Below are positions 1-64,000 of a stretch of 64,000 nt of DNA, piece by piece; position 1 is the stretch's first letter, and each line of letters opens with the position of its first letter. The notes beneath the pieces are model-generated. The model saw only the letters and a program-made list of their open reading frames with translations, was not told the DNA's origin and did not search any database. Source of the DNA: an uncultured Chloroflexia bacterium (lineage in GTDB: Bacteria > Chloroflexota > Limnocylindria > QHBO01); NCBI GenBank assembly GCA_963825525.1, contig CAWGTN010000002.1, forward strand, positions 1,920,001 to 1,984,000, given 5' to 3'. Position numbers and translations under genes: made by a program.

Positions 1-58
1 CGCAGGCGGTCAGCGTCGCCACCACGAGAATGGCGAGCAGATGGGTGGGTCGGTTCAT
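1..58 (-). CDS. N-terminus of a lipoprotein, truncated by the window edge
   Basis: Minus strand reads MNRPTHLLAILVVATLTAC (signal peptide ending in an LTAC lipobox); TAGGCT -10-like box 7 nt upstream of the ATG. Confidence 0.6.
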   Translation of the reverse strand, partial: MNRPTHLLAILVVATLTAC

Positions 59-128
59 GTTCGTGAGCCTAGGGATCCCGTGTGACGGTCGTGTGACACC
101 GGCCCATGGTCGCACGAGCCGTCGCCGG

Positions 129-983
129 TCAGGTCGGGTCCTGGCTTCGAACCGATGCGTGCCACGGGATGAGCGCCCGCTCGAGCGCGACGATCAGCAG
201 GTAGAACGTGATCCCGGTCACCGCTGCCAGGAAGATGGCGGCCCATGTCACGTCGAATCGCAGGGCGGACGCGGACTGAACCACCACTCTGCCGATCACG
301 GTCGATGATCCACCGAAGTACTCGCCGACGATCGCTCCGATGAGGCTCAGGGTGGTGGCCACCTTGAGCGCGGTCAGGAAGAAGGGAAGCGCGTTCGGCA
401 GTCGGAGCTTGCGAAGAATCGTCCACTCCGATGCCGCGTACGAGCGCATGAGCTCCAACGCGGAAGGCTCGACCGAGGTCAGCCCGCGGGTCACGTTGAT
501 CATCACCGGGAAGAACACGAGCAGCGCCGCGATCATCATCTTCGAGACGGGGTTCGTGACGCCGAACCAGGCGTTGAAGATCGGCGCGATGGCGATGATC
601 GGGATGGCGTTCGCCGCCACCGCGAAGGGCAGTACCGCGTCCCGCGCGTTCGCCCAGCGGGCCACGCCGAACGCGATGATGATGCCGACCACGGTGCCGA
701 TAACCAGCCCGCCGACAGCCTCGAACAGCGTGGCCATCGCGGAGTCGAACAGCGGCCATCGCCCGGCGCCCCAGTTCTCGACCAGCGCCGCGCCGATGGC
801 CGAGGGTGCCGGCAGGATGAATGCGCGTACGTCCAGGAGCTGGATGACGAGCTCCCAGATCCCGAGGGCGGCAACGCCGACGATCACGGCCGGCAGGTTG
901 TGTCCGAAGGCGGCTCCGATGCGACCGGCGCGCGAGGGTCGCGGCGGCACCGGGACGCCGACCGATGGGGCAGCGGCGGTCAC
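129..983 (-). CDS. ABC transporter permease, NitT/TauT family
   Basis: Hydrophobic; ILPAPSAI, IPIIAIAP, ELMRSYAAS..ILRKLRLPNALP (EAA loop), GAIVGEY; GTG start overlaps the upstream stop (GTGA). Confidence 0.9.
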   Translation of the reverse strand: MTAAAPSVGVPVPPRPSRAGRIGAAFGHNLPAVIVGVAALGIWELVIQLLDVRAFILPAPSAIGAALVENWGAGRWPLFDSAMATLFEAVGGLVIGTVVGIIIAFGVARWANARDAVLPFAVAANAIPIIAIAPIFNAWFGVTNPVSKMMIAALLVFFPVMINVTRGLTSVEPSALELMRSYAASEWTILRKLRLPNALPFFLTALKVATTLSLIGAIVGEYFGGSSTVIGRVVVQSASALRFDVTWAAIFLAAVTGITFYLLIVALERALIPWHASVRSQDPT

Positions 984-1810
984 CCGATGCGTCCCTCGGC
1001 CGCGAGGCGTGCCTCGGATGCGCTTGACCCTTCGCCCGCTCGCAGGGCCTCGCGAACCTCGGTCACGACCTGGAAGTAGCGGGGATCCTCGCGCGTCTCG
1101 TCGTTGCGCGGATGCGGCAGGGGCACGTCGACGACACGCGTGATCCGGCCGGGTCGCGCGCTCATGACCACGACCCGCGTCGACAGGAAGACCGCCTCGG
1201 GGATCGAATGGGTCACGAACACGACCGTCGTCCCGGTCTGCTCCCAGATGCGGAGCACCTCGGAGTTCATCCGCTCCCTGGTCATCTCGTCGAGGGCGCC
1301 GAACGGCTCGTCCATGAGCAGAATCGCCGGCTGGAGCGCCAGTGCGCGCGCGATGGCCACGCGCTGCTGCATGCCGCCCGACAGCTGGTACGGGTGGTGC
1401 TTCGCGAAGTCGCTCAGCTCCACCAGTGCAAGCATCTCCCGCGCCCGCTCGTCGCGCTGGGTCCGGTTCATGTCCAGGATTTCGAGCGGCAGCTTCACGT
1501 TCTCCTCGACGCTGCGCCACTCGAACAGCACCGGCGCCTGAAACACCATTCCGTATTCCCGGCCCATGCGCGCCGCGTGCGACGGCTTGCCATTGACCTC
1601 CACGCTGCCGGCGGTCGGGGCGGTCAGGTCACCGATCAGCCGCAGCAGCGTGCTCTTGCCGCAACCCGATGGGCCGATGAGGCTCACGAACTCGCCGCGT
1701 TCGATGCTCAGGTCGATCCCGGACAGAGCGGTGGTCACCACCTGGTCGCCGGCGTTGAACTGCTTGTCGAGGCCCGTGATCCGGACGACGGGGGCCTGGG
1801 CGTCGGTCAT
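980..1810 (-). CDS. ABC transporter ATP-binding protein, NitT/TauT family
   Basis: Walker A GPSGCGKST, signature LSGGMQQR, Walker B LLMDEPFGALD, VTHS. Confidence 0.95.
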   Translation of the reverse strand: MTDAQAPVVRITGLDKQFNAGDQVVTTALSGIDLSIERGEFVSLIGPSGCGKSTLLRLIGDLTAPTAGSVEVNGKPSHAARMGREYGMVFQAPVLFEWRSVEENVKLPLEILDMNRTQRDERAREMLALVELSDFAKHHPYQLSGGMQQRVAIARALALQPAILLMDEPFGALDEMTRERMNSEVLRIWEQTGTTVVFVTHSIPEAVFLSTRVVVMSARPGRITRVVDVPLPHPRNDETREDPRYFQVVTEVREALRAGEGSSASEARLAAEGRIG

Positions 1811-1820
1811 CGCTCGCTCC

Positions 1821-2693
1821 TCACGCGGCGTCCGGCACGGAACCGCGACCGCGCAGCGCGACCAGCTCCGCGACGCGGATGAGCCCGAAGAACACGATCC
1901 CGAGCAGTGCACAGGCGATGATCGTGGCCCACAGCTTCTCCGGCCCGCTGATGTACTGGTTGTTGAAGTTGATGATGGCCCGGCCCAGGCCGTCGCGGAT
2001 CTGGCCGGGTCCCTCGCCGACGATGGCGCCGACGATGCTGGCGGTCGCGCTGATCTTGAGTGCGGTGAACAGGTACGGGAGTGACGCCGGCATGCGCAGC
2101 TTCCAGAAGATGCTGCGCCGGCTGGCCGCGTACGAGCGCATGAGCTCCAACGCACGTGGATCGGGCGAGCGCAGCCCGCGAATCATGGCGATCGTGACCG
2201 GGAAGAAAGTGAGGTAGGTGGCGATGATCACCACGCTCAGCACGTCGGGCCCGAAGGCGAACACGATCATGGGCGCCAGTGCCACGATCGGGATCGTCTG
2301 GCTGGCGATCACGTACGGCACGAATGCCCTCTCGAGCAGTGTCGAGTGCACGAAGGCCGCCGCCAGGCCGATGCCGATGATGGCGCCCACCACGAAGCCG
2401 ATGGCGGCCTCGCGCCAGGTGTAGGCGGCCGCACCGACCAGGAACTGGGCCAGCGAGGCATCCGACCCGCGCTGTACCGGCGCGGCGAGCGCGCCGAAGA
2501 TGTCCCACACGTGGGGGAGCAGCAGGTCGGAGGCGAACCAGATCTCGAGGGGCGGTTCCCAGACCCAGGTCTCGGTGCGCCACGGATCGCCCCCGACGAA
2601 CTTCACGCCCTCCCAGGCGACGAGGATGAACGCCGCGAACGCGACGAAGATCGCGACCCGCCGGACCCAGCCGCGTTCAGGCGACTGCGGCAT
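1821..2693 (-). CDS. ABC transporter permease, NitT/TauT family
   Basis: SQTIPIVALAP, ELMRSYAAS..IFWKLRMPASLP, GAIVGEG; paralogue of 129-983. Confidence 0.9.
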   Translation of the reverse strand: MPQSPERGWVRRVAIFVAFAAFILVAWEGVKFVGGDPWRTETWVWEPPLEIWFASDLLLPHVWDIFGALAAPVQRGSDASLAQFLVGAAAYTWREAAIGFVVGAIIGIGLAAAFVHSTLLERAFVPYVIASQTIPIVALAPMIVFAFGPDVLSVVIIATYLTFFPVTIAMIRGLRSPDPRALELMRSYAASRRSIFWKLRMPASLPYLFTALKISATASIVGAIVGEGPGQIRDGLGRAIINFNNQYISGPEKLWATIIACALLGIVFFGLIRVAELVALRGRGSVPDAA

Positions 2694-4012
2694 CGGTGAT
2701 CTCGAGCGCGCGATCGATGATCGCGAACCCTTCGGCCAGCTCCTCCTCGCTGATGGTCAGCGGCGGGTTCGTGAAGAACGAGTTCCAGCGCACGAAGGTG
2801 TAAAGCCCGTCTTCGCGGAAGCGCTTCCCCAGCGCCGCCATCTCGTCGCTGGTGCCGTTGAACGGGGCCAGCGGCTCCATGGTCTCGCGGTTGCGAACGA
2901 GCTCGACGATCCCGAACAGGCCGATGCTACGGGTGGCACCCACGCTCGGATGCCTGGCCGCCAAGCTCGGCGTGGTGCTGCTTGAGAGTCTCGCCCATCT
3001 GGGCGGCCCGCTCGATGAGGTTCTCGTTCTCATACACCTCGATCGTTGCGAGCGCGGTGGCGCAGGCCAGCGGATGCGAGTTGTACGTCAGGCCGCCGTA
3101 GAAGACGTTGGAGTCGAAGTGCTCGGCGTACTTGCGCCGCATGCCGAGTGCGCCGAGCTGCACGTAGGCGCTGGTGAGTCCCTTGGCCATGGTGATGAGG
3201 TCGGGAACCACGTCCCAGTGGTCGATGGCGAACCACTTGCCGGTGCGGCCGAAGCCGGCCATCACCTCGTCGGCGATCATGAGGATGCCGTAGCGGTCGC
3301 AGATCTCGCGGACGCCCTGGATGTAGCCGTCCGGCGGCACGAGGATGCCGTTCGTGCCGGTCACCGTCTCGAGGATGAACGCGGCGATCGTGTTCGGCCC
3401 CTCGAGCTGGATCGTCTCCTCCAGGAGGGCCAGCGCCTCGTCCGCCGTGTCCCAGCCGCGCTGGATGCCGTGGTACGGATCCATCACGCGGACCACGCCG
3501 GGGATGCCCGGCTCATTGGCCCATCGGCGCGGATCACCGGTCAGGGTCATGGCGCCGGCGGTGCCGCCGTGGTAGCTGCGGTAGCGGGCCAGGATCTTGT
3601 GCCGGCCGGTCACGAGTCGCGCGAGCTTGACGGCGTTCTCGTTTGCCTCGGCGCCCCCGTTGGTGAAGAAGAAGGTGTCGATGTCGCCCGGGGTCAGCTC
3701 CGCCAGCTTCTTCCCCAGCCGCGCCCGCGGCTCCGTGGCCATGAATGGGTTCGCGTAGGCCAGCGTCTCCGCCTGGCGCTTGATCGCCTCGACGACGTGC
3801 GGATGGCCGTGGCCGATGTTCGTGCACATCAGCTGGCTGTTGAAATCCAGGAAACGCTTGCCCTCGGGCGTCCAGAAGTACACGCCCTTGGCGCCGGCCA
3901 CCGGAATCGGGTCCACCTTGCTCTGGGCGGACCACTCGAACAGCGTGTGGCGCTTTGTGAGCTCGACCATCTCGGCCCCGCTCATCGTCCCCCGATCGGT
4001 CTCGATCGCCAT
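2677..4012 (-). CDS. Class-III PLP aminotransferase (beta-alanine/taurine:pyruvate-like), frameshifted near 2960
   Basis: LDFNSQLMCTNIGH, FTNGGAEANE, SYHG, IADEVMAGFGRTG, TMAKG; C-terminus (HPSVGATRSIGLFG..NPPL) continues in another frame. Confidence 0.88.
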
Positions 4013-4191
4013 GCGAAAACCCCTTGCAGGTGTTGCGTTCGTGCAGAAGGACCGATTAGACCACAGGGCGCAATGCGCTTCGCGCATCGGGGCCGTGCGG
4101 TCCGCCGGGGTCGGGCCATCTGGCCCTAGGGCCTCCATCGGCCAGCGAGGATTCTAGGAGTACCTTGGACGTACATAGGAGGAGGATCCGC

Positions 4192-4665
4192 ATGGATCCC
4201 ACGCGAAACCGACGGTGGCAGCTGCTCGCCGCGGTATTCGGCATGACGCTGATGATCGGCGCCTGCACGGCATCGGACGCGTCGCCCGACGCCAACGGCG
4301 AAGGCACGCAGATCGACGTCACCCTGCAGGAGTGGGCCGTCGTCATCGCACAGGACAGTGCCCCTGCGGGCGACGTCACATTCAACATCACGAATGACGG
4401 CCCCGCCGACGTTCACGAATTCGTGATCTTCAAGACCGACCTTGCTCCTGGAGATCTGCCCGTTGACGATCGAGGTGTCGTGGAGGAGGGCGGTGGCAGC
4501 ATCGAGGTCATCGACGAGGTAGAGGACATCGAGGTCGGTTCGAGCGCGGACCTCTCGGTCAACCTCGAATCGGGGAGCTATGTCCTGGTCTGCAACATCT
4601 ACGATGACGGTGAGGCTGAGGCGCACTACGCCTTGGGCATGCGGGTCGCGTTCACCGTTCCGTAG
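4192..4665 (+). CDS. Cupredoxin-fold (blue copper) lipoprotein
   Basis: Lipobox IGAC; type-1 Cu ligand pattern HEFV...LVCNI..HYALGM; AGGAGG RBS. Confidence 0.75.
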   Translation: MDPTRNRRWQLLAAVFGMTLMIGACTASDASPDANGEGTQIDVTLQEWAVVIAQDSAPAGDVTFNITNDGPADVHEFVIFKTDLAPGDLPVDDRGVVEEGGGSIEVIDEVEDIEVGSSADLSVNLESGSYVLVCNIYDDGEAEAHYALGMRVAFTVP

Positions 4666-4715
4666 GAGAGCCAGAGGGAGGACGCCGTCTGCGGGCGGCG
4701 CCCGTCACGACGTCC

Positions 4716-6114
4716 TCAGCCTCGGGCGCAGCGCAGGATCGCCTCGACGGACACATCGGCATCGGCCTCGGTTGTCGACCAGCTGCTTACGCTGATCCGC
4801 ATCGCCGCCATGCCGTGCCAGCTTGTCCCGGACAGCCAGAGGGTTCCGTCCTCCTGGACGCGGCGGATCACTTCGCGCGTGAACGCGTCGGCGTCGCCGC
4901 CGTCGGCCGGGGTGAAGCGCACGAGCACCTGGTTCAGGACCACGTCATTGAGGATTTCGACGCCGTCCGCCTCTGCGAGCCCGGCGGCCATGCGGCGGGC
5001 GATCGCGCAGGTGCGTTCGATCATGTCTCGCACGCCGCGACGGCCGAGCGTGCGGAGGGCCGCATACATCGTGAACCCGCGGGCGCGGCGCGAGAACTCG
5101 GGCACCCACGAAACCTCGTCGCGCTCCTGCTCGGGCCCGTACTCGAGGTAGGCGGCGTGGGGCGGTGCCATGGCGCGCACGTGGACCGCCGCATCGGCCA
5201 CGAATGCGAGCCCCGAGTCGTAGGGCACGTTCAACCACTTGTGAGCGTCGGTCGCCCAGGAGTCCGCCTCGCCGATGCCGTCAACCAGGCTCACCAGCTC
5301 GGGTGACACGGCCGCCCACAGCCCGAACGCTCCGTCGACGTGCACCCAGGCGCCCTCGCGCCGCCGCACGATTTCGATGGCACTGCGGATCGGATCGAAC
5401 GAGCCGGTGTTCACGTTGCCGGCCTGGAGGCACACGATGAGCGGTGCATCGGCCGGGATGGCGTCGAGGGTCTCGGCCAGTCGGGCGAGCTCGATCCGGC
5501 CCTCACCGTCGGTCGGCACGACGTGGACCCGGTCGCGGCCCAGGCCGAGGTACTGCAGCGCGGTGTGGAGCGTGCTGTGCGCCTCTGCTCCGACCACGAC
5601 CTGGATCTCGCGGCGCGCCGAACAAGCCCTGGGTCGTCGGATCCCAGCCCACGCGCTCGAGGACCGACTGGCGCGCGGCGGCGAGGCAGGTGAAGTGCGC
5701 CATCTGGCAGCCTGTCACGAGCCCGAAGCCGCTCGACTCCGGCAGGCCGAACAGGTCGATGAGCCACGCCCCGACCGCCTCCTCGACCACCGAGGCCGCC
5801 GGCCCGGCCACGTACAGCCCGGCGTTCTGGTCCCAGGTCGAGGTCAGCCAGTCCGCGGCCACCGCCGCCGGAAGCGAGCCCCCGATGACGAAGCCGAAGT
5901 AGCGCGGCCCGGCCATGGCGACCGCCGCCCTTCCGCCGACATCGGCAAGGTGCTCGATCACCGCCGATGGATCCTCTCCCATCTCCGGGAGCTCGACGAC
6001 GAGCTGCTCGCGCAGCTCGGCCACGTGCTGGCGTGGCATGACCCGTCGTTCGGGAAGCGAGTCGAGGAAGTCGATGGCGAGTTCGGCGGTCCGCCGAAGC
6101 AGCTCTGCACTCAT
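4716..6114 (-). CDS. Group II PLP-dependent decarboxylase, frameshifted near 5615
   Basis: PRYFGFVIGG, WDQNAG, VTGCQMAHFTCL, then in a second frame EAHST, WVHVDGAFG, DSWATDAHKWLNVPYD. Confidence 0.88.
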
Positions 6115-6123
6115 GCGCGGATC

Positions 6124-6909
6124 CTACAGCCCCGCGATGAGCCCCCCGTCGACGGCCACGAACTGCCCGGTGATGTACGACGCGCGATCCGAGGCGAGGA
6201 AGGCGACGAGAGCACCGAGCTCATTCGGCTCGCCGTAGCGCCGCGATGGAATGGTCGCGATGTGGGCGGCTCGCACCGCCTCCTCGGTCGCCCCCTCGCG
6301 TTCCGCTCGGCCCGCGTCGAGCTGGTGGACGCGGGGCGTGGCGATCCGGCCCGGCATCACGCCGTTGATGGTGACCGACTCTGCGGCCACGGCGCGGGAC
6401 GTCGTCTTGAGCCATGCGGCCAGGGCGGATCGGCCTGCATTGGAGTAGACGAGCTCGGGGATCGGCTGACGGATGCCGCTCGACAGGATGGCCACGATCC
6501 GTCCCCACCTACGCTCCCGCATGCCGGGCAGGAGGCGCGTCGCCAGGTCGATCGGCGTGCCGGCCAGCAGCTGGAATGAGCGCTGCCAGCCCGCGGCGTC
6601 GGTTGCCGTCGGGTCGATCGTCGGCGGTCCGCCGGCGTTGGAGACGAGGATGTCGATCGGCCGGAATGCGGCGGCTGCCTCGGCGATCGTGCGAGCGGCG
6701 GCCGGGTCGTAGGCATCGGCCGCGGCGGTCGCGACCTGCACCCCGTGGGTGGACCGCAGCCCTTCGGCGGTCTCGGCCAGCGCATCCGCGTCGCGCGACC
6801 AGATGAGGAGGTCGCAGCCTTCTGCAGCCAGCGCCTCGGCCGACGCACGTCCCAGCCCCGACGTCGCCCCGCCGACGACGGCCGCGCGTCCCGCAATTCC
6901 GAGGTCCAT
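6124..6909 (-). CDS. SDR family oxidoreductase
   Basis: GGATSGLG, NAGGP, YSNAGR, PGRIATPR. Confidence 0.9.
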   Translation of the reverse strand: MDLGIAGRAAVVGGATSGLGRASAEALAAEGCDLLIWSRDADALAETAEGLRSTHGVQVATAAADAYDPAAARTIAEAAAAFRPIDILVSNAGGPPTIDPTATDAAGWQRSFQLLAGTPIDLATRLLPGMRERRWGRIVAILSSGIRQPIPELVYSNAGRSALAAWLKTTSRAVAAESVTINGVMPGRIATPRVHQLDAGRAEREGATEEAVRAAHIATIPSRRYGEPNELGALVAFLASDRASYITGQFVAVDGGLIAGL

Positions 6910-6912
6910 CAG

Positions 6913-7992
6913 TCAGTCGTGCTGCAGCTGCAGGGGTCGGAGCTTGCCGAGCGATTCGGCCACGACGACGGCGTCGTCGCCCTCTGCCAGCCGAAAGTCG
7001 GCCGACGGGTTCGTGAGCGAGTGGCCGTCGCGCGTCACGGCCAGCAGCGTCGCTCGATGCTCGCCGCGCAGCTTCGTCGAAAGCTCGTCGATCGTGAGCC
7101 CGACGTAGTCGGCCGGGAGGGCGACCCGATAGAGCTCCGACCCGTCGCCGCCCGAGACGAGGTCGGTCACCAGGCCCGACAGCCCCGGGTACAGGGCAGA
7201 GCGGGCGAGCAGGCGTGACGCCAGCCGCGAGGTCACGAGAATCTCGTCGGCCTCGGCGCGGCGGAAGTGATCGACATGGGCCGGGTTGTTGGCCTCGACG
7301 ACGGTCCGGACGGTCGGCGCGATCGACTCGATGGCCATCACGGCCAGGATCGAGCGCATGTCCGCCTCGTTGGTCGCATCGGCGGGGAAGACCACCGCCG
7401 AGGAGGCGTCGCGGATTCCGCAGCGCTCGAGATCGTCGGTGTTCGTGATGTCCCCGCGCACGAAGTAGACGCCGTCACCGGCCGGATTGCGGTCGCTGTC
7501 GTGGAGGAGCACGACCCTGGCGGCGAACTCGTCGCCCTTCAGCTCCTCGATGAGGTCGCGGGCGGTGGTGTTCCAGCCGCAGACGACGATGTGGTCGCGG
7601 TATCCCGCGGCGCCCATGCCCTGGCCCTCCTTGAGCAGGAAATCAATGACGAAGCCGACGACCGCCCCGGTCATGGCGGCCACGATGGCGACGCCGAAGA
7701 ACGCTAGCAGCCACCCGATGATGAAGCCTCCCGGTGAGGCCACGTAGCTCGGATCACCCGAGCCGATGACGGTGGTGATGGCCCAGTAGAACGAGCTGCC
7801 GAAGCCGGCCAGCGACTGCTTGTCGTCCTCCAGCAGGGTGACGCCGATGGCGGCCACCGCGACGAACCCGATGATCGCGGTCAGCAGGGAGGCGAAGAAG
7901 TGCCGATCCATCTGGCCGCCGATGCGTTTCGCGTGGAAGCTCATGCGCCGAAGCAGGGGAGCGGCGAACAGCGCCTGGAGCGGTCTCGGCAC
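6913..7992 (-). CDS. 2-TM potassium channel with TrkA/RCK domains
   Basis: SFYWAITTVIGSGD pore helix and variant filter; HIVVCGW Rossmann motif; TrkA-C end; GGGAGG RBS before GTG. Confidence 0.8.
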   Translation of the reverse strand: MPRPLQALFAAPLLRRMSFHAKRIGGQMDRHFFASLLTAIIGFVAVAAIGVTLLEDDKQSLAGFGSSFYWAITTVIGSGDPSYVASPGGFIIGWLLAFFGVAIVAAMTGAVVGFVIDFLLKEGQGMGAAGYRDHIVVCGWNTTARDLIEELKGDEFAARVVLLHDSDRNPAGDGVYFVRGDITNTDDLERCGIRDASSAVVFPADATNEADMRSILAVMAIESIAPTVRTVVEANNPAHVDHFRRAEADEILVTSRLASRLLARSALYPGLSGLVTDLVSGGDGSELYRVALPADYVGLTIDELSTKLRGEHRATLLAVTRDGHSLTNPSADFRLAEGDDAVVVAESLGKLRPLQLQHD

Positions 7993-8337
7993 CCGGGCCT
8001 CCCTACAGCCATTGTCTCGGTCCGAGCGTCGCATCTCGGCGCGCGCATTCTGCCACCGAGCTCCGGCTCCGCGCGCGCATTGACGGTCCTCGACCTGTCG
8101 CCGTCGTCAGGTGCTCGTTCTGGCGACGCTAGCAAAGGAATTCGCCCCAAGAGCGTCCGAAAGGCGCAGAATTACCCAGATTCCAGGGCTCACAATCCCA
8201 TGCCGAGGTGCGTAACGTCGCCACGATGAGCAGATGACGACCCAGCCCCGCCTGAGCCGCGGCCATGCGTGTGCGCGCTGCATCCGTACAGGTTGGTGGA
8301 CCCGGGGGCGCATGATTGGGTCGCACGGAGGAATGAC

Positions 8338-9090
8338 ATGACGGAACGCGCCGATCTCGGCAGGCTACGGCTCTACAACCTGGTGATGGGGGTCCTGCAC
8401 GCTGTGCAGGGGGCTGCCGTCCTGTGGCTGGCGAATGACTTCTCGCTTCCGGTGACTGCCGCTTTCATGGAGGGACCGCCGGGCAGTCCGGCCACGACGA
8501 CCGAGCTGTTCAGCCTCCCGATCGGCCCGGCGGTGGCCGCCTTCCTGTTCCTCTCCGCCATCGCCCACTTCGTCGTCGGCGGGCCGGCCTATGGCTTCTA
8601 CGCCAGGCAGCTGGGCGAGGGCCGCAACTACGCCCGCTGGATCGAGTACTCCATCAGTTCGTCACTCATGATCGTCCTGATTGCGATGATCACCGGCATC
8701 GCCGATGTCGCAGCTCTTGGCGCAATCTTCGGGGTGAACACCTCGATGATCCTCTTCGGCCTGCTGCAGGAGAAGTACGAGCGCCCCGGCCGTCCGAATT
8801 GGCTGCCGTTCATCTTCGGTTCGATTGCCGGGGCCGTGCCGTGGGTCCTCATCGGCATCTACCTGTGGAGTCCGACGACCGCTGCGGAGCCGCCCGCGTT
8901 CGTCTACGCGATCTTCGTCTCGCTCTTCCTGTTCTTCAACTCGTTCGCCCTGAACATGATCCTCCAGTACCGACAGGTCGGGCCGTGGCGGGACTACCTG
9001 TTCGGCGAGCGTGCGTACGTGCTGCTCAGCCTCACGGCGAAGTCGGCGCTGGCCTGGCAGGTGTTCGCGGGAACGCTCGTCCCGGCCTGA
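8338..9090 (+). CDS. heR: Heliorhodopsin
   Basis: LHAVQ, AHF, NYARWIEYSISSSLM (counterion Glu), FNSFALNM, GERAYVLLSLTAKSALAW (Schiff-base Lys); GGAGG RBS. Confidence 0.95.
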   Translation: MTERADLGRLRLYNLVMGVLHAVQGAAVLWLANDFSLPVTAAFMEGPPGSPATTTELFSLPIGPAVAAFLFLSAIAHFVVGGPAYGFYARQLGEGRNYARWIEYSISSSLMIVLIAMITGIADVAALGAIFGVNTSMILFGLLQEKYERPGRPNWLPFIFGSIAGAVPWVLIGIYLWSPTTAAEPPAFVYAIFVSLFLFFNSFALNMILQYRQVGPWRDYLFGERAYVLLSLTAKSALAWQVFAGTLVPA

Positions 9091-9168
9091 CCGCCGAGGC
9101 ACGACGAACCACTTGTCACCGGCCGGCGCCTCCGGCATGATGCCGCGGCTCTCATCCGTCGTGCCCAC

Positions 9169-11262
9169 ATGGGGGAACTCGTGCCTCGGTCACTTTCGGC
9201 CGCCCTGCCCGGCGGTCTGCTGATTCTCCTGCTCGCCGCCGCACCGGTCCTGGCGGACGCGCCACCGGCCGAAGTTTTCGTGTCGGCGGCGACCGACGCC
9301 GGACTCGTGTGCGAGGAGTACTCGACCGATTCGGACGCGACCCAGTACCTGTGCGCGTCGCCTGTCGCCAGCACCGAACGGTACTGGTACGCGAACGTGG
9401 ACGAGTTCGACCTCGGCACCAACCTGGCGGTGGGGCGCAACGTGTTCGCGGGCGGGGTTCAGCCCGCAGAGGCCGATGTCTACGCCCTGATGGTCGAGTA
9501 CGTCACGCTGGTGCTCGACGGGGAGTCCGAGACCACCGCGCTGGCGTGGCTCGCACAGATGAACGACGGCCCGCAGGTCGCAGGAAGCCTCCTCGTCGGA
9601 GGCTGGCAATTGGACTGGCGGATCGACGAATGGCAGCTTGACGAAGGCGATACAACGGGGATCACGCTCGACCTGAGCGAGCTCGGCCCTGGCTTGCCGG
9701 ATGCATCCTCGCCGGCAATCGCGCCGCCGCCAGTGCTCGTCCCGGATCCGGGCCGGCCGGGCGAAGCACAGGAGGAGTGGGTCTACGAGGGCACGTGGAC
9801 GCGCACCTCGTACGTGAACGACGGAGGGTTCGAGCCAACGGACTGGCAGGTCGGCGAATCGGCCCCGGGCTCCATCCGCGTGCAATGCCCGGTCAGCGGC
9901 GGTGACTGCGAGGTCCAAGGGCTTCGCGGCGAGGCGTTCGTCGCCGGCGGCTCTGCGCGGCGGGACGAGAACGGCGTACTCACGAGCATCCGTAGAACGG
10001 AAGAGCTCGGAAACTGCGCCGACGGGCAGTCGTGGGCAGCGACGTTGGACGTGGTCCAGAGCGGCAACGCCGCAACTGCGACGTACGCCGCGATCTTCAA
10101 CCCGCGGACCTGCGAGGACGGCTCCGGCACCCTCTGGATGAGCGACGAGACCTGGGAGTTCGCCGGGACGCTCACGAGGCATGTCGTGCCGGACCCATCC
10201 GGCGGCTCCGCCCCGTCGGCGGGCCCCGTACCCCGGCCCGTTCCCGGCACCGGCCCCGCGGCGCCCGGATCCGCAGACCTGGTTGCTCTTCCCTTTGCCG
10301 ACACGGTTCCGACGGTGGGCGAGATCAGCACCGACCCGATCGTTCTGCTGCAGAGCGCCATGCTTGCCGCGCTGCTCGTGTTCCTCATGCCGTTCCCGAG
10401 CCAGCTGTTCAACTCGACGCTCGAGACGCACGAGGACGAGGTACGGCGCTGGTTCCGTCTCGATCGGCTGGGTGCGGTGGCTGGAGGCATCGGCGCCTTC
10501 TGGGCCTCGTGGCCGGGAGTCGGAGTCTTCACCCTGCTGGCGGCACTGCTGTATGGGTTCCTCGACCCAGGCTTCGGGCTGGATGCCGGCTCGCTCGCGA
10601 CGTTCGCCGGCATGCTGCTCGGCATCGTGCTGGTGACCGCCGCCTTCGCTGCGCCGGCGGTGCTGGCCCACCGGCGCATCGGCTCGGCCTGGACGCTCAA
10701 GGTCGTCCCGCTCAGCCTGCTCATCGGTGTGGCCTGCGTCCTGCTGAGCCGGCTGACTGGTTTCCAGCCCGGCTACCTCTACGGCCTCCTCATTGGCCTC
10801 GCGTTCGCGCGGGAGCTGTCGGCCGCAGATGAAGGTCGGGCCACCGCCGTCGGCGCCGTCGCGATGCTCGGCGTCGCGCTCGTGTCGTGGCTGACGCTGG
10901 GCACGCTGCCTGCCAGCGAGTCGTTCGCCCCGGTCTTGGCGCGCACCGCCCTGGCAGCGCTCATGGTCGCCGGCCTTGAGGGCGTCGTCTTCGGCCTGCT
11001 TCCGATGAGATTTCTGCCCGGCGAGCCCCTCTACGCCTGGAACCGGGTGGTGTGGGGCGTCCTGCTCGCCATCGGTGGTTTCGCCTTCTTCCACATCCTC
11101 ATCAACCCCGCCTCGGGGTACCTTTCCGACACGAGCCGAATGCCGCTCCTCACGGTTATCGGGCTGCTCGTCGGCTTCAGCCTCGTCTCCGTTGCCTTCT
11201 GGGCCTGGTTCCGCTTTAGGGGGGAGTCCATCGAGGGCGCGGCTTCCGAATCCAGCGGCTGA
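9169..11262 (+). CDS. FGLLP-motif membrane protein with a large secreted N-terminal region
   Basis: Signal peptide, acidic Cys-containing ectodomain, Pro linker, multi-TM C-terminus with FPSQLFNSTL, FQPGYLYG, VFGLLPMRFLPG. Confidence 0.75.
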   Translation: MGELVPRSLSAALPGGLLILLLAAAPVLADAPPAEVFVSAATDAGLVCEEYSTDSDATQYLCASPVASTERYWYANVDEFDLGTNLAVGRNVFAGGVQPAEADVYALMVEYVTLVLDGESETTALAWLAQMNDGPQVAGSLLVGGWQLDWRIDEWQLDEGDTTGITLDLSELGPGLPDASSPAIAPPPVLVPDPGRPGEAQEEWVYEGTWTRTSYVNDGGFEPTDWQVGESAPGSIRVQCPVSGGDCEVQGLRGEAFVAGGSARRDENGVLTSIRRTEELGNCADGQSWAATLDVVQSGNAATATYAAIFNPRTCEDGSGTLWMSDETWEFAGTLTRHVVPDPSGGSAPSAGPVPRPVPGTGPAAPGSADLVALPFADTVPTVGEISTDPIVLLQSAMLAALLVFLMPFPSQLFNSTLETHEDEVRRWFRLDRLGAVAGGIGAFWASWPGVGVFTLLAALLYGFLDPGFGLDAGSLATFAGMLLGIVLVTAAFAAPAVLAHRRIGSAWTLKVVPLSLLIGVACVLLSRLTGFQPGYLYGLLIGLAFARELSAADEGRATAVGAVAMLGVALVSWLTLGTLPASESFAPVLARTALAALMVAGLEGVVFGLLPMRFLPGEPLYAWNRVVWGVLLAIGGFAFFHILINPASGYLSDTSRMPLLTVIGLLVGFSLVSVAFWAWFRFRGESIEGAASESSG

Positions 11263-11273
11263 CCCGCGACTTG

Positions 11274-11879
11274 TCAGCGCATCGGTGCGCTGAGCTGTCC
11301 CTCCACCAGCGGCTCTCCCACGATCCCCGCCAGCCGCTCGGCAATGGCCCACCAGTCGAAATCGGCCGTCACCTCGCTGGCGGGCACGCGGAGGGATCGG
11401 CCCTCGGGGAGGTAGATCGGCAGGATGCGGTCGAGGATCGCCTCGATCTCGTCGCGGAACCCGTCACTCGTGGACCGCACGCCATCGGCCAGCAGACCGA
11501 CATCGGGAAGCAGGCGCACCGACAGGTCATAGGTGGTCGCCCATCGTCGGATCAGCGGCTCGACCGCGTACGGATCCTCGCCTCCGGTGACCCGCAGGTA
11601 GTAGGCGAAGTTGTCGACCACAGAGCGATCGGTGACGAGCACATCGGCGCGTTTGACGAGCTCGAGCTCCTGCTGGACCTGCGCCATGAGCACCCACAGC
11701 TGGGCCTCCGAGGTCGCCCCCTCGTTCAGCCCCAGCGGGTTGAATCGGACGACCTCGCGCCCCACCTCCACCGACCGGCCGGCGCGACCGATCGTAGAGG
11801 CGAAGGCGTGCACCGCGTTTGACTTCCGGACCGAATGCGAGCCGATGAAGGCGATCTTGGCGGGACGGGACCAGGGCAT
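11274..11879 (-). CDS. AAA_28/NadR-like P-loop kinase/ATPase
   Basis: KIAFIGSHSVRKS (variant Walker A), REVVR, VTDRSVVDNFAY, DGVR. Confidence 0.65.
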   Translation of the reverse strand: MPWSRPAKIAFIGSHSVRKSNAVHAFASTIGRAGRSVEVGREVVRFNPLGLNEGATSEAQLWVLMAQVQQELELVKRADVLVTDRSVVDNFAYYLRVTGGEDPYAVEPLIRRWATTYDLSVRLLPDVGLLADGVRSTSDGFRDEIEAILDRILPIYLPEGRSLRVPASEVTADFDWWAIAERLAGIVGEPLVEGQLSAPMR

Positions 11880-11888
11880 GGCGGAAGC

Positions 11889-13064
11889 CTACAGGCAGGG
11901 CCCGGTGGCGACGGCGGTCGTCGACCCGATGGACGGCCCGATCCGCTCCAGGGCCTGGTCGGAGCCGATGGCGTACCCGACCTCGGCGGAAACGCGCGAG
12001 GCACCGAACACCACCCCGCCGACCATCCCCGGCTCGACCACCAGCGGTCCGCCGCTGTTGCCGCGCCGGATCTGGCTCGTCATCTCGACCACGCTCCGGT
12101 CATTGAGTCCCTGGCCGTAGATGTCCGGCCCTCCGATCCGGTAGGTCGATGTCACCGACGCCGCCGTCACCGTGAGCGGGCCGCCGCCCGGGTACCCGAG
12201 CGCGACGCCGGTGGATCCGCGCTGCGGTGCGCGTTCGAGGAGGCGCAGCGGAGGTCCGCTGACGCCCGGGACGTTGAGGAGCGCCAGGTCGGCGTCGGGG
12301 TCGAACGCGACAACGGTCGCCGCGTGCACCGATCCGCCCAGCGTGACCGTCGTGTCTGCGGCCCCGGCCACGACGTGAGCGTTCGTCACGACCGAGGTGG
12401 GCGACACGAAGAACCCACTGCCCACGGCCATGCCGCTGCCGCATCCCGTGCTCGAGATGCGAACGGTGCTCGGGAGGGCGGATTGCGCCAGGGCCGCCGC
12501 CTCGGCATCGCTCGGCAGCTCGACCGGCTCGGCGGGCCGCGGCTCGAGGCCACCGAACAGGGGCGGCAGGTCCGTGGTGTCGATGAGCGCGAGCAGCCGG
12601 CCGGCCACGATGGTCGGCGGCGGCAGCCGATCCGACACGATCCGCAGCGTGACCGAATCGTGGGCGAGGCCCGCGATCGCCGGCGCCATGCCGACCGCCA
12701 CCATGCCGCTGATGATCCAGACGAGCAGGACGACGTGTGCGGCACCGACCACCGCGCCGCCCAGCGCGTCGATCGGCCGCAGGCCGCTGCGCCGCAGGCC
12801 GATGCTCATGGTCGTGCCCGCCGCGGCCCCGGCAGCCTCGCCGACCAGCACGAATGCCGCGAAGCCGACCAGCGTGACCAGCGCCCGCATCGGCTGCTCG
12901 ATCGCCACCAGCTGGTCGCGGAACAGCGTCGCCGCCAGGAGTGCCAGCCCGAAACCCACAGCGGCGCCGATCAGCCCGAGGATCGGCCCCAGGAAGCCGG
13001 CCCGCGCTCCCGAGAACAGGCCGAGGACAAGGAGGAGGGCCACCACCGCATCGATGAGATTCAT
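11889..13064 (-). CDS. marP: MarP-family membrane serine protease (CvpA-like TM region plus trypsin-like domain)
   Basis: TM N-terminus; GSGFF, TNAHVV, DLALL, GNSGGP triad; Cys pair TGCG/TGPC. Confidence 0.85.
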   Translation of the reverse strand: MNLIDAVVALLLVLGLFSGARAGFLGPILGLIGAAVGFGLALLAATLFRDQLVAIEQPMRALVTLVGFAAFVLVGEAAGAAAGTTMSIGLRRSGLRPIDALGGAVVGAAHVVLLVWIISGMVAVGMAPAIAGLAHDSVTLRIVSDRLPPPTIVAGRLLALIDTTDLPPLFGGLEPRPAEPVELPSDAEAAALAQSALPSTVRISSTGCGSGMAVGSGFFVSPTSVVTNAHVVAGAADTTVTLGGSVHAATVVAFDPDADLALLNVPGVSGPPLRLLERAPQRGSTGVALGYPGGGPLTVTAASVTSTYRIGGPDIYGQGLNDRSVVEMTSQIRRGNSGGPLVVEPGMVGGVVFGASRVSAEVGYAIGSDQALERIGPSIGSTTAVATGPCL

Positions 13065-13083
13065 GGCGGCGAAGCCTAGCGGC

Positions 13084-13581
13084 TCACGCGGATTGGCGAC
13101 GAAATGCCAGCAGCGAGATTCCGGCGAGCGCGAGGAGGACGAGACCCGCAAAGGCAAGCGGTGATTGGTCTGACTCCTCTGCCGCCACGATACGTGCGTC
13201 CGCCGGTCGCAGTTCCGCAAGCTGCGCGTCCCAGATCTGCGACGGCGTGCAGATGTTGTCGCGCAGGGCATCGCGGTCAACAAACGGCACGACCAGGTAC
13301 GTCGCCCCCTCCGTCCATTCGCGGTCGTCCTCGACAGGCTGGCCCTCGTCCGAGAATCCGTGGATCGTGACGGTGGGGCCGACCTCGCCGGACCACACCT
13401 CGCGAACGGCGAAGGTGGCCCGGGGTCCCTGGACATCCGTGGCCTCACCGACGAAGACGAGGCTTCCGTCGGCGAGTGCATCGTCCACGCTGCGAGCCAT
13501 GTCGCAGTCCGCTGCCACCGGCACGGCCAGGGCAAGCCACGCCATGGCCAGCAGCACGGATTGGGGCAGACGGATCTTCAT
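13084..13581 (-). CDS. Secreted, C-terminally anchored protein, possibly TIMP/NTR-like OB fold
   Basis: Signal peptide, DC..VFVG..FAVREVWSG..GATYLV..NIC, C-terminal TM followed by RRQ. Confidence 0.55.
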   Translation of the reverse strand: MKIRLPQSVLLAMAWLALAVPVAADCDMARSVDDALADGSLVFVGEATDVQGPRATFAVREVWSGEVGPTVTIHGFSDEGQPVEDDREWTEGATYLVVPFVDRDALRDNICTPSQIWDAQLAELRPADARIVAAEESDQSPLAFAGLVLLALAGISLLAFRRQSA

Positions 13582-13656
13582 GGGCACCGGTGTAGAGTAT
13601 CGGCTTCCATCCAGACGTCACTGAGAGCCGATGGGTTCTGCGGAGGGTTGAAGTAA

Positions 13657-14505
13657 ATGGCGCGAACGGTACGCGCGGCACTGCTCCAGGCGGAGTGGAC
13701 CGGCGACAAAGAGTCGATGATCGAGAAGCACGAGAAGTACGCCCGCGAGGCCGCCAAGCAGGGCGCCAAGGTGATGTGCTTCCAGGAGCTCTTCTACGGT
13801 CCCTACTTCTGCCAGGTGCAGGATCCCCAGTACTTCAGCTACACCGAGCACATCCCGGACGGCCCGACCACCAAGCGGATGCAGGAGCTGGCCAAGGAGA
13901 CCGGGATGGTCCTCATCGTCCCGATGTACGAAGAGGACGAGCACGCCCAGGGCATCTACTACAACACCGCGGCGGTGATCGACGCCGATGGCACCTACCT
14001 GGGCAAGTACCGCAAGACCCACATCCCGCAGGTCAAGGGCTTCTGGGAGAAGTTCTACTTCCGTCCCGGCAACACCGGCTATCCCGTCTTCGACACAGCG
14101 GTCGGCAAGGTCGGCGTCTACATCTGCTACGACCGCCACTTCCCCGAGGGCGCGCGGGCGTTGGGCCTGAACGGGGCCGAGATGGTCTTCATCCCGTCGG
14201 CGACGTCGCGGGGACTGAGCGAGTACCTGTGGAGGATCGAGCAGGTCAGCCACGCGGTCGCCAATGGCTATTACGTCGGGACCATCAACCGCGTCGGCAT
14301 CGAGCCACTGGGTGACAACGACTTCTATGGCCAGTCGTACTTCGTGGATCCGCGTGGCCAGTTCATCGGCGACGTGGGCGACGCGCACGACGAGGAGCTC
14401 ATCGTCCGTGACCTCGACCTCGACAAGGTGACCGAGGTCCGGCAGCTCTGGCAGTTCTACCGCGACCGCCGGCCGGACGCCTACGACGACCTCGTTCGGC
14501 CGTAG
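13657..14505 (+). CDS. Nitrilase-family beta-ureidopropionase (N-carbamoyl-beta-alanine amidohydrolase)
   Basis: CFQELFYGPYFC, YRKTHIP, FWEKFYFRPG, ICYDRHFPE (E-K-C triad). Confidence 0.88.
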   Translation: MARTVRAALLQAEWTGDKESMIEKHEKYAREAAKQGAKVMCFQELFYGPYFCQVQDPQYFSYTEHIPDGPTTKRMQELAKETGMVLIVPMYEEDEHAQGIYYNTAAVIDADGTYLGKYRKTHIPQVKGFWEKFYFRPGNTGYPVFDTAVGKVGVYICYDRHFPEGARALGLNGAEMVFIPSATSRGLSEYLWRIEQVSHAVANGYYVGTINRVGIEPLGDNDFYGQSYFVDPRGQFIGDVGDAHDEELIVRDLDLDKVTEVRQLWQFYRDRRPDAYDDLVRP

Positions 14506-14507
14506 CC

Positions 14508-15518
14508 ATGGACTTTGGCTTCACGCTCAAGCCCGAGCATCGGTTCGATCGGTCGGTCGAGCTGGCGAAGCGCGCGGAGGCAACCGGCCACACGTACGGC
14601 TGGCTGTTCGACAGCCACATCCTGTGGCGCGATCCGTATCCGCTCCTGACGCTCATGGCCCAGGCCACCGAGCGCATGCGCTTCGGGACATGCGTCACGA
14701 ATCCGGGAACGCGCGACATCACGGTGACCGCCTCGGTGCTCTCGACGCTCAACGAAATCAGCGATGGCCGCATGGAGCTGGGCATCGGGCGCGGTGACTC
14801 CGCGGTGCGCGTCGCCGGCAAGAAGCCGATGACGGTCGCCTACCTGGAGGAGGCCTGCGTCGCCATTCGCGCGCTGACCGCCGGCGATCCGGTGACGCTC
14901 GACGGCACCGAGGTCCAGATGGGCTGGGCCAACGGCAACGGCGGGCCGGTGAAGGTGTGGGTGGCAGGCTACGGGCCAAAGGCGCTCGCCGCCGCCGGGC
15001 GGGTGGCGGACGGGATCATCCTCCAGGTCGCTGATCCGGACATCATCCGCTGGTGCATGGGCTTCGTCCGCGCCGGCGCCGAGGAGGCCGGGCGAGACCC
15101 GGATGCCTTCGAGGTCATGGCGGCCGCCCCGGCCTACATCAGCGACGACGTCGACGCGGCGCGCGAGAAGGTTCGCTGGTTCCCGGCCCTGGTGAGCAAC
15201 CACGTGGTCGATCTCATCAACAAGTATCCGAAGGACGAGCTGCCGGAGGCGCTGTGGGGCTACGTCCAGGACCGAGAGGGCTACGACTACCACCACCATG
15301 CCGAGGTGGGGAGCGACAACGCTCGGTTCGTGTCGGACGAGATCACCGACAAGTTCGCGATCATCGGTCCCGCGTCGGCGCACCACGAGCGACTCGCCGA
15401 GCTCCGCGAGGCCGGCGTCACCCAGTTCAACAACTACCTGATGAACGGCGAGGAAGAGGAGCAGCTCGACCTGTACGGCGAGCAGGTCATCGACAGGCTG
15501 GCACCGGCCAGGTCCTAG
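14508..15518 (+). CDS. LLM-class (F420-type) oxidoreductase, TIGR03842/CPS_4043-like
   Basis: MDFG..WLFDSHILWRDPY, CVTNPGTRD, GIGRGDSA, WFPALVSNHVVDL, YDYHHHA. Confidence 0.8.
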   Translation: MDFGFTLKPEHRFDRSVELAKRAEATGHTYGWLFDSHILWRDPYPLLTLMAQATERMRFGTCVTNPGTRDITVTASVLSTLNEISDGRMELGIGRGDSAVRVAGKKPMTVAYLEEACVAIRALTAGDPVTLDGTEVQMGWANGNGGPVKVWVAGYGPKALAAAGRVADGIILQVADPDIIRWCMGFVRAGAEEAGRDPDAFEVMAAAPAYISDDVDAAREKVRWFPALVSNHVVDLINKYPKDELPEALWGYVQDREGYDYHHHAEVGSDNARFVSDEITDKFAIIGPASAHHERLAELREAGVTQFNNYLMNGEEEEQLDLYGEQVIDRLAPARS

Positions 15519-15551
15519 GTCGAGGTCAGGCCTCGAAGGGGAGTGACTTGG

Positions 15552-16121
15552 TCATTCGGCCTGGCTCTCGGCGCGCATCGCCGCCTTATGGGCTCGCTTC
15601 TTGGCCTGGTAGTCGGCCAGGGCCTGTGGCGAATCCACGTCGCCGAGGGTCGGGTGACCGGGCAGGACGGCATCGATGCCGGGCGGCCGCACCCCCAGCT
15701 GCTTCGCCAGCACCGCGGTCAGGGATCGCACCTTCATGTCGCCGAAGCCGGGCAGGGCCGCGATCCGACGCTGGAGGTCGCGCCCATCGCTGGCATCGGT
15801 CCACACCCGCGCAGCATCGCCGTCGTACGTCCCGGCAACGAACGCGGCCAGCTCCTGGACCCGGCGTGCCATGGCGGCGGGGAAGCGGTGGATGGCCGGT
15901 GGACCCTTGGCGGCTGCCATCAGCGCGGGCTCGTCGAGTTCGGCGAGCATCCGCGCATCCAGCGACCCGAGTCGCTCGAGAAGCACCTTCGGGCCGGAGA
16001 AGGCCTTCTGCACGGGCACCTGCTGGTCGAGGGCGAAGCCGATGAGCAATGCCATCGGCTGCTCCACCAGCAGCTGATCCGCTTTGTCGTCCCCGGTGAA
16101 ATGCAGGCGATCGGTCGTCAT
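15552..16121 (-). CDS. HhH-GPD-type protein (TIGR03252-like)
   Basis: LLIGFALDQQVP, AFSGP, PAIHRFPAAMA, LPGFGDMK, LGDVDS. Confidence 0.8.
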   Translation of the reverse strand: MTTDRLHFTGDDKADQLLVEQPMALLIGFALDQQVPVQKAFSGPKVLLERLGSLDARMLAELDEPALMAAAKGPPAIHRFPAAMARRVQELAAFVAGTYDGDAARVWTDASDGRDLQRRIAALPGFGDMKVRSLTAVLAKQLGVRPPGIDAVLPGHPTLGDVDSPQALADYQAKKRAHKAAMRAESQAE

Positions 16122-16241
16122 GCTCGCATCGTACAGCCGAGAACCGCCACGGGCTGGCACTCCAGGCGGCACCCGCAGATGCCGGCCACCCATCGCCGGC
16201 GCTAGGATGACGCCCTCGCGGCCTGCAGTACGGAGGAACGG

Positions 16242-17633
16242 ATGCGCACCCTCATCAAGGGCGGAACGATCGTCAACGCCGACGCCACGACCTCGGCGGA
16301 CGTGCTCGTGGACGGCGAGCGCATCGCGCTCATCGGCTCGGATCTCGAGGTCGAGGCCGACCGTACGGTGGACGCATCGGGCAAGTGGGTGATCCCGGGG
16401 GCAATCGACGTGCACACCCACATGGAGCTTCCATTCGGCGGGACCGCGGCCAAGGACACCTTTGAGACGGGCACGCGCGCGGCAGCGTTTGGCGGAACGA
16501 CGACGATCGTGGACTTCGCGGTCCAGGGCAAGGGGCAGTCGCTGCGCGAGGGTCTCGACGCGTGGCACGCCAAGGCCGAGGGCAACGCCTGCGTTGACTA
16601 CGGCTTCCACATGATCATGAGCGACGTCACGGACGACACCCTCGCCGAGATGGACACGTTGGTGGACGAGGGCGTGACCGACTTCAAGCTGTTCACCGCC
16701 TATCCGGGCGTCTTCTACAGCGATGACGGCGCGATCTTCCGCGCCATGCAGCAGACCGCCAGGAACGGCGGGCTCATCCTCATGCACGCCGAGAACGGCA
16801 TGGCGATCGACGTGGTGGCCGCCCAGAACGTTGACGCCGGCAACACCGACCCGTACTACCACGGGACGAGCCGGTCCCCGGTCATGGAGGGGGAGGCAAC
16901 GAACCGGGTAATCCGCCTGGCGCAAGTGGCCGGGGTGCCGGTGTACATCGTCCACCTCTCGGCCATCGAGGCGCTCAACGAGGTTCGTCGCGCACGCGAC
17001 GAGGGGCTGCCGGCCTACGCCGAGACCTGCCCGCAGTACCTGTTCCTGACGCTCGAGGACATGGGCAACGGCTTCGAGGGCGCGAAGTTCGTGTGCTCGC
17101 CCCCGCTTCGTCCGGCCGAGCACGCCGGCGAGCTGTGGAAGGGCCTGGCCAAGGACGACCTGCAGGTGGTGTCAACGGATCACTGCCCGTTCGACTTCCA
17201 CGGCCAGAAGGACCTCGGCAAGGGCGACTTCCGCAAGGTGCCGAACGGTCTTCCCGGCGTTGAGGATCGCGTCAATCTCCTGCACTCGGGTGGTGTGGTC
17301 GATGGCTACATGACGCCGAACCGCTGGGTCGAGGTCATCAGCGCCGCCCCGGCGCGCATGTTCGGACTCGAGGGGCGCAAGGGCGTGGTCGGAGTCGGCG
17401 CCGATGCCGACCTGGTGGTCTACGACCCGAACGCGAAGCACACCATCAGCGCCACGACCCACCACATGGACGTCGACTACTCGTGCTACGAGGGTCGCGA
17501 GGTCACGGGCAGGCCGGAGATCGTGCTGTCGCGCGGCAAGGTCATCGTCGACGGCGACGAGTGGCTCGGTGCCCGCGGAGACGGGAGATTCCTGAAGCGA
17601 GCGCCGACCGGGGAGCTGCTGAGCCGCACCTGA
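16242..17633 (+). CDS. hydA: Dihydropyrimidinase / D-hydantoinase
   Basis: PGAIDVHTH, GGTTTIVDF, FKLF, HAENG, ETCPQYL, CSPPLR, STDHCPF, PNGLPGVE. Confidence 0.95.
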   Translation: MRTLIKGGTIVNADATTSADVLVDGERIALIGSDLEVEADRTVDASGKWVIPGAIDVHTHMELPFGGTAAKDTFETGTRAAAFGGTTTIVDFAVQGKGQSLREGLDAWHAKAEGNACVDYGFHMIMSDVTDDTLAEMDTLVDEGVTDFKLFTAYPGVFYSDDGAIFRAMQQTARNGGLILMHAENGMAIDVVAAQNVDAGNTDPYYHGTSRSPVMEGEATNRVIRLAQVAGVPVYIVHLSAIEALNEVRRARDEGLPAYAETCPQYLFLTLEDMGNGFEGAKFVCSPPLRPAEHAGELWKGLAKDDLQVVSTDHCPFDFHGQKDLGKGDFRKVPNGLPGVEDRVNLLHSGGVVDGYMTPNRWVEVISAAPARMFGLEGRKGVVGVGADADLVVYDPNAKHTISATTHHMDVDYSCYEGREVTGRPEIVLSRGKVIVDGDEWLGARGDGRFLKRAPTGELLSRT

Positions 17634-17694
17634 TTGGGCGATTCGGTCTCGGCCGACTATCCTGCATCGGCCGCATATCTCATAGGAGACCACG

Positions 17695-18339
17695 TTGAAC
17701 CGCATTTCCATCCTGCTCGTCGCGCTGCTGGCGCTCGTCGTCAGCGCCTGTTCCGGCGGCGGAGCCAGCCCCTCGGCCAGCGGGGGTGACGTCATCAGCT
17801 CGCCAAGTCCCGAAGTGACCGAAACTCCTTCGCCGGAGCCATCAGACGACCCCTCGGGTTCGGATGTCGCCATGCCGTCAGGGTTCGACATCAACGGCGA
17901 CCCGGAGCTTGCCGCGCGCTTCCCGACGACGGTCGGAGGCGAGGCCGTGCAGGTCATCAGCTTCCGCGGCGACACGCTCATGGCCGGCGGTGACATCGAT
18001 CCGTCGTTCCAGGACTTCCTCGACTCCACCGGCGCCGAGCTGGAAGACGTCTCGGTTGCATTCGGCGGGACGGCCGACGGGTCGCTGTCGATGGCCGCCT
18101 TCCGCGTCCTCGGCGTGTCCGAGGACAAGCTCGAGGAGGAGTTCCTGAGCGCGAGCGAGGAAGCCGGTGATATCGAGGACGCGGAGCGCACGTCGGTCGG
18201 CGGCAAGGACGTCTGGAAGGCGGCCGACGGCACCGGCCAGGCGAGCGGATCGGTCTTTCTCTACGTGAAGGACGACACCGTCTACTTCCTCACCGGGACC
18301 GACGCGCAGGCTGCCGAGATCCTGGCGGCACTTCCGTAG
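17695..18339 (+). CDS. Hypothetical lipoprotein
   Basis: TTG start after GGAG; lipobox VSAC; Ser/Pro linker; acidic domain. Confidence 0.7.
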   Translation: MNRISILLVALLALVVSACSGGGASPSASGGDVISSPSPEVTETPSPEPSDDPSGSDVAMPSGFDINGDPELAARFPTTVGGEAVQVISFRGDTLMAGGDIDPSFQDFLDSTGAELEDVSVAFGGTADGSLSMAAFRVLGVSEDKLEEEFLSASEEAGDIEDAERTSVGGKDVWKAADGTGQASGSVFLYVKDDTVYFLTGTDAQAAEILAALP

Positions 18340-19217
18340 TGGCCGAAGGCGCTGCCGTCTTCCTCAACGAGGGGGCCGGCAGCGCGCGGACCGCGGCCGT
18401 GCGGCACGCGGTGCAGCTGGCGCGCCGTGCCCTCGACGCCGATCTCCACGTGGTCGCCACCCGTGATGTGGCCGAGCTGACCGGCTGGCTCGAGACGCGC
18501 ATCGGCGACTATCGAACGGCGGTCATCGCGGGAGGCGACGGCTCGCTCGGCGTCGCATACAACGTGGCCGCCGGTCGCGACAACCTGGTGCTGGGCTACC
18601 TTCCCGCCGGCTTCGGGAACGCGACACGTCACCTGCTGCGCCTGCCGTCGTCGCCCGACGAGCTCGTCGAGGTCCTGGTGCGGGGCGACGCCCGCCCCGT
18701 GGACCTCGTGTCGGTCGACGGACGGCTCGCCCTGTTTGCCGGGGCTGGATGGGACGCGTTGGTCGCCACCCGGTACGCGGATGCGGGAGCGAACCGGCTC
18801 CGCGGCTGGGCCGCCGCCGTGACGCGTTCCGTGCCCGACCTGTGGCGCCGGACGCCGGTCGAGGTGCGCGCCGATGGCTGGATCGTTCACCGAGGACCCA
18901 TCGAGCTGATCGTGGTCGGGACGACGCCGTTCTACGGTCGAGGCCTGCGGGTGAACCCGGGGGCGCGCCCCGACGCCGGACGCGTCGCGTTGCGCGTCTA
19001 CCCCGGTCCCGCGGGACGTCTTGCCGTGGAGGCAGCTCGCTGGGCGTTCCGGGTCACACCCGATGCGCCGCGGGTCGACGCAGGGCGGGTCGAGGTGCGG
19101 ACGCTCGACGGTTCGATACTCCCGGTCCAGGCCGACGGCGATGCCCTCGGATCACGGCCTTCGTGGACCTTCGAGATCCGCCCGCGCGCGGTCCGCATCA
19201 TCGGTCGCTGGGACTGA
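18339..19217 (+). CDS. Diacylglycerol/lipid kinase family protein
   Basis: NEGAG, AGGDGS, LPAGFGN, GAGWDA, QADGD. Confidence 0.85.
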   Translation: MAEGAAVFLNEGAGSARTAAVRHAVQLARRALDADLHVVATRDVAELTGWLETRIGDYRTAVIAGGDGSLGVAYNVAAGRDNLVLGYLPAGFGNATRHLLRLPSSPDELVEVLVRGDARPVDLVSVDGRLALFAGAGWDALVATRYADAGANRLRGWAAAVTRSVPDLWRRTPVEVRADGWIVHRGPIELIVVGTTPFYGRGLRVNPGARPDAGRVALRVYPGPAGRLAVEAARWAFRVTPDAPRVDAGRVEVRTLDGSILPVQADGDALGSRPSWTFEIRPRAVRIIGRWD

Positions 19218-20328
19218 GCCTCCGGACGGCGTCAAGCGCCGCGAATGCTGCGCGTCGCAGCCGCTGCGGGCCGGAGCCGTGAATGCGCAGCTCGCGCATC
19301 GGCATCGAGACCGCTCCGCTGAGTGACACCCGCACGCGGCTTCGGCCGCCCGCATCCTGCGGCAGCAGCGAGAGCTGGAGCACGGCGTCGGCCATCGGCG
19401 GGCCGCTTGCCGTGCCCATGTCGAGGACGCCCCCGACGTAGCGCGCCGATCCCTCGCCGTGCGGCGGGGCACTCAGGATCGACATGAGCGCCGCGTTCGT
19501 GTCCGACTCCCAGCTGGCCAGTGTCTCGACTCCCAGCTCGCCGAGCCTGCGCAGGGCAACGCTGGCGAGCTCATCATCGTCGGCGCCGTAGGCCGCATCA
19601 CCCAGCCGGTCCAGCGACTCGCGGATCGAGCCGTCCAGCCGTGTGGGCTCACCGCGGGTGGAGAATCGGGCGTGCACGCCATCGTCTCGTGCGTAGATGC
19701 CGGCTTCGACGCCTTCCGGCGGGTCGGTCAACAGCGTGCCCAGCCGTTCGGCCATGGCGGACTCGCCGATGCCGAAGGACTTCACGCTGCGGACGGCGAG
19801 TGGCGCATGCGGAAAGCGCGCAGCGAGCCTCGGACGCACCTCATCGACCCACATCAGGCGCATCTCGGATGGGACCCCGGGCATGAGGACCACGACCACC
19901 CCGTCGCGCTCCGCCCACCAGCCCGGCGCGGAGCCGATCGGGTTGGGGAGGGCCGTCGCCGAGCGGACGAGCATCGCCTGCTTGCGGTTGCTTTCGGGCA
20001 TGTCGCCCATGCCGCGGTATCGATCTCGAAGCGCCGCCAGCAGCGCCGGATCCTCGCGCATCGGCTCATCGAGCGCGTCGGAAACGGCCTCGCGCGAGAG
20101 GTCGTCGTGGGTTGGCCCCAGGCCGCCGGTCGCGAGCACCACCTGCGACCGCGCACGAGCCTCGATGAACGCATCACGCAGCAGCTCGCGCTGATCGGGG
20201 AGCATGCGTGCGCCGCGCAGTGGAAGGCCGATGGACGCCAGCTCGGCGCCCAGGAATGCCGCGTTGGTGTCGACGGTCTCCCCGAGCAGAAGCTCGGCGC
20301 CGATCGAGAGAAGCTCCACGTTCGTCAT
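19198..20328 (-). CDS. cinA: CinA-like molybdopterin-binding (MocF) protein with a degenerate C-terminal domain
   Basis: IGAELLLGETVDTN, TGGLGPTHDD, NPIGSAPG, MPGVPSEM, GIGES. Confidence 0.8.
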   Translation of the reverse strand: MTNVELLSIGAELLLGETVDTNAAFLGAELASIGLPLRGARMLPDQRELLRDAFIEARARSQVVLATGGLGPTHDDLSREAVSDALDEPMREDPALLAALRDRYRGMGDMPESNRKQAMLVRSATALPNPIGSAPGWWAERDGVVVVLMPGVPSEMRLMWVDEVRPRLAARFPHAPLAVRSVKSFGIGESAMAERLGTLLTDPPEGVEAGIYARDDGVHARFSTRGEPTRLDGSIRESLDRLGDAAYGADDDELASVALRRLGELGVETLASWESDTNAALMSILSAPPHGEGSARYVGGVLDMGTASGPPMADAVLQLSLLPQDAGGRSRVRVSLSGAVSMPMRELRIHGSGPQRLRRAAFAALDAVRRLSPSDR

Positions 20329-20429
20329 CGGGATCGAGTGTAGGGCTAGACTGGTGGTCGCTGTTTCGAGCGTCATTCCGACCGATGCCAGGCCTGCGCA
20401 TCGGTCGTCCGATTTGCGAGAGGAGTTCC

Positions 20430-20876
20430 ATGAGCGATCCCGAGCTGTCGGTGGGCAGCGGCATGACCGACGATCTCCGCGCGTGGTTGGTCGATGGCCT
20501 GCGCTACCCAGTGCTGGCCGTGAACTCGGGCGACGGTCCGCCCAGCCAGTCGGTCATGTGGTTCGATGTCGACCCGAACGATCCCGACGTGATCCTGATG
20601 AACACCATGGTGCGCCGCCTGAAGTACCGCCAGCTGCTGGCGGATCCACGGGCCTCGCTGCTGTTCGAGGACGGGCTGTACTGGGTCTCGATGCGCGGCA
20701 CCGTGGAGCTCGATGCCGAGTTCCAGCCGGCCCTCGATCACATCATGGCCCTGGCTCGACGCTACAGCGCCAACCCGGACCGCTACATCGGCCAGGAGCG
20801 GGTCATCATCCGGATGCGAATCGAGAAGGTCATTCGCCACGATCTGCCAGCTGCGGCCATACAATCGCGAGCATGA
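20430..20876 (+). CDS. PPOX-class (pyridoxamine 5'-phosphate oxidase-like) F420-type protein
   Basis: DGPPSQSVMWF, RLKYRQLLADPRASL, WVSMRG, ERV; GAGGAG RBS. Confidence 0.75.
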   Translation: MSDPELSVGSGMTDDLRAWLVDGLRYPVLAVNSGDGPPSQSVMWFDVDPNDPDVILMNTMVRRLKYRQLLADPRASLLFEDGLYWVSMRGTVELDAEFQPALDHIMALARRYSANPDRYIGQERVIIRMRIEKVIRHDLPAAAIQSRA

Positions 20877-22255
20877 TCACTTCGATCAATCCGGCGACCG
20901 AGGAGACCCTGGCCGAGTTCGAGCCGTGGTCTGAGTCTCAGGTGGACGCCGCCGTCGACGAGGTCGTCGCGGCACAGCACGCGTGGCGCGCCATGAGCGT
21001 CGAGCAACGATCCGTTCCGATGCGCCGCGCGGCGGAGCTGCTCCGCGAGCGCGCCGCCCGCTACGGGGCACTCATCACCGCCGAGATGGGAAAGCCCATC
21101 GTGGAGGCCGAGGCGGAGGTCAACAAGTGCGCGGTGGCGTGCGATCACTACGCCGAGAACGCCGCCGTCTACCTGGCTCACACGCCGGTCGTGACCGAGT
21201 CGCTCGACAGCTACGTCGCCTATGAGCCACTCGGCACGGTCCTGGCCATCATGCCGTGGAACTTCCCGTTCTGGCAGGTCTTCCGGGCTGGCGCTCCGAT
21301 CCTCATGGCCGGCAATGGCATCGTGCTCAAGCACGCATCCAACGTTCCGCAGTCGGCGCTGGCGTGCGAGGAGGTGTTCCGCGACGCGGGCTTCCCGGCC
21401 GGGCTGCTGCGCACGGTGCTGGTGGCAGGGTCGGACACCGAGCGGCTGGTCGACGACTCGCGGATTGCGGCCGTCACCCTGACCGGATCGTCGGAAGTCG
21501 GCGCCCGGATCGCCTCGCTCGCCGCCTCGCGTCTCAAGCCGCAGGTGCTCGAGCTGGGCGGCTCCGACCCGTTCATCGTGCTTGCCGATGCCGACCTCGG
21601 GTACGCCGCCCGGACCGCGGCGCGTGCCCGAAACCAGAACAGCGGCCAGAGCTGCATCGCGGCGAAACGCTTCATCGTGGTGGACTCGGTCGCCGACGAG
21701 TTCGCCAGCCTGTTCGCCGATGCCGTGCGTGGCATGCGCGTCGGCGATCCTACCTCGCGCGAGACGAACGTCGGTCCGCTGGCCCGCGGCGACCTGCGCG
21801 AGGCCCTCGAACGCCAGGTGGAGGAGTCCCGGCGACAGGGCGCACAGCCGCTCGTTGGCGGAGAGCGGGTGGACGGACGCGGCTACTTCTATGCCCCGAC
21901 CGTCCTCGATGGCGTGACCGACAGCATGCCGGCGTTCACCGAGGAAACCTTCGGCCCGGTAGCCGCCGTCATCAGGGCGCGTGACGTCGAGCATGCCGTC
22001 ACGCTGGCCAACGACAGCGAGTACGGACTCGGAGCGGCGGTGTGGACGCGCGACCTCGACGCGGCGAGGCAGATCGCCGGCCGCATCGAGGCAGGCTCGG
22101 TATTCGTCAACGGCCTGGTGGCCTCCGACCCGCGCATGCCGATGGGTGGCGTGAAGCGCAGCGGCTATGGTCGCGAGCTCGGGCAGCACGGGATCTGGGA
22201 GTTCACGAACATCCAGACCGTACGGATCGGCCCCGCGGAGGCGCCCGCGTCATAA
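20873..22255 (+). CDS. gabD: NAD(P)-dependent succinate-semialdehyde dehydrogenase-like ALDH
   Basis: SINPAT, IMPWNFP, LKHASN, LTGS, LELGGSDP, NSGQSC, EETFGP, GGVKRSGYGRE. Confidence 0.88.
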   Translation: MITSINPATEETLAEFEPWSESQVDAAVDEVVAAQHAWRAMSVEQRSVPMRRAAELLRERAARYGALITAEMGKPIVEAEAEVNKCAVACDHYAENAAVYLAHTPVVTESLDSYVAYEPLGTVLAIMPWNFPFWQVFRAGAPILMAGNGIVLKHASNVPQSALACEEVFRDAGFPAGLLRTVLVAGSDTERLVDDSRIAAVTLTGSSEVGARIASLAASRLKPQVLELGGSDPFIVLADADLGYAARTAARARNQNSGQSCIAAKRFIVVDSVADEFASLFADAVRGMRVGDPTSRETNVGPLARGDLREALERQVEESRRQGAQPLVGGERVDGRGYFYAPTVLDGVTDSMPAFTEETFGPVAAVIRARDVEHAVTLANDSEYGLGAAVWTRDLDAARQIAGRIEAGSVFVNGLVASDPRMPMGGVKRSGYGRELGQHGIWEFTNIQTVRIGPAEAPAS

Positions 22256-22272
22256 GCCCTACCATGGGCTGC

Positions 22273-23214
22273 ATGACGAACGCACCCATCAAATTTGGCG
22301 CCAACTGCTGGAACCAGTACTCGGACTGGGCTTCTCTCCGCGCCGCCGGCATCCGCGCCGACTCCCTTGGATTCGACTCGATCTGGACCTGGGACCACCT
22401 GTACCCGATCGTCGGCTCCCACGAAGGTCCGATCTTCGAGGGATGGCTGACGATCACCGCCTGGGCCGAGCGCACCGAGCACGCCACCGTCGGCCTGATG
22501 GTCGGAGCCAACACGTTCCGGAACCCGGCCATCGTGGCCAAGATGGCCACCACGCTCGACCACATCAGCGGCGGTCGTGCCGTGCTCGGCATCGGCGGCG
22601 CGTGGTTCGAGACCGAGCATCGCGCCTATGGACTGGAGTTCGGGGCCTCCCCCGGCGAGCGGCTGAAGTGGCTCAACGAGGCGGCGGGGATCATGCGCGG
22701 CATGCTCGATGGGGGACGTGGCTCTGGCGGCGACGTGTACGCGACGCACGAGGTCCGCAACGATCCGGCGCCGGTGCAGGATCGGATCCCTCTCCTCATC
22801 GGCGGCGGTGGCGAGCGCAAGACCCTCCGGATCGTGGCTCGCTACGCGGATGCATGCAACGTCGGCGGCGGGTTTGAGAACGTCAGGCGCAAGGACGAGA
22901 TCCTGCGGCGCCACTGCGACGAGGTCGGGCGCGACGAGTCTGAGATCGAGCGCACCACGGGCGTCGGCACCTGCATCATCCGCGACGATCCAGCCGAGGC
23001 ACAGCGCGTCTTCACCGAGATGTTCGCGCGCAACGGTGGAGCGACGCCATGGACGGACCAGCTGGTCGGAACGCCGGAGCAGGTGACGGACAAGCTGCGG
23101 CCGTTCCTCGGCATCGGGTTCCGGCACTTCATCGTCGGCTTCCCGAGCCCCTACGACGCCGAGTCGATGGAGCGGCTGATGACCGAGGTGAAGCCCGCCC
23201 TGGCGGCCGGCTGA
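22273..23214 (+). CDS. LLM-class flavin/F420-dependent oxidoreductase
   Basis: GFDSIWTWDH, FRNPAIVAKMATTLDHISGGR, IGGGGERKTL. Confidence 0.88.
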   Translation: MTNAPIKFGANCWNQYSDWASLRAAGIRADSLGFDSIWTWDHLYPIVGSHEGPIFEGWLTITAWAERTEHATVGLMVGANTFRNPAIVAKMATTLDHISGGRAVLGIGGAWFETEHRAYGLEFGASPGERLKWLNEAAGIMRGMLDGGRGSGGDVYATHEVRNDPAPVQDRIPLLIGGGGERKTLRIVARYADACNVGGGFENVRRKDEILRRHCDEVGRDESEIERTTGVGTCIIRDDPAEAQRVFTEMFARNGGATPWTDQLVGTPEQVTDKLRPFLGIGFRHFIVGFPSPYDAESMERLMTEVKPALAAG

Positions 23215-23230
23215 GCGTCGGGCCCGACCG

Positions 23231-24154
23231 ATGAGGATTGCGCTGCTGGCCGGCGGCACGGGCGGGGCGAAGCTCGCGCACGGGTTCGCCCTCCTTGCCG
23301 ATGCGGTCGAGCTCTCGATCATCGCCAACGTCGGAGATGACGCCGAAGTCCACGGACTGCATGTCAGCCCCGATCTCGATGCCATCGCGTACCACCTGGC
23401 CGGCCTTGCCGATGGCGACCAGGGCTGGGGCATCATCGGCGACACGCATGGTGCGCAGTCGATGTTCGAGCGACTCGGCGTCCCGACCTGGTTCTCGCTC
23501 GGAGACGCCGATCTGGCCACCAGCGTTGAGCGCACGCGTCGCCTGCAGCAGGGGGCGCGGCTGACCGAGGCAACGGCCGCGATCGCATCGGCCCTCGGTC
23601 TGGAATCCACGCTCCTGCCATCGAGCGATGATCGATACCGGACCACGCTTGTCACCGACGAGGGAGTGCTCGAGTTCCAGGAGTACTTCGTCCGTCGCCG
23701 TCAGCGGCCCGAAGTGCAATCCATCGAGATGGATGGAGGCGCCGCGGCCCGTCCCACGCCGGAGACGATGCGGGCCATCGAGCGGGCGGAGCGCATCGTG
23801 ATCGGGCCGTCGAACCCGCTCGTCAGCATCGGGCCGATGCTCGAGCTGGCGGGCATGCGGGAGGCGATTTCGGCGGCCAGCGCCCTGACGGTGGCCGTCA
23901 GCCCGATCATCGGCGGGGCGGCCTTGAAGGGTCCGGCCGACCGAATGCTGAGATCGATGGGCCACGAATCGAGTGCGCTCGGCGTTGCGCGGCTGTATGT
24001 CGGTCTCGTCGACCGCTTCGTGATCGACGAGGTCGACGAGGCCCTGGCGCCGCCGATCGAGGCGCTCGGCATGCGCGTCTCGGTGCTGCCGACGGTCATG
24101 CGATCGGACGCGGACCGGCGGACGCTGGCCGCCTCGATCCTGGCCGCGGATTGA
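23231..24154 (+). CDS. cofD: 2-phospho-L-lactate transferase (F420 biosynthesis)
   Basis: LAGGTGGAK, NVGDD, SPDLD, WFSLGDAD, FQEYFV, GPSNPLVSIGP, ALKGPA. Confidence 0.95.
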   Translation: MRIALLAGGTGGAKLAHGFALLADAVELSIIANVGDDAEVHGLHVSPDLDAIAYHLAGLADGDQGWGIIGDTHGAQSMFERLGVPTWFSLGDADLATSVERTRRLQQGARLTEATAAIASALGLESTLLPSSDDRYRTTLVTDEGVLEFQEYFVRRRQRPEVQSIEMDGGAAARPTPETMRAIERAERIVIGPSNPLVSIGPMLELAGMREAISAASALTVAVSPIIGGAALKGPADRMLRSMGHESSALGVARLYVGLVDRFVIDEVDEALAPPIEALGMRVSVLPTVMRSDADRRTLAASILAAD

Positions 24155-24205
24155 GCCCGGACGGACCGGGTCAGGCGATCGCGATATCCTCCACCGGTGA
24201 CATCC

Positions 24206-24803
24206 ATGCGGATCATCGTCCCGCACCGCGGCCTCGACGCGGCGAAGACGCGTCTCGCCCCGACGCTGACGCCGGAGGAGCGGGTCGATGCTGGCCAGCC
24301 AGCTCCTGCAGCGAGTTCTCAAGGTCGCGCGCGAGGTGTGCCCGGACGTGGTGGTGATCTCGCCGTCCCGTGCCCTGGCCGAGATCGTCGAGCCATCCGG
24401 CGCCCGTCTGGCCGTCCAGCGTGGAATGGGCCTCAACGAGGGACTTGAGCAGGCCCGATTCGAGGCGCTGGTCGATGATGTCGGTACGCTCGTCGTGCTG
24501 CACGGCGACCTGCCGAACCTGCGTCCCGCGGACGTGGAGGCGCTCCTCGCCGCGCTGCCGGATGGCGACGAGCCCGCGGTTTCGATCGCTCCCGATCGAG
24601 CCGGGACGGGGACGAACGGGCTGGTGCTGAGGCCGCCCGGCGTCATTCGCTTCCGCTTCGGCGTCGGCAGCTTTGCCGAACACCTCGTCGAGGTGGAGCG
24701 CGCCGGCGTGCCGCTCGTGGCCGTCAGTCGCGCCGGGCTCTCCTTCGATCTCGACACGCCCGATGACCTCACGCGCTGGCTCGAGCTCGGCGACGCGGCA
24801 TGA
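24206..24803 (+). CDS. cofC: 2-phospho-L-lactate/PEP guanylyltransferase, frameshifted near 24287
   Basis: IIVP..AKTRL, then GLNEGL, HGDLP, GTGTNGL, FRFGVGSF, DLDTPDDL. Confidence 0.9.
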
Positions 24804-25558
24804 CGGGCCGGATCGAGCTCATCGCCCTCGACGGTATCGGCGAAGTCGTCCCGGGCGACGACCTGCCCGAGCTCATCGTCGGCGCGGTCGAGGCATCCGA
24901 CCTGGTGCTCGGTGACGATGACGTGCTGGTGGTGACCCAGAAGGTCGTGTCGAAGGCGGAGGGTCGCCTGGTCGAGCTGGCATCCGTGGAGCCGTCCGAG
25001 CTTGCGCGCCGATGGGCTGAGCGCTGGGGCCGCGATCCTCGCCAGGTCGAGCTGGTCCTGCGCGAATCCGCGGCGATCATCCGCATGGCTCCCGGCGGGC
25101 TGATCATCAGCCGAACCCATCACGGCCTGGTGTGTGCCAACGCCGGCGTCGACGTCAGTAATGTCGGCGGTGGTGAGGTGGCGGCCCTGCTGCCCGTGGA
25201 TCCGGACGCGTCCGCCGTCGCCATCCGGCAGGCGGTTCAGCGCCGCATGGGCGTGCAGCCGGCGGTGATCATCAGCGACTCCTTTGGGCGGCCGTGGCGC
25301 AACGGGATCGTGAACGTGGCGATCGGGTCGGCCGGCATCGCGCCACTCCGGGACATGCGCGGTGAGCCCGACACGGGAGGAAGGCCGATGCAGGCCACGG
25401 TCATCGCCGTGGCGGATGCGCTGGCATCGGCTGCGGACCTTGCCGGCGGGAAGGTGGATCAGCGCCCCGTGGTGGTGGTGAGGGGATATGCCTTCGATCG
25501 GTCGGATGTCTCGGCCGCCGAGCTGATCATGGATCCGTCACGCGACCTCTTCCCGTAG
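24800..25558 (+). CDS. cofE: Coenzyme F420-0:L-glutamate ligase (single domain)
   Basis: PGDDL, QKVVSKAEG, ANAGVDVSN, LPVDPDASA, DSFGRPWR. Confidence 0.95.
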   Translation: MTGRIELIALDGIGEVVPGDDLPELIVGAVEASDLVLGDDDVLVVTQKVVSKAEGRLVELASVEPSELARRWAERWGRDPRQVELVLRESAAIIRMAPGGLIISRTHHGLVCANAGVDVSNVGGGEVAALLPVDPDASAVAIRQAVQRRMGVQPAVIISDSFGRPWRNGIVNVAIGSAGIAPLRDMRGEPDTGGRPMQATVIAVADALASAADLAGGKVDQRPVVVVRGYAFDRSDVSAAELIMDPSRDLFP

Positions 25559-25619
25559 CCACGGCGCGTTCGGCGCGAATCCTGCATCGGGGAGTGATCG
25601 TCCGCCGAGCGGACATGCC

Positions 25620-26915
25620 ATGAATGATCAGCCGTTGATTCTCGACCGATACCGTCTCATCGAGCGCATCGCCCTCGGCGGCAGCGCCGAGGTGTGGCGC
25701 GCGCATGACGCTCAGCTCGATCGCATGGTGGCCGTGAAGCGCCTCCACCCCCACTTGCTTCCGGACGAGTCTTCGCGTCTGCGCCTGGCCGCGGAGGCGC
25801 GGGCCGCCGCCAGCCTCTCGCACCCGGTCATCGTCGACGTCTACGACGTGGACGCGACCGGCGAATCCGCGGCGCTGATCATGGAGCTCGTCGACGGAGA
25901 GTCGCTCGGTGCACGCCTGGCCCGATCCGGACCGATGCCCGAACGGATGGCCGCATCGCTCGTCGCCGATCTCGCCGATGCGCTCTACCACGCCCACCAG
26001 CGAGGCGTCATCCACCGGGACGTGAAGCCCGGCAACGTGCTGATCGGGGCCGATGGCAGGACTCGCCTCGTCGATTTCGGGATTGCCCACAGCCTGGCCG
26101 CTGCGTCGGAGCGGCTGACGCTCACCGGCACGGTCATCGGGACCCCGTCCGCGATGGCTCCGGAGCAGCTGGTCGGCGGCCCGATCACGCCGCGTACCGA
26201 CCTCTACGGACTCGGCGTCGTGCTGTTCGAGGCGCTGACCGGACGACCGCCGTATCCGCCGACTCCGCCGGTTGCGCTCGCGGCTCTCCAGAGGACGGGT
26301 CCGCCGCGCCTGGACGGTGTCGATCCGCCCCTGGCGCGGGTGGCGGAGGCGTGCCTTGCGTTCGACCCGGGAGACCGGCCGCTCCACGCCGGCGCCCTTG
26401 CCACGGCCCTGCGCGAATGGCTGGCCGGTGCCGCCAGTCCGGCGAGCGGGATGGCGGTGGCCGATGTCGCCTCCGCGGTCGATGCCGCTGCCGTCACGCG
26501 GCCCGTGCAGGTGGTGCGCCCGATGCCGTCGGCCTCGCGAGCAGCGTGGCCGCGCTGGCCGTTGGTCGCCGCCGCCGCGGTCCTGGCACTGGTGTTGGTC
26601 GGATGGGTGGTGGCGGGCCTTGCGCAGCCGGGGGCCGCCGAGGTGCCCACCGCGTCCGCTTCCGCCTTGGCATCGAGCTCAATCGAGGCGAGCGCCGATG
26701 CTCCGACGGAACCGTCCTGGCTCGCGCGCCTGCAGGAGAAGATCGCAAAGCAGTGCGGTCCCGAGGCGGCCGCGGAGGCTGGCCCGCTCTTGGCGGTCAT
26801 GTCCGAGGACGAGGCGGCCAATCAGGCGACAGCCATGGCCGATGCCTGCAAGGAGGCGAAGCGCGGCAACGGGAATGGGAACGGGAACGGCAAGGGGAAC
26901 GGGGACGACGATTGA
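25620..26915 (+). CDS. Hanks-type Ser/Thr protein kinase with a TM segment
   Basis: VAVK, HRDVKPGN, DFG, APE, DLYGLG; TM; GN-rich tail. Confidence 0.92.
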   Translation: MNDQPLILDRYRLIERIALGGSAEVWRAHDAQLDRMVAVKRLHPHLLPDESSRLRLAAEARAAASLSHPVIVDVYDVDATGESAALIMELVDGESLGARLARSGPMPERMAASLVADLADALYHAHQRGVIHRDVKPGNVLIGADGRTRLVDFGIAHSLAAASERLTLTGTVIGTPSAMAPEQLVGGPITPRTDLYGLGVVLFEALTGRPPYPPTPPVALAALQRTGPPRLDGVDPPLARVAEACLAFDPGDRPLHAGALATALREWLAGAASPASGMAVADVASAVDAAAVTRPVQVVRPMPSASRAAWPRWPLVAAAAVLALVLVGWVVAGLAQPGAAEVPTASASALASSSIEASADAPTEPSWLARLQEKIAKQCGPEAAAEAGPLLAVMSEDEAANQATAMADACKEAKRGNGNGNGNGKGNGDDD

Positions 26916-26942
26916 TTGGGTGCCGCAACGCGGCACGCGCCA

Positions 26943-27278
26943 TCAGTTCGGCTGGAGGAACAGTGCGACGATCTCGCCGCCCTCGACCCGGAAGTTGGCC
27001 TCGACGTGAAGGGGGTCGGCACCCGGACGCATGACAGTCACGTCCGCGATGTAGCTCGAGCCCATGTTGCGACTGTCGTTCGTGAACATGCGAAATCCGT
27101 CACCGGCACGCAGGAACCATCCGCCCACCTTGTCACGGCCGCGGAGGTTCGTTCGCTCATCGGATCCCGGCACGCTGATGCCGAGCACCGCGTTTTCGCT
27201 GAACAACGCCACCGCTTTCTCGCGGAGGTCGTCGTTGATCAGCTCCAGGAACAGGTCGACGGTTTCGGTGGCACCCAT
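26943..27278 (-). CDS. NTF2/SnoaL-like protein
   Basis: ALFSENAV, LRGRDKV, FRVEGGEI. Confidence 0.6.
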   Translation of the reverse strand: MGATETVDLFLELINDDLREKAVALFSENAVLGISVPGSDERTNLRGRDKVGGWFLRAGDGFRMFTNDSRNMGSSYIADVTVMRPGADPLHVEANFRVEGGEIVALFLQPN

Positions 27279-27437
27279 GTGGCCATCAGTCTAGCGCCGA
27301 TCCGAACGTCGCCGGTAAGGGGGCAGTAAGGGGTCGGCCGGTGGCTCGGTCGCATGCTGCGTGGGGCGGGAGTGTGCAAGAGACTTGCACACCCGGTCGA
27401 GTTCGCGCTGCCCGAACATCCCCCATACTTCCCGCGT

Positions 27438-28364
27438 ATGAACGACGAACGCCTTCGCATCGGCCTCATTGGGTGGGGCACCGTCGGTTCCGCGCTCGGC
27501 GCGCTGATCCAGTCCGGGCCGTTGCCGGTGACCCTCGCGACCGTTGCGGTGCGCGACACCGGTGCGGACCGGCTCGGCCTTCCCCGGGGCGTGGATCTCG
27601 GTGGCCCCGACGCGGCGCTGCATGCAGACGTCATCGTCGAGCTCGCCGGGGGATTGGAGGGTCCCCTCGGATGGGCGCGACAGACGCTTGACCGTGGCAA
27701 GCCATACGTCACCGCAAACAAGGCCCTCCTCGCCACCCACGGACGCGAACTCGCGGAGCTCGCGGACCGACGGGTGGCAGCCCTCCTCGCCAGCGCCAGC
27801 GTTGGGGGCGGTACCCCGATGATCGAGACCACCGCTCATCTCGCCGCAACCGGCGCGGTCGAGCGGATTCGCGGCATCCTGAACGCCACGACCACGTACA
27901 TCCTGTCGGCGATGGGCGAGGGTCGAACGTACGACGAAGCATTGCGTGAGGCCCAGGAGGCCGGGTACGCCGAGGCAGACCCCAGCTTTGACGTCGACGG
28001 GCGGGATGCGGCGCAGAAGCTTGCGATCCTGGCCTCGGTCGCCTGGGGCCGATGGCGCCCGGAGACCGACGTTGAGACGCGTGGGATCGCTGGCCTCGAT
28101 GTCCAGCCGGGCGATACGGTTCGCCTCGTCGCCGAAGCCACCAAGGGCAGCCTCACCGTGAAGCCTATGGAGCTCGATCCCACTGACCCGCTGGCCCGTG
28201 CCTCTGGAATCGAGAACGTGCTCGAGATCACGGTTGCCGATGCGGGCATCTTCCGCCTGTCGGGGCCGGGTGCCGGTGGCCGGGTAACCGCGGGCGCGGT
28301 GTACGCCGACATTGCGCGGCTGGTCGCCGGAGAGCGCCCCGTCCTGTTCGGGAAGTCGTCGTGA
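27438..28364 (+). CDS. hom: Homoserine dehydrogenase (short form, no ACT domain)
   Basis: GWGTVG, VTANKA, ASVGGGTP, ILNATT, GYAEADPSFDVDG, GPGAG. Confidence 0.9.
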   Translation: MNDERLRIGLIGWGTVGSALGALIQSGPLPVTLATVAVRDTGADRLGLPRGVDLGGPDAALHADVIVELAGGLEGPLGWARQTLDRGKPYVTANKALLATHGRELAELADRRVAALLASASVGGGTPMIETTAHLAATGAVERIRGILNATTTYILSAMGEGRTYDEALREAQEAGYAEADPSFDVDGRDAAQKLAILASVAWGRWRPETDVETRGIAGLDVQPGDTVRLVAEATKGSLTVKPMELDPTDPLARASGIENVLEITVADAGIFRLSGPGAGGRVTAGAVYADIARLVAGERPVLFGKSS

Positions 28365-29398
28365 CCGATCCCACCTGGCCGATCGTCGGGGTCGTCGGCG
28401 CGCGTGGCGTCGTGGGCGGGATGTTCTGCTCCATCCTGGCCGATGCCGGCCTGCCGGCCGACCGCCTTCGCCCGTTTGGCCACAGGCAAGGCACCACGCT
28501 CGTCTACCGCGGGATCGACATCCCGGTCGAGATCCTCTCCAATGAGCGGGCTGCCGAGATTGATGTGCTGTTCCTCGCGGTCGACGGACCGCAGAGCCGC
28601 GAGATCATGGCCGGAGCCGGGGCTCGCGTCCCGCTGGTCGTCGACAACTCGAGCGCCTTCCGCCTCGCCGATGACGTTCCCCTCGTGGTTCCCGAAGCGA
28701 ATGCCCACGCAGCCCGCGAACGGCAGGGCAACCTCATCGCCAACCCGAACTGCACGACCGCCGCGGTCGTCGTCCCGCTGGTGGTCATCCGCGACGTGGC
28801 GGGCCTGGCGTCGGTCGATCTGGCCTCGTACCAGGCGGTGAGCGGCGCCGGGCGCAAGGGCCTGGACGCATTCGAGGCGGAGCGCGGCACCGACCATCGC
28901 GATCGGGCCACCGACTCGCCGTTCCACGGGCGCATCGCGGACTCGGTCGTCCCGCAGATCGATGTTCTCGACGAGACCGGCTGGACCGGTGAGGAGAAGA
29001 AGATCCACGCGGAGATCCGCAAGATCCTGGAGCTGCCCGAGCTCGACGTGGCGGCGACCACCGTGCGGGTACCGGTCCACACGGGCCACTCGGTTGCGCT
29101 CCACATTCGAACGGAGCGCGATGTCACGGTCGAGGAGCTCGAGGCGGCGCTGCGCGTGGCGGCGGGACTCGAGTACCGACTCGCCGACGGCAGCCAGCGT
29201 CACCCGATGCCGCTCGACGTCGAAGGGCGCGACCCGGTCCTCGTCGGCCGCCTCCGGGCAATTCCGGGCCGCCCGCGCGGCTTCGCGCTCTGGGTGAGCA
29301 GTGACAACCTCCGCAAGGGCGCTGCGCTGAACGCTATTCAGTCTGCGGCGGCCGCCGATCCGGACCGCTTCGGGATGCTCGTCCCGCCGCCCCGGTAA
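28361..29398 (+). CDS. asd: Aspartate-semialdehyde dehydrogenase
   Basis: VGARGVVG, DNSSAFR, ANPNCTT, YQAVSGAG, RVPVHTGHS, DNLRKGAALN. Confidence 0.93.
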   Translation: MTDPTWPIVGVVGARGVVGGMFCSILADAGLPADRLRPFGHRQGTTLVYRGIDIPVEILSNERAAEIDVLFLAVDGPQSREIMAGAGARVPLVVDNSSAFRLADDVPLVVPEANAHAARERQGNLIANPNCTTAAVVVPLVVIRDVAGLASVDLASYQAVSGAGRKGLDAFEAERGTDHRDRATDSPFHGRIADSVVPQIDVLDETGWTGEEKKIHAEIRKILELPELDVAATTVRVPVHTGHSVALHIRTERDVTVEELEAALRVAAGLEYRLADGSQRHPMPLDVEGRDPVLVGRLRAIPGRPRGFALWVSSDNLRKGAALNAIQSAAAADPDRFGMLVPPPR

Positions 29399-29408
29399 GG
29401 CAGCCAGC

Positions 29409-29605
29409 GTGACTCAGTCATCGATGACGCAGCGGACGACCCTGAGTCGCCGCACCCGTACGCGGCTCACCTGATCGTCGACCGCCTGGCTCGACGGATC
29501 TTCCGCGCCCCCTCCGTCGATCCTGATTGGGATGCCGTCCCGTACGACCGCATCCGCGACGAGGCTCGAGCCCTGCTCGACGAGGACACCGCCGCCCGGG
29601 CGTGA
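29409..29605 (+). CDS. Possible small protein (about 65 aa) with an out-of-frame start
   Basis: Open frame 29411-29605 (DSVIDDAADDPESPHPYAAHLIVDRLARRIF..EARALLDEDTAARA) has GC3-rich codons; the GTG at 29409 is out of frame. Confidence 0.35.
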
Positions 29606-29618
29606 GGCCGGCCGTTAT

Positions 29619-29633
29619 GTTGTCCATGCTAAC
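29619..29633. promoter_or_regulatory. Putative operator GTTAGCATGGACAAC (read on the minus strand)
   Basis: Matches the boxes at 43249 and 44648; lies just upstream of TAGACT and the DUF885 gene. Confidence 0.5.
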
Positions 29634-29679
29634 CATCGGCTAGACTTTGGCGACTGTCATCCACAGGAGCCGCCGCCGC

Positions 29680-31311
29680 ATGCCGTCCTTCACCGAGTTG
29701 ACCAACGAGTTCCTTGACGCCGAGTTCGCCGAGTCGCCGGTCCGAGCCAGCAGCCTGGGACTGACCGAGTACGACGAGCGTCTCGACGACCTGTCGGAGG
29801 CCGCATTCGCCCGGCGTCGCGCGAGTGACTCGGCCTGGCTGGAGCGATTCCGCGCGGTGCCGAATGCCGATTTGGCCTTCGACGAGCTCATCGACCGCGA
29901 CCTCGTGATCAGCATCCTGCGCGGTCGGGAGATCGTCGAGGACTTCGAGGTGTGGCGGCGGCAGCCCGATACCTACCTCAATCCCGGGATGACCGGGATC
30001 TTCACCCTCTTCCTCCATCGGCTCCGACCGACCGACGAGCTGGTGAACGCCGCGGTGGCTCGCATGCGCCTGATCCCCGGCAATCTCGAGGACGGCATGC
30101 GGAACCTGCGTTCTGACATGGTGCCGTCCATCTTCCTGGACCGGGCCGCCAACCAGGCTCGCGCCGGCGCCCGATACCTGCGCGAGATCCTTCCCGCGCA
30201 GGTGGATGATGCGCCGATGCGGACGCGTCTGGCCGAAGCGGGGGAGACGGCCGGATCGGCCTACGACGCCTACGTCACCTTCCTCGAAGAGATGCGGCCG
30301 AATGCCACCGGGGAGTGGGCCCTCGGAGAGGCGCGGTACTCCGCGTTGCTGCAGGAGAAGGAGCTGCTGAGCTTCGACGCGCGGGGGCTCCGCGATCGCG
30401 GACAGGCGGCATACGACGAGCTCGCGCAGGAGCTGAAGCGCTGCGCACTGGAGCTGCGTGGCACAGATGACTGGAAGCAGGTCCTCGACGAGCTGAACGA
30501 GGACCACCCGCGCACGCCCGAGGCGATGCGGGTCGGCTACGAGGAGTGGACCGAGAGGGCGCGCAAGTACCTCAGGGAGCATCGGCTCGTGAGCTTCCCG
30601 GAGGGCGAGGAGTGCGCCGTGGTGCCGTCACCCCCGTTCCAGCGACCGGTCCTCGCGGTCGCGTCGTACATGAGCCCGCCACCGTTCAGCGACAAGATGC
30701 TCGGCCATTTCTTCGTCCCGTTCCCGCCCGACGGCGCGCCGGAGGAGGAAATCCAGAAGCGGCTGGCGTCCAACTCGTATCCCAGCATCCCGACCACGTC
30801 GGTGCACGAGGCGTATCCGGGCCACCACTGGCACCTGGTCATGAGCAAGGCGAACCCGAGCCGGCTGCGCCAGGTGTTCCGGACGCCGTACTTCAGCGAG
30901 GGCTGGGCGCTCTACGCGGAGCGCATGATGCGCGAGCAGGGCTTCTTCACCGACCTGGCCCACGAGATGAACCAGTACGAGGCGACGATCTTCCGCGCGG
31001 CGCGCATCGTGGTCGACACGAGTCTCCACATGGGGGAGATGACCTGGGACGAGGCGGTCACGTTCATGACCACGAAGACCGGGCTGACCGAGCCGACCGC
31101 TCGGGCCGAGGTCACGCGCTACTGCGCCTGGCCGACGCAGGCGAGCTCCTACCTGACCGGCAGCCTCGAGATCGCTCGCATCCGCGAGGCGTTCTTCGCC
31201 GCCCGCGGTTCGTCGGACACCGATGCGCTGCGCGCCTTCCACGACGGCATCACATCCTCCGGCGGACTGCCGATTGCCCTCGCCGAGCGCGCGGTGATGG
31301 CCCTGGCCTGA
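29680..31311 (+). CDS. DUF885 family protein
   Basis: HEAYPGHHWH, FSEGWALYAE, RAARIVVD..H, EVTRY, PTQASSYLTG. Confidence 0.88.
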   Translation: MPSFTELTNEFLDAEFAESPVRASSLGLTEYDERLDDLSEAAFARRRASDSAWLERFRAVPNADLAFDELIDRDLVISILRGREIVEDFEVWRRQPDTYLNPGMTGIFTLFLHRLRPTDELVNAAVARMRLIPGNLEDGMRNLRSDMVPSIFLDRAANQARAGARYLREILPAQVDDAPMRTRLAEAGETAGSAYDAYVTFLEEMRPNATGEWALGEARYSALLQEKELLSFDARGLRDRGQAAYDELAQELKRCALELRGTDDWKQVLDELNEDHPRTPEAMRVGYEEWTERARKYLREHRLVSFPEGEECAVVPSPPFQRPVLAVASYMSPPPFSDKMLGHFFVPFPPDGAPEEEIQKRLASNSYPSIPTTSVHEAYPGHHWHLVMSKANPSRLRQVFRTPYFSEGWALYAERMMREQGFFTDLAHEMNQYEATIFRAARIVVDTSLHMGEMTWDEAVTFMTTKTGLTEPTARAEVTRYCAWPTQASSYLTGSLEIARIREAFFAARGSSDTDALRAFHDGITSSGGLPIALAERAVMALA

Positions 31312-31319
31312 CGGCCGAA

Positions 31320-31600
31320 CGTTTCGCGTCCCGTTGCGCGCGTGGTTCGGGTCTCGTTGCGCGTCGCCTCCGTTTGACAACTGCGTGCCTGGTTCGCGTT
31401 AGCAGGCTGAAACGGTGTCTCTGGGCGCATCCTCGAGCGTGAGCGCGTGGCCTGAATCGGCTCAACGCCGGCTAATGCGAACCACAACAGCGGTTGGCGA
31501 GTCGAAGCTGTTCGTCTGGTCATACGCGAACCACCCACGCACAACGCGGAACGCACAACGCGGAACGCAGAACGCACACCACGGAACCTGGAACCGCGGG
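31320..31600. repeat. Intergenic inverted repeats plus a heptamer array
   Basis: GGTTCGCGTTAGC (31391-31403) pairs with GCTAATGCGAACC (31471-31483); 7-bp units ACAACGC/GGAACGC/AGAACGC at about 31541-31596. Confidence 0.6.
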
Positions 31601-32278
31601 TCAGCCGGGGAGCGTGTGGTCGCGCACCTCGTCCAGCACGCAGCGACCGCCGATTTCAACGAACCCGCCGGACACGGGCCGGCTGAACAGGACGGATCCG
31701 CGGCCCTGGTGGATTTCGATCGGGCGGCCGACGCGACTGCCGAGAACGACGGCCGCCGCCCCGGTCGCTTCGTCCTCGCCGATGCCGAGGTCGGGAACGA
31801 AGTATCGGCTTCGTACCGTCCCAGCCGCCTCGTCGATCCAGGCCCACGGGTAGTAGGAGCCGCTCCCGGCCGGCGCTCCCCGCATCGCGTCGACGTCAGC
31901 GGGCGTCGCCAGTTGCTCCATCTGAATGGGATGGACCCACTCGGGGTGGCCACGGATCCAGCGCAGCTCGCCGTCCTGCCACGTGGCGACCTCGCCGGCG
32001 GGCGGACGCAGCGTCTCCACCGGCTCACCGAGCTGGTCCAGGAGCCAGCAGGTGCCAACCGTCGGATGGCCGGCGAAGGGCAGCTCAGCGGCGGGCGTGT
32101 GGATTCGAACCACGCCCCGAACCCGATCCTCCACGAACACGGTCTCGCTGAACCCGAGATCCGCGGCGACGCGCTGGCGGAGCGATGGATCGATGCCCGA
32201 ACCATCGAGGAAGACCCCGAGCGGGTTGCCATGGGTCTCGTCGGGAGCGACGAACACGCGAAGCACGTGAAGCTTCAT
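31601..32278 (-). CDS. PhzF-family isomerase
   Basis: GNPLGV, SETVFV, ELPFAGHPTVG, EDEATG. Confidence 0.9.
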   Translation of the reverse strand: MKLHVLRVFVAPDETHGNPLGVFLDGSGIDPSLRQRVAADLGFSETVFVEDRVRGVVRIHTPAAELPFAGHPTVGTCWLLDQLGEPVETLRPPAGEVATWQDGELRWIRGHPEWVHPIQMEQLATPADVDAMRGAPAGSGSYYPWAWIDEAAGTVRSRYFVPDLGIGEDEATGAAAVVLGSRVGRPIEIHQGRGSVLFSRPVSGGFVEIGGRCVLDEVRDHTLPG

Positions 32279-33855
32279 CGGCGCAGCCGATCGGTGACCT
32301 CGAAGAAGTCGTAGAAGTGGTAGAGGTCCTCGTGCGCCCAGATCCGGTCGGGGAGCAGCGGGAGATCGGCGCCGAAGCGCGCGTTGAAGATGATGCGGAA
32401 CGCGTTCACCGGCGTCAGCGCATCGTGGAAGCCGAATTCCTCGAGATCGACATCGGGCACACGCATGGCATACAGGACGCCGAACTTCTCCTCGAGCTCC
32501 GCGTCGGTCGCGTCGCGCCACTCGAACCGCCACTCGTCCTCGCGATATCGCTTCGGGAATGGCCCCTCGTCGCCCTGAAGCATGATGATCGCGTCCGGCC
32601 CGGATTGGGCCAGGATCCGATCCACGAGCTGGATCATCCGGTCGTTCGCGAAGCTGAGCTGGCGCCGATAGCTCTCGGGCTGCCCCTGCGCCGCCACCTG
32701 CTGGCGGTCCATGAACGACCCGTCACGATCGAACACGTACGGGTCGTGCGGAATGAGCAGGTGCGCGAACACGAACTTCGGGCCGGGCGTGGCGGGGATC
32801 TCGTCGAGGCGCTCCAGCTCATACAACGTGTGCTCGCGCAGGACGCGCCAATCCCAGGGGTCGGTCGGTGCCGCATCCGGCTCGTCGAAGGCCCGCAGGA
32901 TGGTGGTCTGGGCAAGCGCGCTGGAGAACTCGTCCTGGCCCTCGTAGTGGAAGGTCCGATCGGCATCGACGTTGGTCTCGGTCGGCGTCCACCAGTTCGA
33001 GACGTGGAGGTAGCGGTACCCGAGCTCCTTCAAAGCCGAAGGGACGGCCAGGTGGTCCCGAAGGACCCGATGGATCGGCTCGCGATCCTCGCCGCTGGAT
33101 GCGTCGGCCCTCAATGCCGCCGGGTCCAGGAAATCGAGATTCAGCGAGCTGCCGAGCGAGAGGGGCGTCTTGATGTAGTTGCTGTGGGCGTGGCGAGCGA
33201 CCGCGAACCCGCGCGACTCGAGCGCGGTGAGGAACGGCTCGTTATCGAAGTCGTAGGCCTCCTCGAGGGTGGTGGAACCCGCGTAACGGTCGAGGATGAT
33301 GTAGTACACGTCCGGCAAATCGGTGGAGTCGGCGGGCTCCAGGTGGACGGGTGTGACATTCGTCGCCGGTTGGCTCGATCCCAGGGCCACCATGCTGCCG
33401 GCCACGCTCCATGCGTTGAGCAGCAGCGCGATCCCGGCCACCAGGTTCAGGGCGCGTGTCGCGTTCCGCGCATCGCGACCGAAACGCCACGCCAGGCCGA
33501 GCCCGATGAGCACCAGCGCGGCCCATGCGCCGATCAGGGGCCACTGGGAGGTGAGCGACGAGCTCACGGCGTTCCACGCGTGGCCGTATCCGAAGAACCC
33601 GGCGACCAGGACGGTCGTCAGCAGGGCCGCGCGGTGCCATCCGCCGGCGAGCACGGCGAGGATGGCCAGCAGGACGGCCGCCGATCCGACCGCCAGCGCG
33701 AGCGGCCCCCATAGAGGCGCCAGTGTCAGCTGATCGGCGGCGTTCGCCGAAAACAGAAAGACGACCGGGTAGGCGGCGGCGAGCAGTGGATGAACGGGGA
33801 GTGCGCCCCATTCGACTCGTGTGCGATGGCTCACCTGACGCCGTGCGGGTAACAT
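32275..33855 (-). CDS. Membrane-anchored sulfatase/alkaline-phosphatase-fold transferase (LtaS/NoeB-like)
   Basis: About 5 N-terminal TMs; PDVYYIILDRY, SNYIKTPLS (Thr at the nucleophile position), FAHLLIPHDPY, LQGDEG. Confidence 0.75.
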   Translation of the reverse strand: MLPARRQVSHRTRVEWGALPVHPLLAAAYPVVFLFSANAADQLTLAPLWGPLALAVGSAAVLLAILAVLAGGWHRAALLTTVLVAGFFGYGHAWNAVSSSLTSQWPLIGAWAALVLIGLGLAWRFGRDARNATRALNLVAGIALLLNAWSVAGSMVALGSSQPATNVTPVHLEPADSTDLPDVYYIILDRYAGSTTLEEAYDFDNEPFLTALESRGFAVARHAHSNYIKTPLSLGSSLNLDFLDPAALRADASSGEDREPIHRVLRDHLAVPSALKELGYRYLHVSNWWTPTETNVDADRTFHYEGQDEFSSALAQTTILRAFDEPDAAPTDPWDWRVLREHTLYELERLDEIPATPGPKFVFAHLLIPHDPYVFDRDGSFMDRQQVAAQGQPESYRRQLSFANDRMIQLVDRILAQSGPDAIIMLQGDEGPFPKRYREDEWRFEWRDATDAELEEKFGVLYAMRVPDVDLEEFGFHDALTPVNAFRIIFNARFGADLPLLPDRIWAHEDLYHFYDFFEVTDRLRR

Positions 33856-33885
33856 CCGGACAACACTACCCGAGGGGCACTCCCC

Positions 33886-34071
33886 ATGCCGTTACTGGCG
33901 TATATCGATCCCGGGTCCGGCAGCATGCTGCTCCAGGTCCTGCTGGCCGGAGCATTGGCCGTCCCGTTCTTCTTCCGTCGCGTGATCGGCGACGCGTGGC
34001 ATCGAATCAGGGGCGGCCGCACAACATCGCGGCCCGAAGATGGCGCCGAGGACGCCGCCGGCGATCGCTGA
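33886..34071 (+). CDS. YIDPGSGS-motif single-TM micropeptide
   Basis: MPLLAYIDPGSGSMLLQVLLAGALAVPFFFRR; GAGGGG RBS; overlaps the next gene. Confidence 0.75.
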   Translation: MPLLAYIDPGSGSMLLQVLLAGALAVPFFFRRVIGDAWHRIRGGRTTSRPEDGAEDAAGDR

Positions 34072-35455
34072 CTCGCCGACGGTGGATCCGGGCTCCTTCC
34101 GCGATCCCGCCGGCCTCGTCTTCCGCCGTGACGGAACGCTCTACCGGCAGGTGAACCGGGCCGGCGCAGCGGACTGGGACCTGTACCGGTCCTCCGGCCT
34201 CCACGATCGGCTGGTGGCTGATCGCCTCGTGGTCGACCATGTCGAGGAGCCCCTGGACCTCGCGCTCTCGCCGGACGCCGCGGCGGTGATCCGCCCTCGC
34301 CTGGTGGAGATGATCTCGTATCCATACGAGTGGTCGTTCTCGCAGCTCAAGGACGCGGCCCTGCTCACCCTTGACCTCCAGGCGCGCGCACTGGATGTCG
34401 GGATGCGGCTCAAGGACGCCAGCGCCTACAACATCCAGTTCGATGCGGGTCGGCCGATCCTCATCGACACGTTGAGCTTCGAGGCCGCTGCGCCCACCGA
34501 GCCGTGGCCCGCATATCGCCAGTTCTGCGAGCACTTCCTGGCGCCCCTCGCGCTCATGGCGCACCGCGACGTGCGCTGCGGACTGATGCTGCGCGAGTTC
34601 ATCGATGGCATCCCGCTCGACCTGGCAGCTCGCCTGATGCCGGGACGCACGAAGCTGAACCCGGGACTGCTGGCGCATCTCCACCTGCACGCGGGCGCGC
34701 AGCGTCGAGCGGCCAACGAGACGCCTCCGGCGGAGGGCGCGCCGAAGCGAGCTCGCACGGTCAGCGCCACCGGCCAGCGCGCGCTGCTCGACTCGATTCG
34801 CCGCACGATCGCGGGGCTGAGCTGGCGTCCGCGAAGCCACTGGGCCGGGTACGCGACAACCACCTCGTACAGCGAGACGGCCACCGCCAGCAAGGGAAGC
34901 CTGGTGCGCGACATGCTCGACGAGGTGGCGGGCACCACGGCCTGGGACCTCGGGGCCAACACCGGCGTGTACAGCGCAATGGCCGCCGATGCCGGCTACC
35001 GGGTGGTCGCCTGGGACCAGGACGCGGCGAGCGTCGAGGCCCACTGGCTGCAGGTGCGAGGCGACGGCCGCCCGTCGATCCTGCCCCTGGTGCTTGACCT
35101 GGCGAACCCGTCGCCGGCCATCGGCTGGGCGCTCGAGGAGCGTGCCTCGTTCATCGAACGAGGCGAACCCGACGTGATCCTGGCGCTGGCGCTTGTCCAC
35201 CATCTCGCCATCGGCAACAACGTGCCACTCGCGGCCATCGCCCGCCTGTTCGCGCGCATGTCGCGCCATGCCATCGTCGAATTCGTGCCGAAGGACGACC
35301 CGATGACGCGGCGCCTGCTCGCCGCGCGCCCGGACATCTTCGACTCGTACACCCTCGATGGCTTCCGCGCCGATGTCGAGGCCACGCATCGGATCGTCCG
35401 CGAGGAGCGCGTCGCCGATTCACCGCGCACCCTGTTCCTGCTCGAGCGGCGCTGA
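34040..35455 (+). CDS. NoeA-like kinase-fold plus class I SAM methyltransferase fusion
   Basis: SFRDP, SYPYEWS, LKDASAYNIQF..ILIDTLSF; C-terminal WDLGANTG, LALALVHHLAI, EFVPKDDPM. Confidence 0.8.
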   Translation: MAPRTPPAIADSPTVDPGSFRDPAGLVFRRDGTLYRQVNRAGAADWDLYRSSGLHDRLVADRLVVDHVEEPLDLALSPDAAAVIRPRLVEMISYPYEWSFSQLKDAALLTLDLQARALDVGMRLKDASAYNIQFDAGRPILIDTLSFEAAAPTEPWPAYRQFCEHFLAPLALMAHRDVRCGLMLREFIDGIPLDLAARLMPGRTKLNPGLLAHLHLHAGAQRRAANETPPAEGAPKRARTVSATGQRALLDSIRRTIAGLSWRPRSHWAGYATTTSYSETATASKGSLVRDMLDEVAGTTAWDLGANTGVYSAMAADAGYRVVAWDQDAASVEAHWLQVRGDGRPSILPLVLDLANPSPAIGWALEERASFIERGEPDVILALALVHHLAIGNNVPLAAIARLFARMSRHAIVEFVPKDDPMTRRLLAARPDIFDSYTLDGFRADVEATHRIVREERVADSPRTLFLLERR

Positions 35456-35525
35456 GCGCGCGGTTGGGCAGGCTGCACAGTCATCCACTTCGACACTCCA
35501 GGTTGAGCACCGTAGGATCGGCACC

Positions 35526-36317
35526 ATGAACCGCGAGCGCATCAGCTGGCTGATGGACATGGATGGCGTCATCGTGCGCGAGGAGCACCTCGTGCCGGGC
35601 GCCGATCAGTTCGTTGCCCGACTCACCGAGACCGGCCACCCGTTCCTCATCCTCACCAACAACTCGATGTTCACGACGCGTGACCTTGCCGCGCGGCTCG
35701 GACGGCTGGGGCTGCACGTCAGCCCGGACCGGATCTGGACATCGGCCCTGGCGACCGCAAAGTTCCTGGATGACCAGCGGCCGGACGGCAGCGCGTTCGT
35801 CATCGGCGAGGCTGGGCTGACGACGGCCCTGTACGAGGCCGGCTACACGCTCGTCGAGAACGATCCCGATTACGTCGTGCTGGGCGAGACGCGGACCTAC
35901 AGCTTCGAGCGGATCGCGCGTGGCATCCAGCTCATCAGCCGCGGGGCGCGGTTCATCGCGACGAACCCAGACCCCACCGGTCCGAGCGCCGCGGGGCCGA
36001 TCCCCGCAACGGGTTCGGTGGCGGCGCTCATCTCCGCGGCGACAGGGGTTCAGCCGTACTACATCGGCAAGCCCAACCCGCTGATGATTCGCTCCGCCCT
36101 GCGTCAGATCGGCGCGCACTCGGAGTCAACGGTGATGATCGGCGACCGGATGGACACCGATATCGTCACCGGTCTCGAGGCGGGTCTCGAAACCATCCTC
36201 GTGCTCACCGGCATCACCGAGGACGAGGGGCAGGCGCAGCGCTTCAGCTACCTGCCGACCCGCATCGTGGGCTCCGTTGCCGAGCTGATCGACGAGATCG
36301 AGCCCGTCCCGGCCTGA
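35526..36317 (+). CDS. HAD-IIA hydrolase (NagD-like)
   Basis: DMDGV, LTNNS, ATNPD, GKPNP, IGDRMDTD. Confidence 0.9.
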   Translation: MNRERISWLMDMDGVIVREEHLVPGADQFVARLTETGHPFLILTNNSMFTTRDLAARLGRLGLHVSPDRIWTSALATAKFLDDQRPDGSAFVIGEAGLTTALYEAGYTLVENDPDYVVLGETRTYSFERIARGIQLISRGARFIATNPDPTGPSAAGPIPATGSVAALISAATGVQPYYIGKPNPLMIRSALRQIGAHSESTVMIGDRMDTDIVTGLEAGLETILVLTGITEDEGQAQRFSYLPTRIVGSVAELIDEIEPVPA

Positions 36318-36338
36318 GGACACTGGGACAATGCGCGA

Positions 36339-36971
36339 ATGGCTACGAAGCGCGATGGCCCGGTGAGCGACGAGCTCGTCATCGAGCCGCTCACCCCCGA
36401 CCGGCTTGTGGATCTCGCGCGCCTGTTCAGCCAGGGTGGCGACCCGAAGTGGTGCTGGTGTGCCTGGTACCGCGCACGGAGCATCGACTTCCGCACGGCC
36501 ACCGCCGCCGACAACCGCCGCCTGATGGAATCGGCCGCCCGGACCGCGGCCGGACAGGGTCGTGCACCAGGTCTCATTGCGTACCGGTCAGGTGAGCCGA
36601 TCGGCTGGGTCAGCGTCGGTCCGCGCGAGGACTACGAACGCCTGGAGCACTCGAGAGTGCTTGGACGCGTGGACGAGCGGCCGGTGTGGTCGATCGTGTG
36701 CTTCGTCGTCGCGCGTCGCTCACGCGGCGAGGGGATCGCGACGGCCCTGCTCTCGGCCGCCGTCGAATATGCGCGCGACCACGGCGCCACCCTGCTCGAG
36801 GCCTACCCGGTCGACGCGTCGGACGGTCGCGTCCCCGCCGCGGCCGCCTTCAAGGGGACGCTCGGCATGTTCGAGCGAGCCGGCTTCAAGGTCGTTGACC
36901 GCCGCCGGGCGAACAACGCGGGTGCAGATCGTCCGATCGTTCGGCGCGCCATCCGTCGCCGGCGCGGCTGA
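36339..36971 (+). CDS. GNAT acetyltransferase
   Basis: CWC, IGWVSVGPR, WSIVCFVV..RGEG, EAYPVD, FERAGF. Confidence 0.85.
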   Translation: MATKRDGPVSDELVIEPLTPDRLVDLARLFSQGGDPKWCWCAWYRARSIDFRTATAADNRRLMESAARTAAGQGRAPGLIAYRSGEPIGWVSVGPREDYERLEHSRVLGRVDERPVWSIVCFVVARRSRGEGIATALLSAAVEYARDHGATLLEAYPVDASDGRVPAAAAFKGTLGMFERAGFKVVDRRRANNAGADRPIVRRAIRRRRG

Positions 36972-37008
36972 AGCCCTGCGCCAGGAGCGCCGATGAGCGC
37001 AGGACTGC

Positions 37009-37728
37009 CTAGTCGACGACCTCGATCCGGATCCGCTTGTTGATCCTGCCCTTGCTCTCGTAGCCGGTCACCCGCACGTGCCCGATCTCGCGGGTGTTTG
37101 CGACGTGCGTCCCACCATCGGCCTGCAGGTCCAGCCCGACGATCTCGATCGTCCGGACCTCGCTGATTCCCTCGGGCAGCAGGTTGATCTTCGTGCGGAT
37201 GAGGTCGGGGATCGCGAACGCCTCGTCGCGCGGCAGGACATTGACCCGGATCTCGCGATCAGCCGCGACCTCGGCGTTCACGCGCTCCTGGATCTCGCTC
37301 ACGAGCTCGCCCGACATCGTCTCGAACTCGAAGTCCATCCGGCCGGAGAGCGGCTCCATGTTGCCGCCGGTGACCGATGCCTGGTAGTCGCGCCAGACCA
37401 CCCCACACAGCACGTGCAGCGCCGAATGCGTCCGCATCAGCCGATGGCGCCGCTCCCAGTCGATGCGCGCCGTGACCCGCGTTCCGACGGTGGGAGGCTC
37501 CCCGTCGACCGTGTGCCACACGTCCGCGCCCCGCTTCTTCGCGCCGGTCACCCGCCACGAGCCGCCGGCTGCGCCGATGAGCTCGCCGGTGTCGGCCGGC
37601 TGCCCACCGCCGCCGGGATAGAAGACGGTCCGATCGAGCAGCACCGCGTTCGGATCGGCGTCGAGCTCCCGGACGACCGCCGCGGTTTCGCGCGCGTAGG
37701 CATCGGCGTAGCAGATGTTTTCGCTCAC
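37009..37728 (-). CDS. alaX: Alanyl-tRNA editing protein (AlaX type)
   Basis: DRTVFYPGGGGQP, MRTHSALH, DLQADGGTHV. Confidence 0.9.
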   Translation of the reverse strand: MSENICYADAYARETAAVVRELDADPNAVLLDRTVFYPGGGGQPADTGELIGAAGGSWRVTGAKKRGADVWHTVDGEPPTVGTRVTARIDWERRHRLMRTHSALHVLCGVVWRDYQASVTGGNMEPLSGRMDFEFETMSGELVSEIQERVNAEVAADREIRVNVLPRDEAFAIPDLIRTKINLLPEGISEVRTIEIVGLDLQADGGTHVANTREIGHVRVTGYESKGRINKRIRIEVVD

Positions 37729-37983
37729 GCTCTCAAGGCTAGCGCAGCCACGTAATCTTGGTCTCTGCGTGTGGGAGGCAGGCGCCGTGGTCGACGCCTA
37801 CGTGTTGACGTGCGCGCTGCCGACCCGGTTGCTGCCCTCCAGCATGCGGTGGACACGGTCCGATTCGATCCCGCGCCGTAGCCGGCCAGCCCTTGGGCCT
37901 TGACAGCAGGAGTTCCATTGAGCTGACCCGCGGCAGCCCCGGGGCCGATCTGCGGAACACGAGCTGATGGGAGAAGACGCGCC

Positions 37984-39603
37984 GTGACTGAGAGAATCCG
38001 ACGATCCGCGAGCCCGGTGATCCTGCTCATGCTGCTGCTGGTGGCATCAGCCCTGGCCGCGCCGGTCAGCCTGGGCCGACAGCCGACGACGACCGCCGTT
38101 GCCGGAATCGACATCGATTCCACGACGATACCCGAGCTGCAGGCCCTGATGAACCGGCGCCGGCTCACGTCGATCCAGCTCACGCAGTTCTACCTGCATC
38201 GCATCAAGAAGCTCAATCCCGCGTTGAACGCGGTCATCACCGTGAACCCGAGCGCACTCGCCGAAGCGCGGGCCGCCGATCGTGCACGTCGCAACGGTGA
38301 CGCCCGGCCGCTGCTCGGCATGCCGATCATCGTGAAGGACAACATCAACACCACGGGTATGCCGACGACGGCCGGCTCGTGGTCGCTTGCGGGCAGCAGC
38401 CCGGCCGATGCGTTCATCATCGAGCGCCTCAAGGCGGCCGGCGCCATCATCCTCGCGAAGGCCAATCTGTCGGAGTGGGCAAATTTCCGATCGATCCCGT
38501 CGTCGAGCGGCTGGAGCGGTATCGGCGGCCAGACGAACATGGCCTACGTGCTCGACCGCAACCCGTGTGGCTCCAGCTCCGGATCGGCGGTCGCGGCGTC
38601 CGCCGACTTGGCCGTGGCCGCGGTCGGGACGGAGACGGACGGCTCCGTGGTCTGTCCCGCGGGCGCGAACGCCCTGGTCGGCATCAAGCCGACCGTCGGA
38701 CTCCTGAGTCGTGAGGGGATCGTGCCGCTCAGCGCGGATCAGGACACCGCGGGCCCGATGGCGCGCAACGTCACCGATGCGGCCGTGCTCCTGGGCGCCA
38801 TGACCGGCGTGGATCCCGCGGATCCGGCGACAGCCGGCCAGGTCGCGTTCAGCGACTACACCCAGTTCCTTGACGCCAACGCGCTCGCCGGTGCTCGGAT
38901 CGGGATCTGGCGCGATGGGACGTACATCTTCGACGGAACGGTCGTCGATGCCGATGTGGCGGCGATCATGGACGATACCGTCGCCTCGCTCACCGCGGCT
39001 GGGGCGACGGTCGTGGAGGTCGACCTGGCCATCGAGGACGCCTACGGACCGGAGTTCGACGCCCTGCTGTGCGAGTTCAAGTCGGACCTGCCCGCGTACT
39101 TCGAGACATACACCGGACCCGGCCACCCGAAGACGCTCCAGGACGTGATCGATTTCAACGAGGCCCATCCCGACCTCGAGGGGCCGTGGAACTCGGAGAT
39201 CTTCGTCCTGGCCGAGGAGACCGGAGGACGCGCCGATCCGGCCTGTGTGGATGCGCGCACCACGGCCGACGCCATTGCCGAGGCCTCGATCAACGACACG
39301 ATGGCTGCGTTCGACCTCGACGCGATCGTCGCGCCGACGAATGGACCGGCCTGGGTCACCGACCCGGTGAACGGCGATCTCGGCGGGGACTTCTCGCTCT
39401 TCATCGGCTCATCGACCCCGGCTGCGATCGCGGGGTACGCGAACGTCACGGTTCCCGCCGGTTATGTCGACGGGGCGTTGCCGATCGGCGTCTCCTTCTT
39501 CGCCGGAGCATGGGACGAGCCGACCCTGATCGGGTTGGCTTACGCATTCGAGCAGGCGACACGGGTTCGCTTCCCGCCTCAGTTCCTTCCAACCCTGGAC
39601 TAG
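37984..39603 (+). CDS. Secreted amidase-signature enzyme
   Basis: Signal peptide; VKDNI, KANLSEWAN, CGSSSGSA, GTETDGS, GIKPTVG. Confidence 0.9.
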   Translation: MTERIRRSASPVILLMLLLVASALAAPVSLGRQPTTTAVAGIDIDSTTIPELQALMNRRRLTSIQLTQFYLHRIKKLNPALNAVITVNPSALAEARAADRARRNGDARPLLGMPIIVKDNINTTGMPTTAGSWSLAGSSPADAFIIERLKAAGAIILAKANLSEWANFRSIPSSSGWSGIGGQTNMAYVLDRNPCGSSSGSAVAASADLAVAAVGTETDGSVVCPAGANALVGIKPTVGLLSREGIVPLSADQDTAGPMARNVTDAAVLLGAMTGVDPADPATAGQVAFSDYTQFLDANALAGARIGIWRDGTYIFDGTVVDADVAAIMDDTVASLTAAGATVVEVDLAIEDAYGPEFDALLCEFKSDLPAYFETYTGPGHPKTLQDVIDFNEAHPDLEGPWNSEIFVLAEETGGRADPACVDARTTADAIAEASINDTMAAFDLDAIVAPTNGPAWVTDPVNGDLGGDFSLFIGSSTPAAIAGYANVTVPAGYVDGALPIGVSFFAGAWDEPTLIGLAYAFEQATRVRFPPQFLPTLD

Positions 39604-39683
39604 CGACCGCGAATCACGCGTCACGCTCTGCGTGGGCGGCCCCTGATGGCTGCCCGCGCGGCGCGCGGCGCGCGGCGCCGACG

Positions 39684-40202
39684 CTACCAGCGCTCCTCGT
39701 GGACGAGCTCTTCGAGGGGCAGACGCCCTCCGGCGCGAGACGGCCGGGTCAGGACGGAGGCATCGGCCGGGTAGCCGAACGAGAGCAGGAAGTCGCAGCG
39801 CCGATCATCGGGCAGCCCAAGCAACCGATGCGCGAGGGCGTGGTCGTACACGGTGGCCGGGACGCTGCCGATGCCGAGCTCCCAGGCTGAAAGCACCATG
39901 CTTTGCGCCGCGCGCCCGCAGTCCCACATCACCGAATTGTTGTAGTGGTCGGACGCGTCGGGGGTCACGAGGGCGATCGCCAGCGTCGCGCCGGCGAGGT
40001 GGCCGGCGTAATGGCCGACGGCCGCGAGCTCTCGGAGATGGTCGCGATCGCGCACGACGACGAACGCCCAGTGCTGGTCGTTCTTCGAGCTCCCGGTGCG
40101 GCGCCCCGCGTTGAGGATGCGCTCGAGCTCGGTGGGCTCGATCGCACGCTCGGAGAACTCACGCACCACGCGCAGAGTGTTGATCGCCTGCCAGGTCTCC
40201 AT
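39684..40202 (-). CDS. Nitroreductase family protein
   Basis: RVVREF, GSSKNDQHWAF, DCGRAAQSM, FGYP. Confidence 0.88.
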   Translation of the reverse strand: METWQAINTLRVVREFSERAIEPTELERILNAGRRTGSSKNDQHWAFVVVRDRDHLRELAAVGHYAGHLAGATLAIALVTPDASDHYNNSVMWDCGRAAQSMVLSAWELGIGSVPATVYDHALAHRLLGLPDDRRCDFLLSFGYPADASVLTRPSRAGGRLPLEELVHEERW

Positions 40203-40275
40203 CGGCTCATCCTGCTCCTTGTTGTGGCGCAATGATCGCATCGGGCCGGACGGCAGAGCATGGCACCATGGGTCC

Positions 40276-41946
40276 ATGAGCTTTGCCCAGGCGCAGGACG
40301 CCTTTTTCGCCGACTTCTTCCGCCTCTATCCCGTTCATGCCACGAACGCGGGCAATCATGAGCACGACCATGCCTGGCCGGATCTGAGCGAGGCTGGGAT
40401 CGCGGAACGCCTGTCCTGGCTGACCGATGCGCGCACCCGGCTGGAGGCCGCCGACGGCCTCTCACGCGACGAGGAGATCGACCGGCGCGTTCTCCTGCGC
40501 GAGATCGATGCGTTGCGCTTTGACGAGGAGGACCTCGACGAAGCTTCGTGGAGCCCGATCGTCTACTCCTACCTGCTCGGTGGGGGGCTGTTCGCGCTCC
40601 TCTCGCGTGACTTCGCCCCACTGCCCGAGCGACTGGCGAGCGCGACGGGGCGGATGGAGGGGATCCCCGCGGTCCTCGACGCCGCACGCGCCAACCTGAC
40701 CTCGGGGCGCGGCCGAGCGGTCAGTGACTTCCACGTCGAGAAGGCGATCGCCACCATGCCCGGCGTCGCCGACCTGTGTCGGACTGCGGTCGAGATGGCC
40801 GCCGAGGCCGACCCTGACATCCGGGCCCGCGTCGAGGCGGCCGCTCAGCCGGCGATCGGCGCCGTGGACGCGTTCGTGGCCTGGATGCGCGATGACCTGC
40901 TCCCCACGGCCGACGGTGACGTCCGTCTGGGTCCCGACCTCTACCAGCGAAAGTTCCACCATGCGCTGAAGGCCACCATCTCTCCGTCGGACCTCGAGTC
41001 CCGGGCGGCATCGGCCTACGACGAGGTCAGGGCCGAGATGGCCCGCCTTGCCCGCGACCTGTGGCCGTCGCGCGTCGGGGATGAGCCGATGCCCGACGAC
41101 CCTGACAAGCTCACGCGCCGCGTGCTCGACGCAATCGCCGAGGACCACCCAGCGGCCGACGAGCTGCTCGACTACTGCCGGGCCGAGCACGAGAGGATCG
41201 AGGCGTTCATCCGGGAGCGCGACCTCATCGGCCTGGCGGACGATCCACTCCAGATCATCTGGACGCCGCCGTTCCTGCGCGCCTTCGGCGGCGCGATGCT
41301 CATTCCGCCGGGGCCGCTCGACAAGGGCCTCGACAGCTTCTTCGCCATCACGCCGCCGAACCCCGAGTGGAGCGACGAGCAGGTGGAGTCGATGTTGCGC
41401 GAGAACAACGCCCGCGCCCTGCGCATCCTCACGATTCACGAGGCGGTCCCGGGCCACTACCTCCAGCTCGCCTGGTCGAACCGGTGCGACTCGCTGCCAC
41501 GGGCCGTGTTCGCGTCGGGCGTCTTTGCCGAGGGCTGGGCGGTGTATACGACGCAGGTCATGATGGACGTCGGATACGGAGCCGATGATCCCGCGTTGAT
41601 GCTGTCGCACTGGAAGTACTTCCTGCGCGCCGTCACCAACACCCTGATGGACATTCGCATCCACACCGGGGAGATGACCGAGGACGAGGCCATGACGATG
41701 ATGGTCGAGGGCGGCTTCCAGGAGCGATCCGAGGCCACCGAGAAGTGGGCTCGCGCCCGACTCTCATCGACGCAGCTGTGCGAGTACTACCTCGGTTCGG
41801 TGGAGATGACCGAGCTCGAGCGCGAGGCGCGACGGCGGGCCGAGGCGGATGGTCGCGAATTCGCGTGGCGTCCGTTCCTGGAGTCGGTGATCGGCCACGG
41901 CACGCCGCCGATGCCGGTCATCCGCGACATCCTGTACGGCGACTAG
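40276..41946 (+). CDS. DUF885 family protein
   Basis: HEAVPGHYLQ, FAEGWAVY, DIRIH, STQLCEY. Confidence 0.88.
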   Translation: MSFAQAQDAFFADFFRLYPVHATNAGNHEHDHAWPDLSEAGIAERLSWLTDARTRLEAADGLSRDEEIDRRVLLREIDALRFDEEDLDEASWSPIVYSYLLGGGLFALLSRDFAPLPERLASATGRMEGIPAVLDAARANLTSGRGRAVSDFHVEKAIATMPGVADLCRTAVEMAAEADPDIRARVEAAAQPAIGAVDAFVAWMRDDLLPTADGDVRLGPDLYQRKFHHALKATISPSDLESRAASAYDEVRAEMARLARDLWPSRVGDEPMPDDPDKLTRRVLDAIAEDHPAADELLDYCRAEHERIEAFIRERDLIGLADDPLQIIWTPPFLRAFGGAMLIPPGPLDKGLDSFFAITPPNPEWSDEQVESMLRENNARALRILTIHEAVPGHYLQLAWSNRCDSLPRAVFASGVFAEGWAVYTTQVMMDVGYGADDPALMLSHWKYFLRAVTNTLMDIRIHTGEMTEDEAMTMMVEGGFQERSEATEKWARARLSSTQLCEYYLGSVEMTELEREARRRAEADGREFAWRPFLESVIGHGTPPMPVIRDILYGD

Positions 41947-43121
41947 GGGAGCTCCGCAAGCTCCAGCAGCGACCTCCCGCCGTTCGGATGGGCGGTCAGG
42001 ATGGCGCCGAGGTCCACGTGGCTGCGGTTGACGAGCACCGCGATCGTGACGTCGGACTCGGGGATGTGCCACAGCATGCTGGTGTACGTGTTGAGGAGTC
42101 CCGTGTGCCCGAAGCCGACGGCATCGGCCAGCTGGATTCGCTGCACGCCGAGGCCGTAGTCGTGGTCGTTGACCTTCTCCATCGCCGCGAGTGACGATGG
42201 CTGGAGCAGCTCGCCGCCGTACAGCGTGTCACCCCAGCGCGCGAGATCGGCGGCCGATGCGCTCATGGCGCCCGATCCCCAGAAGATCGTGGCCCACGCT
42301 GGCGAGAGAAGCCCTCCATCGTCCGCCGCGCCGGTCAGGAGTCGCGTCCGCTCGAGCCCCATCGGCCCCAGGAAGCGGCGTGAGAGCTCGTCGGCCAGCG
42401 TCGACCCGGTGACCCGCTCGACGATGAGGCCGAGCAGGAAGTAGTTGGTGTTCGCGTATGCCCAGCCCTCGCCGGGCCGATACCAGGGTGCATGGATGCT
42501 GCCCAGCACGTCCGCTCCAGCCCACGCGAGCTCCGGATGCTCCTCGAGCCCACGCCGCGTCGTGTCATTGAAGACGTCCGCGATGCCGCTCGTGTGGTCG
42601 AGCAGCTGGCGAATGGTGATGCTCCGGTCGAAGCCCCGCAGCTCGGGGAGGCGGCTGCGAAGCGTGTCGTCGAGCTCCAGGCGTCCCTCCTCCACGAGCT
42701 GCAGGATCGCGGCGGCCACGAACGTCTTGGTGACGGATCCGATCACGAACGCGTCGTCGGCCGACAGGGCCGTGGTCGCGTCCCTGGCCCGTCCGGACAC
42801 GCCACTCCACAGCAGATCGCCGTCCCGGACCGCCGCGAAGGCAATCCCGTGTGCGCTGGCGGCCGCGCGCGCGGCATCCAGTGCCGCGGCATAGGCGACG
42901 GGATCCCCACGGACGGGAGCCAGGGGCCGAATCGGATCCGCCGTATCTAGCGGATGAACCTGGGGCGGAGGCAGCTTCGCGCCGATGAGGTCGATCGGCG
43001 TCGGTCCGCCTCGCGGCGGCTCTCCGGCATTGAGGGGCGCCAGGGTCAGGTCCGGGGAGAGAAAGACGAGCAGCGACAGCAGAATGCCGGCGAGCGGCGC
43101 CCGCAACCGGGGGAGCCGCAT
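41943..43121 (-). CDS. Serine hydrolase, beta-lactamase/DD-peptidase family
   Basis: SVTK (SxxK), LLDHTSG, YANTNY, GHTG; signal peptide. Confidence 0.88.
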   Translation of the reverse strand: MRLPRLRAPLAGILLSLLVFLSPDLTLAPLNAGEPPRGGPTPIDLIGAKLPPPQVHPLDTADPIRPLAPVRGDPVAYAAALDAARAAASAHGIAFAAVRDGDLLWSGVSGRARDATTALSADDAFVIGSVTKTFVAAAILQLVEEGRLELDDTLRSRLPELRGFDRSITIRQLLDHTSGIADVFNDTTRRGLEEHPELAWAGADVLGSIHAPWYRPGEGWAYANTNYFLLGLIVERVTGSTLADELSRRFLGPMGLERTRLLTGAADDGGLLSPAWATIFWGSGAMSASAADLARWGDTLYGGELLQPSSLAAMEKVNDHDYGLGVQRIQLADAVGFGHTGLLNTYTSMLWHIPESDVTIAVLVNRSHVDLGAILTAHPNGGRSLLELAELP

Positions 43122-43248
43122 TCGGCGCCGCCCCTCGCGCTTGTGAATAGCTCGGGCCTGTTGCATCGAAATCCTCGTGCCTCGCAGATCATGGCGCATC
43201 GTCGGTCGCGGCTCAACCGAAATCGACTTGCCTGCCGCCACGCGTTTT

Positions 43249-43263
43249 GTTAGCATTGCTAAC
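43249..43263. promoter_or_regulatory. Perfect 7-1-7 palindrome GTTAGCA-T-TGCTAAC overlapping a -10 box
   Basis: Ends 2 nt before the GTG of the MFS gene; contains TAGCAT. Confidence 0.65.
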
Positions 43264-43265
43264 TA

Positions 43266-44630
43266 GTGACGATTCCCCGACTCTTCCCGCGTCCTGGACG
43301 CCGCCCCGATCGGGCGGCGTCGCTGCCGCGCGCTCGCGGCGGAGGATTCGCGCGCGGATTCGTCGCAATGCGGCATCGGAACTATCGGATCTACTGGTTC
43401 GGCCAGATGGGCAGCCTCGTCGGGGCGTGGATGCAGTCGGTCGCGCTGCCGTGGCTCGTGCTCGAGCTGGGCGGCTCGCCCCTCCAGCTCGGCGCGGTGC
43501 TGGCGCTCATGTTCGCCCCGTCGATGTTCCTGGCCCCGCTCGGCGGAGTGCTTGCCGACCGGGTCGACAAGCGTCGAGTGCTCATGATCGTGAACGCGGT
43601 TGCCATGGTCCAGGCCGGACTGCTCTTCGGGCTGGCGGCCAGCGGCGTGGTCGAGGTCTGGCACATCTACCTGTTGGCGCTGCTCGCCGGGTTCGTCAAC
43701 GCGATCGAGATGCCCGTTCGGCAGGCCTTCGCTGCCGAGCTCGTACCCCAGGAAGATCTCGTCAACGCGATCGCCCTGAACTCCACGAGCTTCAACCTGT
43801 CGCGTGTCATCGGCCCGGCCATCGCCGGCGTGACGATTGCCGTATTCGGCGTGGCCATCAACTTCGGCATCAACACGGTCAGCTACCTGTCGGTCCTCAT
43901 CGGGCTCTGGATGCTGGACGGCAGCACGCTGCGCCGAATCGAGCGACCCACCCGGTTTCCATCCGTCCGCTCCAGCCTGGCCGAAGGGTTCCGGTACGCG
44001 CGCGCCACGCCGACCGTGCTGTGGCCGCTCGTGCTGCTGGGCGGGATGGCAGCCTTCGCCATGAACTTCCAGACGCTCCTGCCGCTCTTCACGCGGAACG
44101 CCCTGGCCCTCGACTCGGGCGGCTACGGCGCGCTCTTTGCCGCAATGGGCGCCGGCTCGCTGGTCGGCTCCCTGATCCTGGCATTCATCACCTCGCAACG
44201 GCCGATGCTGACGCTCATCCTGGGTGGGGGAGCGGCGTTCGTCGCCCTCGAGATGGCCCTCGGCTTCGTCCGCTCGCCGCTCCTCGCCTTCCCGCTGGTG
44301 GCGGGCATCGGCCTGGCCTCGATGCTCATGGTCAACACGATCAACGTCACCATCCAGAACAGCGTCCCGGACGTGCTCCGCGGCCGCGTGATGTCGCTGT
44401 ACGTGATGGTCTTCGCCGGAACGGCGCCCATCGGCGGCCTGTTCGCGGGTGCCATGGCCGAGGCGTTCGGCGCCGCATTCGCGATCAGCTTCGGGGCGCT
44501 GCTGGCGGTCGGCGTCCTGGTGCTGGTCGCCCTCCGTCTGCGGACCGTCGCCATGCCGGATCAGGCCATTGGAACCGAACCTGCACCGTCCGATGCGCCA
44601 CCCCGCGGAGTGGCCAGCCGGGCCGCGTGA
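43266..44630 (+). CDS. MFS transporter (MFS_3-like)
   Basis: RNYRIYW, GVLADRVDKRR, NAIALNS, LRGRVMS. Confidence 0.92.
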   Translation: MTIPRLFPRPGRRPDRAASLPRARGGGFARGFVAMRHRNYRIYWFGQMGSLVGAWMQSVALPWLVLELGGSPLQLGAVLALMFAPSMFLAPLGGVLADRVDKRRVLMIVNAVAMVQAGLLFGLAASGVVEVWHIYLLALLAGFVNAIEMPVRQAFAAELVPQEDLVNAIALNSTSFNLSRVIGPAIAGVTIAVFGVAINFGINTVSYLSVLIGLWMLDGSTLRRIERPTRFPSVRSSLAEGFRYARATPTVLWPLVLLGGMAAFAMNFQTLLPLFTRNALALDSGGYGALFAAMGAGSLVGSLILAFITSQRPMLTLILGGGAAFVALEMALGFVRSPLLAFPLVAGIGLASMLMVNTINVTIQNSVPDVLRGRVMSLYVMVFAGTAPIGGLFAGAMAEAFGAAFAISFGALLAVGVLVLVALRLRTVAMPDQAIGTEPAPSDAPPRGVASRAA

Positions 44631-44647
44631 CGCCGGGCCGCAGGGTG

Positions 44648-44662
44648 GTTAGCATGAGCAAC
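44648..44662. promoter_or_regulatory. Putative operator GTTAGCATGAGCAAC
   Basis: Lies between the tandem MFS genes; matches the 43249 box. Confidence 0.55.
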
Positions 44663-44680
44663 TTCCCGGAGATCTGAACC

Positions 44681-46084
44681 GTGGCCAGCACCCCGTCCGG
44701 TGGACGTCCAGACCAGCCCCGACCGTTGCCGATCCGTGCGGCAGGAGGCGGGCTGCGCCGCGGTTTCGCGTCGCTCTCCGTACGGAACTACCGCCTCTAC
44801 TGGTCCGGCCAGGTGGTCTCGCTCATCGGCACCTGGATGCAGCAGGTCAGCCTGCCGTGGCTGATCCTGGCGCTCGGCGGCTCGCCGATCCAGCTTGGCT
44901 TCGTGGCCGTGCTGCAGTTCGGCCCCGCCATGTTCCTTGCCCCATTCGGGGGCGTCATCGCCGATCGCATCGACAAGCGTCACGCTCTGATTGCAACACA
45001 GGCCGCCGCCAGCCTCCAGGCACTGATCCTGTTCGGCCTGGTCGTCACCGGAGTCGTCGAGATTCCGATGGTGATGGCCATGGCCCTGGTCCTGGGGCTC
45101 ATCAACGCCGTCGACATGCCGATGCGCCAGGCGCTCGCCGCCGACCTCGTGCCACGGAACCTGCTGCCGAACGCCATTGCGCTCAACTCGATGGCGTTCA
45201 ACTCCGCACGCGTCGTGGGTCCGGCACTCGCCGGGGTGATCATTGCTGCAGGCACGGCGGCAACCGGGTCAGCGCTGGCCGGCATCGCCATCAACCTGGC
45301 GGTCAACACGCTGACATACGCCGGCGTCCTCACCGCCCTGGTGCGGATGGACCCGACCGCCATCCGTCGCATGGAGCGGCCGGAACGGCACCCGCCGGTG
45401 CTGGAGAGCCTGCGCGAAGGGTTCACCCATGCCGTGCGAACCCCGCTCGTGCTGTGGTCGCTCGTCCTCCTCGGGGGCATCGCGGCGTTCGGCTTCAACT
45501 TCCAGATCCTGCTGCCGCTGTTCGCCACCGAGGTCCTGCACCTGGATGCCGACGGCTACGGCGCCCTGTTCGCCGCCATGGGCGTCGGATCACTGGCGGG
45601 TTCCCTGACCCTGGCGGTCATGCGGCGGCGACGCGCGATCCCGCTCATGCTCGGCGGCGGCCTGCTGTTCTCGCTGCTGCTCATCGGCATTGCGGCCTCC
45701 GGCACCGTGTGGATTGCCGTGCCCCTCGTCCTGGCGGCCGGCTACTTCAGCATGCTCATGATCAACACGATCAACGCCACCGTTCAGGCCAACGTCACCG
45801 ATGCGCTGCGCGGCCGGGTGATGAGCTTCTACGTGACCGTGTTCGCCGGATCCGCTCCGCTGGGTGGCCTGCTGGCCGGAGCCGTTGCCGAGGGGTGGGG
45901 CACGCCCGCAGCCTTCGTGACCGGGGCCGTGCTCTCGATGATCACCGTCGCCGTGGTTGCGGTGGGGCTGCGCCTGGCGTACCGCGACGGCACCCTGGGC
46001 GTGACCACGCTCGACACGTCGTCCGAGCCGGCCGCCGGGGTCGCACGCGGCGCGAAGGCCGCGCGACCGTCAGCGGCGCGCTGA
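44681..46084 (+). CDS. MFS transporter, tandem paralogue
   Basis: RNYRLYW, GVIADRIDKR, NAIALNS, LRGRVMS. Confidence 0.92.
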   Translation: MASTPSGGRPDQPRPLPIRAAGGGLRRGFASLSVRNYRLYWSGQVVSLIGTWMQQVSLPWLILALGGSPIQLGFVAVLQFGPAMFLAPFGGVIADRIDKRHALIATQAAASLQALILFGLVVTGVVEIPMVMAMALVLGLINAVDMPMRQALAADLVPRNLLPNAIALNSMAFNSARVVGPALAGVIIAAGTAATGSALAGIAINLAVNTLTYAGVLTALVRMDPTAIRRMERPERHPPVLESLREGFTHAVRTPLVLWSLVLLGGIAAFGFNFQILLPLFATEVLHLDADGYGALFAAMGVGSLAGSLTLAVMRRRRAIPLMLGGGLLFSLLLIGIAASGTVWIAVPLVLAAGYFSMLMINTINATVQANVTDALRGRVMSFYVTVFAGSAPLGGLLAGAVAEGWGTPAAFVTGAVLSMITVAVVAVGLRLAYRDGTLGVTTLDTSSEPAAGVARGAKAARPSAAR

Positions 46085-46576
46085 GTGGCTGGGGAGGAGG
46101 ACCTGGAGCTCCTCGAGCGCGGCGGCGACGCCGGCGCGACGTTCCTCCGGGATCGGCTCAAGGAGGTCGTGGGCTGCCTGCAGCAGGTCCTGGCGCATGG
46201 CACGTGCCTGGCGTCGACCGGTGGGCGTGGGCGCCAGCAGCACGGCGCGCTTGTCGTTCGGGTCGGTGTGACGCTCGACAAGCCCGGCGTCGGCCAGGGT
46301 GCCCGCCAACCGCGTCACCACCGGCGCCGTGACCATCAGCCGTCGGGCGACCTCCGCCTGGGGCTGGGGGCCCATGGTGTCGACGATGCGCAGGACGTTG
46401 TACTGCTGGTAGGTGAGCTCGCCCCACGTCTGGCGCCTTCGCGCGTGCGCCACGAGATGGCGCATCACGGGGCCGACCGTACCGATCAGGCTTGCCTCGA
46501 GGCTCGGGAGCTCGGGCGCGGGCGGATCACTGATGCGCGGCTTGCGCGAACGGACCGCGGGGGCTTTGGGGGCCAT
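46070..46576 (-). CDS. MarR-family regulator
   Basis: LTYQQYNVL, AEVARRL..PVVTR, GLVER..DPNDKR, TPTG; TACGAT box upstream. Confidence 0.88.
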   Translation of the reverse strand: MAPKAPAVRSRKPRISDPPAPELPSLEASLIGTVGPVMRHLVAHARRRQTWGELTYQQYNVLRIVDTMGPQPQAEVARRLMVTAPVVTRLAGTLADAGLVERHTDPNDKRAVLLAPTPTGRRQARAMRQDLLQAAHDLLEPIPEERRAGVAAALEELQVLLPSHSARR

Positions 46577-46580
46577 GGGC

Positions 46581-47789
46581 ATGGATCGTAGCAGTCCCAC
46601 GCGGGCGCGGCTGACGCTCCTCCTGCTGTCGGTCGCCCACGGCGCCATTCACGCGCAGTCGGCGCTGATGCCGCTCGTGTATCCGATCGTGATCGTCGAG
46701 TACGGGCTCAACGCGCGGGACATCGGCACGTTCATCGCCATCACGACCGCCGTCGGCGGCTCGATGCAGCTCGGGTACGGGTTCCTGACGCGGTATGTCG
46801 CGCGGCCGACCCTGCTGGCAGGCGGACAGCTCCTGTTCGGCACGAGCCTCGTCATCGGCGGCCTGTCCCAGTCGATCGTCCAGCTGCTCGGCGCGATCAG
46901 TGCGGCCCGCATCGGTGCCAGCCCCCAGCATCCGGTGGGCAACGCGCTCATCTCGGACGTCTATCCCGCGCAACGGCGTGGCTTCGCGATCAGCGCCCAT
47001 ATCAGTGGCGGGAACATCGGCACCATCGTCGTCCCATTCGTGGGCGGGGCACTGCTGCTCTCCATCGGCTGGCAGGCGACCCTTGCCCTGTTCGGCATCC
47101 CGGCCCTGATCATGGGCGTGCTCATCGCCATCTTCGTCCGCGAGGATCACGCCGATTATCGACGTCGCGCTCGTGCATCGGGATCGGTGCGACAGCACCT
47201 GGGCGAGGTCCTGGGCCGCGGCGACCTTCGGCTCATCCTGGGCGCCTCGCTGGTGGCGGCCGGCGGACGGGGCCTCGACATCGTCGCGCCGTTCATGGTG
47301 CTCTACCTGACCGGCTCTCTCGGCTTCGACGAGGGCACGGTGACACTGCTCTACGCCCTGCTGTTGGTCGGGGCGGTTGTCGGGCCGGTCATGGCGGGGA
47401 TGCTGTCCGACCGGTTCGGACGCCGGCCGACCCTCATCGCCTACTACCTGGCGTCGGCCGTCGGGATCCTCGCGTTCCTGGCCGCCGGCGCGAACCTGTT
47501 CTTCCTGATCCCGGTGCTCCTGCCGTTCGGCACGGCGGTCTTCAGCGAGTCACCGATTCTCCAGGCGTACCTTGCCGACCGTGCCGTCGGGCCGATTCGC
47601 GACGTCGCGTTCGCGGTGTACTTCACGGTCGCGTTCGGCATCGGCGCGGTATGGGCATTCGTCATCGGCTTCGTGGCCAATGCGGTGGGCTACCCGGCCG
47701 CGTTCACGATCATGGCGGCCTCGTATGTCGCTGCAGCTGGCCTGCTGCTGGCCGTGCGGGACCACGGCCGGAAGCTCGACCCCGCCTGA
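46581..47789 (+). CDS. MFS transporter
   Basis: 12-TM pattern; QHPVG, RRGFAISAH, GMLSDRFGRR. Confidence 0.88.
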   Translation: MDRSSPTRARLTLLLLSVAHGAIHAQSALMPLVYPIVIVEYGLNARDIGTFIAITTAVGGSMQLGYGFLTRYVARPTLLAGGQLLFGTSLVIGGLSQSIVQLLGAISAARIGASPQHPVGNALISDVYPAQRRGFAISAHISGGNIGTIVVPFVGGALLLSIGWQATLALFGIPALIMGVLIAIFVREDHADYRRRARASGSVRQHLGEVLGRGDLRLILGASLVAAGGRGLDIVAPFMVLYLTGSLGFDEGTVTLLYALLLVGAVVGPVMAGMLSDRFGRRPTLIAYYLASAVGILAFLAAGANLFFLIPVLLPFGTAVFSESPILQAYLADRAVGPIRDVAFAVYFTVAFGIGAVWAFVIGFVANAVGYPAAFTIMAASYVAAAGLLLAVRDHGRKLDPA

Positions 47790-47790
47790 A

Positions 47791-48168
47791 TCAGCAGACC
47801 GGAACGCCGTCGCAGATTTCATCGACCCGTGCATCGAGGGCATTGATGCGTTCGAGGATCTCGTCGAGTCGATCGAGGAGGGCGGCGGTGCCTGCGCTGC
47901 CGTCGCCGGTGCCTCCCGATGGGAGATCACCGCTGAACGCGATGACCCATGATTCGATGTCGTTCTCGAGCTCGGCCAGCCGCATCGACAGCTCGCTCAT
48001 CGGGACGCCGCGCTCGACGCCTTCCACGGCTGCCTGCAGGGTCGTCAGCTCGTCGCGCGTCGCATCGAGCTCCGCTCGCAGGCCGATCGTCTGGAGCAGC
48101 ACGAAGAGGAGGAGCACGATGCTGGCGAGGGCAAGGATGACGAGGATTGGCGCGGTGGAGGATCGCAT
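47791..48168 (-). CDS. Hypothetical membrane-anchored coiled-coil protein
   Basis: N-terminal TM, heptad segments, C-terminal ICDGVPVC. Confidence 0.6.
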   Translation of the reverse strand: MRSSTAPILVILALASIVLLLFVLLQTIGLRAELDATRDELTTLQAAVEGVERGVPMSELSMRLAELENDIESWVIAFSGDLPSGGTGDGSAGTAALLDRLDEILERINALDARVDEICDGVPVC

Positions 48169-48248
48169 GACGGTCACATCAGCAAGTCCATGGCCGCGCT
48201 CAGTTTTTCGCCGTCAGCCGCTCGAGCTCGGCGGTCTAGAATCGCTCG

Positions 48249-50226
<1,978 letters not shown>

Positions 50227-50265
50227 CGTCCGCCGGTTCTGCGATCCGGTAGTCTGCCCCGCGTG

Positions 50266-50748
50266 ATGAAGGCGAATCGGCCGCGCGCGTTTGTCGTACC
50301 CCCCGACGGCGGGACGACCCTGCGCAGCCCGGTCGGCGGCGTGACGCTGCTCAAGGCGGCCACCGAGTCGACGGGCGGCAGCTTCACCCTTCTCGAGAAC
50401 CACGTTCCGCCGTTGGCCGGCCCACCCAGGCACGTCCACGCGCGAGAGGACGAGATGTGGTTCGTGCTCGAGGGCGACCTGCGCTTCCGTGCCGACGAGG
50501 AGATCCTCCATGCCGCGCAGGGTTCGTTCGTGTTCGTCCCGCGCGGCACGGAGCACTGCTTTCAGAACGTGAGCGACGTCGTGGCTCGCGTCCTCGTCAT
50601 GTTCACCCCATCAGGCATGGAGAGGTTCTTCGAGGGCCACGCGGCGCTGCCGGACGGGCCGGTGGATCCCGAGGCGTACCGCAAGATCGCCCACGACGCG
50701 TGGATGACGGTCGTCGGCCCTCCGCTCGGAGAGTCGAACCCGCTCTGA
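50266..50748 (+). CDS. Cupin-domain protein (quercetin dioxygenase-like)
   Basis: GPPRHVHAREDE, VPRGTEH, PSGMERFF. Confidence 0.85.
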   Translation: MKANRPRAFVVPPDGGTTLRSPVGGVTLLKAATESTGGSFTLLENHVPPLAGPPRHVHAREDEMWFVLEGDLRFRADEEILHAAQGSFVFVPRGTEHCFQNVSDVVARVLVMFTPSGMERFFEGHAALPDGPVDPEAYRKIAHDAWMTVVGPPLGESNPL

Positions 50749-50768
50749 CGCGAGGTTCTACGCGCCGA

Positions 50769-51251
50769 TCACTCTCCGGAGCCGACCTGGACAACAACCA
50801 GGGATCCCGAGCCATTTCCACTCGGCCCGACGCTCACGACGCCGCCGAAGGAGTCGTCTCCGGGATCCTGGAATATCCACGAGTAGGTCCCTTCCGCCGA
50901 CGTTCGGCTGAAGACCTCGAAGCCTCCGCTGGTGATCTTTCCTTCGTAGAACGACTCGAGGTCATCCGGTGACTGGCTCGACTCGAACGACAGGAAGATG
51001 ACGCCACCGGCAGTCGTGCGCGACGTCTCCGACGAATCGGGTGGGGTGAGGTCCTCTGCCAGCTGCTCGAGGTCGGCGGACGAGCCGTTCCCACCGCCCC
51101 CATCCCCGCCGCTTGTCTCGTTCGGTTGCGGCGTGCCGGCCGCTTCGCTCGCCGGTCCATCCCCACCCCCGTCGTCACTCGAGCCGGAGCCGCCACATGC
51201 GGCCAGCAGCAACGCGAGGAAGATGGGCGCGAGGGCTCGGGTGGATCGCAT
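50769..51251 (-). CDS. Hypothetical lipoprotein
   Basis: Lipobox LAAC; Gly/Ser linker; ESFYE motif. Confidence 0.7.
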   Translation of the reverse strand: MRSTRALAPIFLALLLAACGGSGSSDDGGGDGPASEAAGTPQPNETSGGDGGGGNGSSADLEQLAEDLTPPDSSETSRTTAGGVIFLSFESSQSPDDLESFYEGKITSGGFEVFSRTSAEGTYSWIFQDPGDDSFGGVVSVGPSGNGSGSLVVVQVGSGE

Positions 51252-51436
51252 GGGGTCGTCCTCCGTACCGTTTCGGCCGCGGGGAACTGCGGGCTGCCCG
51301 CTCGCCGTATCGGCGGACGTTGCGCCCGAGCGACCTGCGCCGTCAAGGGCCGAACATCCCCAGGTTGGCCTGGGTCTGGAATCGGGGCATGTCCGAGGCC
51401 CCCGCGCATCGGGGGAGAGCTGGCCGGTCGCAGCCG

Positions 51437-51503
51437 ACTCGATATATCGCGCGAAGGTTCACGTTGGGCGGTCCATGCGTGTCAATGTCGCGATATATCG
51501 AGT
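51437..51503. repeat. Perfect 15-bp inverted repeat
   Basis: ACTCGATATATCGCG (51437-51451) and CGCGATATATCGAGT (51489-51503); each arm contains the palindrome CGATATATCG. Confidence 0.8.
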
Positions 51504-51645
51504 GCCCACGAGCGTGAGCCGCACCCCCGCGCGCAGCCCACGTGGCGAGGCTCTTGAAATATCGCGGAATGGGCACGCGAAACGGCTGCGCGGTGAGATT
51601 CGCTCGAACTATCGAGGGGAATCTTCAGGATGACCGCTGCGGCTG

Positions 51646-51670
51646 GCTCGGCTCGGCTCGGCTCGGCTCG
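51646..51670. repeat. (GCTCG)5 simple repeat
   Basis: Five exact pentamer copies upstream of the metal regulator promoter. Confidence 0.85.
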
Positions 51671-51721
51671 GCGTCGCCATCATCGGCCTCCGCCCAACCG
51701 GCCCGGGTCTAGAATCGGGGC

Positions 51722-52486
51722 ATGTCCCAGACGCCTGCGCAGGAGCCGACCGACGCTGCCGCCGAGTACCTGATGACCGTGCGCTACATGCACGGGGAGG
51801 GACAGCCGGTCATCGCGGCGCGGCTGGCGGAGCGCCTCGGCGTCAGCGCGGCCACCGTCAGCGAGATGGTCACCCGCCTGGTCCGGGAAGGGTTACTGGC
51901 GGTCGATGCCGACACCCGGCAGCTCAACCTCACCGACGAGGGGCGAACAGCCGCCGAGCGGACATTCCGCCGGCACGCCCTGTCGGAGTGGCTGCTGACC
52001 GAGGTCATCGGCCTCGGGTGGGCGGAGGCCGATGAGGAAGCGCACCACCTGCAGCACGCGTTCAGTGATCGGGTCACCGACAAGATCGATGAGCTGCTCG
52101 GCGAACCGCCCACCTGCCCGCACGGCAACCCGATCCCGCGGAGCGGCGTGACGCCCGAGCGACCCGCTGGCCTGCGCTTGTCCGAGGCCAGTCCGGGCAG
52201 CGACGTCACGATCCTGCGCGTGACGGAGGAGGCGGAGGAGGACGCGAGACTGCTGACCTTCCTCCAGGAGAACGGGGTCCGTCCCGGCCACGTGTTCGAG
52301 GTCGTGGATGTCGCCGCCCACATCGGCACCATGACGCTGCGGCGCGTCGACACCGGGGCGGATGACGGTCACGAGGTCACCATCGGCCTGGTCGCCGCCG
52401 CAAAGTTGAGGATGCTCGAGGGACGCGCGGACCAGACTCTGTTCCACCGGGTACCCGAGCGCGCTCGGCTGGCCGCGACCCGCTGA
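51722..52486 (+). CDS. DtxR/MntR/IdeR metal-dependent regulator with a FeoA domain
   Basis: EYL, LGVSAATVSEM, RRHALSEWLL, EAHHLQH, CPHGNPIP. Confidence 0.92.
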   Translation: MSQTPAQEPTDAAAEYLMTVRYMHGEGQPVIAARLAERLGVSAATVSEMVTRLVREGLLAVDADTRQLNLTDEGRTAAERTFRRHALSEWLLTEVIGLGWAEADEEAHHLQHAFSDRVTDKIDELLGEPPTCPHGNPIPRSGVTPERPAGLRLSEASPGSDVTILRVTEEAEEDARLLTFLQENGVRPGHVFEVVDVAAHIGTMTLRRVDTGADDGHEVTIGLVAAAKLRMLEGRADQTLFHRVPERARLAATR

Positions 52487-52512
52487 GGCGGTCTGCTAGC
52501 ATTCGGCCCATC

Positions 52513-52716
52513 ATGGTTCGAGATCGAAGCAGACGCGGGATCATTGCGGCCGTGGCCCTGGTCCTGTGGCTGGGCTACATGGCGGTCGGCCTGGCCGTCA
52601 TCGACACCCTGGCGCCGACCGCCGGGGGTGAAGGTCCCGAGGGCGTCGCCGCCTTCGTCGGCCTCGTGTCCGGCGTGCTGACGGTCGGCCTCATCATGTG
52701 GGCCGCCTCGGACTGA
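52513..52716 (+). CDS. Small 2-TM protein
   Basis: Two hydrophobic helices; TAGCAT box upstream. Confidence 0.55.
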   Translation: MVRDRSRRGIIAAVALVLWLGYMAVGLAVIDTLAPTAGGEGPEGVAAFVGLVSGVLTVGLIMWAASD

Positions 52717-52733
52717 GCGACACGCTCGACAGG

Positions 52734-53279
52734 TCAGCCCTTGCGCCGATGGACCAGGAGCAAGAGGCCGATCGGCTCCCCGGCTTCATCGTCCCGGGCA
52801 GCGAACTCCGACCCGATTGCCTCCAACCGAGCCACCAGGTCGCGCCGGTCAGCGGCATTGAGGCGCACGCCAAGTCGTTGGGCGCTGAGGGCCGCTCGCG
52901 CACCGGCCTCGATGAGCTCCTCGCGCGTCGCATCAAGGGCAGCCACCCCGTAGGTGGGTGTCTGCGTGATCCGCAGCATCCAGCTCTTGCCCGTGATCCG
53001 GTAGGGCTGCTCCAGGTGCCCTGACGAGCCCCGGCGCATCGGCTCGGCCTTGAGGAACCCCAGGGTCACGAGTCGTCGCACGTGGTACAGGACGGTGCCA
53101 GGGTCGCGATCAAGCCGATGCGCCAGCTCGCGGTTCGTCATCGACGTGTCGATGCACAGTCGCAGGATTCTGAGTCGCAGCGGATGTGCGAGCGCGCGCG
53201 CCTCGGCGGCGGTGGCATCCCGCTCGGGCGCGGAGGATGCTGCCCCGCCAGACCGACCAGATGATTGACGATCGTCCAT
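52734..53279 (-). CDS. ArsR-like winged-helix regulator
   Basis: ALAHPLRLRIL, ELAHRL..PGTVLYHVRRL..GF, EQPY. Confidence 0.85.
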   Translation of the reverse strand: MDDRQSSGRSGGAASSAPERDATAAEARALAHPLRLRILRLCIDTSMTNRELAHRLDRDPGTVLYHVRRLVTLGFLKAEPMRRGSSGHLEQPYRITGKSWMLRITQTPTYGVAALDATREELIEAGARAALSAQRLGVRLNAADRRDLVARLEAIGSEFAARDDEAGEPIGLLLLVHRRKG

Positions 53280-53301
53280 CGATGGAATATTCTCCACCAT
53301 C

Positions 53302-54345
53302 ATGTCTCGTCGAACGCGCAGCGCAATGATCCTGTTGTCACTCGTCGTTGCTGCGTGCGGCACGTCGCCACCGCCCGATCCTAGCGTTCCGGGAGCCACG
53401 GACGCGGCGCAGACGGGCTCTCCGTTGGAATCCGAACCGAGCTCGCCCACCGTGCAGCCCAGCTACGATCCCGATGCGCCCCTCGAGGCGGAGGAGCGGC
53501 CGCGCGCCACGATGAACGGCGCCGCGCTGGTCGATCTCTCGTATGCGAGCCCCGGCGGTGGCCGAGTCTCGGCGTGGATGGTGGTTCCCGAGGGTGAGGG
53601 GCCGTTCGCCGGGCTGGTCTACCTTCACGGGAGCGAGACGGATCGCGACGACTTCGTGGACGAGGCGGTGGCCATGGCCAGCGGCGGTGCCGTCTCGATC
53701 GTCATCGACGCGCCGTTTGCACGATCGGGCGCCGATCACACCGGCACCCTGCAGGACTACTTCGCGCCGGAGTCCGAGGCCGCGCTGGTCGAGCAGACGG
53801 TGGCCGATATCAGGCGGGCCTTCGACCTCCTCGCCGAGCGACCCGATGTCGACCCGGAGCGGATGGGATTCGTCGGGCACTCGTGGGGCGCCTCGCTCGG
53901 CCCACTCCTTGCCGCACGGGACGATCGGGCGAGCGCCCTGGTCCTGATTGCCGGGCGGCCCAGCTGGACCGGCTTCCTCGTCGAAGCAGCGGACCGGTTC
54001 GCCGGTTCACGAGCCCTGGTGGGTGACGCCGGCTGGCAGCACTACCTCGACGTCATGGCGCCGTATGACGCGGTCGCCAGCGTGGCGGGGCTGGCGGCCG
54101 ATCGCATCTACCTGCAGTTCGGTACGGCCGATGACGTCGTCACGCCGGCCCACGCGGCCGAGTGGCTGGCCGCCGCGCCCGACGGCGTGACGGTCGACAC
54201 CTATCCGGCTGCCGGGCATGCCCTTGACGCGACGGCCGTCGCCGACCGCGCCGCGTGGCTGACGGATCGGCTTGGCATGACGGCGATCGGTCCTGATGCA
54301 CTGGCGGAGGTCGGGCTACCGGATCGGCCCTCCCGCATTCCCTGA
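53302..54345 (+). CDS. Alpha/beta hydrolase lipoprotein
   Basis: Lipobox VAAC; YLHG, GHSWG nucleophile elbow, DDVV, GH. Confidence 0.82.
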   Translation: MSRRTRSAMILLSLVVAACGTSPPPDPSVPGATDAAQTGSPLESEPSSPTVQPSYDPDAPLEAEERPRATMNGAALVDLSYASPGGGRVSAWMVVPEGEGPFAGLVYLHGSETDRDDFVDEAVAMASGGAVSIVIDAPFARSGADHTGTLQDYFAPESEAALVEQTVADIRRAFDLLAERPDVDPERMGFVGHSWGASLGPLLAARDDRASALVLIAGRPSWTGFLVEAADRFAGSRALVGDAGWQHYLDVMAPYDAVASVAGLAADRIYLQFGTADDVVTPAHAAEWLAAAPDGVTVDTYPAAGHALDATAVADRAAWLTDRLGMTAIGPDALAEVGLPDRPSRIP

Positions 54346-54389
54346 CGCGGGAGCGGCGCCGCACGGGCGGTTGCGCTAGCCTTGGCCGG

Positions 54390-55313
54390 ATGTCCAATCA
54401 TCCACGCTGGCTGCTGCCGGCAGCCTTCGTGCTGCTCGGACTGATCTGGGGCTCATCGTTCGCCTGGATCAAGGTCGCGGTCGACGAGATTCCACCTGCC
54501 AGCCTCGTGGCCTGGCGCATGGCCCTCGGGGCGGCCGGCATGCTCGTGCTCCTCGGGGTCATGCGAGCCCGCCTCCCGCGTGGCGTGGGTGAGTGGCTGC
54601 CGCTCGCTGTGCTGGGAGCGGTGAATGCCGCCGTTCCGATCTTCCTCATCAGCTGGGGCGAGCTGTTCGTCGATTCCGGCACCGCCGCCGTCCTCAACTC
54701 TCTGACGCCGATCTTCAGCCTCGTGATCGCGGGCGTCGCGCTGCGCGTCGAGCCGGTGACGCTGCTGCGGGTTATCGGGCTGGTGCTCGGATTCCTGGGC
54801 GCAGGACTGCTGGCCAGCCGGGAGTTCGATCTGCGAGCTGACGCCTCCGGTCTCATCGGCGCGGGTGCGGTCGTGCTGGCCGCATTCTCGTATGCCGTCG
54901 GCGCGTCGTATGCGCGCCACCGGATCCGTTCGACCCACCGTTACGTGGTAGCCGGCGGTACGCTCGTCTTCGCGGCGATCTACACGACCATCCTGGCCCT
55001 CGTCACCGACGGCGGCCTGATCGTGCCGACCCAGCTCGACACCCTGATCGCGGTCGCCTGGCTGGGGCTGCTGGGGTCGTTCGTTGCCTACGTCCTCTTC
55101 TTCTTCCTGATCGAGCATCTGGGTGCCACCATCGCATCCATGGTCACCTACATCTTCCCGGTGGTCGGCGTCGGGCTTGGCGTGCTGCTCCTCGGTGAGC
55201 GGATGGACCTTCGTCTCGCGATCGGGACGGCGCTCGTGCTGGCCGGGATCGCGGTGGTGACGCTTCGCTATGATCCGCGCGTGAGCCGCGTGCCCGACGG
55301 AGTGCGCCGGTGA
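54390..55313 (+). CDS. DMT/EamA transporter
   Basis: [28 protein letters not shown]. Confidence 0.9.
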
Positions 55314-57833
55314 GTGGACCGTGGGATAGGCCACCGTCCTCGGATCCGGATGACAGCTGGCCAAGCGAGGATCTTCGAGAGGGATCGTCTGGCACGCCCT
55401 CGAGAGATGGCTGGCCTCCCGCTGATCCGTGGGGCTCGTCCGATTCGGACACCTCATCGGGCTGGGGCGCATGGCCTCCGCCATCACCGCCAGAGGAGAG
55501 CCTGCCGGACGATGCCGACCTCCCGGTCGCCGACCCGTGGGCCGAGTCCTGGACCGATGACCCCGAGGCCCCGGCCGAGCCGACTCGCGATCCCGCGCCG
55601 CGCGAGCCCGAGCCGTGGGTATCCCGCGAACCGGCCCGAGCCGAGCCGTGGATGCCAACCGAGGACCCATGGACGCTCCACGTCCCAACGGAGCTGCCGC
55701 CATCGTCCGAATGGAGTCCGCCCGAGCCGGCTCGCGACGCGATCCGGGAGCCCGAGCCGGAGTCAGTCGACGACGAGGACGACATCGAGGCGAGAGCGCC
55801 GTCGCCCGCTCCCGTGCGGCCGTGGGAGCCGGAGCCCGAACCTGCGCCAGATCCAGAGCCCGAGCGACCTGCGGGCCGCATCCGAGGCAGACGCCTGGCC
55901 GGCGGAAGAGCCGGCCCCACCGCCCCAGCCCGACGTGGTGCCAAGCCCAACGTTCTCCAGGCGCGAGGCGCCCCTCCCGTCGTGGCTGGAGCCAGAACCA
56001 GAGCTGGAGCCCGAACCGGAACCCGAGCCCGAGCCGGAGACCGGAACCGGAACCGGAACCCGAGCCCGAGCCGGAGCCCGCACCAGAACCGGAACCCGAG
56101 AGCCGGCCCGAGCCGGACGTGGCGACGCCCTCATGGGACCCCGATATCGACGCGGATGCGGAAACACCTCGTCCGTCCTGGCTGGGCGGCTTTTCACTGC
56201 GAGGACGCACCGCCGAGCCCGCACCTGACCAGGAGCAGGCGCCGGAACCCGAAGGCCGACGTGTCGGGCATCGTTGCCCCGGAGCAGGCTGGCGAGCCTC
56301 ACGTGCCCGAATCTGAGTTCGAGCCGGAGCCGGAGCCGGAACCCGAACCTGAGCCAGAGCCAGTACCCGAGCCGGAGCCGGAGCCGGAACCTGAGCCAGA
56401 GCCAGTACCCGAGCCGGAGCCGGAGCCGGAACCCGAACCTGAGCCAGAGCCAGTACCCGAGCCCCATTTCGAGCCGGAATCTGAGCCTGAGCTCGAGGGC
56501 GAGGCCGAGCCATCGTTTCCCGCGCCGCCGCGCGAGTGGCCCGAGCTCGGCGAGTCCACGCAGGTCCTGCCCTCGACCTGGTCACCATCCGAGCCAACGC
56601 CGGCACCGGCCCCCGAGCTTTCTCCGCAGCTGGGACGGATCAAGGTCTCTCTCGCCCGACCCGAGAGCGCCGCGTCGACCGAGGTCGGAGGAGGAGCCGA
56701 CGACCGCCGAACAGGCAGTTCCGTGGCTCATCGGCATCATCCTGCTGCTGGCCGGGATGGTCATCGTGCTCCTGGCCCTCATCTTTGCCGGCGATGCGTC
56801 ACTGGGCAGCAGCGGAGCCGGGCCATCGGCAAGCGGGCTCGGCCTGATTCCCAGCACTGGACCGAGCGGCAGCGTCGCTCCCAGCGCGACGGCGACGGCA
56901 CGTCCATCGGCGAGCGCCGGCACTCCGGCCCCTGCCACCCCGACGCTGGCGCCGATTCCGGAATACGGCCCGCTTGAGATGGTCTACCAGGGTCGCAGCG
57001 CTGCCCTGGCTCCCATCTACCTTCTGCTCAGGGACTTCACCACGGACGTCGACACGCAGGAAGTCCTCGCGCAGGATCCGACGCTCGACGTCCGCCGCTT
57101 CGCGTGGGCCCGTGACGGGGTGGCTGGCGCCGGCCTCCTGGCTGACGTCCTCGTCTCGATCGAGCCGGGGAAGGAGAAGCGCCGGCTCGCCGATGGGATC
57201 AGCACCATCGCGTTCGGCAGTGACGGAGCGACGCTGTACGCCGCGCGGGTGACCCAGGATGGCGGCAATGACGTCGCCACCATCTTCGAGATCGACTACG
57301 CGAGCGGCGAGACCGCGGAGCTGGCTGCGGTCAGCTATCCGAGACCTACCCTCGGCCAGGAGGAGGCGCTGGCCGAGGCTCAGTTCACCGACGAGGGCGG
57401 TCCCGTGCGCCTGTACTGGGTGGAGGGCGGCACCCTCCGCCTGTGGGCCCTGGGCGCCGGGACCTGGCAGATCGATCCTGCCGACGGAGCGGTCACCGAG
57501 CTGGAGCCGGACGATCGCCCGACGCTGTGGTCCCCGAACGGCGACCGTTTGATTCGGACCGCGTTTGCCGATGGTTCCAGCACCGTCACGCTCTTTGATG
57601 ACGCCGGCGAGGAACAGGTCGCGATCAGCGTCGAGGGTCGCGTGAGCCATGTGCGCTGGGCGCCGGACGGCGAACGGGTCGCATTCACCATCGGGCGATC
57701 GGCATCGGGCGGGGGCGTGCTCCAGGATCTCTTCCTCTGGGACCTCGATGACGCGCCGCCGATGCAGCTGACCACCACCGGAGCGGCGTTCGGTGTCGAG
57801 TGGCGTGGCGGCCAGCCGCTGTGGCGCGACTGA
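55310..57833 (+). CDS. Pro/Glu/Trp-rich disordered region plus TM plus beta-propeller-like domain; about 3 frameshifts
   Basis: PE-rich reading continues across frames (shifts near 55870, 56255, 56685); [26 protein letters not shown]; WSPNG and WAPDG motifs. Confidence 0.65.
56321..56458 (+). repeat. Coding tandem repeat of 48/42/48 bp encoding (EP)n-VP
   Basis: Units 56321-56368, 56369-56410 and 56411-56458. Confidence 0.85.
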
Positions 57834-58165
57834 TGCCGGATATCGTGAACCCGATCGGCGTCGAGCTGGACGAGACCGCGCGCCGCATGAGGATTCGATG
57901 GGACGACGGACACCTTGGAGAGTGGTCCTGGACCGCTCTGCGACGGGCATGTCCGTGCGCACTGTGCGCCGGGGAGGGGAACCTGCCGGGCGTCGTCACG
58001 CTGGAGACATTCTTCGACGAGAAGCAGACGACGCTGAACGAGATCCGATGGATCGGGCGCTATGCGCTCGCACCGATCTGGGCGGACGGCCATGACACCG
58101 GCCTCTTCACGTACACGAAGCTGCGCGGCTCATGTGAATGTGCGGAGCACGCGGCGGCCGAGTGA
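57833..58165 (+). CDS. DUF971 / GBBH-like N-terminal domain protein
   Basis: WDDGH, LRRACPCALC, GRYAL..WADGHDTGLFTY..LR. Confidence 0.88.
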   Translation: MPDIVNPIGVELDETARRMRIRWDDGHLGEWSWTALRRACPCALCAGEGNLPGVVTLETFFDEKQTTLNEIRWIGRYALAPIWADGHDTGLFTYTKLRGSCECAEHAAAE

Positions 58166-58237
58166 GGTCCGGATCGCCCGATGGGACCGTGGCGCCGTCC
58201 CTCGGCTACCATCGTCGGTGAGCAAGAGGCAGATGTG

Positions 58238-59167
58238 ATGGACGACGAAGCACACGGCGTGATGTTCGTCCACGCCCACCCCGACGACGAGTCGATGGCC
58301 ACCGGCGGCGTGATGGCGCGCCTCGTGGCGGAGGGCATGCGCGTCGACCTGGTGACGTGCACCGACGGCGCCGAGGGCGAGATCCACGATCCGACACTGG
58401 ATCCGGAGGAGGCTCGGCCACGACTCGTCGAGATCCGCGCCGCAGAGCTGGAATGCTCGGTCGATGCGCTCGGTGGCGGCGGGATACACCATCACCGGCT
58501 GGACTATCGCGACTCTGGGATGATCGGGACACCCGCCAACGACCATCCCGACTGCTTCTGGCAGGCCGATCTCGTGGAGGCGACGCGCCGGCTGGTGGAG
58601 ATCGTCCGGGAGGCACGACCCGCAACGATCGTCACGTACGACGAGAATGGCAACTACGGCCACCCCGACCACATCAACGCCGCCAAGATCGCCCGGCAGG
58701 CCTACCAGGCGTCCCGAAGGGAATCCTGGGCCGTCTCCCGCTTCTACGAGATCGCGTTCGTGCGCGAGCGATGGTTCGAGCTCATGGCCGCCATGAAGGA
58801 ACGCGGCATCGCACTCCCCTGGGACCTCGACGAAGCCGTGCCGACCCCGGCGGATGAGCTCAATCCGACGAACGCGGCGGCGCTGGCCCAGGTCGCCGAG
58901 GCCCTGGATGCACCGGCCGACGAGGCGTTCGAGTTCGGTCGCGCGGACGCCGAGGTCACGACACGGGTTGACGTCTCGGGCCACCTCGAGGCCAAGCGAC
59001 GCAGCATGGACTGCCACAAGACCCAGCGGCAGGACCTGGGCTGGCTCCTGGACCTGCCCGATGACCTGGCCGACGGAGCGATCGACACCGAGTCCTTCGT
59101 GCTCCGCTGGCGCGACGGCCTGGAGGTCCCGACCTCCCATCGCGACGTCTGGCTGCTCGACGCATAG
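58238..59167 (+). CDS. PIG-L family deacetylase (MshB/Mca-like)
   Basis: VHAHPDDE, TCTDGAEGE, YRDSGM, YGHPDH, HKTQ. Confidence 0.88.
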   Translation: MDDEAHGVMFVHAHPDDESMATGGVMARLVAEGMRVDLVTCTDGAEGEIHDPTLDPEEARPRLVEIRAAELECSVDALGGGGIHHHRLDYRDSGMIGTPANDHPDCFWQADLVEATRRLVEIVREARPATIVTYDENGNYGHPDHINAAKIARQAYQASRRESWAVSRFYEIAFVRERWFELMAAMKERGIALPWDLDEAVPTPADELNPTNAAALAQVAEALDAPADEAFEFGRADAEVTTRVDVSGHLEAKRRSMDCHKTQRQDLGWLLDLPDDLADGAIDTESFVLRWRDGLEVPTSHRDVWLLDA

Positions 59168-59190
59168 CATCGCGTTACCATCGATCCGCC

Positions 59191-59841
59191 ATGGCGAACC
59201 GAACCCTGACCCTGACCGACGAGATCGTCGACTACGTCCGGCGCGTCGGTGTTCGCGAACACCCGGCACTCGCCGCGGTCCGGGACGAGACGGCCCACCT
59301 GCCCGAGCACGAGATGCAGATCGGCCCCGAGCAGGGCGCCTTCATGGCGCTCCTCGTGCGTGCCACCGGTGCGAGGCGGATCATCGAGATCGGCACATTC
59401 ACCGGCTACAGCTCCACGGCCATGGCCCTGGCGTTGCCGCCCGACGGCACGATGCTGTGCTGTGACGTGAGCGACGAGTGGACCGCCGTTGCGCAGCGGA
59501 CGTGGGAGGCGGCCGGTGTCGCGCACCAGATCGAGCTGCGCATCGCGCCGGCTGCAGACACGCTGGCTACGCTTGCCGCCGACGGGTTCGATCTCGCCTT
59601 CATCGATGCCGACAAGATCGGCTACGACGCCTATTACGAGGGGTGCCTGCGCGTCGTGCGACCCGGCGGCCTCATCCTCATCGATAACGTCCTGCAGGGC
59701 GGGAGGGTCGCCGACCCATCGGACGAGGGGGAGAGCGCGCGGGCCATCCGAGCGCTGAACGAGAAGATCGCCGTCGACGAGCGGGTGGACCACGTGCTCC
59801 TCCCACTGGCCGACGGCCTGACCATGGCGTTCGTCCGCTAG
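59191..59841 (+). CDS. O-methyltransferase (CCoAOMT-like)
   Basis: EIGTFTGYS, FIDADK, DNVL, DGLT. Confidence 0.9.
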   Translation: MANRTLTLTDEIVDYVRRVGVREHPALAAVRDETAHLPEHEMQIGPEQGAFMALLVRATGARRIIEIGTFTGYSSTAMALALPPDGTMLCCDVSDEWTAVAQRTWEAAGVAHQIELRIAPAADTLATLAADGFDLAFIDADKIGYDAYYEGCLRVVRPGGLILIDNVLQGGRVADPSDEGESARAIRALNEKIAVDERVDHVLLPLADGLTMAFVR

Positions 59842-59846
59842 CGGAG

Positions 59847-61157
59847 TTGTCGCTCGAGACCCCGACCCCGGGGGAGCCGTCGCGTGCCGAGATGGGGATG
59901 TCACGCCCCCGACGTCCATCGCTCTGGCGTCACCGCAACTTCCTGAAGCTGTGGTCCGCCCAGACGATCAGCCAGTTCGGCGACGAGATCACGCAGCTTG
60001 CCCTGCCCCTGGTGGCGATCATCACCCTGCAGGCATCGCCATTCCAGATCGGCCTGCTGGGCACCTTCCAGTTCCTGCCGTTCATCCTCCTCACCATTCC
60101 GGCAGGTGTCTGGGTCGATCGCATGCGTCGACGCCCGATTCTCATCGCGGCCGATCTGGGACGCGCTGTCCTGCTCGTCTCGATCCCGGTCGCGTTCATG
60201 GGCGGCTGGCTGACGATGGTCCAGCTCTATGCGGTGGCGTTCGCCGTCGGCTGCCTCGAGGTGTTCTTCGACGTCGCCTACCAGTCGTACCTGCCCGCGG
60301 TCGTCGAGCGGGACCAGCTGGTGGATGGCAACGCCAAGCTCGAGCTCTCGAATTCGGCATCGACCGTCATCGGCCCCGGCGTGGCCGGCTTCCTGGTGGA
60401 GCTGGTGCGGGCGCCGTTCGCCATCCTGTTCGACGCGCTCTCGTACCTCGGCTCGGCCGTCATCCTGTTCTTCATCCGGAGCCCGGAGCCGGCCCCGGAG
60501 GTCCACGATCCGGCCACCGGCCCGCGACCCACCATGCGGCAAGAGGCGAGCGACGGCATGCGCTACGTCCTGGGCCACCGCTTCCTGCGCTACATCGCCG
60601 CCTGCACGGGGACCCTCAACCTGTTCGGCAACATCGGCGGCGTCATCATGGTGCTCTACATCGTTCGAGAGCTCGGCATCAACCCGGGCACCCTGGGGCT
60701 CATCTTTGCCCTGGCCAACCTCGGCGTGCTGTTCGGGGCACTGACCGCCGAGCGGTTTGCCCGGTGGTTCGGCCTCGGGCCGACGATCGTGGTGAGCGCG
60801 GCCGTCTCACCGTTCACCCTCGTGCTCGTCGCGCTGGCGCCACGCGACGCGCCGGTCCCATTCCTGGTTGCCGGCGGTGTCATCGGCGCGGCGACCGCGG
60901 TCATCTACAACATCAACCAGGTCAGCCTGCGCCAGGCGATCACGCCGGAACGGATGCTGGGCCGAATGAACGCCACCATGCGGTTCATCGTGTGGGGCAC
61001 GATCCCCATCGGGTCGATTGCCGGCGGCTTCCTCGGTGGGCTCATCGGTCTGCAGGCGACGATCTGGATCGGCGCCATCGGCTCGTTCATCGCCTTCCTG
61101 CCGGTCCTGTTCTCGCCGGTGCGCTCACTGGTGCGCATCCCGGACGCGGAGGCCTGA
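59847..61157 (+). CDS. MFS transporter (start uncertain: 59847, 59891 or 59897)
   Basis: RNFLKLW, GVWVDRMRRR, VFFDVAYQSYLP, LGRMNA. Confidence 0.9.
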   Translation: MSLETPTPGEPSRAEMGMSRPRRPSLWRHRNFLKLWSAQTISQFGDEITQLALPLVAIITLQASPFQIGLLGTFQFLPFILLTIPAGVWVDRMRRRPILIAADLGRAVLLVSIPVAFMGGWLTMVQLYAVAFAVGCLEVFFDVAYQSYLPAVVERDQLVDGNAKLELSNSASTVIGPGVAGFLVELVRAPFAILFDALSYLGSAVILFFIRSPEPAPEVHDPATGPRPTMRQEASDGMRYVLGHRFLRYIAACTGTLNLFGNIGGVIMVLYIVRELGINPGTLGLIFALANLGVLFGALTAERFARWFGLGPTIVVSAAVSPFTLVLVALAPRDAPVPFLVAGGVIGAATAVIYNINQVSLRQAITPERMLGRMNATMRFIVWGTIPIGSIAGGFLGGLIGLQATIWIGAIGSFIAFLPVLFSPVRSLVRIPDAEA

Positions 61158-62038
61158 TGACGCTGGATGCGCCGATCGCGCTGCTCCGCGGTGGCCGATG
61201 CGCTGGATGAGCCGATGATCGGCAGCGTCGAGCAGCGCACGCGCTGGCTGCTGATCGAGGATCGAAGCGCATGGGGCAGCGACGCCGTCAAGGACGTCCT
61301 TGGGCCGGAGCTTCCTGCCGCGGCCAAGGCGCGCGGCGTCCGCGTTCTTCTCATCAAGCGCCGAGAGGGCGATCCTCGGCCGATGCGACGCGTCGCGCCA
61401 TCCTCGTTGACGTGGTCGAGCGCCGGGCGGCCGAGCGTCAGATTGCAGACCTTGCCGAGCTCGACCTGTCGGAGATCACCGACGCACCGGTCGAGGCCTT
61501 CGGCCGCGCCGTGACCGATCCGATCTTCCTCGTCTGCACCAATGGGAAGCGCGACGCGTGCTGCGCGTTGCGAGGTCGCGCCCTCATGGCGGCGTTGGCG
61601 GTCAAGCATGGCGACCGAACGTGGGAGTGCACGCACCTGGGCGGGCATAGATTCGCCGGCAACCTCGTGTGCCTGCCGGACGGAATCGTCTACGGGCGGG
61701 TCGCGCCGGCGGACGGTCCGAGGCTGGCGTCCGCCTACCTCGATGGAGTTCTGGACCCGTCGCTCCTGCGCGGACGCTCTGCCTGGCCGGCGCCGGCCCA
61801 GGTCGCGGAGCAGCACCTGCGCCTGGGGGCCGGGCTTGGTGACCTGGATGACGTGACGATGCGGGAGTGCGAGGTAGCGGACGGGTCGGCGCGCGTCATC
61901 CTTGCCGATGGGGATGGCACGCTCCACCGATTCGAGCTGCAGGCAGAGCGATTGGAGCCCCAGCGCGCGGTGAGCTGCGCCGGCGACAAGATCGAGGCGC
62001 CGGTGCACTGGCGCGTGACGCCCGGTGCCACACTCTGA
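61157..62038 (+). CDS. Sucrase/ferredoxin-like [2Fe-2S] protein with 2 frameshifts
   Basis: WLLIE..WG, LVCTNGKRDACC, WECTHLGGHRFA, YGRV; shifts near 61175 and 61378. Confidence 0.8.
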
Positions 62039-62060
62039 TCTCATGGGGCGTCTGGGGGGC

Positions 62061-63542
62061 ATGTATCGGCTGGCCGGCGTCGTCATCCTGACCATCTGCG
62101 TGGCATGCGACGCTGCACCGAGCCCGCCTGCCAGCGAAAACGCTGCGTCCACCGCTCCTTCATCGAACGAGACCGTCGATGCCAGCGAGCAGCTGGCCGG
62201 GATCGCGTGGTGGCGGACGGAGCTCATGGGATTCGGTGTGATCCCGGAAGCGCCGATCGACCCGAATCCACCGCTCAACCCGGGTGGGTACCGGGAATTG
62301 GTCGTGGGCACACTGGATGGTCGGGTGACCGCTGTCATGGCGCTCCACGATGCCTGGTCACGTTCCTCCGTGTCCGGCCCATACGGGACGGATGTGCTGG
62401 TTGCGAACGATGTGGGCACGCAGTCCGAGGTCTTCATGATCTCCGCGCGTGACGGCACACGGCGCGACCTGTTTGCAAGCGACGCGATCGTGGCCGCCGC
62501 AGCCGTGGGCGACGGAGGCCGGTCCGTCTACTACCTGGAGCTGGACCGCGGGTCGCTGATCTCCACAGGGCTCTTTCGGCGGCCGATCGAGGGTGGGCCG
62601 CCCGAGCTCGTCCTCGAGGGCAGCATCACCGAGGACTCCCCCGAGCCGGTCGTGTACTGGGTCACCGCCGATCCGATCGTCGACCGGGTCGTGGTGCAGT
62701 GGTGCTTCGGCCAGGTCCAGTGCACGTCGTACCTCCTGGATCCCCGCGACGGCTCGTTCGTCACCCAAGACACCCTGGGGTGGCCCCTCGGAGCCGGACC
62801 GACAACGTTCTTCGGAAATGGGCTCGCCTCGAGCCCGAACGCGCTCGCGTGGCGCACAGGGAGCGGGGAAGTGGACACCGTCGCCGGCGCCCGTCACAGC
62901 GTGCCGGTGGCCACGGGCGGTGGCTGGCGGTTCGTCCGCGACGAGGAGGGTGATCTGGAACAGCACACGGTCCTGGTGGGACCCGCAGGTCGAGAGGAGC
63001 GGATCCCGGGGGCTGACCCCGCCCTATCGACGATCGGGACGCTCGGCGAGAACCGCGGCGTGGCGCTTCCTCCCGGATGGGTCCTGCGCTGGCCCGGCGC
63101 ACGGTTCTTCAGCGTGGAGGAGGGGCCCCCGGGTGGTGATGGCCAGCTGATCGCGGTCGGGACCGGGCAGCGGGTGACGCTTCCGCGGCCCGAGCTGGTG
63201 GTCACCGTCGCACCAACCTGTGAGCCGCCAATTCCGTCCGAGATGCCGGGTGGTCAACGCGCCGGGCCGGGTGTTCGGGAGCTCCTGGCCGGCCGTCGCA
63301 CCATTCGGTGGGGAACTGGTGAAGACCGGGTGATCCTCGCACCGGGTCACGACGCGCTTGCGGGCGCATCCGATGGCGAGCCCGTCGTCGTGCGAGGCCA
63401 CGAGGGCCGGCTCACTGCCGTCGGTGACGAGGGGGTGGGCGAGGTGCTCTTCACCTGGAGCGATGGCACGTGCGCGAACACGGTGTGGTTGGCCCCGGGG
63501 ACCACCCTGGACGAGGCACGCGACTACGCCGAGCGCTACTGA
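62061..63542 (+). CDS. Hypothetical lipoprotein
   Basis: Lipobox-like CVAC; beta-rich body; C-terminal VRGHEG..FTWSDG domain. Confidence 0.6.
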   Translation: MYRLAGVVILTICVACDAAPSPPASENAASTAPSSNETVDASEQLAGIAWWRTELMGFGVIPEAPIDPNPPLNPGGYRELVVGTLDGRVTAVMALHDAWSRSSVSGPYGTDVLVANDVGTQSEVFMISARDGTRRDLFASDAIVAAAAVGDGGRSVYYLELDRGSLISTGLFRRPIEGGPPELVLEGSITEDSPEPVVYWVTADPIVDRVVVQWCFGQVQCTSYLLDPRDGSFVTQDTLGWPLGAGPTTFFGNGLASSPNALAWRTGSGEVDTVAGARHSVPVATGGGWRFVRDEEGDLEQHTVLVGPAGREERIPGADPALSTIGTLGENRGVALPPGWVLRWPGARFFSVEEGPPGGDGQLIAVGTGQRVTLPRPELVVTVAPTCEPPIPSEMPGGQRAGPGVRELLAGRRTIRWGTGEDRVILAPGHDALAGASDGEPVVVRGHEGRLTAVGDEGVGEVLFTWSDGTCANTVWLAPGTTLDEARDYAERY

Positions 63543-63548
63543 CTGGCG

Positions 63549-63977
63549 CTACGGCCTGGGCGGATCCAGCTCCTGGAACACCGTGATCTGGACTCCGGCC
63601 GGCGCCTCGAGCCGTGAGTTGAGCGACCGCCAAGGTGTCTCGACGGGCGGCGCGATGAGCTCGGCGCCACCGGCCACCAGGGCCTGGGTCGTGGTCGCAG
63701 CATCGGCGACCTCGAATGCCACGCGGAACTTCGGAGCAACCGGACGCCCCACCTCGACGCGGTCGATGAACGCCTTCTGGGCCGGATTCGCCAGCTCGAG
63801 GGTCGCCCGACCGGCGTCCAGGATGGTCACGTGGGCGCCGTCCTCGCCGTCGAATGAACCTTCTTCCCGCAGGCCGAGCACGTCGCGATAGAAGCGCACC
63901 GCCTCCTCGTAGTCCTCGGCTTCCACCACGAGGCGCATCTGGAGCACCGGCTTGGATGGTCGATTCTGGTCATGCAT
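63549..63977 (-). CDS. VOC/glyoxalase family protein
   Basis: AVRFYRDVLG, RVAFEV, ETPW..NSRL..PAGVQITVF. Confidence 0.88.
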   Translation of the reverse strand: MHDQNRPSKPVLQMRLVVEAEDYEEAVRFYRDVLGLREEGSFDGEDGAHVTILDAGRATLELANPAQKAFIDRVEVGRPVAPKFRVAFEVADAATTTQALVAGGAELIAPPVETPWRSLNSRLEAPAGVQITVFQELDPPRP

Positions 63978-64000
63978 GCGGCCCATCGAACACGACGACG

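Follow-up and report, generated by a model that had tools for sequence, protein, structure and literature searches.

A predicted F420-dependent luciferase-like reductase in the dihydropyrimidine dehydrogenase position of a Chloroflexota pyrimidine gene cluster

Gene content of the locus and its genome

The window, a stretch of 64,000 nucleotides, comes from a soil-dwelling bacterium of the Chloroflexota (Limnocylindria-type), and the genes of interest begin with a nitrilase-superfamily N-carbamoyl amidase (13657–14505, plus strand), a candidate beta-ureidopropionase for the third step of reductive pyrimidine breakdown. Its 282-residue product matches the CN_hydrolase family (PF00795) at 227 bits, and the strongest NCBIfam model is aguB, whose 275 bits fall under the cut-off of 410; among solved chains it comes closest to an N-carbamoylputrescine amidase (218 bits), followed by Drosophila beta-alanine synthase (186) and then human beta-ureidopropionase (167). 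Only 2 bp separate the TAG stop codon of the amidase gene (14503–14505) from the ATG (14508) of a gene for a TIGR03842 F420-type luciferase-like (LLM) oxidoreductase (14508–15518, plus strand), the proposed uracil/thymine reductase of the first step, and this spacing is as first described. Downstream, on the same strand, hydA (16242–17633) encodes a 463-residue dihydropyrimidinase/D-hydantoinase for the second step, scoring 560.5 bits with TIGR02033 (cut-off 393.25) and closest among solved chains to the D-hydantoinase 1k1d (496 bits). The original prediction had hydA following the LLM gene, and it does lie downstream, but a minus-strand HhH-GPD base-excision-repair-type gene (15552–16121; 189 residues, TIGR03252 180.3 bits, cut-off 136.5) that had been missed sits between them; because this gene is on the opposite strand, hydA lies outside the amidase-LLM transcription unit. 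The HhH-GPD gene keeps the same position in the closest relatives and is probably outside the pyrimidine pathway.

Several further genes recall those found beside the LLM gene elsewhere. Near the left end of the window are minus-strand ABC transporter genes for a permease, an ATPase and a permease (129–2693; calls at 129–983, 980–1810 and 1821–2693), 43–57% identical to the transporter adjoining LLM-hydA in Chloroflexota family f14, and a homologue of NMT1/THI5-like binding proteins is just upstream of the window (C2:1915703-1916791). Next is a minus-strand class-III aminotransferase gene (2677–4012), a candidate beta-alanine/beta-aminoisobutyrate transaminase that is 65% identical to one flanking LLM-hydA in family f18, the cluster representative of which scores 533 bits with NF004718; the window copy is split by a frameshift in the assembly, with two HSPs in different frames meeting near 2963–3000. 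A homologue of methylmalonate-semialdehyde dehydrogenase (MMSDH) is 190 kb away in the same genome (C2:1744544-1745983). To the right, on the plus strand, are the genes for F420 side-chain assembly (23231–25558), all over their cut-offs: cofD (23231–24154; TIGR01819, 287 bits), cofC (24288–24803; TIGR03552, 113 bits) and cofE (24800–25558; TIGR01916, 241 bits). The start of cofD is about 5.6 kb beyond the end of hydA, which agrees with the distance originally given.

The usual first-step enzyme of uracil breakdown is an iron-sulfur flavoprotein. The window contains no PreA, as had been noted, and none was found in the rest of the genome, which is 92% complete: E. coli PreA has no tblastn match at E≤1e-8, the PreA model NF006183 has none at E≤1e-40, and the only DHO_dh gene is the quinone-dependent PyrD (C2:1256101-1257105). 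Outside the window lie two genes resembling GltD/PreT (798 and 657 aa), neither of which has PreA beside it. Genes for FO synthase (cofG and cofH) were likewise not found in this 92%-complete genome, nor were Fno or FGD over their cut-offs, so that the host's supply and reduction of F420 are not explained by the genes found; cofH is over its cut-off in two of 81 genomes of the host's class, and salvage of FO is possible.

Family, fold and cofactor class of the LLM protein

The 336-residue LLM protein scores 414.9 bits with TIGR03842 (F420_CPS_4043; cut-off 295.45), covering positions 1–328 of the 329 in the model, and Bac_luciferase (PF00296, 213 bits) is its sole Pfam match at E≤1e-5. Its AlphaFold model (pLDDT 94.1, pTM 0.91) has LLM barrels throughout its top fold matches, the best being F420-bound Mer (8qpl_A, TM 0.80), followed by FGD2, Adf and FGD1, all of them F420 enzymes. 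The ten best distinct PDB sequences in a phmmer search are also all F420 enzymes, and the FMN-dependent LLM proteins are far weaker, at about 30 bits. F420 is favoured over FMN as the predicted cofactor, since every one of the closest solved structures is that of an F420 enzyme, cofDCE lie within the window, and the gene stands last in a cofGHDCE-npdG operon in both Leisingera and Paracoccus. Residues Y259-D260-Y261, H264 and N231-H232 are conserved in the family and are candidates for a catalytic role.

Mer is the closest relative in both sequence (117 bits over the full length) and fold, and is an F420 enzyme, but the LLM protein falls under both Mer cut-offs (NF002619, 163.6 versus 276; TIGR03555, 144.4 versus 348.7), and its context is pyrimidine catabolism where that of Mer is C1 metabolism. 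The position of Mer Glu6, whose importance we infer from the title of PDB entry 8qq8 ('E6Q') alone, is Thr6 in the window protein, and in an alignment of 37 sequences this column holds most commonly Thr, Val, Gly and Ser within the TIGR03842 family.

Gene neighbourhoods and genome distribution

We compared 180 LLM loci from genomes and metagenomes, and the recurrent neighbours are hydA, a carbamoyl-amidase of nitrilase or M20 type, a nucleobase transporter, a beta-alanine-type aminotransferase and MMSDH. In the 80 loci of close relatives, an amidase gene is on the same strand as the LLM gene and no more than 1.5 kb upstream in 66 of the 68 with enough flank (at least 1 kb upstream), and of the 46 whose downstream flank reaches 9 kb or more, 39 contain hydA. 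Nine other Chloroflexota families contribute a further 20 loci, with hydA in 17, an amidase in 11 (eight nitrilase-type, three of the non-homologous M20 type), a transporter in 12, an aminotransferase in nine, MMSDH in seven and PreA/PreT in none; the order in family f18 is NCS1-LLM-amidase-hydA-MMSDH-aminotransferase. Canonical Chloroflexota clusters (genomes G211 and G077) are arranged as hydA-PreA(-PreT)-NCS1-amidase-aminotransferase-MMSDH, and since the neighbours are the same in the two kinds of cluster, the LLM gene fills the PreA/PreT slot. The metagenome set comprises 80 loci with GC contents of 0.41–0.73, and an amidase or hydA is present in 53; where at least 2.5 kb is available on both sides (n = 24), 23 have one or the other and 16 have both, and none of the 80 contains PreA, PreT, SsnA or an M20 amidase.

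The association extends beyond the Chloroflexota. Streptomyces sp. BHT-5-2 and S. rimosus have the order amidase-aminotransferase-...-hydA-LLM, and in Leisingera aquaemixtae and L. caerulea a cofG-cofH-cofD-cofC-cofE-npdG-TIGR03842 operon is divergent from pntAB-aminotransferase-amidase (Zn hydrolase)-hydA-NCS1. The Paracoccus gene is also the last of its operon. Some members do not have hydA nearby, including that on the Paracoccus plasmid and locus L229 with its small clade; a quick tree places pyrimidine context in every main branch of the TIGR03842 family. The conserved link between the LLM gene and pyrimidine genes is not a matter of local chance.

Among 401 Chloroflexota genomes, TIGR03842 is over its own cut-off in 62, and 61 of these also contain hydA (E≤1e-90), the exception being G347, in which no hydA was found genome-wide at that threshold. 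A Fisher p of 1e-27 exaggerates the support, because related genomes are not independent. Within single genera, g12 has two genomes with both genes and two with neither, and all six g13 genomes lack both.

An anti-correlation with preTA had been expected, and it is apparent among clusters (no PreA/PreT-type gene at any of the 180 LLM loci) but not among genomes. A fused PreT-PreA (862–903 aa; NF006183, 611 bits) is encoded by eight of the 62 TIGR03842 genomes, all of family f2 and always at a locus other than that of the LLM gene, and PreA is in fact commoner with TIGR03842 (8/62) than without it (3/339); the remaining 54 lack PreA over the cut-off, as do all 16 in the window's own family. Exclusion thus works at the level of the cluster and not of the genome. 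One genome, G365, has two complete pyrimidine sets, built around PreT-PreA and the LLM gene respectively, which suggests that the two differ in substrate or electron donor and that replacement is not the whole story; the sole hydA of G349, like that of G301, adjoins a 375-aa PreA-like gene, with the LLM-amidase pair elsewhere.

Proposed function and comparison with known systems

All of the other genes of the route are clustered with TIGR03842, leaving uracil/thymine reduction as the only step without a gene in those clusters. We think it likely that the TIGR03842 LLM protein reduces uracil or thymine with F420H2 and so takes the place of dihydropyrimidine dehydrogenase without being homologous to it, as was originally proposed and as the gene neighbourhood across three phyla strongly supports. 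The analysis shows the genes present, the family and fold of the protein and the conservation of its neighbourhood; from these we infer the substrate, the reductive direction, the cofactor bound and the catalytic residues. On the Mer-like TIM barrel, C5 of F420H2 would donate a hydride to C6 of uracil or thymine, and protonation at C5 would give dihydrouracil or dihydrothymine; the neighbouring dihydropyrimidinase would then open the ring, and the co-transcribed nitrilase-type amidase would release beta-alanine or beta-aminoisobutyrate together with NH3 and CO2. In the fuller clusters the class-III aminotransferase and CoA-acylating MMSDH would complete the route, with the base imported by an NCS1 or ABC transporter.

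Other functions can be considered. The LLM protein could act beside an ordinary dihydropyrimidine dehydrogenase on a more restricted or different set of rings, for instance thymine alone, 5-substituted pyrimidines or some other unsaturated cyclic ureide, and the eight genomes that also encode PreT-PreA, the two complete parallel sets of G365 and the three candidate reductases of G349 and G301 are in keeping with this; we regard it as unlikely, because PreA is missing from most TIGR03842 genomes and from the window's family, no other gene for general uracil reduction was found in the PreA-free TIGR03842 genomes, and the neighbouring MMSDH and aminotransferase genes are consistent with the formation of beta-alanine or beta-aminoisobutyrate. 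It is less probable still that the protein serves a different oxidation-reduction step associated with the pathway (for example malonate-semialdehyde/3-hydroxypropionate interconversion, or F420H2 recycling) and that an unrecognised enzyme reduces uracil. The structural neighbours Adf, FGD and FGD2 are F420-dependent alcohol or sugar dehydrogenases, and a few members have the aminotransferase and transporter without hydA (L229), but MMSDH of the same clusters already covers the semialdehyde step, npdG in the Leisingera operon already supplies F420 reduction, and the tightest partners of the LLM gene are hydA and the amidase rather than the aminotransferase.

Uracil is also the substrate of RutA, which has the LLM fold, and the translational closeness of the amidase and LLM genes could be read as the sign of a flavin monooxygenase resembling RutA, with oxidative opening of the ring and a ureido product handed to the nitrilase-type amidase. 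We consider this hardly credible, given that the RutA model TIGR03612 is absent among the protein's 25 family matches at E≤1e-5, the FMN-dependent LLM proteins are its most distant relatives, the cof-npdG operon link indicates F420, which is not known to activate O2, and a near-obligate pairing with a ring-opening hydrolase would be pointless. Very improbable too is a role in reductive uric-acid breakdown as the F420-dependent reductase of 'yanthine' (2,8-dioxopurine). Its appeal is that, in the portion of PMC12507026 concerned, an F420 'luciferase family' gene replaces YgfK/UacX in Chloroflexota SsnA clusters that also contain HyuA-type hydantoinases. For TIGR03842 this is largely refuted: E. 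coli SsnA, YgeX and YgeY have no tblastn match (E≤1e-8) in the host genome or at loci L009-L163, which include the 80 close-relative and 20 other-family loci, none of the three occurs at the 80 metagenome loci (E≤1e-15), and TIGR03314 reaches no more than 63 bits in the host genome (cut-off 455). SsnA is over its cut-off in 52 of the 401 genomes, five of which also have TIGR03842 (G031, G121, G346, G367 and G391), on a different contig in each. Three of ten SsnA loci examined do contain an LLM gene, but these score 80–86 bits with TIGR03842 (cut-off 295) and 165–187 bits with the Mer models, and therefore belong to another subfamily.

A predicted uracil/thymine reductase of this kind would have wider implications. 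We incline, with some reserve, to the view that TIGR03842 founds a new, non-homologous class of F420H2-driven dihydropyrimidine dehydrogenases, present in at least the Chloroflexota, Actinomycetota and Rhodobacterales, with a role in the upkeep of plasmid-borne F420 pathways and as part of a general recruitment of Mer-like proteins. If so, the plasmid-borne TIGR03842 of Leisingera and Paracoccus would be the one client enzyme in an operon with the whole F420 pathway and Fno, and could be the reason that plasmid-borne F420 pathways persist. Together with the separate Mer-like LLM gene beside SsnA, this would suggest that Mer-like F420 barrels have been repeatedly recruited as dearomatising reductases feeding cyclic amidohydrolases in nucleobase catabolism. 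Our full-text searches of the literature found no description of a TIGR03842 F420-dependent pyrimidine reductase, the nearest being a 2025 remark on urate clusters, where the LLM gene belongs to a different subfamily.

That urate-cluster proposal runs parallel, in that an F420 LLM protein resembling Mer replaces a PydA-type reductase before cyclic amidohydrolases, and in the relevant part of PMC12507026 it is likewise bioinformatic only; it concerns another subfamily and another pathway, with SsnA, XdhD and YgeY as neighbours, and the two are never at the same locus. A chemical precedent is SSGG-03002/NpsU, a putative F420/FMN oxidoreductase that reduces C5=C6 of the uracil ring in mureidomycins according to genetics and NMR (PMC10714638, in excerpt); the enzyme belongs to secondary metabolism and has a nucleoside-peptide substrate, and the excerpt reports no in vitro activity. 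The ferredoxin-dependent clostridial PydA, as outlined in part of PMC7332683, is likewise a first-step variant with a changed electron donor, but unlike the LLM protein it remains homologous to PydA. PreT/PreA (PydA), whether fused or not, shares the proposed reaction, from uracil or thymine to the dihydropyrimidine, and the neighbours hydA, carbamoyl-amidase, NCS1, aminotransferase and MMSDH (L152 and L153 compared with L122-L124), but has no homology to the window LLM protein. PreA is an FMN protein of DHO_dh fold that contains Fe-S clusters and works with a GltD-like partner using NAD(P)H, whereas the LLM protein is a single 336-residue barrel with no Fe-S motif and with F420H2 as its predicted donor.

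Genes of the region and the missing canonical reductase

Genes were called with a codon log-odds caller trained on the host genome (2.58 Mb in four contigs, 92% complete, G+C about 69%). The three genes on which the original prediction was built are real, as seen from their family matches. Two bases separate the amidase stop codon from the start codon of the luciferase-like (LLM) gene. The amidase is a CN_hydrolase of 282 aa (13657–14505, plus strand), the LLM a 336-aa protein (14508–15518, plus strand) scoring 414.9 bits against TIGR03842 (cut-off 295.45), and the dihydropyrimidinase gene, hydA, encodes 463 aa (16242–17633, plus strand; TIGR02033, 560.5 bits, cut-off 393.25). The statement that hydA follows the LLM is correct as to order, but it overlooked a minus-strand gene of the HhH-GPD base-excision-repair type that lies between them (15552–16121, 189 aa; TIGR03252, 180 bits), and because this gene intervenes on the opposite strand, amidase–LLM and hydA are separate transcription units in the window. 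The HhH-GPD gene holds the same place in the closest relatives too.

The cof genes announced downstream are present, with family matches to cofD, cofC and cofE at 23231–25558 (plus strand). They end a run of F420-related genes (20430–25558, plus strand) that contains a 148-aa PNPOx-like protein, a possible F420 FDOR, together with a succinate-semialdehyde-dehydrogenase-like Aldedh and a second LLM that is TIGR03560-like and below cut-off. Near the left end, an ABC permease-ATPase-permease set (129–2693, minus strand) is homologous to LLM-flanking genes of other lineages, and a class-III aminotransferase gene (2677–4012, minus strand) is homologous to that of LLM–hydA clusters elsewhere; it is broken into two frames near 2963–3000, by either a true frameshift or an assembly error. 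Codon statistics, like Pfam, point to genes on the minus strand between 11274 and 13064, one AAA_28-like (11274–11879) and one Colicin_V/trypsin-like (11889–13064); the longer plus-strand ORFs at 11271–11822 and 11835–13079 have no family match. The closest relatives of the LLM gene are in Chloroflexota MAGs labelled Candidatus Limnocylindria, not in actinobacteria. The sequencing runs consulted, two metatranscriptomes and two further 'RNA' runs of doubtful nature, establish no expression in this organism and do not show its operon structure: they matched a small share of the window's sampled words, and the contigs, about 100 nt long and falling mainly on amidase and hydA, which are conserved, match in more than half of the cases at only 90–95% likeness.

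A canonical first enzyme is missing from the whole assembly as well as from the window, with no match to the PreA model NF006183 and nothing found by tblastn with E. coli PreA. The sole DHO_dh-family gene encodes a quinone-dependent PyrD, and the two GltD-like proteins both lack a PreA partner. A second hydA paralogue, outside the window at positions 305000–325000 of the same contig (401 bits against TIGR02033), was considered as part of the LLM system and rejected, because it belongs to a cluster for oxidative urate breakdown that also holds xanthine dehydrogenase subunits, uricase, OHCU decarboxylase, malate synthase and a xanthine/uracil permease; its product is probably allantoinase-like.

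Gene neighbourhoods and co-occurrence

The arrangement is strongly conserved among close relatives. In 66 of 68 such loci with enough flank (80 loci in all) an amidase gene lies within 1.5 kb upstream of the LLM on the same strand, and of the 46 whose downstream flank reaches 9 kb or more, 39 have hydA there, between 45 and 8775 bases away (median 3.0 kb). A second set comprises 20 LLM loci from nine other Chloroflexota families, where hydA is present in 17, a carbamoyl-amidase in 11, a nucleobase-type transporter in 12 (NCS1, TIGR00800, 406 bits, or ABC with an NMT1/THI5-like binding protein), a class-III aminotransferase in nine, and a CoA-acylating methylmalonate-semialdehyde dehydrogenase (MMSDH; TIGR01722, 594 bits) in seven; none of the 20 contains a PreA/PreT-type gene. 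The amidase is of the nitrilase type in eight of these loci and in three, all of family f14, a non-homologous M20 'hydantoinase/carbamoylase' (TIGR01879, 286 bits), and since the LLM–hydA pairing is kept when the amidase is swapped, the link appears to be functional and not merely inherited. The LLM clusters contain a gene for each enzymatic step of the reductive route save uracil/thymine reduction. In family f18, for example, the order is NCS1-LLM-amidase-hydA-MMSDH-aminotransferase, and canonical clusters elsewhere in the phylum read hydA-PreA-PreT / NCS1 / MMSDH (G211) and hydA-PreA-like-NCS1-amidase-aminotransferase-MMSDH (G077); the LLM takes the place of PreA/PreT.

Co-occurrence was examined in 401 genomes drawn evenly from Chloroflexota, including the unpublished G038, G145 and G227, on which alone no claim is made. 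TIGR03842 is over cut-off in 62, from the window's class (families f1–f4) and nine other families; 157 genomes have hydA at E≤1e-90. All but one of the TIGR03842 genomes (61/62, the exception being G347) have hydA at this threshold, an association whose Fisher p of 1e-27 is overstated because related genomes are not independent. Nonetheless, the pattern recurs inside genera: g12 includes two genomes with both genes and two without either, and all six genomes of g13 lack both.

Outside Chloroflexota, a metagenome scan with a seven-sequence alignment recovered 80 LLM loci ranging in G+C from 0.41 to 0.73, of which 53 have an amidase or hydA nearby; of the 24 whose two flanks each span 2.5 kb or more, 23 have one or the other and 16 have both. 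PreA, PreT, SsnA and the M20 amidase are absent from all 80. Plasmid records add two Streptomyces replicons with the order amidase-aminotransferase-...-hydA-LLM, and RefSeq annotation shows an operon cofG-cofH-cofD-cofC-cofE-npdG-'TIGR03842 family LLM' in Leisingera aquaemixtae (L247/L249, a plasmid) and L. caerulea (L262), divergent from pntA-pntB-aminotransferase-Zn-dependent hydrolase-dihydropyrimidinase-NCS1 symporter. In Paracoccus alcaliphilus (L246) a plasmid repeats this cof-npdG-LLM operon, with an ABC transporter after it and with hydA absent from the plasmid. These operons are plasmid-borne, and the regions that hold them repeatedly have a DUF1330 gene at the margin.

In a quick maximum-likelihood tree, rooted at the midpoint and with SH-aLRT support values, pyrimidine context occurs in all of the main TIGR03842 branches. 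A Rhodococcus plasmid homologue (36.5% identity), with no hydA nearby, and the SsnA-linked LLM described below both fall outside on long branches, and the former was rejected as a family member. The other exception is a six-member metagenome clade (L197, L220, L222, L224, L225, L229) with neither amidase nor hydA nearby, which may have diverged in function. In five of its six loci a distant LLM paralogue (25–27% identity) is directly upstream; downstream of the TIGR03842-like gene of L229 come an aminotransferase and an ABC transporter.

Cofactor, fold and F420 supply

The ten best distinct PDB sequences for the LLM by phmmer are all F420 enzymes, headed by six chains of methylene-tetrahydromethanopterin reductase (Mer; 90–117 bits, full length) and followed by FGD2/fHMAD, Rhodococcus FGD, Adf and FGD1; scores for FMN-dependent LLMs are about 30 bits. 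The AlphaFold model, built from an alignment (pLDDT 94.1, pTM 0.91), has as its best fold match the F420-bound Mer 8qpl_A (TM 0.80, E 4e-25). Identity with Mer itself was rejected, the LLM scoring under both Mer cut-offs. It also has Thr where Mer has Glu6, the residue changed in PDB 8qq8 ('E6Q'), whose importance we presume from that title alone. Polar residues conserved in the family, D35, S36, R95, D97, N231-H232, Y259-D260-Y261 and H264, are candidates for binding or protonating a pyrimidine.

The host genome has cofD, cofC and cofE and several F420-type LLMs; cofG and cofH were not found in it, neither Fno nor FGD is over cut-off, and among 81 genomes of the class only 2 have cofH over cut-off. 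These bacteria may need an external supply of FO, and we would guess at FO salvage as the source of the deazaflavin core. For Leisingera a plausible electron path would run from NADH to NADPH by the transhydrogenase, from NADPH to F420H2 by Fno, and from F420H2 to the pyrimidine by the LLM, with the remaining Pyd pathway completing the degradation.

Alternative roles and relation to known reductases

The published remark nearest to the present finding concerns reductive urate degradation. A 2025 report on that pathway (PMC12507026) describes Chloroflexota SsnA clusters in which a putative F420 'luciferase family' gene stands in for YgfK or for UacX, the PydA homologue, and proposes it as a yanthine reductase. 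The same role for the TIGR03842 protein is rejected on several grounds. SsnA is over cut-off in 52 of the 401 genomes, and in each of the five that also have TIGR03842 it is on a different contig; E. coli SsnA, YgeX and YgeY have no match in the host genome or in the LLM loci L009–L163, and none in the 80 metagenome loci. Three of ten SsnA loci examined, from other Chloroflexota, do contain an LLM within a few kb of SsnA (L250:4526–5542, L251:14429–15529, L253:7177–8172), which is probably the 'luciferase family' gene of that report, but these score 80–86 bits against TIGR03842 and 165–187 bits against Mer models. Low scores and separate loci together indicate that they form a second, separate Mer-like subfamily, which by hypothesis does an analogous job in another pathway. 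Of the 96 genomes that have hydA but not TIGR03842, a strong match to SsnA (at least 378 bits) is present in 61 and PreA in three, so that, set against the 62 TIGR03842 genomes, hydantoinase-type genes in Chloroflexota split mainly between an SsnA (urate-type) and a TIGR03842 setting. Two other roles are each unlikely. An LLM acting as a RutA-like oxygenase would leave hydA without purpose, F420 does not activate O2, and the LLM has no RutA match; action at the semialdehyde step is disfavoured because MMSDH is already in the clusters.

The original prediction also expected an anti-correlation with preTA between genomes, and this proved wrong. PreA is over cut-off in 11 of the 401 genomes, and eight of these are TIGR03842 genomes, all from the sister family f2 of the window's class, in which PreA is the C-terminal half of an 862–903-aa PreT-PreA fusion (NF006183, 611 bits). 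The fusion is never at the LLM locus. In G221 it is beside MMSDH and hydA; in G365, traced by homology only, it shares a region with MMSDH, hydA and amidase, giving that genome two complete sets. In G349 and G301 the only hydA sits with NCS1, amidase and a 375-aa PreA-like gene whose product lacks the Fe-S tail (308 bits, below cut-off), and the LLM–amidase pair is elsewhere. Exclusion therefore operates only within clusters, and what sets the two reductases apart may be the donor (NAD(P)H or F420H2) or the substrate. Loci L140–L151 belong to the f2 genomes G253, G349, G365, G221, G079, G301, G397 and G245, most with the fusion called; G245 also has the 375-aa gene, and there are up to three candidate pyrimidine reductases per f2 genome.

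The proposal of the LLM as a non-homologous uracil/thymine reductase is supported by its conserved neighbourhood in three phyla, and we consider it fairly likely that the TIGR03842 protein is an F420H2-dependent dihydropyrimidine dehydrogenase. The model, attributed to Selengut & Haft 2010, defines a 'hypothetical equivalog' family annotated in RefSeq without a biological process, with 421 representative clusters at E≤1e-30 in a library clustered at 50% identity. The full-text literature searched, to which subscription journals mostly do not belong, does not describe any catabolic reductase of uracil or thymine that depends on F420, and does not mention TIGR03842 or CPS_4043 by name.

The pathway and the reaction are known; the proposed non-homologous enzyme and its predicted cofactor would be new. 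If correct, the assignment would give a widespread family a function and F420 a concrete physiological role in aerobic bacteria of soil and sea, among them Proteobacteria with F420 operons of no known purpose here, and would correct reconstructions in which organisms lacking PreTA count as non-degraders of uracil or thymine. Compared with the established systems, F420H2 would be a third electron-donor solution for the first step of reductive pyrimidine catabolism, and the LLM the first non-PydA fold for that opening step.

Follow-up and report, generated by a model that had tools for sequence, protein, structure and literature searches.

A NoeA/NoeB-like gene trio with a conserved membrane micropeptide in a soil member of the Chloroflexota

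The locus described here raises the question of what a membrane-anchored enzyme of alkaline-phosphatase fold, a 61 aa micropeptide and a kinase-methyltransferase might accomplish together. Their genes lie side by side in a 64,000 nt stretch of DNA (the window) from an uncultured Chloroflexia bacterium. In an interpretation made without database searches (the sequence-only reading), the fusion enzyme was proposed to phosphorylate and then methylate an acceptor, possibly the Tyr or Ser of the peptide motif YIDPGSGS, and the peptide to carry the methyl-phosphate group to an outward-facing transferase. The features of the locus are as follows.

32275..33855, minus strand: NoeB-like membrane enzyme, 526 aa (ORF, Pfam, alignment, PDB profile search, hydropathy)
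33856..33885, no strand: divergent spacer, 30 bp, between the longest-ORF start codons (ORF coordinates)
33886..34071, plus strand: micropeptide, 61 aa (ORF, homologues, selection, peptide model)
34040..34081, plus strand: candidate 5′ extension of the NoeA-like ORF, probably untranslated
34082..34831, plus strand: NoeA-like N-terminal protein-kinase-like domain (residues 15-264 of the 471 aa ORF)
34832..35455, plus strand: NoeA-like C-terminal class I SAM methyltransferase domain, stop codon included (invariant residues, folds, profile matches)

When the longest ORFs are taken, the 30 bp divergent spacer of the sequence-only reading is indeed present, although the true start codon of the NoeB-like enzyme may lie a few codons inside its ORF. 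The divergent arrangement of enzyme and peptide is seen again in loci of the same genus (e.g. L003, L004, L008 and L010) and in genome G152. The full NoeA-like ORF extends from 34040 to 35455 on the plus strand and encodes 471 aa from the ATG at 34040, a start that would create the overlap with the peptide gene (32 nt) originally described. This overlap is doubtful. Because relatives align only from residue 14-18 onward and most close homologues are 457-458 aa long, translation probably begins instead at the GTG at 34082, 10 nt past the peptide stop codon, to give a 457 aa product. Residues 1-9 of the longer ORF have pLDDT values below 50 in the AF2 model.

A resemblance of the enzyme pair to rhizobial NoeA and NoeB had been noted from the sequence, and it reflects true homology. 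Aligned with the product of the Sinorhizobium meliloti pSym gene that follows nodL, the kinase-methyltransferase shows 36% identity across 99% of its length (E = 1e-55), and the product of the next S. meliloti gene matches the window's phosphatase-fold family by hhalign (98%, E = 2.8e-13), though only across the 104 columns of the catalytic core. The order of the S. meliloti locus is nodL, an 82 aa ORF (in which a leader ending in AHA immediately precedes YLDPGTGS), a 476 aa NoeA-like gene and a 553 aa phosphatase-fold gene. The micropeptide ORFs of the two loci share 45% identity over 42 aa (E = 8e-9). The nod-box n5 operon of S. meliloti has been described as nodL-noeA-noeB (Ardourel et al., 1995), and in Rhizobium sp. 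T1470 the annotation reads nodL, hypothetical protein (a 216 nt CDS), class I methyltransferase and sulfatase-like protein. We are almost certain that the trio is a soil Chloroflexota member of a widespread (micropeptide)-NoeA-NoeB cassette. The system itself is not new to the literature, as a survey of kinases (PMC9758233; Sci Rep 2022) presents the pair and its conserved neighbours, with Lani_1193/1194/1195 as the unit, and gives NoeB an alkaline-phosphatase fold.

The same trio recurs across phyla and is therefore not a chance grouping; all three genes are genuine and conserved. A peptide model has a match in 76 of 80 loci that carry the kinase-methyltransferase, representing many phyla, and three of the four misses have less than 90 nt of upstream sequence. 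The micropeptide usually ends at, or overlaps, the start of the kinase-methyltransferase. Among 50 fully flanked loci, the phosphatase-fold family is found near the kinase-methyltransferase in 34, including 20 where it is directly downstream on the same strand, and is not nearby in 16; where it is missing from the locus, it was found elsewhere in the genome (5/5 genomes). These counts bear on the co-occurrence of motif-bearing small ORFs with NoeA-like and sulfatase-fold genes, for which the sequence-only reading had suggested a test. Across 151 genomes of the phylum, the kinase-methyltransferase occurs in 13 and the phosphatase-fold family in 14; all 13 lie within those 14, although they represent only six genera and so are not independent. 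Just 1 of the 138 genomes without the kinase-methyltransferase carries the phosphatase-fold family. The neighbourhoods contain no conserved glycan-synthesis gene; the next largest cluster of neighbours reaches only 7 of 80 loci. No such gene flanks the cassette in the window; glycan genes (Wzy_C, Capsule_synth and an epimerase) are located near some cassettes.

The fusion of a kinase fold to a SAM methyltransferase, as first read from the sequence, is confirmed by the AF2 model of the NoeA-like protein (pLDDT 94) and by Foldseek and VIA comparisons. Folded by itself (pLDDT 93), the N-terminal half has protein kinases as its only structural matches, with a best Foldseek E of 2e-5 and kinases in all 50 listed VIA rows (Z 8.1-9.7). 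Its invariant residues are R36, D126, N131 and D143 (alignment A1). By VIA, the C-terminal half reaches Z 16-18 with class I methyltransferases, among them a methylphosphate capping enzyme and WbdD; it conserves D303-x-G-x-N-x-G, N356-P357-S-P, H387-H388 and R463, and Pfam methyltransferase matches are weak. WbdD is also the best Foldseek match of the NoeA-like protein (E = 1.3e-8) and the best match of its profile among PDB sequences (E = 0.003), the latter in the methyltransferase domain only, with a stretch of the kinase loop below threshold. The invariant H387/H388 align with H132/H133 of WbdD, which are essential for methylation of a phosphate (PMC3482155), although methyltransferases with substrates other than phosphate can have this His pair too. 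The order proposed from the outset, phosphorylation followed by methylation, fits this analogy. Neither a signal peptide nor a TM helix was detected in the NoeA-like protein; the one marginal window in its hydropathy profile falls inside the folded methyltransferase domain.

The NoeB-like enzyme begins with four clear TM segments and a weaker fifth, as judged by hydropathy; if only the four were present, its catalytic domain would face inward. Pfam names Sulfatase alone (PF00884, 27.4 bits against a cut-off of 25), and no NCBIfam family was matched. Thr in NYIKT in place of the CxPxR of true sulfatases, as the sequence-only reading held, is borne out: the C/S-x-P-x-R formylglycine motif is absent from sequence and alignment, with KTPLS standing at the site, and in a 30-sequence alignment (A2) at least 90% of the members keep T230 of the N-Y-x-x-T motif, which makes this Thr a putative nucleophile. 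Also conserved in A2 are D189, N226, Y227, H365, H370 and D429-E430, where 16 of the 30 members, including the window's enzyme, have D-E-G and the other 14 D-H-G. Profile matches among PDB sequences, which span the C-terminal half only, include sulfatases (best E = 1.5e-6), the EptA-like domain 4kav, LtaP (4uop) and EptA (5fgn), and one homologue is annotated at NCBI as 'LTA synthase family protein'. The conserved residues, profile matches and hydropathy fit the LtaS/EptA-like anatomy with a Thr nucleophile that had been suggested.

In the micropeptide, MPLLA is followed by the Y-I-D-P-G-S-G-S motif, one TM helix, in which Q17 lies; behind the helix come a stretch of basic character (RRVIGDAWHRIRGGR) and then an acidic tail. 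The earlier description of a peptide with a single TM segment holds, since hydropathy reveals one hydrophobic segment, but the motif does not stand at the very start as had been stated. Small homologues number 529 at E<=0.01. When 12 loci of the same genus are compared over the motif and TM part, 479 of the differing codon pairs are synonymous and 103 non-synonymous; codon position 3 accounts for 522 of the 647 base differences. The micropeptide is under purifying selection, and from the synonymous excess and codon-position bias it follows that the ORF is translated; the possibility raised beforehand, that the peptide is not translated or not conserved beside the enzymes, is contradicted by this selection and by its position in the loci. 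The first motif residue is Tyr in all 59 strict-motif homologues even though the pattern permitted six residues, and the motif Asp, Gly and Ser are kept also among the 16 peptide-model matches outside the strict pattern. Q17 is invariant and W38 at least 90% conserved (alignment A4).

Several features bear on the orientation of this peptide. A signal-peptide-like leader ends just before the motif Tyr in 30 of the 59 strict-motif homologues, by a crude in-house rule that left 12 cases ambiguous, and the residue preceding this Tyr is Ala in 41 of the 59. The window's own peptide has no such leader; its charge is -1 ahead of the TM helix and +4 behind it. Because leaders precede the motif and basic residues follow the TM helix, YIDPGSGS should face outward, beyond reach of a cytoplasmic kinase-methyltransferase, which speaks against the modification of its Tyr or Ser by the fusion enzyme that the sequence-only reading had envisaged.

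Beyond the observed folds, catalytic residues, linkage and co-occurrence, we infer a topology, a set of substrates, a methyl-phosphate product and contact between the three proteins. The NoeA-like enzyme would act in the cytoplasm, where it would transfer phosphate from ATP to a hydroxyl of a membrane-bound acceptor (a lipid or lipid-linked sugar) and then use SAM to methylate the phosphate, as does WbdD. The catalytic domain of the NoeB-like enzyme would lie outside, where Thr230 and bound metal would accept a phospho-substituent from a donor lipid and transfer it to a glycan, lipid or protein of the envelope, in the manner of LtaS, EptA and BcsG. The micropeptide would cross the membrane once, with Tyr-x-Asp-Pro-Gly-x-Gly-Ser outside near the NoeB-like enzyme and its basic tail in the cytoplasm near the NoeA-like enzyme. 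Like BcsF in BcsEFG, it would serve as an accessory or coupling subunit rather than as a carrier loaded in the cytoplasm; BcsF itself has, to our knowledge, no YxDPGxGS motif. The cassette probably decorates the cell surface. This chemistry, drawn by analogy, is offered tentatively, as plausible rather than probable; taking cassette identity and proposed working as a whole, we lean slightly towards this explanation.

Other explanations divide the labour differently. Each enzyme might work independently on one common envelope polymer, with the NoeA-like protein capping or tagging a lipid-linked glycan inside, the NoeB-like protein adding an ordinary lipid-derived group such as phosphoglycerol or phosphoethanolamine outside, and the peptide serving only to tether the soluble kinase-methyltransferase to the membrane. 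The peptide gene is linked most tightly to that of the kinase-methyltransferase (76/80 loci) and the phosphatase-fold gene is nearby in only 34/50 loci, which speaks for such a division, and the glycan genes near some cassettes, the action of WbdD on polyprenol-linked glycan and the tethering of BcsE by BcsF are likewise in keeping with it. A mere tether, however, needs no invariant extracytoplasmic motif, the strict co-occurrence (13/13 against 1/138) suggests a tighter dependence, and glycan-synthesis genes are not conserved neighbours. Furthermore, micropeptide paralogues adjoin phosphatase-fold paralogues with no kinase-methyltransferase nearby in three genomes (G000, G002 and G152). We therefore consider separate action unlikely. 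These same paralogues favour a relay at the outer face, by which the NoeB-like enzyme would pass its Thr-bound phospho-group to the motif Tyr or Ser/Thr and the peptide would keep it or hand it on. The invariant Tyr, the conserved Asp, Gly and Ser and the predicted position of the motif beside the only extracytoplasmic enzyme of the trio agree with such a relay, for which DltX offers a precedent. Yet LtaS/EptA-type enzymes are not known to require a relay, many phosphatase-fold copies lack a micropeptide within 1.5 kb (no match in loci L100-L109), and the motif and partners of DltX are unrelated to those described here. The peptide may act as a covalent carrier on the outer side of the membrane, but we judge this relay distinctly unlikely.

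Loading of the peptide inside the cell, as initially proposed, accords with the kinase and phosphate-methyltransferase-like features of the fusion enzyme, with its near-obligate adjacency to the peptide and with the hydroxyl residues of the motif. We give it very little credence, since the motif is predicted outside whereas the fusion enzyme lacks both a signal peptide and a TM helix, and peptide paralogues exist without that enzyme. Moreover, we know of no mechanism by which a single-pass peptide could move a charged N-terminus repeatedly across the membrane. Finally, the NoeB-like protein might be a phosphodiesterase, phosphatase or unusual sulfatase that, for example, trims a surface phospho-substituent. 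Its best PDB sequence matches and its only Pfam name are those of sulfatases, and the Thr-nucleophile members of the sulfatase/alkaline-phosphatase superfamily include hydrolases such as nucleotide pyrophosphatases. Sequence alone cannot decide between transferase and hydrolase, but the missing formylglycine motif, the LtaS/EptA-type layout of multi-pass anchor and predicted outward domain, the EptA-like, LtaP and EptA matches and the LTA synthase annotation make a hydrolase very unlikely.

Among known systems, the S. meliloti operon is a homologue with a different layout. There the micropeptide ORF lies just upstream of, and overlaps, the start of the noeA-like gene, and the phosphatase-fold membrane protein follows downstream, whereas in the window its gene is divergent from the other two. 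The window has neither nodL nor a nod box, and only the S. meliloti peptide carries a leader. A host-range phenotype has been described for the rhizobial nodL-noeA-noeB genes. The Lani_1194 family is presented as an atypical kinase with R38 for the catalytic Lys, no identifiable ion-pair Glu and conserved D/N/D residues, joined to a class I methyltransferase (PMC9758233); the Arg-for-Lys substitution (R36) and the architecture are shared by the window's protein. Of 816 neighbourhoods in that family, 65% have a conserved upstream gene and 38% a gene for a protein of alkaline-phosphatase fold (PMC9758233); the proportions here are 76/80 and 34/50. We infer that Lani_1193 is the micropeptide; the main text of the survey leaves this upstream neighbour unnamed, with no topology or peptide motif, and views the proteins as potential secreted effectors.

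In E. coli O9a, WbdD (PDB 4ax8/4azs) works at the membrane on a polyprenol-linked glycan, first adding a phosphate to a sugar hydroxyl and then methylating that phosphate (PMC3482155). It resembles the NoeA-like protein in combining kinase and SAM methyltransferase in one chain and in the aligned His-His pair. The domain order is the reverse, with methyltransferase then kinase in WbdD, and the NoeA-like protein lacks the C-terminal coiled coil of WbdD and substitutes Arg for the catalytic Lys. Neither a micropeptide nor a phosphatase-fold protein partners WbdD, which serves an O-antigen pathway of the ABC-transporter type. Since the two are only marginally related in sequence, the NoeA-like protein is not a member of the WbdD family.

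In the membrane microprotein DltX, D-Ala is shuttled on an invariant extracellular Tyr (PMC12148441). Like the window's peptide, DltX is a tiny single-pass protein, co-encoded with enzymes, that has an invariant Tyr, predicted in our case to be at the extracellular face. The DltX motif (FXYXXF) is C-terminal and carries an acyl group that arrives via an MBOAT channel, whereas ours is N-terminal, and the DltX partners (MBOAT and an SGNH protein) are unrelated to those of the window. An outer-face relay would be the phospho-group counterpart of this acyl shuttle.

The NoeB-like enzyme shares with LtaS, EptA and BcsG a multi-pass anchor, a phosphatase-fold domain predicted to face outward, a conserved Thr and metal-ligand-like Asp and His residues, with no close sequence relation to any of them. 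In the BcsEFG system, the short membrane polypeptide BcsF recruits cytosolic BcsE, and the periplasmic addition of phosphoethanolamine falls to BcsG (PMC7439463). Unlike the NoeA-like enzyme, BcsE senses c-di-GMP, but BcsEFG and the window alike encode side by side a protein of the cytosol, a short polypeptide of the membrane and an enzyme of phosphatase fold, which in BcsEFG is a transferase.

The three genes at issue encode a phosphatase-fold membrane enzyme that is NoeB-like, a micropeptide and a kinase-methyltransferase fusion enzyme that is NoeA-like.

Features of the trio and its adjoining gene in the window
32275-33855, minus strand: ORF of the phosphatase-fold enzyme, 526 aa
about 32566-32568, minus strand: residue 430 of that enzyme, in a metal-ligand-like motif, reading D-E-G or D-H-G in the alignment of 30 family members
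33886-34071, plus strand: micropeptide ORF, 61 aa, divergent from the 526-aa ORF across 30 bp
34040-35455, plus strand: longest ORF of the fusion enzyme, 471 aa, which would share its first 32 nt with the peptide gene
31601-32278, minus strand: PhzF-family gene, 225 aa (PF02567, E 3.4e-24)

The ORFs bear out the three genes and the 30-bp divergent spacer described in the sequence-only reading, and the overlap that it reported between the peptide and fusion genes probably has to be given up. As relatives of the fusion enzyme align from residue 14-18 onward only and most close homologues are 457-458 aa long, a GTG at 34082, 10 nt past the peptide stop, is the likelier start, and with that start the overlap would vanish. 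The trio is flanked in the window by a PhzF-like gene, a HAD hydrolase, a GNAT acetyltransferase, a DUF885 protein, an AlaX-like protein and an amidase; no glycan-synthesis genes are found among these flanking genes. By the names that close homologues bear, the genome belongs with Limnocylindria-type Chloroflexota. The stop codon of the phosphatase-fold gene and the ATG of the PhzF-family gene overlap (ATGA, window 32275-32278), which suggests translational coupling of the two.

A tblastn search with the fusion enzyme detects a homologue on Sinorhizobium meliloti pSym plasmids that is 36% identical across residues 4-456 of 457 (E 1e-55). The record is unannotated, and the gene is named noeA here by its position after nodL. 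Sinorhizobium plasmids account for 57 of the 65 records with matches. On pSmeSM11c of S. meliloti SM11 (locus L110) the genes follow one another in this order.

Gene order on S. meliloti SM11 pSmeSM11c
NodL-like acetyltransferase
82-aa ORF, L110 3715-3963, between the nodL-like and noeA-like genes, reading MNNNQ...ILSIVPAHA and then YLDPGTGSMLVQ...
476-aa homologue of the fusion enzyme
553-aa phosphatase-fold membrane protein

The leader of the 82-aa ORF resembles a signal peptide; it ends in AHA, and YLDPGTGS comes next. The ORF is 45% identical to the window peptide over 42 aa, and its end overlaps the start of the 476-aa noeA-like gene. The 553-aa protein matches the window phosphatase-fold family over the catalytic core only, and an hhalign comparison of that family with this NoeB-like ORF, likewise confined to the core, gives 98% (E 2.8e-13). 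The analogy to NoeA and NoeB drawn from the sequence is thus sustained on both sides. In Rhizobium sp. T1470 the corresponding genes are annotated as nodL, hypothetical protein, class I SAM-dependent methyltransferase and sulfatase-like hydrolase/transferase, the PGAP 'hypothetical protein' (L112 3251-3466) being the counterpart of the 82-aa ORF, and on a Singulisphaera plasmid the methyltransferase is paired with an 'LTA synthase family protein'. The rhizobial nodL-noeA-noeB operon is traditionally given as three genes, and noeA and noeB were reportedly introduced as host-range genes in a 1995 paper.

A published description of the Lani_1194 family reports a kinase with R38 for the catalytic Lys and a conserved D/N/D set, fused to a methyltransferase, and counts about two thousand homologues, NoeA among them, from 1,201 species outside Legionella (PMC9758233). 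In the same account, Lani_1193 and Lani_1195 are neighbours in 65% and 38% of 816 neighbourhoods, and Lani_1195 and NoeB have an alkaline-phosphatase fold; the main text does not state the nature of Lani_1193 (PMC9758233). Modification of Nod factors by NoeA and NoeB is described as hypothesised only (PMC9048898), and a natural truncation of noeA is reported to accompany a nodulation defect (PMC4053727). The trio is a member of this NoeA/NoeB cassette, which is already in print.

The kinase-methyltransferase family is large: at E ≤ 0.001 it comprises 5,994 representative clusters, and at E ≤ 1e-30 still 1,827. In the AF2 model of the whole fusion enzyme (pLDDT 94), the C-terminal half matches class I SAM methyltransferases at Z 16-18 in VIA, the methylphosphate capping enzyme and WbdD among them, and Foldseek places WbdD structures on top (E 1.3e-8). 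Because the methyltransferase domain filled the whole-protein VIA list, the N-terminal half was folded and searched alone (pLDDT 93). It matches protein kinases only: the best Foldseek match is PknG (E 2e-5), and all 50 rows listed by VIA, which is independent of Foldseek, are kinases (Z 8.1-9.7, 163-204 residues aligned). Residues R36, D126, N131 and D143 do not vary across 42 diverse members. By the published family description and the motif pattern, not by superposition, R36 appears to replace the catalytic Lys, and D126, N131 and D143 appear to be equivalents of PKA D166, N171 and D184. The models thus confirm an N-terminal protein-kinase-like domain followed by a C-terminal class I SAM methyltransferase, the same composition that had been proposed from the sequence.

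A profile of the family run against PDB sequences also finds WbdD as its best match (E 0.003), and the HMMER alignment places the invariant H387-H388 on the WbdD His pair; for the numbering of WbdD we used a 13-residue offset between chain and paper, taken from matched ranges in tagged and untagged chains. Another invariant residue, R463 near the C-terminus, was matched to WbdD R203 by position only, which is a guess. WbdD is reported to phosphorylate the terminal mannose first and to methylate the phosphate second, with H132, H133 and R203 essential for methylation of the sugar-bound phosphate, and its domain order is given as methyltransferase-kinase-coiled-coil (PMC3482155). In the fusion enzyme this order is reversed, the kinase preceding the methyltransferase with which the chain ends, and there is no coiled coil; for these two reasons membership of the WbdD family was rejected. 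Given the kinase fold, the WbdD-like methyltransferase and the aligned His pair, a sequence of phosphorylation and then methylation, as the earlier reading had it, would nevertheless be a reasonable analogy.

The 526-aa enzyme scores above the cut-off for the Pfam Sulfatase family PF00884 (27.4 bits against 25). The best PDB matches of a profile built from 30 family members are sulfatases (E 1.5e-6), with weaker scores for an EptA-like domain (4kav), the lipoteichoic acid primase LtaP (4uop) and EptA (5fgn), all of them confined to the C-terminal half and leaving the Thr region uncovered. These matches assign the catalytic domain to the alkaline-phosphatase/sulfatase fold. NCBIfam holds no family for this enzyme and none for the peptide, and ESM Atlas matches of the enzyme are its own Sulfatase-labelled clusters only. 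In the 30-sequence alignment Y227, H365, H370 and D429 are invariant, and D189, N226, T230, S233 and S236 are kept in at least 90%. The C/S-x-P-x-R motif is absent at the nucleophile position, where the window reads N-Y-I-K-T-P-L-S and the family consensus N-Y-x-x-T-x-x-S, and the enzyme was therefore rejected as a formylglycine sulfatase. The Thr noted in NYIKT in place of the sulfatase motif is thus a family feature, and the likeness to LtaS and EptA seen in the sequence agrees with the three weaker profile matches; T230 would be the putative nucleophile and D189 and D429 putative metal ligands, but where enzymes of the LtaS/EptA type have Asp-His the window has Asp429-Glu. Residue 430, after the invariant Asp429, splits the alignment into D-E-G (16/30, window included) and D-H-G (14/30) members, which may differ in metal or in substrate; D-E-G members also have a longer insert after the metal-ligand-like motif. 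The hydropathy profile has four segments that pass the threshold and a weaker fifth (about residues 74-92), and the N-terminus carries a charge of +3. Five helices would, by a positive-inside reading, put the catalytic domain outside, as in LtaS and EptA.

The 80 top-ranking loci of a genome-wide scan were compared; they come from many phyla, candidate phyla included, with one record labelled archaeon. With the window peptide as query, phmmer detects a small ORF at 68 of these loci, and a strict motif pattern finds a same-strand ORF just upstream of the kinase-methyltransferase gene in 59. A model built from the 59 strict peptides raises the count to 76/80 and gives no stray match, whether on the opposite strand or at another site. 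Of the four loci that it misses, three offer just 40, 47 and 82 nt of sequence upstream; the fourth (L057) is a true miss. Adjacency thus favours the kinase-methyltransferase as the partner of the peptide, and this very small third gene is nearly always part of the unit, rhizobial operon included. Among the 50 loci with full flanks, 34 carry the phosphatase-fold family; in 20 of them its gene comes next downstream, in the same orientation, and in nine it is upstream. The association of small peptide genes with NoeA-like and sulfatase-fold genes that had been predicted is therefore borne out. No other conserved neighbour emerged, the next largest cluster reaching 7/80 loci. All five tested genomes without the enzyme at the locus hold the phosphatase-fold family elsewhere. 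In five other genomes (L100-L109), the 1.5 kb to either side of the remote phosphatase-fold copies contain no peptide. Of 151 genomes drawn evenly from the phylum, 13 have the kinase-methyltransferase and 14 the phosphatase-fold family, all 13 lying within the 14; the extra copy contains two stop codons. The 13 genomes span six genera only, so that the association is strong and the sample not independent.

The peptide is recognizable well beyond these loci, with 529 small proteins matching it at E ≤ 0.01; Pfam returns LEP503 alone, at chance level (E 0.11). Within the genus it is present in 21 of 24 genomes at E ≤ 4e-17, one unpublished genome counted, and the three genomes without it are 56%, 62% and 86% complete. 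Across 12 same-genus loci, differing codon pairs in the motif and transmembrane part are 479 synonymous against 103 non-synonymous, and in the tail 264 against 548 (pairs not independent), a pattern that indicates translation, with constraint on the N-terminal half. Both the conservation of the peptide beside the enzymes and its translation, on which the earlier proposal depended, thus find support. No fusion of the peptide to either enzyme was detected at E ≤ 0.01 among 358 longer-protein candidates, which is weak evidence; N-terminal extensions of P0253 and other proteins look like mis-called starts. At L018, a locus from a MAG, the peptide frame is broken inside the motif (YIDPGSGSLIDPGRDRR..., 3630-3960) with a second model match in another frame. 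The phosphatase-fold gene there is interrupted as well and reads as two ORFs, of 224 and 401 aa (5423-7005); these breaks reflect either a decaying cassette or assembly errors.

The position of the motif relative to the membrane bears directly on what the peptide could do. The first motif residue is Tyr in 59 of the 59 strict-motif peptides, from a pattern that permits six residues, and Ala immediately precedes it in 41. By a crude rule of our own, which asks for 18 or more residues, a hydrophobic 9-mer and a small residue at both -1 and -3, a signal-peptide-like leader is present in 30/59; fewer than 18 residues precede the motif in 17/59, as in the window, and 12/59 are ambiguous. The window peptide has a charge of -1 before the helix and +4 over the 16 residues after it. 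Two positions outside the selection pattern stand out: Q17, in the helix, never varies, and W38, in the basic stretch, is kept in at least 90%. Given the Ala before Tyr, the leaders and the basic residues after the helix, the peptide most likely crosses the membrane with its N-terminus outside and its C-terminus inside, which puts the motif on the outer face, and cleavage of the leader would make Tyr the first residue in many phyla. According to the sequence-only reading, the fusion enzyme phosphorylates and then methylates the Tyr or Ser of the motif, and the peptide carries the methyl-phosphate to the outward transferase. The kinase-methyltransferase has neither leader nor transmembrane helix and therefore cannot reach an outward motif, which makes loading by the cytoplasmic enzyme improbable; the basic tail could be the part of the peptide open to its contact.

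The peptide is also found with phosphatase-fold genes alone. In the genome that holds the window (G000), a second copy (MVFAYLDPAAGG...) stands directly after a phosphatase-fold paralogue, and no second kinase-methyltransferase exists anywhere in that genome. In G002 a peptide paralogue lies between two phosphatase-fold paralogues, and G152, which belongs to a different family of the phylum, encodes two near-identical peptides, each divergent from a phosphatase-fold gene, with a kinase-methyltransferase after one only. The two G152 genes are about 30 kb apart: one copy (L114 5381-9600) accompanies the kinase-methyltransferase and one phosphatase-fold gene, and the other (L115 6394-14785) is divergent from three phosphatase-fold genes of about 750 aa with an extra N-terminal region. 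G042 has eight full-length phosphatase-fold copies in all plus a short fragment; four are nearly in tandem (L116 7342-15054), with one 476-aa membrane-protein ORF between them and the peptide gene absent from the array.

Second locus in the genome that holds the window
G000:C2:1404000-1420500 (L093 4463-12633; L096, L099), all on one strand: three to four phosphatase-fold paralogues and the peptide paralogue

This second locus also contains a cytidylyltransferase-like gene, a PEP mutase, a TPP enzyme (phosphonopyruvate-decarboxylase-like), an Fe alcohol dehydrogenase and a TagF-like transferase, and looks like a phosphonate-decoration cluster; the PEP mutase and TPP enzyme are split over several frames, through assembly indels or decay. 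As tblastn with these phosphonate genes finds nothing at L113-L116, which include the two comparable peptide/enzyme loci of G002 and G152, a general phosphonate link for such pairs was dropped.

Because peptide/phosphatase-fold pairs occur in G000, G002 and G152, we propose that the peptide is probably a bitopic subunit serving the outer enzyme, perhaps also holding the inner enzyme at the membrane. Predicted complexes of the peptide with the phosphatase-fold enzyme, run without controls, scored 0.24 and 0.25, below the mark of 0.32. For a covalent relay of the DltX kind, the outward motif leaves the outer face as the only workable site. There the Tyr or a nearby Ser/Thr would take a phospho-group from Thr230 and pass it to envelope polymers, a shuttle that we regard as quite unlikely; the group held by Thr230 could be a head group of the methyl-phosphate type, which the NoeA-type enzyme would have built on a lipid. 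If true, well over a thousand species would possess a DltX-like relay for phosphoryl instead of acyl chemistry, and the NoeA/NoeB host-range genes would be explained.

The initial observation on the trio was largely right, and the window itself holds no new kind of system. What is new is the outward-motif argument, by which the simplest, cytoplasm-loaded carrier model becomes improbable, together with the strict genome co-occurrence of both enzyme families, the peptide/phosphatase-fold pairs without a kinase-methyltransferase and the His-His correspondence with WbdD. DltX is described as having an invariant Tyr in a C-terminal FXYXXF and as encoded with an MBOAT protein (DltB) and an SGNH protein (DltD) (PMC12148441). 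This description sets the micropeptide apart, whose motif, Y-[IL]-D-P-G-[ST]-G-S, is N-terminal and whose partners are a kinase-methyltransferase and a phosphatase-fold enzyme, and membership of the DltX-type carriers was rejected on these grounds. For a bitopic subunit that would tether a cytosolic protein beside an outward transferase, the precedent is BcsEFG, in which the short membrane polypeptide BcsF is reported to recruit cytosolic BcsE while BcsG adds phosphoethanolamine outside (PMC7439463).
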